A DNA stretch of 32,000 nucleotides from Zymomonas mobilis subsp. mobilis ATCC 10988 (GTDB lineage Bacteria > Pseudomonadota > Alphaproteobacteria > Sphingomonadales > Sphingomonadaceae), in the NCBI RefSeq assembly GCF_000175255.2, contig NC_017262.1, positions 1,260,001 through 1,292,000 of the forward strand, in the 5' to 3' direction. The notes under the pieces are model-generated. The model ran no database searches, had not been told where the DNA came from, and saw nothing but the letters and a program-made list of their open reading frames with translations. Positions 1 to 32,000 of this stretch are shown one piece after another. Numbering within the stretch: the stretch's first letter is position 1; each line of letters begins with the position of its first letter. The translations under genes were made by a program, and so were the position numbers.

Positions 1-1
1 G

Positions 2-337
2 GCAGCCGAACCGTCTTCTTCTACCGCTACCACGCCCACTCATCCTGAATTTACAAAGCCGAAATGGAGTTGGAGCACTAGTCTCGTGCCGTCATCCCTA
101 CTTTTCTATACAGGAAATCTGTTTCCTGAATGGAAAGGCAATGCTTTTATCGGCGGTCTCGCTAGCCAAATGCTCGTCCGAATGGAGATAAAGGGCGACA
201 AAGTCCGTGAGGCAGATCGCTGGCCAATGGGGCATCCTGTTCGTGATGTCGCTCAAGGTTCCGATGGCGCTTTGTGGGTTCTGTATGATGACAACAAAGG
301 CGGAAAGCTCATCCGCTTGGCACCTCCGGGACGGTAA
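2..337 (+). CDS. PQQ-dependent soluble sugar (aldose/sorbosone) dehydrogenase, C-terminal part; the 5' end lies upstream of the window
   Basis: Frame 2 is open from base 2 (PEFTKPKWSWSTSLVPSSLLFYTGNLFPEWKGNAFIGGL...VRDVAQGSDGALWVLYDDNKGGKLIRL). It resembles, from memory, the last propeller blades of E. coli YliI-type dehydrogenases. The GTG at 86 in the ORF track is an internal codon. Confidence 0.6.
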   Translation, partial: AAEPSSSTATTPTHPEFTKPKWSWSTSLVPSSLLFYTGNLFPEWKGNAFIGGLASQMLVRMEIKGDKVREADRWPMGHPVRDVAQGSDGALWVLYDDNKGGKLIRLAPPGR

Positions 338-412
338 ATTTTGCGTGCGATCGCTATTCCATGATGAATAGGGATTGCTTCGATATTTTTAAAAAATTGG
401 GAATAAACTCAA

Positions 413-1240
413 ATGCTTTCTGCTGATGATAATAACCTGAAACGGATTGCGGATGCCTTGGAACGTCTGGCACCACCGCCAGCCGTATGGGCTGATCCGA
501 TGGCTTCACCGGCCTATATCTGGCGTGGTCAAAATTTAATCGCTGCCCGTTCTTTCAAACCTTTTCCGCTTGATTGCTTGACCGGAGTAGATAGCCAGAA
601 AAAAGCTTTGCTCGATAATACCGCAAGGCTGGCTAATCATCTGGCAGCCCATGACGTTTTGCTATGGGGTGCTAGAGGCAGCGGAAAATCAGCCTTATGC
701 AAATCCGTTGTTGGTGAACTTCAGAAAGAAGGCGCCGACTTAGCTTTGATCGAGGTCGCTGGCGAAAGAGTTGATACGCTACCAGAATTATTTGGCTATA
801 TTGCTGATCAACCGCGTAGTTTTGTTCTATTCGTTGACGATCTCGGCTTTGAAGAAGGTAGTTCAGCCCCTAGAATCTTACGTTCACTTTTAGAAGGGGG
901 GGCAGAGGCTCGTCCTGATAACGCGCGGCTTTATGTTACCGCCAATCGTCGTCATATCATTGCGCGCCAAGTACAGGATACTGCAGAATCCTTTACCCGT
1001 GACAGTCTTGATGACCAATTGGCTTTGGCTGATCGTTTTGGCCTTAATTTAGGTTTCCATGTTTGTGACCAGAGCAATTACCTCGAAATGATAAGAGGAT
1101 ATGCAGCGCGCTTCGGTTTAACGTTAGATGAAAACCATGCCTTGTCATGGGTGCGCTCTAGAAGCGGCCTTTCTGGTCGTATGGCATGGCAATATATTAT
1201 TGAAATTGCGGGTGAACAGGGGCGCAATATTACACTTTAA
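413..1240 (+). CDS. AAA+ ATPase of the DUF815/COG2607 family, function unknown
   Basis: 275-aa ORF with Walker A (GARGSGKS) and Walker B-like (FVLFVDDLGF) motifs. The overall layout is typical of DUF815 proteins. A terminator follows. Confidence 0.7.
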   Translation: MLSADDNNLKRIADALERLAPPPAVWADPMASPAYIWRGQNLIAARSFKPFPLDCLTGVDSQKKALLDNTARLANHLAAHDVLLWGARGSGKSALCKSVVGELQKEGADLALIEVAGERVDTLPELFGYIADQPRSFVLFVDDLGFEEGSSAPRILRSLLEGGAEARPDNARLYVTANRRHIIARQVQDTAESFTRDSLDDQLALADRFGLNLGFHVCDQSNYLEMIRGYAARFGLTLDENHALSWVRSRSGLSGRMAWQYIIEIAGEQGRNITL

Positions 1241-1271
1241 AAGCTGATTTTTATCGGCAGATAATCCTTTG

Positions 1272-1308
1272 AGGAAGGGTATAGATATATCCATATCCTT
1301 CCTTTTTG
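1272..1308 (+). terminator. Rho-independent terminator after the DUF815 gene
   Basis: AGGAAGG (1272-1278) pairs with CCTTCCT (1297-1303), and the T run spans 1303-1307. Confidence 0.5.
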
Positions 1309-1403
1309 GTATTTTGATGCAATAAAATATTTATTTATGTAATTTTAGTATTTACTTCCCTTTATTAGAGGAATAAATTTTTATTTTTCACGAAGGGGGT
1401 AAT

Positions 1404-2552
1404 ATGAGTGAGGCCAATTTATTTCGTCGCCGCTTAATGCAGATGGCCGTAGGGGGTATTGTTGCTGCACCTTTCGTTCAGAAAAGCGCTCTATCAGCGG
1501 CAACGCCATTATCTTCTAATTCGTCTTTTGAAACGCCGGATAGCCTGCTTGGTGAAATGAGTGACGGCGTTTTTATCAATTATAATGAAAATCCCTTGGG
1601 TCCCTGCGCTAATGCGAGAGAGGCCTTGGCGAAAACAATTCCATTTAGTGGTCGCTATGGGATGAATTTTGCTGAAAATATTTCGAAAATTATCAGTCAG
1701 CAAGAAAATATTCCGGTCGATTATCTCCATTTTTTTGCGGGATCAACGGTTCCCCTTCACGCCGCCGCCATGGCTTTTTCTGATAAAGACCATGCCATTG
1801 CTTATCCGCTTCCTACTTTTGATATTTTTTTCAAAGCGCCGGACGGTAAAAATTTTGCGCCTCTAAAGCCGGTGCCGGTCAATGAGAAGCATCAAATTGA
1901 TGTCGCGGCTATGTTATCTGCGGCACCAGATGCCGGTCTTTACTATATTTGTAATCCAAATAATCCGACCGGTGTTGTTACGCCAATGCGCGACATAGAA
2001 TGGCTGCTCGCACATAAACCCGCTAATTCCGTTGTTTTGGTCGATGAAGCCTATATTCATTACAGCGATATGCCTTCGGCAATGTCCCTTGTTGCCCAGG
2101 GAAAAGATGTGGTCGTGCTTCGGACTTTCTCTAAAATTTACGGCTTGGCAGGGATGCGCCTTGGTTTTGCAGCCGCTCGCCCTGATTTGTTAGAGAAAAT
2201 AACCTATTTCGATACTAATAATCCCCCCATGCCGGCATTTGCTGCGGCTGAAGCCAGCCTTTTAGATGAAAAATTATTACCGGAGCGAAAGGCTTATAAC
2301 AAAGCGGTTCGAAATGATATTTTCGCTTGGCTCTCGAAACGAGGTTACAAATATACGCCGTCAGAGGCCTCTTTTTTTATGCTTCATGTTGGAAGACCGG
2401 GGCAACAAGTCACGGATGCTTTAAAAAAATATAAAATTTTTATTTCTGGAACTCGACCGCGCTATCCTGATTGGGTGCGCGTTTCCGTAGGTAGTTTTGC
2501 GGAAATGAATGCCTTTAAGGCGGCTTTTGAAAAGGTAATGGCCTCAGCTTAA
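1404..2552 (+). CDS. Class I/II PLP-dependent aminotransferase (HisC-like) with an N-terminal twin-arginine signal peptide
   Basis: RBS GAAGGGGG lies upstream of the ATG. The N-terminus is MSEANLFRRRLMQMAVGGIVAAPFVQKSALSAA (RR motif, hydrophobic core, AxA-like site). The body carries NPNNPTG and the PLP-lysine motif SKIYGLAGMRLG typical of histidinol-phosphate aminotransferase relatives. Confidence 0.8.
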   Translation: MSEANLFRRRLMQMAVGGIVAAPFVQKSALSAATPLSSNSSFETPDSLLGEMSDGVFINYNENPLGPCANAREALAKTIPFSGRYGMNFAENISKIISQQENIPVDYLHFFAGSTVPLHAAAMAFSDKDHAIAYPLPTFDIFFKAPDGKNFAPLKPVPVNEKHQIDVAAMLSAAPDAGLYYICNPNNPTGVVTPMRDIEWLLAHKPANSVVLVDEAYIHYSDMPSAMSLVAQGKDVVVLRTFSKIYGLAGMRLGFAAARPDLLEKITYFDTNNPPMPAFAAAEASLLDEKLLPERKAYNKAVRNDIFAWLSKRGYKYTPSEASFFMLHVGRPGQQVTDALKKYKIFISGTRPRYPDWVRVSVGSFAEMNAFKAAFEKVMASA

Positions 2553-2644
2553 GCGCCGGAATTCGGCATAATTCCCTGAAAAGACACTCTTTTGGATTAA
2601 ATTTTTATTCTTTTGTTATCGCCATATTTTTTCTGTTTCAAAAG

Positions 2645-2671
2645 AAAAGGCCTTGAAAATCAAGGCCTTTT
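2645..2671. terminator. Bidirectional intrinsic terminator between convergent genes
   Basis: AAAAGGCCTTG - AAAAT - CAAGGCCTTTT is a perfect 11-bp stem. Its A and T arms serve both strands. Confidence 0.7.
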
Positions 2672-2694
2672 CTTCCATCGCTTTTCTTGTAGAG

Positions 2695-2997
2695 TTAGTT
2701 AGACCAGCTTTTTTCCATCTCATCTTTGATGAGACGGTGATGTTGGGTTGCTTCTTCGATGACCATTCGTAAAAAGCGCTCTGCAAAGTCAGGATTTAAT
2801 CCCGTTGATTCGGCTAACTGACGCAGCCGCTTGGCCTGTTCGGCTTCGCGGGCAAGATCTGCAGGAGGAAGTTGTTTTTCAGCCTTGTAATAACTGACAT
2901 CTGAAGTAATCTTGAATCTTTCTGCTAAAAGGCAGATGAGAGCCGTATCGATATTGTCAATACTTTTGCGATAGCGCTGCAACCGATCATTGGGCAT
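2695..2997 (-). CDS. Chorismate mutase, AroQ class, monofunctional
   Basis: 100-aa all-helical ORF (RLQRYRKSIDNIDTALICLLAERFKITSDVSYYK...) with size and motifs of small AroQ mutases. Confidence 0.75.
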   Translation of the reverse strand: MPNDRLQRYRKSIDNIDTALICLLAERFKITSDVSYYKAEKQLPPADLAREAEQAKRLRQLAESTGLNPDFAERFLRMVIEEATQHHRLIKDEMEKSWSN

Positions 2998-3112
2998 AAA
3001 TGAAAATCCTTAGTTATCGAAGCGATGGAGGTATCTTTTTGACGGTTGCAAACAAGTTGAGCAAGTGTCAACGCTTGTATTTCTTCATGCTTCACAGTGT
3101 AGTCTTTTCAGC

Positions 3113-4126
3113 ATGACCGCCATCAATTCTGCCACAGATCGAAATCAGGCGGCCTCTTTGAAGCCGTTAATGCATCTGGTCGCCTCTGATATGCAGGCTG
3201 TAAACCAAGTCATTCTTGACCGGATGCAAAGCGAAGTTCCCCTTATCCCTGAATTGGCAGGCCACCTTATTTCCAGCGGCGGGAAAAGAATGCGGCCTAT
3301 GCTGATGCTGGCCTGTTCCCGTTTGATAGGCGAACCGCGTGATATTCATTATAAATTAGCGGCTGCTATCGAATTTATTCACACGGCAACTTTGTTGCAT
3401 GACGATGTTGTGGATCATAGCGATTTACGGCGAGGCAAGCGGACGGCCAATAATATTTGGGGCAATGGGCCCACTGTTTTGGTTGGCGACTTTCTCCTAA
3501 GCCGCGCTTTTGAAATGATGGTTGAATCCGGCTCACTACGGGCGCTTGAAATTCTGTCTAATGCGGCGGCAATTATTACCCAAGGTGAGGTGGATCAGCT
3601 TGTTTCTCAATATCAGGTGGAAACAGACGAAGCGCGTTATCTGTCTATTATTGGTGCAAAAACGGCTGTCTTATTTGCGGCATCCTGTCGGATCGCAGCG
3701 GTCATGGCGGGCTGTTCGAAAGATAAAGAACAAAGTCTTGCCGATTATGGTCAGTATTTAGGTATCGCCTTCCAGCTAACCGATGATGCTATTGATTATA
3801 TGTCGGATAGCCAGACCATGGGTAAGGGTGTCGGCGATGATTTCCGCGACGGGAAAGTGACCCTTCCGGTCATTCTAGCCTATCAGCGGGGTGAAAAGGC
3901 TGACCGCGATTTCTGGCGTGAAGCTATAGAAGGCCGCCGCGTCGCTGACAGTGATCTTGATATTGCCAAAATTCTATTGGTAAATACGGATGCCTTGTCG
4001 GACACCTTGGAACGCGCTCGTCTTTATGGTGAAAAAGCTATCCAGTCTTTGAAGGCTTTTCCTGACGGTGCAGTGAAAGAGGCGTTGATAGAAGCCGTCG
4101 AATTTACAATCGCCCGCGCTTATTAA
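3113..4126 (+). CDS. ispB: Long-chain polyprenyl diphosphate synthase (octaprenyl/decaprenyl type)
   Basis: Carries the two Asp-rich motifs LLHDDVVDHSDLRRGKRTAN and FQLTDDAIDY. I prefer ATG 3113 (MTAINS...) over the track's GTG 3065. The start is uncertain by 48 nt. Confidence 0.85.
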   Translation: MTAINSATDRNQAASLKPLMHLVASDMQAVNQVILDRMQSEVPLIPELAGHLISSGGKRMRPMLMLACSRLIGEPRDIHYKLAAAIEFIHTATLLHDDVVDHSDLRRGKRTANNIWGNGPTVLVGDFLLSRAFEMMVESGSLRALEILSNAAAIITQGEVDQLVSQYQVETDEARYLSIIGAKTAVLFAASCRIAAVMAGCSKDKEQSLADYGQYLGIAFQLTDDAIDYMSDSQTMGKGVGDDFRDGKVTLPVILAYQRGEKADRDFWREAIEGRRVADSDLDIAKILLVNTDALSDTLERARLYGEKAIQSLKAFPDGAVKEALIEAVEFTIARAY

Positions 4127-4167
4127 AAGAAGGACGAATAATTTCTGATAACCGTAAAGCCTTCTCT

Positions 4168-6681
4168 ATGTTGAAGAATAATGCCCTTCTGAAAGAATTG
4201 CCGGTTTCTTCTATTTTTGAGCCATTGGCTGAAACACTCAGAAATCGAAGCAATGCGGTTATCATAGCACCTCCGGGGTCAGGTAAAACAACGGCGATTG
4301 CACCGATTTTGTTACAAGAAGATTGGTGCCAAGGGCAGATTATCCTGCTTTCGCCGCGTCGCTTGGCAGCCAAGGCAGCCGCTGAACGCATCGCGCAAAT
4401 AATGGGGGAACCTGTCGGCCAGACGGTCGGATATCTGACCAGAATGGAATCGCAACGGTCAGATAAAAGCCGCATCTTGGTCGTGACCCAAGGGATATTT
4501 CGCCATCAGATTCAACAAGACCCTGAATTACCGAATATCTCGGCAGTTTTATTTGACGAAGTTCACGAAAGAAGCCTTGATAGCGATTTTTCCTTAGCTT
4601 TGGCCTTGGATGTGCAATCTGCTTTGCGCCCTGACTTACGATTGATCGCAATGTCGGCAACCATGGACGGGACACGCTTTTCCGATCTCATGGCAGAAGA
4701 GGGCGCTGGTAAAGCGTCTCTTCTTGAAAGCCAAGGGCGATGTTATCCCTTACATTATTACTATGAAGGCCGCCGTCCTGATCTTTCAATTGAGCAGAAT
4801 ATGGCGACTGTTATTCGTCGGGCTTTACTCGAAAATGACGGCGGTATTCTCGCTTTTTTACCGGGTATCGCCGAGATAGAACGCACTGCGGCTTTATTGG
4901 AAAATCTACCTTCCAATATCCTGCTCTATCGTTTGCATAGTTCAGTTGATTTTCGGGAACAGCATGCGGCTATTCAGGCCGTGCCAAAAGGATATCGCAA
5001 AATTGTTCTGGCCAGTGCGATTGCTGAAACCAGCCTAACATTGGATGGTATCCGCATCGTTGTTGATTCCGGTTTGACAAGACGGGCGCGTTACGATCGT
5101 CAATCAGGTTTAACGCGATTGGTTACTGAACGCGTCAGTCGGGCATCGGCTGAACAGCGCGCCGGTCGTGCTGGTCGGCAAGATGTCGGTTATGTCTGGC
5201 GATTATGGGAAGAAGCTGCCCAAGTCGGTTTGTCACCTTACGATCCTCCTGAAATAACAGAAGCCGATTTGTCGGCTTTGACATTGGATTGTGCTTTATG
5301 GGGGGTAACACCAAATCAATTACGTTGGATTGATTCCCCACCGGAAAAAGCGATAGAAGAAGCCTATAAACGCTTGGAAAATTTACAGGCGACTTCTTCC
5401 GATAAGCGTCCTTTGCCGCATGGCCGTGATCTGGCAGCTTTCCCAATGCCGTTACCTTTTGGTCATATGATATTGAAGGCAAAGGCAAAGGGCTGGGGGG
5501 CTTTGGCCGTTGATGTTGCCGTTTTGCTTTCCGAGCGCGGCATCGGCGGCATGGATATTGACATCGAAAACCGTCTCAATCGTTTTTATCGTGAAAAAAC
5601 ACTCCGATCACAAAAAGCACGTCAACTTGCCAATCGATGGAGAAAACAGGTCGGGTTAACCGTTTCCTCCAAAAGGGACGTGATCGAGATGGGCGATGTC
5701 GGGGCTTGCGTGGCTTTGGCTTTTCCTGATCGTGTCGCAAAAAGGCGTGATGCCAAAGGCGAACAATGGATTTCCGCTGGCGGCAGGGGGTTCCGACTAG
5801 ATCCGTTATCGCCTTTGGCACAAAGTGAATGGTTAGCCGTGGCCGAGGCGCAAGGCTCGGCACAATCGGCACGTATTCTGTCAGCTGCAACTTTAACGAC
5901 AGAGCAAATCAACGCTCTTTTTTCTGAAAAGATAGTGGTTGAACAAAATGTCCGTTTTAATTTTGCAACCAAATCTGTTGAAACCGAACGCCTACAGCGA
6001 TTGGGTGCCATTATTCTATCACGGGGACAGGATGATTCCCCTGATGAAGAAGCAATCGCATCGGCTCTGATGGCGGCTGTCCAGCAATATGGTCTTGATA
6101 TTTTACCGTGGTCGGATGCAGCTTTAGCTTTGCAGGAAAGATGGGCTTTCGTGGCAGCACATCAATCAGAAGGGGGAGCCTTTTCTGATGGCGGCTTAAG
6201 TGATGATACCCTTTTGTCTAAAGTCGATGAATGGCTTTATCCTTTGCTGTTGGGATGCCGTCGTTTGGATCAGATAAAGGCGTCTGACCTGACACAGGCC
6301 TTAGAAAATATACTGGGATGGCAAGGTAAACAGCAGCTCGATCAATGGGTTCCGGCTAGATTGATTACGCCTGCCGGTAGTAGTCATGTCATTGATTACA
6401 AAGCAGACGGTGGGCCCGCGGTTGAAGTCCGTCCGCAGGCTCTATTTGGGATGAAAAAGCATCCAATGCTTTTAAATGGTCGGGTGGCTTTGGTGTTAAG
6501 ACTGGTTTCTCCTGCCGGTAGGCCTATCCAGACAACCCAAAATTTAACTGATTTTTGGGCGGGTAGTTGGAATATGATTGCGAAAGAAATGCGCGGTCGA
6601 TATCCACGCCACCCTTGGCCAGAAGACCCCGCCTCAGCAGAACCTACCTTAAGAACACAAAAAGGCCGAAAAATAAGCTAA
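4168..6681 (+). CDS. hrpB: ATP-dependent RNA helicase HrpB (DEAH box)
   Basis: 837 aa with GSGKTT, DEVHERS, SAT and QRAGRAGR motifs and the long HrpB-type C-terminal domain. Confidence 0.9.
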   Translation: MLKNNALLKELPVSSIFEPLAETLRNRSNAVIIAPPGSGKTTAIAPILLQEDWCQGQIILLSPRRLAAKAAAERIAQIMGEPVGQTVGYLTRMESQRSDKSRILVVTQGIFRHQIQQDPELPNISAVLFDEVHERSLDSDFSLALALDVQSALRPDLRLIAMSATMDGTRFSDLMAEEGAGKASLLESQGRCYPLHYYYEGRRPDLSIEQNMATVIRRALLENDGGILAFLPGIAEIERTAALLENLPSNILLYRLHSSVDFREQHAAIQAVPKGYRKIVLASAIAETSLTLDGIRIVVDSGLTRRARYDRQSGLTRLVTERVSRASAEQRAGRAGRQDVGYVWRLWEEAAQVGLSPYDPPEITEADLSALTLDCALWGVTPNQLRWIDSPPEKAIEEAYKRLENLQATSSDKRPLPHGRDLAAFPMPLPFGHMILKAKAKGWGALAVDVAVLLSERGIGGMDIDIENRLNRFYREKTLRSQKARQLANRWRKQVGLTVSSKRDVIEMGDVGACVALAFPDRVAKRRDAKGEQWISAGGRGFRLDPLSPLAQSEWLAVAEAQGSAQSARILSAATLTTEQINALFSEKIVVEQNVRFNFATKSVETERLQRLGAIILSRGQDDSPDEEAIASALMAAVQQYGLDILPWSDAALALQERWAFVAAHQSEGGAFSDGGLSDDTLLSKVDEWLYPLLLGCRRLDQIKASDLTQALENILGWQGKQQLDQWVPARLITPAGSSHVIDYKADGGPAVEVRPQALFGMKKHPMLLNGRVALVLRLVSPAGRPIQTTQNLTDFWAGSWNMIAKEMRGRYPRHPWPEDPASAEPTLRTQKGRKIS

Positions 6682-6772
6682 TGTTTAACAGTAGATTTAA
6701 TGAATTGTTGTTTATGACGGCCTTTTCTAGCCGTTACCACCAAGTGCCCATCAAAATAGGTCAGACAGAAAC

Positions 6773-6792
6773 CCTCTTCCCGAAGGAAGAGG
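6773..6792. terminator. Hairpin between convergent hrpB and the glycosyltransferase gene
   Basis: CCTCTTCC - CGAA - GGAAGAGG is a perfect 8-bp stem. On the minus strand it is followed by GTTTCTGT. Confidence 0.5.
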
Positions 6793-6806
6793 ACACAAAA
6801 TAAGAT

Positions 6807-7486
6807 TTAGTCGATAATAATATCGCAAACACTTTGTGGATGGCCTTTGGTTGTTCCCCAGACGTGATCGGCAAAGACATGCCCCTGTCCTGTATAGCGC
6901 GCACCTGTATTATGGACAGGCGTAAAATAATGGCTTGGCCACAATGTATAGTTATATTGCGGATTTTCTTGGTGGATTTCTGTTACCAATCTGGGACCTG
7001 TGATATGGCATGGCCAACCATCAGTAATAGATTCTCGATTGTGAATACGCTCTATCAGCTTTGCCATAAATTCTTGCTGCGGCGCAGCAGCCATCACATT
7101 ATTGCCAATGAGTCCGGGACGCATCTGCTCATGTTCCCAACCTAAACAGATATCACTATCAAACAGCCAATCTTCTAGAGGACGGATACAGTAGCAGTCG
7201 GCATCTACATAAAAACCACCTTCAATAAACAGGATTTCATAGCGCATCATATCGCTAACCCCGTCTAACCGCCCGCATTCTAACAGAGTTTTTATATGTT
7301 TGGCATTATACCAATTATGATTGGCTAGAATGTCGTTGCCCCAGACCTTTACTTCCCAATCAGGATTTTGATCAACCCAGCTATTGATAAAATGATTAGG
7401 ACGTTTGCTCTCATCTCCAACCCAAATGACATGAATAACTTTGGGGATAGAAATCCCCCCCTATTAAATCCGTATTTGTCAACCAT
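6807..7486 (-). pseudogene. DXD-motif glycosyltransferase (Gly_transf_sug/OCH1-like family), reading frame broken at a G7 tract near the 5' end
   Basis: The frame of the 147-aa track ORF stays open upstream to 7459 (GGISIPKVIHVIWVGDESKRPNHFINSWVDQNPDWEVKVWGND...GGFYVDADCYCIRPLEDW). It has no ATG/GTG/TTG before 7250. The only plausible start, ATG 7486 (MVDKYGFNRGG), is in another frame and joins only if the G run 7455-7461 were G8 or G5. Confidence 0.6.
7455..7461 (-). repeat. Homopolymer G7 (C7 on the + strand) at codons 10-11 of the glycosyltransferase
   Basis: Counted directly: aaat-ccccccc-tatt on the + strand. Confidence 0.9.
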
Positions 7487-7590
7487 AATTTTTCTTTTTA
7501 TTTATAATTAATACAATTAAAGGTTATATATTTTGTGAATATTATTCAATATGCATAAAAATAAAATTATAAATGATAGTATATCTTCTC

Positions 7591-8729
7591 TTATTTTATA
7601 GATAGCGCATGACGGCGAATAAGAATGGTCGAGAAAATAGTGGCAATAGCCAATAAACAGGATGTGTAGGCGATCAGTCTTGGCCAGCCGCCAGATGTCC
7701 AGAATACGCCACCCAAAGAACCGAAAATGCTAGAACCCATATAATAGCATAAAAGGTAAAGCGATGTCGCATGGCCTTTATTTTGGCGCGCTAGCTGCCC
7801 GACCCAACCACTGGCGACAGAATGGATAGTGAAGAATCCGGTGGTGAAGATAAGAATGCCACAAACCATCAAAAGTAGATGGTTGCTCAGTGTCAACCAC
7901 ATACCGGAAAGCATAATAGCAATACCGGCAATAAGAACAGGCCCTCGGCCTATCCTGTCTGACCATGAACCGGCGGCAGGGGAAGCCATCATCCCCGAAA
8001 TATAAGACAGAAAGATAAAGCTGATTTGCGAAGATGACAGCGAGAAGGGCGGTAATACCAAACGGAAATCAATAAAATTGAAAATTGTGATAAAGCTACC
8101 AACCGCAAGCCCTCCAATGCCGAAAAGCAAAAACATATCGGGGCGGGTGATGTGCTGTGACCATGCTTTGGCATGATATTTCACATCAAAACGCGTTCTT
8201 TTGATAAAGTTTTTGGAAGTGGGCAGACATAATCCAAAAATGATAGCTGCCAGCAGGTCAACAGTTCCAAGAATTCTAAGCGCCATTTGCCAGCTTGTGA
8301 ATTCAGTCATAATACCTACGGCAACACGGCCAAACATACCACCGAAAGCTGTTCCACCAACATAAATGCCCATGGCATAGCCCAAATTCTTGGGATGTAT
8401 TTCTTCCGATAGATACGCCATGGCGACAGCAGGAACCCCGCCAAGGACGAATCCCTCACAAGCGCGCGCAATCAGAAAGACATTCCATGACGGTAAAAAG
8501 GCCGCAAAAATATTCATGAAAGAGGCTGAAGCCATCGAAAAGAACATAATGCCTTTTCGCCCCAAACTTTCAGCCGTTGCTCCTGAACAGAAGATAGAAA
8601 CGGCAAGAAAACCGGTTGTCAGCGAAATTGCAAAAGAACTCTCTGTAACGCTTACATGGAAATAACGGGTTAATTCAGGCAGAATAGGCTGAACACAATA
8701 TAAAAGAGAAAAGGTAATGAAGCCGACTA
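7591..8729 (-). pseudogene. YnfM-family MFS transporter, 3' portion, separated from its 5' end by an IS insertion
   Basis: 12-TM-type ORF. LVGFITFSLLYCVQPILPEL matches the remembered E. coli YnfM motif ALLYCVQPILPVL. The first 9 codons of the track ORF (MVTFLCQQN) are IS inverted-repeat sequence, not gene. Confidence 0.8.
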
Positions 8730-9505
8730 GGTTTTGTTGACAAAGGAAGGTAACCACAATTTTACGGCCGCGAGATGAAGGAAGGCGAGAAAAGATTTTC
8801 TGGTTTTGTCATAACGTGTGGCAATGCGCCTGAACCGCTTCAACTTATTGAACATCCGCTCAATACAATGACGATCTTTGTAGTGCTGGAGATTATAAGG
8901 AATAGGCTTTTTTCGATTGGAACGAGGCGGGATAACAGGAAGGATGCCTCGAAAAAGCTGTTTTTCGCGTAACCTATCGCTATCATATCCTTTATCCGCG
9001 AGAAAACAGTGGGGTGTTGTCACAGGGATATCTATCAAGCTATCAGCGCCAGAATAATCAGAGACCTCACCACCGGTTAGTGCGAAAGCTAGAGGGCGGC
9101 CTTGACCATCGGAACGGGCGTGGATCTTGCTCGTAAAGCCTCCGCAGCTTTGACCAAAGCCTTCCTTATGCGTCCCCCTTTTGCGCCAGCCGCTTGGCTG
9201 TGGGCGCGAATAATCGTGCTATCTATCATATGTTGCCAGTCATCTGTCAGGCCAAGGTCAACCAGGGTTTCAAGAAGAGCGTCCCACACACCCTGTTCTG
9301 CCCACCTACGAAACCGAACATAGACCGAATTCCATTTCCCATAACGTTCATGCATATCTCGCCACGGGCAGCCTGTTCGAAGCACATAAAGCATACCATT
9401 GAGAAATAACCGATTACTTTTGGCGGGACGCACGCAGCGGCCTCGTTCGCTTGGAAGAAGACCCTGTATTATCTCCCACTCCGCGTCCGTCAGATCTCCT
9501 CGCAT
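8727..9505 (-). CDS. IS5/IS427-type transposase OrfAB (programmed -1 frameshift)
   Basis: orfA runs 9505..9089 (MRGDLTDAEWEIIQGLLP...CPWRDM...IDSTIIRAH). The -1 frame continues as GQSCGGFTSKIHARSDGQGRPLAFALTGGEVSDY...LADKGYDSD...YKDRHCIERMFNKLKRFRRIATRYDK. The frames overlap at GCAAAAGGGGG (about 9174-9185). Confidence 0.8.
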
Positions 9506-9579
9506 CTCTATCTACCCTACAAAACTTGTCCTCAAGTTATCTCTAAAAATCTTAAATTATACCCTTTGTCAACAGAACC
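8730..9579 (-). mobile_element. IS5-family insertion sequence (IS427-group-like), copy 1, ~850 bp
   Basis: The terminal inverted repeats are GGTTTTGTTGACAAAGG (8730->) and GGTTCTGTTGACAAAGG (9579<-). The element is flanked by CTAG on both sides, so the duplication is either TA or CTAG and the ends are ambiguous by 1 nt. It carries a two-ORF frameshifted transposase. Confidence 0.85.
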
Positions 9580-9696
9580 TAGAAACAAGGCAAAACTGGT
9601 TACCAAATAATCTTTACTGCCCCGTTCTGTCCAAATTTTGCTTTCTTCTTTATGAAAAGGCGTTTTATTCGCTTGATGGCTATCGATGCTGCCCAT
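9580..9696 (-). pseudogene. 5' fragment (38 codons) of the IS-disrupted YnfM-family MFS gene
   Basis: ATG at 9696 reads MGSIDSHQANKTPFHKEESKIWTERGSKDYLVTSFALF up to the IS. Removing the IS and one target copy joins it in frame to LVGFITFSLLYCVQ. Confidence 0.75.
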
Positions 9697-9915
9697 CTTG
9701 TCCCCTATTCAGGATTTGATACCGTTTGGTAACCGGTTCGTTTTTAAGAATGGGCAAAATAGAATTATCTGGATAGGGCGCAAATTGTAATATTAAATAG
9801 ATTTTGATTTAATTTTTTGACATGAAAATTATGGCTGACAGATAAAAAATAATAATTTCAAATCAAAATCAGCCATATATTTTTATTCTAAGCCCCTATG
9901 AAGAGGCTTTTTATT

Positions 9916-10800
9916 CTATTTTTTAAGCAAATTGAGCAACGTATGGCCAATCTTTGATGGATCAGGCGTCATCGCAATACCAGCCGATTCCATGGCTTCT
10001 ATTTTAGCAGCCGCACTGCCGGAATGACCGGAAACAATAGCCCCAGCATGTCCCATATGCCGCCCCGGAGGCGCAGAAACACCGGCAATAAATCCAGCTA
10101 CTGGTTTTTTGCGGCCTTTTCTGGCCTGCTCTTTCAAAAATTCGGCGGCATTCTCTTCATCCGAACCACCGATTTCACCAATCATGATAATGGATTCAGT
10201 TGCATCATCATCAAGGAACATGTCGAGAATATCGATGAAATTGGTGCCATTAACCGGATCACCACCGATTCCGACAGCCGTTGACTGTCCCAGACCCAAC
10301 TGGCTGGTTTGGAAAACGGCTTCATAGGTCAAGGTGCCAGAACGACTAACGATACCGACAGAACCTTTTTTGAAAATCGCACCCGGCATGATGCCGATAC
10401 GGGCGGAATCGGGGGTTAATAATCCCGGACTATTCGGGCCAATTAAACGCGATTTGGAACCGGTCAAAGCCCGTTTTACCCGCACCATATCCAAAATTGG
10501 AATACCTTCGGTGACCGTTACAATCAGCGGAATTTCCGCATCAATAGCTTCAAGAATAGCATCCCCTGCAAAAGCAGGCGGTACAAAAATCATGGAAGCA
10601 TCGGCACCGGTTTTTTGTTTTGCCTCGGCTACCGAATTGAAAATCGGCAGATCAAGATGGGTTTGCCCCCCTTTGCCTGGGGTCACACCACCGACCATTT
10701 TTGTGCCATAGGCCAAAGATTGGGCTGTATGATGGCTGCCTTGTTGGCCAGTGATGCCCTGCGTAATCACTTTGGTTGTCGCATTGGCAAGAATGGACAT
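9916..10800 (-). CDS. sucD: Succinate--CoA ligase (ADP-forming) subunit alpha
   Basis: Near-collinear with remembered E. coli SucD (MSIL...[41 protein letters not shown]). Start taken at ATG 10800 behind GGAG. The 14-codon 5' extension in the track overlaps a hairpin. Confidence 0.9.
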
Positions 10801-10898
10801 CTGTTTTTTCTCCTGACCCGTAAAGGTCTGCGGTCTGCGCACAGACCTCGTGTTAATATTTTATATAATAGAGAATTAGGGATTAGTTTTCTGAATAA

Positions 10899-11285
10899 TT
10901 AGCTTATACTAGAATGAAAAGCGATTTTCAGAATTGAAAAGACCGCGATCGCTGCAAAAATTATCATGTAAAAATAGGCGGCTATCTGGAAATACAGCCC
11001 TGCTTTTGGAAAACGCTCCTCTGAAAACAGCTTATCCACAAAAGAGCAGGCATAGCCATAGGTCGATATGGCCAGAAAAATCATCGGCAAGGCGACTATG
11101 GTCTGGGCTACCCAACGTCTAATGACATTAAAATCATAGACCGGTAATTCCAGAAAAGAGACGATCAACCAAACATATAAAAGAAGATTAGCCGCCGCCG
11201 TGAGTTTTTTATAAAAATCGGTTCGATGGCTATCACGATAACGGTGATTTCCAGATAGCGGGCTGTCACTGTAAGAATTCATCAT
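10899..11285 (-). CDS. Small 3-TM membrane protein, SdhD-like (succinate dehydrogenase anchor-like), lacking the heme histidine
   Basis: Start ATG 11285 overlaps the upstream stop (TAATG). There are three hydrophobic helices. It shows weak collinearity with remembered E. coli SdhD (HDFILVRATAIVLTLYII vs TDFYKKLTAAANLLLYVW). Confidence 0.4.
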   Translation of the reverse strand: MMNSYSDSPLSGNHRYRDSHRTDFYKKLTAAANLLLYVWLIVSFLELPVYDFNVIRRWVAQTIVALPMIFLAISTYGYACSFVDKLFSEERFPKAGLYFQIAAYFYMIIFAAIAVFSILKIAFHSSIS

Positions 11286-11710
11286 TATGCCCCGAGAAAA
11301 ATAATGCCCCAAACCAGCAAGGTTAGAATAAGAGCGACCATATTTGTGGCAGAGTAAAAAAAGTAATTTTTATAAAGGGAAGGGCGTTGCAGCCGTTTAA
11401 GGGTATTAAGCCTTATTACAGACATCACATGATAGAAAAAACACCATGTGAGCATGACCCCTATAATACGGCTGATAATATTAACGGAAAAGGCAAAGCT
11501 GTTCTTATCAGGGCTATGAATAATATAATGCCAGAAGAGCGCATAATTTTCTGGACTGGTTGATACCGCTAATAACCATAGGGTAAAAAGCGGAAAACCA
11601 ATAAAAGCAATTGCCAGTGCCGTTAAGCGATGCAACAAAGTCGCCGTTCTTTGAAAGTCGGGCGATGCTGTCTTGCGAGAAGAGGAAGAAGAAGCCGTCG
11701 ACCGAGCCAC
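11285..11710 (-). CDS. Small 3-TM membrane protein, SdhC-like (cytochrome b556-subunit-like), lacking the heme histidine
   Basis: LLHRLTALAIAF..LWLLAVSTSPE...YHVMSVIRL compares with remembered E. coli SdhC ILHRVSGVITFV..LWLLGTSLSSPE...YHVVVGIRH. There are three predicted helices. Confidence 0.45.
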   Translation of the reverse strand: MARSTASSSSSRKTASPDFQRTATLLHRLTALAIAFIGFPLFTLWLLAVSTSPENYALFWHYIIHSPDKNSFAFSVNIISRIIGVMLTWCFFYHVMSVIRLNTLKRLQRPSLYKNYFFYSATNMVALILTLLVWGIIFLGA

Positions 11711-11827
11711 AAGAAATACTCCGATTAAACAGGGGAAATATCAAAAAATATCTTTTAGCTGATAGATGATATCAAGCAAATGATGAACTGTTTAAATTTT
11801 TAAAACACGAAATAGAAAAAGGATGGA

Positions 11828-12814
11828 TTGGGCGCCATGGGTAATAGAAAACAAGGGAATGGAGATATGATAACAGGATTCCCTTTTAACGCCCCTTGTA
11901 ACGGTAGCTGGAAACTGACTTTACCTTGCAGCAAAGACGAAGCGCAGGCGGTTGCTGATGGTGAAATTGGGGCTTTTGCCCTGCTGGATGAGCCGCCTGT
12001 TATTATGGTGACTGAACCTGATCCAGAACGCCCCGAAGAATGGCGTTTGGATGTCTATTTTGACCATGAACCAAAGGCTGAAGAAATTAAGTCTATACGG
12101 GCTTTGGCTCCGACTTCGGCCTTAGAAAAAGAAATTATAGAACATATCGAAGAAGAAGACTGGGTTGTTTTGTCCCAATCCGGACTGGAACCGGTTCGCG
12201 CCGGACGCTTTCTGGTCTGCACGCCCAGCAATGCGGTTGCGCCTGAAGAAGGCAAAAAGATGTTTGTTATTGATGCCGGACGGGCATTTGGTACCGGACA
12301 TCATGAAACAACAACTGGATGTTTGACGATGCTTGACCGGATGAAGAAGGCCGGTCAAAATTTTCATAATGTCGCCGATATCGGCACCGGCACGGGTTTA
12401 TTGGCCTTTGCCGCCCGCCATTTATGGCATTCCGCGCGCGTAATCGCTTCAGATATTGATCCGGTCGCTGTAGAAGTCGCCAAAGAAAACGCAGTCGTTA
12501 ACCATGTGCCTTTGGGCATGGGATGTCGGCAGGTTGAAATGGTTGTGGCTGCCGGTATGGATAATCGCCAATTAAAACGGCGTGCGCCCTATGATTTGTT
12601 GATTGCCAATATCTTGGCAGGGCCCTTGATTGAATTGGCACCGTCCTTTGTCCCAGCTTTACAGAAAGGTGGCTCTCTGATTCTTGCCGGGCTCGTTGCA
12701 GAGCAAGAGCAAGCCGTCTGTCGAGCCTATAAAAATTTGGGTATGCGTTTGGCTGATCGGGTTGTTTTGGGTGATTGGCCAACACTTCGCCTAGTGAAAC
12801 GGCCAAGATTCTAA
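11828..12814 (+). CDS. prmA: Ribosomal protein L11 methyltransferase
   Basis: PrmA layout with the SAM-binding DIGTGTGLLA motif and FGTGHHETT. The start is uncertain (TTG 11828, ATG 11837 or ATG 11867). Confidence 0.85.
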   Translation: MGAMGNRKQGNGDMITGFPFNAPCNGSWKLTLPCSKDEAQAVADGEIGAFALLDEPPVIMVTEPDPERPEEWRLDVYFDHEPKAEEIKSIRALAPTSALEKEIIEHIEEEDWVVLSQSGLEPVRAGRFLVCTPSNAVAPEEGKKMFVIDAGRAFGTGHHETTTGCLTMLDRMKKAGQNFHNVADIGTGTGLLAFAARHLWHSARVIASDIDPVAVEVAKENAVVNHVPLGMGCRQVEMVVAAGMDNRQLKRRAPYDLLIANILAGPLIELAPSFVPALQKGGSLILAGLVAEQEQAVCRAYKNLGMRLADRVVLGDWPTLRLVKRPRF

Positions 12815-12942
12815 AAAAATTGAGCTTTTCTGATAAAAAATGCAAAAAAAGTAAAAAATAGACTGGACGGAAGGCGTTACTTGTGGCATCCGCGTTGACC
12901 TTAGCTGGTTATACAGCGAAACGCTTCAAGTAGCGCTTTTGT

Positions 12943-13029
12943 GCGGGTGTGGCGGAATTGGTAGACGCGACGGACTCAAAATCCGTTTCTAGCGATAGAG
13001 TGTCGGTTCGAGTCCGACCACCCGTACCA
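12943..13029 (+). tRNA. tRNA-Leu (anticodon CAA), class II, CCA encoded
   Basis: Folded by hand. Acceptor arms are GCGGGTG/CACCCGT. The anticodon stem ACGGA/TCCGT carries loop CTCAAAA. There is a long variable arm, and the T arm is GTCGG-TTCGAGT-CCGAC followed by ACCA. Confidence 0.9.
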
Positions 13030-13578
13030 AACACGTCGAGTTTATTTCTTTCCTTTAAAATTAAATAGATAGCTAAATACCCTAGCTATCCTGCGATCTG
13101 CTCCATATTTCCCTTATCTATATTCTTGTTTTGGTAGAGTTTTCTCTTCCTTCTTTAAAACTTTTTTCCAGAGTTTTAGACCCGCTAACCGCCAAAGCGA
13201 CATCTATAAATTCGCATCCTAATGAGAATATTAAAGACTTTGTAACAAAATTATCCCGTATCTTTTTTAGAATGATCTAATCTTGACAAAAGTCAGGTAA
13301 CAGAGCAGGGATGTCCATGTTTCAAAATGTTTCTAATGCCGAAATGATTTTGATTTTATCCGGCTTTTAGAATGTCCCAAATATGAGGCATTTTTCCAGC
13401 TGTTTTTGTCTAAGAAAGCCGATTGAAAGGCTGCCTTGGCTCCCCATAGATTCGGGAGAGATAGAATGATCAATAACGGCTTTTTTATTGCATATTCAAT
13501 AATGCAATCTTTTTATTATTACCCTTTTCTTGATCCAATCCGATAAAATTTACCTCATTTTTTATTAATTTATCGTAA

Positions 13579-13604
13579 ATTCATATTTTTTCTAAAATAT
13601 GAAT
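13579..13604. promoter_or_regulatory. Perfect 11-bp inverted repeat (candidate operator) upstream of the ABC operon promoter
   Basis: ATTCATATTTT - TTCT - AAAATATGAAT. It is flanked by a 10-bp direct repeat ATTTATCGTA at 13568-13577 and 13613-13622. Confidence 0.4.
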
Positions 13605-13622
13605 GATTTTATATTTATCGTA

Positions 13623-13652
13623 TTGAGTAAAATTAAGTTATTTTTCTATAAT
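13623..13652 (+). promoter_or_regulatory. Candidate sigma-70-type promoter of the ABC transporter operon
   Basis: TTGAGT (13623-13628), an 18-nt spacer, then TATAAT (13647-13652). This lies about 35 nt upstream of the ATG at 13687. Confidence 0.45.
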
Positions 13653-13686
13653 ATAGATAAGGTATGCTTATTTTATTCTATCATGG

Positions 13687-15456
13687 ATGATGAGGTCTAT
13701 TATGGTCTTTCTTCCTCATAATAGCATAGAGCCGCGTGCAAATCCGGCCTTTTCCCGTGTCCCAATATTGCCGAATATTTATGACTTGGTCGCGTTTACC
13801 TTGCTCGGCGGGGCTATTGCGCTTGTTGTCCATGGCACTTCTGATATGAGCGGCTCTTTAGCACTCTTGGAAAAACAGCCCATTTCTTTAGGGATTGGTC
13901 ATTTGCCAGAATATGCGTTGCGGACAACCCTGCGCATGTTTGCCGGTATTTTAATATCCTTGGTTTTTACCTTTGTGGTTGCCACTTTCGCGGCTAAAAA
14001 TCGCAGGGCAGGGCAAATTATTGTTCCGGCAATGGATATTTTGCAATCAGTGCCAGTTCTGGGCTTTCTGACCTTTACCGTGACGTTTTTCCTTCGGCTA
14101 TTCCCAGGGCAAGAAATCGGTGCTGAATGTGCATCTATCTTTGCTATTTTTACAAGCCAAGTCTGGAATATGGCTTTTTCATTCTATCAGTCACTGACCA
14201 GTATTCCGACTGATCTTGATGAGGTATGCCGTAGTTTTAAACTATCTGCATGGCAGCGTTTTTGGCGATTAGAAGCGCCTTTTGCCGCCCCCGGTTTGAT
14301 TTGGAATACGATGATGTCAATGTCGGGGGGATGGTTTTTTGTTGTCGCTTCCGAAGCCATCACCGTTGGGAATACGGATATTCGTTTACCGGGCATCGGG
14401 TCATATCTGGCGTTAGCGATCGATGAGAAAAACTTCTCCGCCATTGCCGCCGCTGTTTTGGCAATGGTCGTTATCATTCTTCTTTATAACCAGCTCTTAT
14501 TTCGACCTATTTTGGCTTGGGCTGAAAAATTCAAAGTTGAACAATCAACGAGCAAAGAAAAAGTCAATTCATGGGTCTATGACATTATTCGCCATACGCG
14601 TCTGATAAAGCGTTTATCAACTCCCTTTCTATGGATTGGCCAGCAATTGATGATGATCCGGTTTTCCTCGGCTGAAAATCAGGTCAATCCGGCTAATTCC
14701 GATACGCATAGTAAAATAGGGGATTATGTTTGGGGTTTTTGTGTCTTGTCCGCCATCCTTTGGGGTGGTTGGGTTACATTTGATTATTTACGTCAGGCAC
14801 TTTCTTGGCAGGATGTCTGGATATCTTTTAGCTGCGGCTTGATGACTTTACTGCGCGTAGCCGTATTAATTATGCTCGCCAGCCTGCTTTGGGTGCCAGT
14901 TGGCATCTGGATTGGACTCCGTCCATCCTTGGCACAGCATATCCAGCCCATTGCCCAATTTTTAGCGGCCTTTCCTGCCAATGTCCTATTTCCCTTTGTC
15001 GTCATTGCGATTGTTGTCACAGGTGCCAATCCCAATATTTGGCTTTCACCTTTGATGATTCTCGGCACGCAATGGTATATTCTGTTTAACGTTATTGCCG
15101 GAGCCGCTTCTTTCCCGACAGATTTAAAGGAAGCTGTCGCCGTCTATCAAATACGGTCGTGGACATGGTGGCGTCGGGTCATGTTACCGGGTATTTTCCC
15201 TTATTATATTACGGGCGCTTTAACCGCGACTGGCGGTTCTTGGAATGCCAGCATTGTTGCCGAGGTCGCTAGTTGGGGCAACACTCAACTCGAAGCCTAT
15301 GGCCTTGGTGCTTATATTGCTAACGCGACAACCGCAGGCGATGTCCGACGGGTTGTCCTTGGCATTGTTGTCATGGCCTTTTTCGTTACCTTTTTTAACC
15401 GGATCCTTTGGCGGCCGCTTTATGCCTTTGCCGAGCGTCGTATCCGTTTCAATTAA
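13687..15456 (+). CDS. ABC transporter permease with two fused BPD-type transmembrane domains (NitT/TauT-like, 'duplicated permease')
   Basis: 589 aa and highly hydrophobic, with two EAA-loop regions (LDEVCRSFKLSAWQRFWRLEAPFAAPG and LKEAVAVYQIRSWTWWRRVMLPGIFP). Confidence 0.8.
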   Translation: MMRSIMVFLPHNSIEPRANPAFSRVPILPNIYDLVAFTLLGGAIALVVHGTSDMSGSLALLEKQPISLGIGHLPEYALRTTLRMFAGILISLVFTFVVATFAAKNRRAGQIIVPAMDILQSVPVLGFLTFTVTFFLRLFPGQEIGAECASIFAIFTSQVWNMAFSFYQSLTSIPTDLDEVCRSFKLSAWQRFWRLEAPFAAPGLIWNTMMSMSGGWFFVVASEAITVGNTDIRLPGIGSYLALAIDEKNFSAIAAAVLAMVVIILLYNQLLFRPILAWAEKFKVEQSTSKEKVNSWVYDIIRHTRLIKRLSTPFLWIGQQLMMIRFSSAENQVNPANSDTHSKIGDYVWGFCVLSAILWGGWVTFDYLRQALSWQDVWISFSCGLMTLLRVAVLIMLASLLWVPVGIWIGLRPSLAQHIQPIAQFLAAFPANVLFPFVVIAIVVTGANPNIWLSPLMILGTQWYILFNVIAGAASFPTDLKEAVAVYQIRSWTWWRRVMLPGIFPYYITGALTATGGSWNASIVAEVASWGNTQLEAYGLGAYIANATTAGDVRRVVLGIVVMAFFVTFFNRILWRPLYAFAERRIRFN

Positions 15457-15482
15457 AAGCCTTTCCTGATGGGAGCTTGGTT

Positions 15483-16802
15483 ATGGATAATTCTGTCCTT
15501 GTTAAAAATCCGCCACTCGTTTCAGTGCAAGATGTCTGTCAGAGCTATGACAATGGAACATCTGGCCAAATCACTGTGCTGGATAACATCAATATGGAAC
15601 TCCGTCGGGGTGAAATCGTCGGGTTATTGGGGCGTTCTGGATCTGGGAAATCAACCCTTTTGCGGGCTATTGCGGGGCTTATTCAGCCGACGAAAGGCAC
15701 GGTTACTTTTGAAGGTAAACTGATTTCAGGAACATCTTCCGATGTCGCTGTGGTCTTTCAGAATTTTGCGCTTTTTCCTTGGCTAACGGTTCTTGAAAAT
15801 GTTGAAATCGGTCTGGAGGCGAGGGGTATCAAACCGGCAGAGCGGCGGCGGCAAGCCTTGTCCGCTATCGATCTGATTGGCCTTGATGGTTACGAGAGTG
15901 CTTATCCTAAAGAATTGTCTGGAGGTATGCGCCAGCGGGTTGGATTGGCACGCGCTCTTGTCGTTCATCCTAAACTTTTATTGATGGATGAACCTTTTTC
16001 TGCCTTGGACGTGCTGACTTCCGAAACGTTACGGAATGATTTACTTGATCTTTGGTCAGAAGGCCGAATGCCAATAGAAGCCATTCTGATGGTGACGCAT
16101 AATATCGAAGATGCGGTATTGATGTGTGACCATATTTTGATTTTTGGATCAAATCCGGGGCATATCATTGGAGAAATCCATGTTGATTTACCTCAGCCCA
16201 GAAATCGGCTTGATCCTGCTTTCAGAGAGATTTTAGAAGAAATTTATTCTCTGATGACCTCAAAAACGGATGGCACCGCTACGCTTCCTTCCGAACCTTT
16301 TGTCGGCAATGGTATCGCTATTGTCTTGCCCAAGGTCTCGGTTAACGAATTGGCTGGTTTGATCGAAACGATTGCCGCACCTCCCTATAACGGCAAGGCT
16401 GACCTTCCCCCTCTTGCAGCCAGTCTGCGCCTTGAAATTGACGATTTATTTCCGGTTGGTGAAACGCTGCAATTATTGCGTTTTGTCGAGATGGAAAAAG
16501 GCGATATCCGTCTTACGCCTTTGGGACAGCGTTTTGTCGAAAGCGAGCTTGACGATCGTAAGCATCTCTTTTCGCAACAGCTTTCCGTCTATGTGCCATT
16601 GGCGGCTCATATTCGTTGTATCTTGGATGAAAGGCCTAGCCACAAAGCCTCGGCACAACGTTTCCGTGAGGAGCTTCAGGATTACATGTCAGAAGAGGCT
16701 GCCAATGATACGATCAAGGCAGTTACTAGTATGGCACGCTATGCTGAATATTTCGCCTATGATGAAGAATCCGATCTATTTACCTTGGATAATCCAAGCT
16801 AA
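15483..16802 (+). CDS. ABC transporter ATP-binding protein (NitT/TauT family) with a ~190-aa C-terminal accessory domain
   Basis: Start ATG 15483 sits behind GGGAG. Motifs present are GRSGSGKST, LSGGMRQR, LLLMDEPFSALD and VTHNIEDA. An extra non-ABC domain runs from about residue 250 onward. Confidence 0.85.
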   Translation: MDNSVLVKNPPLVSVQDVCQSYDNGTSGQITVLDNINMELRRGEIVGLLGRSGSGKSTLLRAIAGLIQPTKGTVTFEGKLISGTSSDVAVVFQNFALFPWLTVLENVEIGLEARGIKPAERRRQALSAIDLIGLDGYESAYPKELSGGMRQRVGLARALVVHPKLLLMDEPFSALDVLTSETLRNDLLDLWSEGRMPIEAILMVTHNIEDAVLMCDHILIFGSNPGHIIGEIHVDLPQPRNRLDPAFREILEEIYSLMTSKTDGTATLPSEPFVGNGIAIVLPKVSVNELAGLIETIAAPPYNGKADLPPLAASLRLEIDDLFPVGETLQLLRFVEMEKGDIRLTPLGQRFVESELDDRKHLFSQQLSVYVPLAAHIRCILDERPSHKASAQRFREELQDYMSEEAANDTIKAVTSMARYAEYFAYDEESDLFTLDNPS

Positions 16803-16983
16803 GCCACTTTTTCTTTGAGGGTAGAGGGCAGGTATCATTCTACCGGACAGGATAGATAACTGTCCTTACCCCAGCCGTTTTTTCTGTAACAAGCCAAACC
16901 GATGTAACGGTCATTTATTTCTATTTTATCAGAATTATGATCGGGATGTCTTAACCACCCGATTGAAAAAGAGACCGTATTTT

Positions 16984-17436
16984 ATGGCTTTCAAGCTATT
17001 TATTTATGAGCATTGCCCCTTCTGTGTCAAAGCGCGCATGATTTTTGGCCTGAAAAACATTGATTTCGAAAAAATAGTCTTATTGAATGACAATGAAACT
17101 GATCCTATACGGATGATTGGCAAAAAAATGTTGCCGATTTTAGAAGACGATGGCCGCTTTATCGCCGAAAGTATGGATATTGTGGCTCATATTGACCATT
17201 TAGGCACGCCTATTGTTACCGGAAGAAATTCATCCAAGATTGCAAACTGGCTGGAACGGGTGACGCCTCTATTCTCTTCTTTGATTATTCCGAGAATAGC
17301 CTGCGCGCCTTTTGAGGATTTTGCGACCACTGCCGCGCGCGCTTATTTCATTTCCAAGAAAGAAGCCCAGACAGGGCTTTTTAGCCGTTGGCTAGGGGAA
17401 AGTGAATCCTTACGCGAAGAAATGAATCTGTTGCTA
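16984..17436 (+). pseudogene. grxB: Glutaredoxin 2, 5' portion, interrupted by an IS
   Basis: MAFKLFIYEHCPFCVKARMIFGLKNIDFEKIVLLNDNE..MLPIL compares with remembered E. coli GrxB MKLYIYDHCPYCLKARMIFGLKNIPVELHVLLNDD. The last 7 codons of the track ORF are IS sequence. Confidence 0.85.
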
Positions 17437-18283
17437 GGCTCAGGACTCATTCTTTGAGATAGAAGATGAAACTTGCTGCGATATGGATTGCTGACATGAA
17501 TATGTGAGCGCACCGGTCGTATCGTGTTGCGACACGCCGCCAGTCTTTGAGCTTTGCGAACATATTTTCGATGAGGTGACGCTTTTTATACAGATGCCAG
17601 TCGTAAGGCGGCTTTGATTTCCGGTTCTTCTTCGGCGGAATACAGGCGGTGATATTCCGGTCTGCGAGAGACTGTCTGATTTTATTACTGTCGTATCCCC
17701 GGTCCCCGAGAATTTCTTGTGTTTCTTCCGGCAGATTTGCCAGCAGAACATCCGCGCCTTTGAAGTCACTGACCTGACCTGCGGTCAGATGCAGCCGGAC
17801 AGGGCGGCCCTGACTATCGCATACAGCGTGAAGCTTTGAGTTCAGTCCGCCTTTCGTGCGTCCGATATGGCGGGGAAAAGCCCCTTTTTGAGCAGGGAGG
17901 CCGCTGTCCGGTGTGCTTTCAGATGTGTTGCATCGATCATCAGACGCTTCGAACGGCCTGCCTGCTCCGTCAGGGCGACGAAGATCCGGTCAAAGACACC
18001 CAGGCGGCTCCACCGGATAAACCGGTTGTATAAAGTCTTGTGCGGGCCATACGCTTTCGGGGCGTCTTTCCACTGAAGGCCGTTGCGGATCACGTAAACG
18101 ATCCCGCTCAGGACACGACGGTCATCGACACGCGGCACACCATGCGCCAGTGGAAAAAACGGCTTAATCCGTTCCATCTGGTGCTCAGACAGCAAAAACA
18201 CGTCACTTACAGCTTCACCTCCATCGGTAAACCTGTGAATCACAACAGCCCGCTCAACTCAAGAAATTAACAGGTCCTGAGCC
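17437..18283 (-). mobile_element. IS5-family insertion sequence (IS427-group-like), copy 2, ~847 bp, a different element from copy 1
   Basis: The terminal inverted repeat is GGCTCAGGAC at both ends. The element is flanked by CTAG on both sides (17434-17437 and 18283-18286), so the duplication is TA or CTAG. It carries a frameshifted two-ORF transposase. Confidence 0.85.
17447..18243 (-). CDS. IS5/IS427-type transposase OrfAB (programmed -1 frameshift)
   Basis: orfA starts at GTG 18243 or GTG 18201 (FLLSEHQMERIKPFFP...LQWKDAPKAYGPHKTLYNRFIRWSRLGVF...IDATHLKAH). The orfB frame has no ATG and so is absent from the ORF track: KGGLNSKLHAVCDSQGRPVRLHLTAGQVSDF...LGDRGYDSNKIRQSL...YKKRHLIENMFAKLKDWRRVATRYDR, with stop TGA at 17449-17447. 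The shift site is CTCAAAAAGGGG at 17881-17892. Confidence 0.8.
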
Positions 18284-18480
18284 TAGAAGAATTGGCACCC
18301 TTAATTGATGAGTCCAATGCGGTTAATGGGGAATTATCTACCGATGATTTCCATCTCTTCGCTTTTCTGCGCAGTCTGTCGATAGTCAAAAATGTCTATT
18401 ATCCAGTCGAGGTTGCCACCTATCTTCAGGCGATGTCAAAAGCATCAAAAATTGGTCTTCTCGATCAATTTGCAGTGTAG
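18284..18480 (+). pseudogene. grxB: Glutaredoxin 2, 3' portion
   Basis: EELAPLIDESNAVNGELSTDDFHLFAFLRSLSIVKNVYYP compares with remembered E. coli GrxB LIVKPNAVNGELSEDDIQLFPLLRNLTLVAGINWP. It is in frame with the 5' part once the IS is removed. Confidence 0.8.
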
Positions 18481-18532
18481 ATTTAATGGCAATAACTAAA
18501 AAACAACAAATCTTTTGTTATTTTATGAATCT

Positions 18533-20839
18533 TTACAAGGAGACAAACTGCGAAAGTAATTTTTTGATGCCGACATCCTTATCGTGAAATTCGACCGTTA
18601 CCTTGTCCCCATCCACTTCATTGACGACACCCTGACCAAATTTAGCATGTTTTACCGTGTCGCCAATCTTATATTGAGGGCTGTCCTTCTTCTTTAATGG
18701 ATGGCTAACCGCAGGAGAGGGCGAAGCGGCCGCTTTTTGCGCCCTTTGCCAACCTGCACCCCGACGACTAGCTAATTGCCATGGCGGCGTAATAGCTTCT
18801 TTTGCAGAATTATAAGCCGGATTTTTGGATCTATCTTCTGCCCATATGTCACGCCATATAGGGGCCTTTTTTCGAAGAAGTGATTTCTCATCTATATGGT
18901 CGTCTGGTAACTCGCTGATAAAACGCGAAGGTGTCGAAGCTATCCACTGACCATAAACTCTGCGATTGGCCGCGTGAAAAATGGTGCAGCATTTCTTGGC
19001 ACGGGTAATACCGACATAGGCCAAGCGTCTTTCTTCTTCCAGACTGTTGAGGCCACCTTCATCTAATGACCGCTGCGATGGAAAAACGCCTTCTTCCCAC
19101 CCGGGTAAAAAGACATGGTCAAATTCCAAGCCTTTGGCGGCATGCATCGTCATAAGGGTGATTTTATCATCTATCGGATCGTTTTCATGATCCATGACCA
19201 AGCTGACATGCTCAAGAAAGCTGCCAAGGTCATCATATTCTTCCATTGCACGCGCTAATTCGGTCAGATTTTCCAACCGCCCCGCAGATTGGACATCATT
19301 CACGGCGCGAAGCATCGCCTTATAGCCGGATTCATCCAACATTTTTCGGGTAACATCCGCATGGCTGACGACGGACAGGCTTTTTCGCCATTCAGAAAAA
19401 TCGTTCATTAACTGGCCAAGCGACTGGGTTATTTTGCTTCCCAGTGTTTTTTCTGAAACCAGTTTTTCAGCAGCCTCGGCTAAGGGAATGCGATCGAGAA
19501 AAGCCGCTTGATAAAGCTTTTCCATCGCCTTTTTGCCAATACCGCGTTTCGGCACATTAACAATACGTTCAAAGGCAAGATCGTCTGTCGGTTGGGCAAT
19601 AACTCGAAGATAGGCCAAGGCATCCCTTATTTCCGCTCTTTCATAAAAACGGAAGCCACCGATAATACGATAGGGGAGGTTCTTTGCTATAAAAATATCT
19701 TCAAATTCGCGGCTTTGAAATTGGGCGCGAATAAGAATTGCCATCTTGTTCAGGGGAATATTGGCACGCCTCAGATTTTGGACATCGGCAACAAGTTGCC
19801 TTGCCTCTTCTGCGCCATCCCAAACGCCTATAATTTTGACTTTTTCGCCCTGATCCCTTTCCGTCCACAAGGTTTTCCCAAGGCGAGCATTATTATGGGT
19901 AATCAGCCCTGATGCCGCACCGAGAATCTGCGGTGTTGATCGATAATTATGTTCCAGACGGATAATCTTTGCGCCCGGAAAATCTTCCTCAAAACGAAGA
20001 ATATTGGCGACTTCAGCACCCCGCCAGCTATAGATAGACTGGTCATCATCGCCAACACAGCAAATATTCCGGTTTTTCTGGGCTAATAACCTTAACCACA
20101 AATATTGTGCCTGATTGGTATCCTGATATTCATCTACCATGATATAGCGGAAACGATCATGATAGCTGTCCAGAACCTCTCGATGCTGGGTCAAAATAAC
20201 CAGCATATGCAAAAGCAGATCGCCAAAATCGCAGGCATTCAGGCTTAACAGTCTTTTTTGATAGGCCAGATAAAGCGCCGCACCTTGACCATCAGCAAAG
20301 CTATCTTCTTCTTTCCCTGCAATTTTATCGGGTGTTAAACCCCGATTTTTCCAACGGTCAATAATGCCTGCCAATTGTTTGGCTGGCCATTGTTTTTCAT
20401 CAATGCCTTGCCCTTGGATAAGCTGTTTCAAAAGCCGAATTTGATCGTCAGTATCAAGAATAATAAAATCGGATTTTAACCCGACTAATTCGGCATGACG
20501 GCGCAGCATTTTCGCTGCGATGGAATGAAATGTGCCCAACCAAGGCATGTTTTCTGCCTGACTGCCCAGCAAATCACCTACCCGCATTTGCATTTCGCGG
20601 GCCGCCTTATTGGTAAAGGTCACCGCCAAGATTTGCGAAGGCCATGCTTTCAGGGTTTCGACCAAATAAGCCAGCCTTGCTGTTAAAGCGGCCGTTTTAC
20701 CCGTTCCTGCCCCTGCCAGAACCAAAAGGGCGCCTTCTGTCGTCCTGACAACCTCTTTCTGTTCAGGATTGAGGCGTGCCAGATAATCAGGTTCTGGTGG
20801 GGTTTCGGCTGAAAAAGATGAATACAAGGAGTCAGTCAC
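18533..20839 (-). CDS. uvrD: ATP-dependent DNA helicase II (UvrD/PcrA family)
   Basis: 768 aa with AGAGTGKT, DEYQDTN, TFHSIAA and TMHAAKGLEF motifs and a C-terminal KFGQGVV Tudor-like tail. Confidence 0.9.
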   Translation of the reverse strand: MTDSLYSSFSAETPPEPDYLARLNPEQKEVVRTTEGALLVLAGAGTGKTAALTARLAYLVETLKAWPSQILAVTFTNKAAREMQMRVGDLLGSQAENMPWLGTFHSIAAKMLRRHAELVGLKSDFIILDTDDQIRLLKQLIQGQGIDEKQWPAKQLAGIIDRWKNRGLTPDKIAGKEEDSFADGQGAALYLAYQKRLLSLNACDFGDLLLHMLVILTQHREVLDSYHDRFRYIMVDEYQDTNQAQYLWLRLLAQKNRNICCVGDDDQSIYSWRGAEVANILRFEEDFPGAKIIRLEHNYRSTPQILGAASGLITHNNARLGKTLWTERDQGEKVKIIGVWDGAEEARQLVADVQNLRRANIPLNKMAILIRAQFQSREFEDIFIAKNLPYRIIGGFRFYERAEIRDALAYLRVIAQPTDDLAFERIVNVPKRGIGKKAMEKLYQAAFLDRIPLAEAAEKLVSEKTLGSKITQSLGQLMNDFSEWRKSLSVVSHADVTRKMLDESGYKAMLRAVNDVQSAGRLENLTELARAMEEYDDLGSFLEHVSLVMDHENDPIDDKITLMTMHAAKGLEFDHVFLPGWEEGVFPSQRSLDEGGLNSLEEERRLAYVGITRAKKCCTIFHAANRRVYGQWIASTPSRFISELPDDHIDEKSLLRKKAPIWRDIWAEDRSKNPAYNSAKEAITPPWQLASRRGAGWQRAQKAAASPSPAVSHPLKKKDSPQYKIGDTVKHAKFGQGVVNEVDGDKVTVEFHDKDVGIKKLLSQFVSL

Positions 20840-20902
20840 TTCGTTAAATTACGCCTAGAAAACTTTATCAGCAAGGGATGAGGCAAAGGAATTCCATAGG
20901 AA

Positions 20903-21454
20903 TTAAGATTCCGCTACTCTCCGAAGTAAGGTGACACGGGATTTGCCATATGTCCTTTCGGCTTCAACCACCCAACCTCCGGCAGAGGTTGTCTCTTGCT
21001 TGGCTGTTTCAATACTTGCCCATGCGGAGGGTGATGCCCAGCCCAGACGGGTCAGTTTTTCTAATAAAGCACCCGCTCCACCACTGTTATAGGGGGGATC
21101 AAAAAGCAAAAGATCAAAAGGCTGCGAAATCGGCGCGAGGGAAGAAACAGGCTGCGCCATTAAACGGGTGTCCGCTTGTGCGCCCATTTTTTCTATATTG
21201 CTCTTCAATATTTTACAGGCTTCGGGGTCTTGCTCAACAAACAGGCTAAAGGCCGCCCCGCGCGACAGACTTTCTAGACCAAGCGCCCCCGTTCCGGCAA
21301 AAATATCGGCTACTCGTAGGGATTCGAGTGATCCCATACGACTTTCTAACATCGAAAACAGCGCTTCGCGGGCGCGGTCACTGGTCGGGCGGGTCGTGTC
21401 GCTATTGGGTGTTTTTAAACTGCGTCCCCGCCATTTTCCGGCAATAATTCTCAT
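20903..21454 (-). CDS. rsmD: 16S rRNA (guanine966-N2)-methyltransferase
   Basis: MRIIAGKWRGRSLKTP...TRPTSDRAREALF...DIFAGTGALGLE...FDPPY is the canonical RsmD pattern. Confidence 0.85.
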   Translation of the reverse strand: MRIIAGKWRGRSLKTPNSDTTRPTSDRAREALFSMLESRMGSLESLRVADIFAGTGALGLESLSRGAAFSLFVEQDPEACKILKSNIEKMGAQADTRLMAQPVSSLAPISQPFDLLLFDPPYNSGGAGALLEKLTRLGWASPSAWASIETAKQETTSAGGWVVEAERTYGKSRVTLLRRVAES

Positions 21455-21470
21455 TGTGAAAAATTATCCT

Positions 21471-23003
21471 CTAAGACATTTCAGGCAGAGTGTTCTTAAA
21501 AGCTTTTAAGGTCGCAGGATCAACCTCTTCAACCGCCCCAACCGGTAAATCTCCGAGAAGGAAAGGGCCATAGCTGATACGGATCAAGCGCGAAACTTGT
21601 AATCCCAGATAACCCAATACACGGCGAACTTCACGATTGCGGCCTTCATGCAGCTTCATTTCGACCCAGCCATTCCGACCCGTCCGGCGTTCCAAATTGG
21701 CATCAATCGAACCATAATGAATCCCGTCGATAGTGACGCCTTCGATCAACTCTTCCAATTGATCTTGGGAAACATCACCGAAAACACGAGCGCGATAGCA
21801 ACGTTCGATGTGGGTGGCCGGTAATTCCAGCATCCGCTTGAATCCGCCATCGGTTGTCAGAAGTAACAAGCCTTCTGTATTCATATCCAATCGACCGACC
21901 GGCATAACCCTTGGCAAATCTGCGGGCAGGCGATCGTAAATCGTCTTGCGTCCCTCGGGGTCGCGTTCAGTAGTCAATAAGCCGGTAGCTTTATGATATA
22001 AAAAGAGCCGCGTTTCTGTCGGTGCATTGACCGGTTTGCCGTCAACCGTGACACCGTCAAGCGAGGTCAACAAGGTGGCGGGTTTTTCAACCGTCACGCC
22101 ATCAATGGCAATACGGCCTTCTTCGATCATGGCTTCAATCATGCGGCGGCTGGCAATACCTGCCCGTGATAACAATTTGGCGATACGTTGTTCGCCATGT
22201 TCACGCGGTATCCGCGCCGAAGCCGGCTCACTTGCCCCTTTTTTTCTGAAAGGGCGGGCATTCGGTGAATAAGACGGATTAACGGCAAGATTGCGATTAT
22301 AGCCTTGCCTTTCAGAACGCCTGTCGTTTCTTTCTCCCGCATAACCATAATTACGCGAAGCATTTTCAGAAAAACGGTTATCAGACCTAGTATTTTGATA
22401 GCCAGCATTGCGCGAAAAACGGTCGGAACGATCGGATGGCTCACGAGAAAAGCGCGAAGGACGGTTCTCGTTATTCCGCATTTCACCTTTTCGATTTGGG
22501 AAAGGTCTTTCTCCACGTGGGGAGTCAGTGCGCGGATAGTCATTCCGTGAGAAACGATCGCCAGCTTCCTTGCGGTAACCATAAGAATTATCTGTTTTTC
22601 TATCGCCAGAATAGCGGCTTTGCGCTGGCTTTTGGTCACGGAAAGAACGCGGTCTTTCTGAAAAATCTTGTCTTTGGTTGTTCCGCTGGAAACGGTCATT
22701 TGAATCTGGGCGATTGTGACGCGAAAAACGGTCGTTTTCTTGCCGATCCTGCCGTGCTTTTAGAGGCGCTCTATCCTGACGCGATCTGTTGTCAGAATAG
22801 CCTGCGGCCTTTTTATAAGGCTTATCTTTGCGAGCAGAAGAATCAAAATGCCGAAAGGAAGTATTGTCTTCCTTCTTTTTATCAAAAGAAGGGCGTAACG
22901 TTTTTTGTGATCTATTATTTTCTGAAGTCGTTTGGGAGCGAGCCGGATTTCTAGATGACGGAGACCGGCCTTTGCCGGATTTCGGGGGGCGATTGAAAAC
23001 CAT
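21471..23003 (-). CDS. rluB: 23S rRNA pseudouridine synthase RluB-type (S4 domain + RsuA/RluB catalytic domain) with a long disordered N-terminal extension
   Basis: The C-terminal ~240 aa are collinear with remembered E. coli RluB (RIAKLLSRAGIASRR, GRLDMNTEGLLLLTTDG, EGRNREVRR). The N-terminal ~270 aa are low-complexity and rich in R/S/N/D. Confidence 0.8.
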   Translation of the reverse strand: MVFNRPPKSGKGRSPSSRNPARSQTTSENNRSQKTLRPSFDKKKEDNTSFRHFDSSARKDKPYKKAAGYSDNRSRQDRAPLKARQDRQENDRFSRHNRPDSNDRFQRNNQRQDFSERPRSFRDQKPAQSRYSGDRKTDNSYGYRKEAGDRFSRNDYPRTDSPRGERPFPNRKGEMRNNENRPSRFSREPSDRSDRFSRNAGYQNTRSDNRFSENASRNYGYAGERNDRRSERQGYNRNLAVNPSYSPNARPFRKKGASEPASARIPREHGEQRIAKLLSRAGIASRRMIEAMIEEGRIAIDGVTVEKPATLLTSLDGVTVDGKPVNAPTETRLFLYHKATGLLTTERDPEGRKTIYDRLPADLPRVMPVGRLDMNTEGLLLLTTDGGFKRMLELPATHIERCYRARVFGDVSQDQLEELIEGVTIDGIHYGSIDANLERRTGRNGWVEMKLHEGRNREVRRVLGYLGLQVSRLIRISYGPFLLGDLPVGAVEEVDPATLKAFKNTLPEMS

Positions 23004-23097
23004 AAGTCCTTATCTGGTTGAATGCTTGGCCGTAGCAAGAGGCGTGGAATACCGGAAACAGCCATAGGCGAATCACAGCTTCTGTCAAACAACCATC

Positions 23098-23128
23098 TAT
23101 AGCCTGACCTGTCACAGGTCAGGCTATA
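23098..23128. terminator. Perfect 14-bp-stem hairpin between the symporter gene and rluB (terminator-like but without a U tail)
   Basis: TATAGCCTGACCTG - TCA - CAGGTCAGGCTATA. The A/T run lies on the wrong side for either strand. Confidence 0.35.
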
Positions 23129-23141
23129 AAAAATGAAAAAT

Positions 23142-24422
23142 TTATTCAGCCCCTATTTTTGCAATTTCCTCTTTGCTGGGGATTTTCAGTTCACCTTCCC
23201 AATTGGCAACAACCATGCTCGCGGCAGCGTTACCAATAACATTGGTGGCAGAACGTCCCATGTCGAGGAAGTGATCCACGGCCAAAATAAGGGAAATACC
23301 GGCTTCTGGGATCTGCATAAAAGAAAGGGCAGAAGCGATAACGATCAAACTGGCGCGCGGCACACCGGCAATACCTTTTGAGGTAATCATCAACAAAAGA
23401 AGCATGATGATCTGTTGCCCCATTGGCGGATGAATATTGTAAGATTGTGCAATAAACATCGTGGCAAAGGTGCAATAAACCATGGTGCCATCAAGGTTGA
23501 ATGAATAACCCAATGGTAAAACAAATCCGGCGATCCGAGGCGGCACACCAAAATTTTCCAGCGCTTCCAAAGTCGGCGGCAAGGAGGCTTCGGAAGAAGA
23601 TGTCGTAAAGGCAATCAGCGCTGGCGCTTTCAACAGCGGTATAATGTTAAGCGCACCTTTCCCGACAACCAATCGCGTTGCGAGGAGGATAACACCCCAA
23701 AGAACAGCCAAACCAAGGTAAAAGCTGCCAATAAAATAACCATAGGTCAGAATAATGCCAAAACCGCGTTGAGCAATGACCGATGTCACCGCCGCAAAAA
23801 CGGCAAAAGGCGCAAACCACATGACATAATTGGTCACTTTAAGCATCACATGGGACAGGCTTTCGATACCCCGCAAAATAGGTCTTGCCTTTTTACCCTG
23901 CGAACCCAGCCCCAAACCGAAAAAGACCGAAAAGATAACAATCTGTAAGATTTCGTTATGCGCCATGGCATCAACGACAGATTGCGGCACCAAATGGTTG
24001 ATAAAATCTTTTAACGAAAAGACAGGGGCGGATGAGGCAACAGGATTTGCAGAAGCCGCAGGCGGCACAAAATTCAAGCCATCACCGGGTCTAAGAATAT
24101 TAACAAGCAAAAGCCCCAAGGCCAGCGAGACCAAACTTGCCCCGATAAACCAGCACATGGTTCTAAGACCAATACGGCCTAATTCTTTGCCATCCCCCAT
24201 ATGGGCGATACCGGTAACCAATGTGGCAAAGACCAAAGGGGAAAGGATCATTTTGATCAGTTTCAAGAAAATTACCGTCAATAACGACAGATAATTTTCT
24301 ACCAGATAGTCAATCCAGCTTTTGTCATGGATAGTCAAATTCATAATCGCGCCAATAATCAAGCCTGCGATCAAGGCTACGACTATCCAAAAGGTGAGCC
24401 TTTTTGCCACTCTCTTCTCCAA
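23142..24422 (-). CDS. Dicarboxylate/amino acid:cation symporter (DAACS family, GltP/DctA-like)
   Basis: 426 aa with SSSEASLP, PLGYSFNLDGT and KGIAGVP motifs characteristic of the family. Confidence 0.85.
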   Translation of the reverse strand: MEKRVAKRLTFWIVVALIAGLIIGAIMNLTIHDKSWIDYLVENYLSLLTVIFLKLIKMILSPLVFATLVTGIAHMGDGKELGRIGLRTMCWFIGASLVSLALGLLLVNILRPGDGLNFVPPAASANPVASSAPVFSLKDFINHLVPQSVVDAMAHNEILQIVIFSVFFGLGLGSQGKKARPILRGIESLSHVMLKVTNYVMWFAPFAVFAAVTSVIAQRGFGIILTYGYFIGSFYLGLAVLWGVILLATRLVVGKGALNIIPLLKAPALIAFTTSSSEASLPPTLEALENFGVPPRIAGFVLPLGYSFNLDGTMVYCTFATMFIAQSYNIHPPMGQQIIMLLLLMITSKGIAGVPRASLIVIASALSFMQIPEAGISLILAVDHFLDMGRSATNVIGNAAASMVVANWEGELKIPSKEEIAKIGAE

Positions 24423-24584
24423 AAATATAATTTCAATATTTTGAATAAAATTAAATGTTTAATTTTATTTTTCAAACAGAAAAATTTTTAAATTCCACTA
24501 ATTTAGAGCAATAATTTAACTTGAATACAAGATAGAAGAAATTCCCTATCGGAAATTGATATGATTGTGTTTTTTAACCAAAAT

Positions 24585-24610
24585 ATTTCCTTTAGGAAGG
24601 AAATTTTTTT
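24585..24610 (+). terminator. Orphan terminator-like hairpin in the divergent intergenic region
   Basis: ATTTCCTT - TAGG - AAGGAAAT, with a T7 run spanning 24604-24610. Confidence 0.3.
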
Positions 24611-24795
24611 ATAAAACTAAAAATTATTTTTTTATTTTTGCAAATAAACAAAATTCTTTTAAAGAAGACGGCTCGATATTTTCTATTTCAAAGTCATCCC
24701 TTCCGATATGGATGTTCGTTACAATTCCGGCTAAGGCTATGCCGTAAGCAGACATAATCTGATATTTTAGCAGGAAACAAGCCATTCATAAGAGA

Positions 24796-26100
24796 ATGAA
24801 GGATTGGGCGCAACGTATTGCAAATACCTTTATGCCCTATTTTGAGAAAGCATCCCTTGCGGCATTTTTTCTCGGTATTGCAAGCGGTATACCATACACT
24901 TTACTCGCTGCAACCTTGACGCATAGATTGTCAGATGCGGGGATTGATAAAAAATCAATATCGGCTTTTGCCCTAACTTTGTTGATGTATAGCCTGAAAT
25001 GGTTGTGGGCGCCTTTAATCGACCGTTGTCCAATCCCTTTCCTCACAAAAATGATCGGGCAAAGACGCGCTTGGCTCTGGGTGAGTGGAATTCTAACGGC
25101 CTTTGCTATCGTGATGCTCGGCATAGCTGATCCTTATAGAAATCTGGAACAAGTCGTTTTCTGGGCGATTTTCTTAGGCTTCTGTGGAGCAACAGCAGAC
25201 ATCACTTTAGATGCCTATCGTATTGAATTATTAGATCCGTCCCGTTTAGGTGTCGGATCAGGATTATCTCAATATGGGTGGCGTATTGGGTCTTTTCTGG
25301 CCAGCTCAGGCGTCTTGCTGCTCGCTGATAAATGGAATTGGCATATCGGATATATTGCCTGCGCACCTTTTGTCCTGATTGCCCCGATAACCTCTATTTT
25401 TATGGGCGAGCCTAACCAATATCGCGAGCCAGAGCCTTTAAAAACGCCCAGCGATATGGTTGCAGCCTTTATCAATCCTCTGCGTGATTTTTTGCAACGG
25501 CAAGGCGCTTGGATGGTTCTACTCTTCATCCTTCTTCATAAAGTCGGGGATACAATGGCCAATCTGATGCTTCGCAATCTGTTGGTTAGCCTCGGTTTCA
25601 CAAAGCAGGAAATATTATTAGGCGATGTCAATATCGGCTTTTTTGCGCTTTTAGCCGGTATTTTTGCCGGCGGCATTCTCTTTGTCCGTATGGGGATGAA
25701 GCGTTCTGTTCTGCTAAGTCTTGTGTTAATGGCTATATCGAATGTGAGCTTCGCTATTTTGGCGGCTTGTGGGCATTCAATGCCAATGCTAATTTTTGCC
25801 GTTGGCTTTGAAAATTTTTCAAGCGGTATCGGCGGCGTGACCATTGTCGCTTATTTATCTGCGCTATGCAGCCTTCGCTTTACAGCAACACAATTCGCCT
25901 TATTGAGCGCTTTAGCGGGTGTCTTGGGGCGTTTCCTGACTGGCACCACAGCAGGGGCGCTAATAGAAGCCATGGGCTACGTGAATTATTATATTCTGAC
26001 GACCGTGATCGCCTTACCCAGTATCCTGCTTTACGCTTTTATGATGCGGTCTGGAATGGTTGATCGCTCGATAAGCGAAACGGAAGGCTATCAAAAATAG
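24796..26100 (+). CDS. ampG: AmpG-family muropeptide MFS permease
   Basis: LGIASGIPYTLLAATL..., SLKWLWAPLIDR and FTATQFALLSALAGV match remembered AmpG signatures. Confidence 0.8.
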   Translation: MKDWAQRIANTFMPYFEKASLAAFFLGIASGIPYTLLAATLTHRLSDAGIDKKSISAFALTLLMYSLKWLWAPLIDRCPIPFLTKMIGQRRAWLWVSGILTAFAIVMLGIADPYRNLEQVVFWAIFLGFCGATADITLDAYRIELLDPSRLGVGSGLSQYGWRIGSFLASSGVLLLADKWNWHIGYIACAPFVLIAPITSIFMGEPNQYREPEPLKTPSDMVAAFINPLRDFLQRQGAWMVLLFILLHKVGDTMANLMLRNLLVSLGFTKQEILLGDVNIGFFALLAGIFAGGILFVRMGMKRSVLLSLVLMAISNVSFAILAACGHSMPMLIFAVGFENFSSGIGGVTIVAYLSALCSLRFTATQFALLSALAGVLGRFLTGTTAGALIEAMGYVNYYILTTVIALPSILLYAFMMRSGMVDRSISETEGYQK

Positions 26101-26120
26101 CCTCCCATGATAGTAAATTC

Positions 26121-27452
26121 TTATTCTGGTGGTGTTTCATTCGCTTTTAAGACAGAGCCTGCCAGATAAAGAGAACCAACGATAGCAATGATCGGCGGAT
26201 AATCGGGAGAGGCTTCGCGGGCTATCAAGCGAAGCGCTTCTTCCGGTGAAGCCGCAATCCGCCCTGACATTCCATTTTTCTGGGCGATAGACACCAGATA
26301 TTCAGGCGAATGATAGGGATGGCTTGGCACTGGAACCGCATAGAAGCGAGCCTGTGTCGATCCAAAAAACTGAAGAACACCTTCGGCGTCTTTATTAGAG
26401 AGCATGCCCATAATAAGATGGAAAGGCTTCTTCTCTTTTTCGACATGTTCTTGGAAGAAAGCTGCCGTTGAAGGGGCGGCGGCGGGATTATGACAACCAT
26501 CAATCCACAATTCTGCCCCAACCGGTAATTGGCTTACCAAACGACCATCCGAGACATGCTGCAATCTGGCTGGCCAGAAAGCCCATCCCATAGCCGCTTT
26601 ATAAGCCGCCTCTGGTATTTGAATAACTTTCTGATGGCGCAGCATCGCAACGGCCAAGGCCGCATTCTCATTCTGATGACTGCCGTTTAACCGCGGTAAA
26701 GGCAAATGGAGCCGTCCAGCCTTATCCCGATAATGCAGCTCATTCTGGTAAACTGTCCATTCCCATATGCTGCCACGAGGCAACCAAACCGCTTTTTTCT
26801 CATCAGCTATTTTTTTGATCTGCGCCGCAATAGAAGGCTCATAGGTCTGCGTGACCAGAGGCACTGTCTCTTTGGCAATACCAGCTTTTTCGGCTGCAAT
26901 ATCTTCGGCATTATCGCCTAAAAAAGCCTGATGATCGACCCCAAGCTGGGCAATCCCGCATACAATCGGATTGGTAATGACATTGGTCGCATCGAGCTTG
27001 CCCCCTAAACCGACTTCAATGACGCAGGCATCCGCAGGGTTCCGAGAAAAAGCCAAAAAGGCCGCCGCCGTGGTGACTTCAAAGAAGCTAGCACCGACAT
27101 CCTCACCAATATCCAATACTTCTTTTAATAAACCAGCCAAGGTATCATCATCGACCAGCTTGTCAGCTATTCTGATACGTTCATTAAAACGTACCAGATG
27201 CGGACTGGTATAGGCATGGACAGACAAACCGGCGGCCTGAAGTGCCGCTCTTAGAAAGGCGCAAGTAGAGCCTTTGCCATTGGTTCCAGCAACATGGAAT
27301 ACTGGGGGCAGGTGATGCTCTGGATGTCCCAGCCGTTCCAGCAATTCGCTGATACGGCTTAGACCCAAGATGTCACTTCCCGGTGAGAGGCGTGCCAATC
27401 TGTCTAATTGGAATTGAACATCTGGATTATCGGAACGGGCGTGATCGGCCAT
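26121..27452 (-). CDS. folC: Bifunctional folylpolyglutamate synthase / dihydrofolate synthase
   Basis: Mur-ligase fold with HVAGTNGKGST and the folC position downstream of accD. Confidence 0.85.
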   Translation of the reverse strand: MADHARSDNPDVQFQLDRLARLSPGSDILGLSRISELLERLGHPEHHLPPVFHVAGTNGKGSTCAFLRAALQAAGLSVHAYTSPHLVRFNERIRIADKLVDDDTLAGLLKEVLDIGEDVGASFFEVTTAAAFLAFSRNPADACVIEVGLGGKLDATNVITNPIVCGIAQLGVDHQAFLGDNAEDIAAEKAGIAKETVPLVTQTYEPSIAAQIKKIADEKKAVWLPRGSIWEWTVYQNELHYRDKAGRLHLPLPRLNGSHQNENAALAVAMLRHQKVIQIPEAAYKAAMGWAFWPARLQHVSDGRLVSQLPVGAELWIDGCHNPAAAPSTAAFFQEHVEKEKKPFHLIMGMLSNKDAEGVLQFFGSTQARFYAVPVPSHPYHSPEYLVSIAQKNGMSGRIAASPEEALRLIAREASPDYPPIIAIVGSLYLAGSVLKANETPPE

Positions 27453-27480
27453 AATTTATATCTCGAACAGCAAGGAATGT

Positions 27481-28335
27481 TTAGGCCGCTTCATTGGCAG
27501 GAAGCAGATAATCCACAAGCGAGATCAGACGATCACGCATTTCAGCACGGGGAACAACCATATCAATCATACCATGCTCAAGAAGATATTCTGCCCGCTG
27601 GAATCCTTCGGGGAGCTTCTCTCTAATGGTCGATTCAATAACACGCTGTCCGGCAAAGCCAATCAAGGCACCGGGTTCCGCAATCTGAACATCACCCAAC
27701 ATCGCATAAGAGGCGGTAACACCCCCCGTTGTCGGGTCTGTTAAGACGACAATATAAGGCAGTCCGGCTTCTCTTAACTCCGCAATAGCTGCCGTGCTTC
27801 TGGGCATTTGCATCAAAGACAAAATGCCTTCCTGCATTCTTGCACCACCTGCCGCCGTAAAGATGATATAAGGCGAATGACATTCTATTGCAGCTTTGAC
27901 ACCAGCCACAAAAGCGCTTCCGACCGCCAAGCCCATAGAACCGCCCATGAAGGAAAAGTCCTGAACGCCAATAACCGTCTGACGCCCTGCCAACCGCCCT
28001 TTGGCATTAAGCAGCGCATCATTTTCGCCCGATTTAAGGCGGGCTGCTTTAAGACGATCAACATAACGTTTGGTATCGCGGAATTTTAACGGATCTTCCG
28101 GCACGACGGGCGGAGGAAGAACGCTGTAATCCCCTTCATCAAATAGGGAATCAAAACGCGCACGGCTCCCGATGCGGCCATGAAAGCCGCATTTTGGACA
28201 AACAGACAGATTTTCTTCGTAATCTTTGTTGAAAATCATCGTCTGACAATGGGGGCAGCGATGCCACAGATTATCAGGCGTTTCTCGTTTGACAATAAAA
28301 GGTATTTTGTTTCGGACTTTTTCGAGCCAACTCAT
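27481..28335 (-). CDS. accD: Acetyl-CoA carboxylase carboxyltransferase subunit beta
   Basis: N-terminal zinc ribbon CPHCQ...CPKCGFH, then FSFMGGSMG and GGARMQEG. Confidence 0.9.
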
Positions 28336-29156
28336 AGGGCGGCCTCCTTACGGGCATCGGAAATGGCCGTGCTTAATTCTTTAGCCAATTTTTCTAAGGC
28401 GGCATTGGGATCTTGGCGATTGGTCACAGCCTTTTCGATGCAAGACACAAAGGCCGAACCCACCACAACCGCATCAGCCTTTTTGGCAATCGCTGCGGCC
28501 TGTTCTGGTGAACGAATACCGAAACCGACGGCAACCGGCAAATCTGTTACAGCTTTAATCCGATCAAGCGCGGCATCAATGCTGGCTTCAGTTGCCTGTT
28601 GCAGACCCGTAACGCCCGCGACAGAAACATAATAGAGGAAACCGGAAGCCCCATCGAGGATGATTTTCAAACGCGCTTCATCACTGGTCGGGGTGGCGAG
28701 CCGGATCATATCCATGCCTTTTTCGCGCACTGCGACACCAAGGGTTGCGTCTTCTTCTGGCGGAATATCGACACAGATAATGCCGTCAACACCGGCTTCT
28801 TTTGCAGAGGCGGCGAAGCTGTCGCTGCCTTTAAACGTCATCGGATTGGCATATCCCATAAGGATAAGCGGCGTTTCCGGATGTCGTTTTCTAAATTCCG
28901 TGGCTATTCTAAAGATGTCATTATAGCCAGTTTTAGCCGCCAAAGCCCGAAGATTGGCTTTCTGAATAGCGGGGCCATCTGCCATCGGATCAGAAAAGGG
29001 CATCCCTAATTCGATAATATCGACGCCATTTTCAACCAGACTATCCAACAGGGCAGGGGTCGCTTCAATAGAGGGATCACCTGCCGTCAGAAAGGCAATC
29101 AAAGCAGCCCGATTTTCTTTTTTTGTTTTGGCAAAAGTATTGGCAATCCGGCTCAT
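28332..29156 (-). CDS. trpA: Tryptophan synthase alpha chain
   Basis: [25 protein letters not shown] and GFGI motifs. It has 4-nt overlaps with both neighbours. Confidence 0.9.
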
Positions 29157-30379
29157 AACGCGACCCCTAAATGGCTGGCTACGGTATAGATATCTTTGTC
29201 GCCACGCCCTGAAAGATTAACAATAATGACTTTGTCTTTGCCCATTGTCGGGGCTATTTTGGCGGCTTCTGCCAAAGCATGGGAAGATTCCAATGCCGGA
29301 ATAATACCCTCTAATCGGCAAAGCTGCTGGAAAGCGGCCAAGGCTTCGTTATCCGTAATGGTTTCATAACGGACACGTTTTATGTCTTTTAACCAGCTAT
29401 GTTCAGGGCCAATACCCGGATAATCAAGACCGGCTGAAATCGAATGGGCATCTTTAATCTGACCATTCTCATCATAAAGAAGATAGGTGCGGTTTCCATG
29501 GACGATACCCGGTGCGCCGCCCGTTAAGCTGGCTGCATGACGACCGGTTTCCATGCCTTCACCGGCAGCCTCGACACCAATCATAGCGACATCTGTATCA
29601 TCAAGGAAAGGATGGAAAAGCCCCATAGCATTTGATCCACCGCCAACGGCTGCGATCAATAAATCCGGTAAACGCTTTTCTGCTTTTTGAATCTGCTCTC
29701 TGGCTTCGCGTCCAATCACGGATTGGAAATCACGCACCATTTCAGGATATGGATGGGGGCCTGCTGCCGTGCCAAGAATATAGAAAGTGTCATCAATATG
29801 AGCCACCCAATCACGCAGGGCTTCATTCATGGCATCTTTTAAGGTGCGGGAACCCGCTTTAACGGGACGAACCTCGGCACCTAACAATTTCATTCTAAAG
29901 ACATTGGGTTGCTGGCGCTCTGTATCCAGTTCACCCATAAAGACCGTGCAAGATAGACCAAAGCGAGCCGCAACGGTCGCCGTTGCGACACCATGCTGTC
30001 CGGCACCGGTTTCCGCGATAACGCGGGTTTTACCCATTCTTTTCGCTAATAAGACCTGACCGATGCAGTTATTGATTTTATGCGCACCCGTGTGATTAAG
30101 ATCTTCACGCTTCAAATAGATTTTTGCGCCGCCCCAGGCTTCTGTCAGGCGAGGCGCGAAATAAAGCGGGCTAGGACGACCGACATAATGCTCTAGCAGA
30201 TCATCTCTTTCTGCTATGAATGACGGGTCTTTCAATGCGCGCCGATATTCCTGATTAAGCTCAAGAATTAAAGGCATCAGGGTTTCGGGAACATATTGTC
30301 CGCCGAATGTGCCAAAATGCCCTCCTGCATCAGGTTGGGCGCGAAGAGAATTCGGAAGAACAGAATTAGATTGTTTCAT
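29153..30379 (-). CDS. trpB: Tryptophan synthase beta chain
   Basis: [32 protein letters not shown] and GGGSNAMG motifs. Confidence 0.95.
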
Positions 30380-31011
30380 AATAGACGAACCGCTTGAAGG
30401 AATTGGGCAATCTTGTCCATATCCTTGATACCGGGTGATGTTTCGACACCCGAAGAAATATCGACCAGTTCTGCACCAGTGATAGCGACGGCTTGGGCTA
30501 TATTATTGGCATCAAGTCCGCCGGATAAAGCCCAAGGCAAAGGATGTTTATACTCTTTGAGTAAACGCCAGTCGAAGCGCCTGCCCATACCGCCCGGCAA
30601 TACGCCATCGGTACGTGCATCGTAAAGCAACCGATCGGCTAAACCGCGATAATGCGGTGCCTGTGCCAAATCTTGGCTGTTGGCAATAGAAAGCGCTTTC
30701 CATATTTTTACCTTAGGAAATGTCTCGCGGATGGAAGCTATCCGTTCAGCCGTTTCATGGCCGTGTAGCTGAAAACCCGTTAGGCCGGAAGCCAAGGCTC
30801 TTTCCAGTAAATTATTATCGGGATCAACAAAAACGCCCATCTTCTGGACGTGGTCGGGGATCTGCCGGATCAGCATAGCCGCTTTTTCTGGTGTTACCGA
30901 CCGTGGGCTTTTTTCAAAAAAGACAAAGCCGATGTAGTCTGCGCCATATCTGACGGCAGTCGCGACTGTCTCTTCTGTGGATAAACCACATATTTTTGTA
31001 CGAACCGACAT
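30376..31011 (-). CDS. trpF: N-(5'-phosphoribosyl)anthranilate isomerase
   Basis: KICGL...ADYIGFVF...SPR...LSGGL pattern in a 211-aa ORF directly upstream of trpB. Confidence 0.85.
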
Positions 31012-31123
31012 TGTTATTACATCCGGAAAGAAACCCGTTGATCCCTTCAGATAAACTGAAAGTCCAGATACCTCTAAAGGATATTATCCATCGGGTCACA
31101 GTGTTTTTATGCTTCTCGGACGA

Positions 31124-31834
31124 TTATTTCCGGCGCAATTGTCTGGCAATAGCCGAGGCCACCTCGGCAGGTTCATCTGCACGGGTAATCGGGCGGCCAA
31201 TAACTAAAATAGAAGCGCCCCGATCCAAAGCATCGGCAGGCGTGCAAACCCGTTTTTGGTCACCAACGACACTATCGGCAGGCCGTATTCCGGGAACAAC
31301 AAAGAAGCCATCGCGCCATTCTTCATGCACCTGTTCGACTTCTTCACCAGAACAGACAATGCCATCCAGACCGGATCTACGTGCCAGACGTGCCAGTTTT
31401 TCAACCTGCGATTCTGGCGTTCCCGTCATGCCAATCACACCAAGATCACTTTGATCGAGACTGGTCAGAATAGTGACACCCACCACTTTCGAGCCTTTGT
31501 CTGCGGCCTTTTTGGCCGCGCGCATCATGGCTTCACCGCCTTCGGTATGAACCGTTAAAATAGCAGGCGGCGACTTGATCGCCTGAAACAAAGCCTCAAT
31601 CGCAGAAGCCACTGTATTCGGAATATCATGAAATTTGAGATCAAGAAAAATAGGCAGCCCTTGATCTGCGATTTTTTCAACCCCGTAATGGCCATGCGCC
31701 ATAAAAAATTCCAGACCAAGCTTGATCCCGCCAACATGAGGGCGGAGGATCGTCGCCAGCTTTTCAGCCTTTTTCAGGTCTGGTGTATCGAGGGCAACAA
31801 AAACGGGATTGGATAAAAAGTCAGTATTGGGCAC
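31124..31834 (-). CDS. pyrF: Orotidine 5'-phosphate decarboxylase
   Basis: VALDTPD, FLDLKFHDIPNT and LVIGRPIT motifs. Confidence 0.9.
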   Translation of the reverse strand: MPNTDFLSNPVFVALDTPDLKKAEKLATILRPHVGGIKLGLEFFMAHGHYGVEKIADQGLPIFLDLKFHDIPNTVASAIEALFQAIKSPPAILTVHTEGGEAMMRAAKKAADKGSKVVGVTILTSLDQSDLGVIGMTGTPESQVEKLARLARRSGLDGIVCSGEEVEQVHEEWRDGFFVVPGIRPADSVVGDQKRVCTPADALDRGASILVIGRPITRADEPAEVASAIARQLRRK

Positions 31835-31847
31835 AGTGCATCAAACT

Positions 31848-32000
31848 CTATTGGCCAGTGAAAGCTGAGTCATTCTTCGTGAGTGACGGCGTCTCTACCG
31901 GCGGGTTTTCTGGCTGCATATCTGCAATCTGACGGTTGAGCTTGTCAATCCTTCTACGCCAATTCCAACGGGAAGCGCTGTGATAAAGCAATGCCGGAAC
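31848..32000 (-). CDS. 3' end (50 codons) of a gene continuing beyond the window; possibly a LapA/DUF1049-like inner-membrane protein
   Basis: The minus frame is open from 32000 to TAG at 31850-31848 (VPALLYHSASRWNWRRRIDKLNRQIADMQPENPPVETPSLTKNDSAFTGQ). The basic coiled tail resembles the E. coli LapA C-terminus, and lapAB-pyrF linkage is known in E. coli. The call is weak. Confidence 0.35.
   Translation of the reverse strand, partial: VPALLYHSASRWNWRRRIDKLNRQIADMQPENPPVETPSLTKNDSAFTGQ

Follow-up and report, generated by a model that had tools for sequence, protein, structure and literature searches.

A length-variable poly-G tract in a GT32 glycosyltransferase gene of Zymomonas mobilis: a candidate contingency-type translational switch

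The window, the whole stretch of 32,000 nucleotides of the Zymomonas mobilis subsp. mobilis ATCC 10988 genome (contig NC_017262.1) that was analysed, probably carries the OFF allele of a slippage-prone translational switch of the contingency type on an orphan glycosyltransferase gene of family 32 (GT32). The switch element would be a poly-G tract in codons 9–11 of this gene, in which slipped-strand mispairing during replication would add or remove one G. A tract of eight residues (G8) joins the conserved ATG to the catalytic domain, giving an ON state. G7, the length found in the window, and G10 place a stop in the catalytic frame and define OFF states. G9 opens the frame only from a TTG located 4 nt downstream of the ATG, perhaps as a weak ON state. 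The alternation between presence and absence of the enzyme would vary the cell surface. As judged from the assembled genomes that were compared, tract length changes recurrently in nature, the remainder of the gene being intact and under purifying selection.

Coding layout of the locus and predicted product

The features of the locus are the following (window coordinates, all on the minus strand).

6807–7486, minus: GT32 glycosyltransferase gene (DXD motif, GT-A fold), frameshifted in the window; defined by sequence and conceptual translation, the G8 form coding 226 aa
7455–7461, minus: poly-G tract, the variable element, G7 in the window; codes Arg-Gly-Gly, residues 9–11 of the intact protein
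7484–7486, minus: ATG, start codon of the G8 (ON) form; its leader is conserved in the pomaceae orthologue and in a paralogue
7349–7486, minus: 45-aa out-of-frame ORF opened by the ATG in the G7 state, beginning MVDKYGFNRGGFLSPK
7461–7463, minus: TAG that closes the catalytic frame upstream at G7; the tract begins with the G of this stop codon
7480–7482, minus: TTG in the catalytic frame at G9 (or G6), possible weaker second ON start (gene-caller product P0097)
7452–7454, minus: ATT directly after the tract, annotated start of 215-aa products of G7 alleles (GenBank and RefSeq records)
7487–7590, minus: intergenic spacer of 104 bp between the MFS stop codon and the ATG, 86.5% A+T, defined from the sequence
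6771–6794, minus: terminator-like hairpin with a 10-bp stem, GTCCTCTTCC-TTCG-GGAAGAGGGT, between the convergent GT and hrpB genes

The tract, which reads C7 on the plus strand (7455–7461), the ATG, the MVDKYGFNRGG leader, the upstream TAG and the catalytic frame all lie where a first-pass annotation of the same DNA had placed them. The catalytic frame of the window is open over 215 codons and the tract is its single lesion. The first ATG, GTG or TTG within this frame is an ATG at position 7250, from which a 147-aa ORF extends (6807–7250). Conceptual repair of the tract bears out the proposal that one extra G fuses the ATG to the catalytic frame in a 226-aa protein; the G5 repair, to which the same size had been attributed, gives 225 aa. 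The ATG had also been described as the only start codon, which is an overstatement: in G9 alleles the TTG at 7482–7480 opens the catalytic frame and was chosen by a gene caller (P0097), and RefSeq places the start of G7 alleles at non-canonical codons. The 45-aa peptide of the G7 state has no exact match in the protein collection.

The spacer at 7487–7590 is presumed to be the promoter region of a monocistronic gene. Its length and composition agree with the AT-rich upstream DNA noted in the first reading. The 25 nt located 5' of the ATG (TTAATTATAAATAAAAAGAAAAATT) have no Shine-Dalgarno-like GGAG by eye. A consensus sigma-70 scan found no promoter site in the spacer. Downstream, the terminator-like hairpin begins 13 nt past the GT stop codon. 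Note that an IS insertion disrupts the adjacent MFS gene of the window strain. The window holds two G7/C7 runs, against 4.2 ± 2.7 in dinucleotide-preserving shuffles, and a G7 alone is not beyond chance. The significance of the tract comes from comparative data, the run by itself being no argument.

The product matches the Pfam profile PF04488 (Gly_transf_sug; E 5.5e-11, 43.5 bits for a cut-off of 23) and, in second place, PF12919 (26.5 bits for a cut-off of 23.6), and the intact protein is named "glycosyltransferase family 32 protein" by NCBI. In an alignment of 43 sequences residues D95-A96-D97, H19 and W22 are invariant, while I14, P15 and K28 are at least 90% conserved; the DXD motif and the residues of the N-terminal IPKxIHxIW strand are all present in the catalytic frame of the window. 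The AlphaFold2 model of the protein (mean pLDDT 93.1, pTM 0.89) features a GT-A fold and its Foldseek matches in the PDB are YeGT, PaTox, SetA and Och1 (E 1e-10 to 1e-7). Residues 1–10 have a mean pLDDT of 49, compared to 93 for the whole model, and strand beta-1 is formed by residues 17–21. The majority of homologues begin M[RK]IPK and have no leader. The tract is thus predicted to lie in a disordered and dispensable amino terminal leader that precedes the first beta-strand (IPKVIHVIW).

Enterobacterial homologues (49–51% identical) are coded directly downstream of a GT25-like gene. One of them is found within a flagellar cluster together with a GT2 and a FliB-like gene, and another adjoins parC. 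From the family and from these neighbourhoods we infer that the most likely acceptor of the sugar is a cell-surface glycan, namely LPS/LOS, an exopolysaccharide or a glycoprotein such as flagellin. Since the GT32 gene of the window is an orphan, with no glycan locus around it, the surface-glycan role stays at the level of such inference.

Tract length and start codons in subspecies mobilis

The intact protein of 226 aa (P0001) is coded by 66 contigs; its coding DNA has G8. It starts with MVDKYGFNRGGISIPKVIHVIW, the amino terminus that the first-pass annotation had predicted for intact homologues. Its one-residue variant P0086 is found on 6 further contigs, for a total of 72 contigs coding an intact protein. 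The catalytic frame of the window differs from P0001 by a single conservative V/I exchange. Tract length was compared in 11 subsp. mobilis assemblies besides the window. G7 is carried by the window and by L004, L005, L006, L015, L016, L017 and L019, G8 by L001 and L002, and G9 by L007 and L008; the three lengths are spread over at least four SNP backgrounds. One G is the sole difference in 3,444 bp between L015 (G7) and L001/L002 (G8), and the background of L016, also G7, is 43 differences away. An alignment of 8 sequences (3,402 columns, 93 of them SNP columns) has a single coding indel and a single multi-state site, which are both the tract. The contigs spanning it show no break at the tract. 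G7 is found beyond laboratory strains, in environmental metagenome assemblies.

The expectation that tract length would differ among related genomes was thus confirmed, subsp. mobilis having three lengths (G7, G8 and G9) and subsp. pomaceae two (G9 and G10). The G5 allele was never seen, and neither its 225-aa product nor the product of G11 is present in the protein collection. In one strain the allele has acquired a second lesion, and its product is P0093 (77 aa). Neither a tract-agnostic DNA pattern nor a protein-seeded search gave a Zymomonas match in the species-representative genome collection, the sole match being an unrelated Rhodomicrobium homologue (34% identical); the tract-agnostic pattern had 0 matches in JGI metagenomes.

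Homopolymers are classic error sites on some platforms, one of which may have produced the genome record of the window, and the strain could in principle be truly G8, with G7 being a miscall in sequencing or assembly. This is extremely improbable. The window haplotype has G7 in four of four datasets (window, L004, L006 and L019). L019 (GCA_006715985.1), a separate NCBI assembly, has the same IS insertion and G7, and is identical to the window over 2,939 bp except for one T in the upstream T-run. The Logan assemblies of SRR3925454 (L004, which shares the IS junction) and SRR9435042 display the window haplotype with G7, and G7 was assembled from at least four other runs on other backgrounds. The G7 common to L004 and L019, recognised by their IS insertion, and to L006, recognised by its haplotype, effectively excludes sequencing error.

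The frame test assigns G8 to the frame of the ATG, finds the frame closed at G7 and G10, and finds the mobilis G9 open from the TTG only. P0097 (225 aa, MTNTDLIGGGISIPK...) is a gene-caller product with this TTG start, obtained from the G9 contigs L007 and L008. The TTG at G9 may accordingly be called a weak, second ON state as far as a gene-caller prediction on two contigs indicates. The ATCC 10988 protein P0092 (AEH62925.1/WP_014500862.1) and P0095 have 215 aa, begin MSIPK and start at the ATT, which abuts the G-run with zero spacer. Deposited starts vary between records, yielding products of 215, 193, 175, 160 and 147 aa. The ATT start is probably an annotation device and no real start, and the deposited "proteins" of these five lengths probably reflect start-codon rescue on OFF alleles, as artefacts of annotation.

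A reading in which the G7 allele is still expressed, the tract tuning expression, draws on this annotation of a 215-aa protein from the ATT in GenBank and RefSeq (P0092, P0095). Translation would begin at a non-canonical codon after the tract (ATT 7454–7452 or ATC 7448–7446), the G-run acting as a Shine-Dalgarno-like element, or the ribosome or the polymerase would slip by −1 on G GGG GGA and restore the frame. In its favour, IPK is preceded by only one or two codons in most homologues, base pairing of the G-run with the anti-Shine-Dalgarno sequence is conceivable, the ATC being located 6 nt after the run, and G GGG GGA formally fits the X XXY YYZ pattern of slippery heptamers. However, no spacer separates the ATT from the G-run, and ATT and ATC are very weak initiators in E. 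coli. The leader M[VA]DKYGFN is conserved at the protein level in the pomaceae orthologue P0088 and in the pomaceae paralogue P0002, and this favours the ATG as the true start. RNA folding downstream of the tract gave no stable structure (z = −0.2 versus shuffles), and the disagreement of annotated starts between records points to pipeline rescue, not to biology. Expression of the G7 allele is, on this evidence, very unlikely. A programmed ribosomal frameshift site was considered separately and rejected: the heptamer is formally slippery, but RNA structure does not exceed that of shuffles (z −0.2), and in most genomes the tract is G8 and in frame.

Conservation in subspecies pomaceae and selection on the gene

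In the orthologue of subsp. pomaceae the tract occupies the identical position. Environmental contigs L009–L014 and L026–L029 carry G9, which is in frame (ON) in this subspecies. As a further argument against miscalls, the G9 assembly is identical in all 10 contigs, each from a different run of the SRR262/263 series. The pomaceae type strain ATCC 29192 (L018) carries G10, out of frame (OFF), in an allele whose catalytic frame is otherwise fully open. The 221-aa pomaceae product P0087 was discarded as a separate allele because it is another start call on the same G9 sequence.

The flanks of the tract have diverged between the subspecies, and a 3-codon indel adjoins it in pomaceae. The leaders of mobilis and pomaceae have three differences, two of them synonymous. 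The dN/dS ratio of the two orthologues is 0.044 for a dS of about 2.4, at which synonymous sites are saturated, and indicates that the glycosyltransferase gene is under strong purifying selection. The paralogue P0003 has no tract and displays AGCAAAAAGAGA at the corresponding position. In synonymous recoding trials a G/C run of at least 8 was obtained in 0.7% of trials for the mobilis sequence and one of at least 9 in 2.9% for the pomaceae sequence, GGG being only 17% of Gly codons. These comparisons indicate that the tract has persisted since the two subspecies separated and is longer than codon usage would lead one to expect.

The first-pass annotation had left the choice between a switch, a fresh pseudogene and a sequencing error. 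The switch is supported, error is effectively excluded as described above, and simple decay is disfavoured by a frame that is otherwise intact and by the strong purifying selection. A decaying pseudogene was rejected on the single lesion, the 215 open codons, the one V/I difference and the long-term dN/dS of 0.044.

A narrower form of the loss-of-function reading deserves more weight, although we hold it to be rather unlikely. The gene could have lost its function recently at a mutational hot spot, the G tract being no more than its weakest point and the gene being dispensable in settings such as laboratory culture, with G7 a fixed young pseudogene that has no adaptive or reversible role. The G7 found in four of four datasets of the window haplotype fits such a fixed loss as well as it fits a slow switch. 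The IS-inactivated MFS gene next to it in the same strain makes local decay in a long-cultured strain possible, and the second lesion behind P0093 reveals that OFF alleles can go on to become real pseudogenes. Furthermore, the type strains of both subspecies, long kept in culture collections, are OFF (the ATCC 10988-type P0092 and the G10 of ATCC 29192), which could mean relaxed selection in culture. Fixed loss nevertheless leaves unexplained that a costly tract was kept at the same position over saturated synonymous divergence, far above the codon-usage expectation in both lineages. It does not account either for the recurrence of G7 on several backgrounds, one of them without any other difference from a G8 genome in 3.4 kb, and in metagenomes from the environment, nor for a window allele that is free of further lesions.

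The contingency-type switch remains the preferred reading. As in SSR contingency loci, a tract in the 5' coding region sets the frame, its length is polymorphic among ON and OFF alleles that are otherwise intact (with the exception of P0093), and it is conserved across diverged lineages above the codon-shuffled expectation. A point against it is that G7–G8 is near the lower limit of the tract lengths that phase-vary in bacteria proficient in mismatch repair. An extended proposal, which we put forward tentatively and consider unlikely in its entirety, is a selectively maintained multi-state switch, fully ON from the ATG at G8, weakly ON from the TTG at G9 and OFF at G7 and G10. It would have persisted since mobilis and pomaceae separated, and would serve for bet-hedging against phages or against changes in sugar-rich niches rather than against host immunity.

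Relation to known contingency loci and significance

In lic2A and lic1 of Haemophilus influenzae the repeats are found downstream of several starts in different frames, leading to strong, weak and off expression. Similarly, two of the three Zymomonas frames have a potential start (ATG at G8, TTG at G9) and a three-level switch is formally possible. The H. influenzae repeats are tetranucleotides whose alternative starts were verified experimentally, whereas the Zymomonas repeat is a homopolymer and its TTG start is predicted by a gene caller on two contigs. The lgtA, lgtC, lgtD and lgtG genes of Neisseria have a similar design, with a homopolymeric G/C tract inside the 5' part of a glycosyltransferase coding sequence, a frame toggled by one-unit changes, alleles that are otherwise intact and tract lengths that vary from strain to strain. 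Neisseria tracts are usually longer (8–17), and their switching rates and LOS phenotypes have been measured. They belong to LOS loci and code for other GT families, while the Zymomonas gene is an orphan GT32 known here from sequence, in a free-living bacterium of sugar saps and fermentations, unlike Neisseria.

Classical mismatch repair is absent from Campylobacter jejuni and Helicobacter pylori, whose genomes have such tracts by the dozen. The C. jejuni poly-G genes wlaN, cgtA and maf (the latter for flagellin glycosylation) and the poly-C genes futA/futB of H. pylori share with the Zymomonas locus a G/C tract (about 8–11 in these species) in genes for surface glycans or flagellar glycosylation, and a standing variation of tract length in populations (for C. 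jejuni contingency loci see PMC3025981). The first-pass annotation knew of no alphaproteobacterial case, but a precedent exists in Bartonella, where mononucleotide SSR contingency loci such as the adhesin gene badE are conserved and vary between ON and OFF among natural isolates (PMC11466379). Switching was observed there during experimental evolution, and a codon-randomisation argument was also used (PMC11466379). Bartonella, likewise an alphaproteobacterium with mononucleotide SSRs in coding regions, is a host-restricted pathogen in which an adhesin is targeted; Zymomonas is a non-pathogen and the target is a glycosyltransferase.

The 7C tract of glpK in Mycobacterium tuberculosis is a homopolymer-tract phase variant. 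Homopolymer tracts of ESX-1 are reported to be phase variants as well (PMC11898584). The likeness to the candidate Zymomonas switch lies in short G/C homopolymers (7–9) that shift the frame reversibly in organisms other than the classical mucosal pathogens, and the difference in the lack of MutS/MutL repair in mycobacteria and in the targeting of metabolic or secretion genes.

A poly-G switch on a glycosyltransferase belongs to a well-known kind. To our knowledge Z. mobilis is not known for phase variation, and the literature searched holds no paper that links Zymomonas with phase variation or with the GT32 gene. For work with this species it is relevant that the two type strains (ATCC 10988-like and ATCC 29192) are OFF and that the commonly sequenced G8 strains are ON. 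If the tract truly switches, the cell surface of Z. mobilis, an industrial ethanol producer, is subject to one contingency locus or more, and such loci would extend beyond host-adapted pathogens. The switch could then explain differences between strains or batches in surface properties, for instance phage sensitivity, flocculation, biofilm formation or antigenicity.

Reading frames at the G tract

The minus strand around the start of the GT32 glycosyltransferase gene (6807-7486) reads AAAAATT ATG GTT GAC AAA TAC GGA TTT AAT AGG GGG GGA TTT CTA in the window. A TAG at 7463-7461 closes the catalytic frame (ISIPKVIHVIWVGDE...YVDADCYC...) on its upstream side, and the first ATG, GTG or TTG in that frame is the ATG at 7250, which opens a 147-aa ORF (6807-7250). 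Conceptual translation gives a 226-aa protein after gain of one G and 225 aa after loss of two. The first-pass annotation had described the ATG, the G7 run, the TAG, the ATG at 7250, the A+T-rich spacer and the 226-aa product of G8, all of which the sequence confirms.

Features of the glycosyltransferase gene and its upstream region
7486-7484, minus strand: start ATG (sequence)
7461-7455, minus strand: G7 run, C7 on the plus strand (sequence)
7349-7486, minus strand: ORF from the ATG, 45 codons followed by a stop (ORF listing)
Between the glycosyltransferase gene and the upstream MFS gene: spacer of 104 bp, 86.5% A+T (sequence)
3' of the glycosyltransferase stop codon: terminator-like hairpin
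9089-9505 and 8727-9038, minus strand: IS transposase ORFs, overlapping frames

G7 alone is nothing unusual, the window having 2 G7/C7 runs versus 4.2 +/- 2.7 in shuffled sequences. The sole other run (896-902, plus strand) is in frame (GAA GGG GGG GCA, ...LLEGGAEARP...), midway along an intact ORF of 275 aa (413-1240). The two transposase ORFs belong to an IS5-family element (DUF4096 and DDE_Tnp_1; ~8735-9605), inserted ~30 codons into the MFS gene directly upstream; genome L019 annotates them as a single 259-aa product. The MFS remains are a 54-aa amino-terminal fragment (9532-9696) and 388 aa (7591-8757) of a protein that has 417 aa in IS-free strains.

Protein searches led to Zymomonas mobilis itself. 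P0001 (226 aa, start MVDKYGFNRGGISIPKVIHVIW, recorded on 66 contigs as 'glycosyltransferase family 32 protein') is identical to the G8 reading except for one V/I residue near the carboxyl terminus, in agreement with the start and size predicted earlier for an intact homologue. Two P0001 genomes, L001 and L002 (CP021053), carry G8 in DNA otherwise nearly identical to the window. The subsp. mobilis products of the 90% identity cluster have 226, 225, 215, 193, 147 and 77 aa, a mixture that is gene-caller output from different tract lengths. At least seven 'proteins' (215, 214, 193, 175, 160, 147 and 77 aa; P0089-P0096) were deposited for this one gene, the short products being frameshifted alleles rescued by pipelines from non-canonical or internal starts. 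The variety of rescued starts (215, 193, 175, 160 and 147 aa) has the look of an annotation artefact; in GenBank/RefSeq, G7 alleles (P0092, P0095) are started at an ATT directly next to the G run, with zero spacer. P0093 (77 aa) has a second frameshift after ...CYCIRPL.

Tract length among strains

The comparison of related genomes proposed in the first-pass annotation reveals that tract length differs: G7, G8 and G9 are found in subsp. mobilis, G9 and G10 in subsp. pomaceae.

Tract length in the subsp. mobilis DNA that could be fetched
G7: window, L004, L005, L006, L015, L016, L017, L019
G8: L001, L002
G9: L007, L008

These sequences represent at least four SNP backgrounds. A single G is the sole difference across 3,444 bp between L015 (G7) and L001/L002 (G8), while the G7 of L016 lies in a background 43 differences away. 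An alignment of eight sequences (3,402 columns) has 93 SNP columns, and the tract is its only coding indel and only multi-state site. The contig tally, in which some strains count several times because they were sequenced repeatedly, is ~72 ON (ATG joined to the catalytic domain; G8), 15 out-of-frame and 2 G9; all out-of-frame contigs with fetched DNA are G7.

Sequencing error, one of the options raised at first, is practically excluded as the origin of G7, which recurs with the window's haplotype in L019 (GCA_006715985.1), L004 (Logan assembly, SRR3925454) and L006 (SRR9435042). L004 shares the window's IS junction; L019 has its IS insertion and matches it over 2,939 bp but for one T in an upstream T-run. 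Moreover, in the SRR262/263 series, also the source of G7 mobilis contigs, 10 different runs yielded 10 contigs with an identically assembled pomaceae G9, so that homopolymers of this kind are evidently resolved consistently in these data. The T-run (~7557-7561, A+T-rich spacer) is T4 in L019 versus T5 in the window and all other strains (TAATTTTATTTTTATG), the sole window-L019 difference in 2.9 kb. One of the two assemblies may be wrong here, or the presumed promoter may contain another run prone to slippage.

Age of the tract and the pseudogene alternative

The main rival explanation is a fixed, young pseudogene. G7 is the only tract length in the four datasets of the window's haplotype, the type strains of both subspecies are OFF (ATG out of frame), a second lesion is present in one strain (P0093) and the adjoining MFS gene is IS-disrupted. 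This strain thus has two inactive genes side by side, the MFS gene being split and the glycosyltransferase gene frameshifted. The pseudogene reading leaves unexplained why the tract is conserved and improbable at the codon level, and why it recurs in several backgrounds and among environmental assemblies. The subsp. pomaceae orthologue P0088 (230 aa, MADKYGFNDMMGGGLSIPK...), flanked likewise by sucD and hrpB, carries a tract at the matching position. Environmental contigs have an in-frame G9, and type strain ATCC 29192 (CP002865, L018) has an out-of-frame G10, its annotated products being truncated in line with that length. The mobilis and pomaceae orthologues have a dN/dS of 0.044 at a dS of 2.4 (synonymous sites saturated), and the gene has thus remained functional all along. 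The run is still there although its flanks diverged between subspecies and gained a 3-codon indel. Only 17% of the window's glycine codons are GGG. With random synonymous recoding, 0.7% of trials on the mobilis protein gave a G/C run of at least 8, and 2.9% of those on the pomaceae protein one of at least 9. Judged from these comparisons, the tract is old and looks selected.

The G7 runs in pomaceae sucD and hrpB (L018, 708 and 3625; L009, 753 and 3673) have equal lengths in both sequences, whereas the glycosyltransferase tract is G10 versus G9. They provide a small internal control, though selection would purge frameshifts in such genes anyway. The paralogue P0003 (67% identical, 232 aa; L020-L022, 4001-4699), at a different locus beside a TonB-dependent receptor gene and thiC, has a ...GFN... 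leader and AGCAAAAAGAGA at the tract position, and lacks a homopolymer. A separate copy of the paralogue exists in subsp. pomaceae (P0002, 225 aa, MVDKYGYNTKKISIPK).

The enzyme and its proposed switch

The conceptual protein matches PF04488 (DXD sugar-binding region) above threshold and also the beginning of the TcdA/TcdB glycosyltransferase domain in Pfam; D95-A96-D97, H19 and W22 are invariant in a 43-sequence alignment. Foldseek groups its AlphaFold2 model (pLDDT 93.1, confident from ~residue 11 on) with the retaining GT-A enzymes YeGT, PaTox, SetA and fungal Och1. Residues 1-10 are disordered (mean pLDDT 49) and the first strand spans residues 17-21, so that the tract encodes Arg-Gly-Gly in a floppy leader right ahead of the catalytic core. 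The 147-aa ORF that G7 leaves is short of 79 amino-terminal residues of the intact protein, among them the first strand and the conserved IPKxIHxIW, and its product should be inactive.

The gene is a monocistronic orphan between the MFS transporter gene and hrpB. Its closest non-Zymomonas homologues (Enterobacterales, 49-51% identical) lie immediately 3' of a GT25-like gene, in a conserved two-gene cassette with overlapping stop and start codons (Cedecea neteri, L023/L024 4900-8645; Pantoea eucrina, L025 7321-8645). The Pantoea cassette adjoins parC. That of Cedecea is in a flagellar gene cluster between fliJ and flgN, where its neighbours include a GT2 gene and a FliB-like one, pointing to glycosylation of flagellin; a 473-aa ORF next to it gave no Pfam match. 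Such an arrangement would suit a cassette that modifies surface glycans or flagellin glycans.

Slippage during replication of the G run would alter tract length. G8 (likewise G5 and G11) places the conserved ATG in frame (ON); that its leader MVDKYGFN is kept in the orthologue and a paralogue speaks for this ATG as the true start. G7 and G10 are OFF, with TGA, TAA and TAG upstream in the catalytic frame. In G9 (likewise G6) the frame is open only from the TTG at 7482-7480, from which the gene-caller product P0097 starts, a possible weak ON. If the G7 allele is expressed at all, through initiation at ATT or ATC or through -1 slippage on G GGG GGA, this would be no more than a low-level leak, and RNA structure prediction around the tract gave none supporting a programmed event.

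The Zymomonas tract design is that of the Neisseria lgt genes, Campylobacter wlaN/cgtA and Helicobacter fut genes, the classic examples, and its two-start geometry (ATG, TTG) recalls Haemophilus lic2A. A literature search returned no paper tying Zymomonas to phase variation or to this gene. Mononucleotide contingency loci were shown in Bartonella, another alphaproteobacterium (PMC11466379), and Lin and Kussell (PMC3315296) described amino-terminal SSR enrichment as a signature of tuned phase variation. On sequence grounds, the Zymomonas gene is a candidate contingency locus that displays every sequence-level and population-level hallmark of this class.
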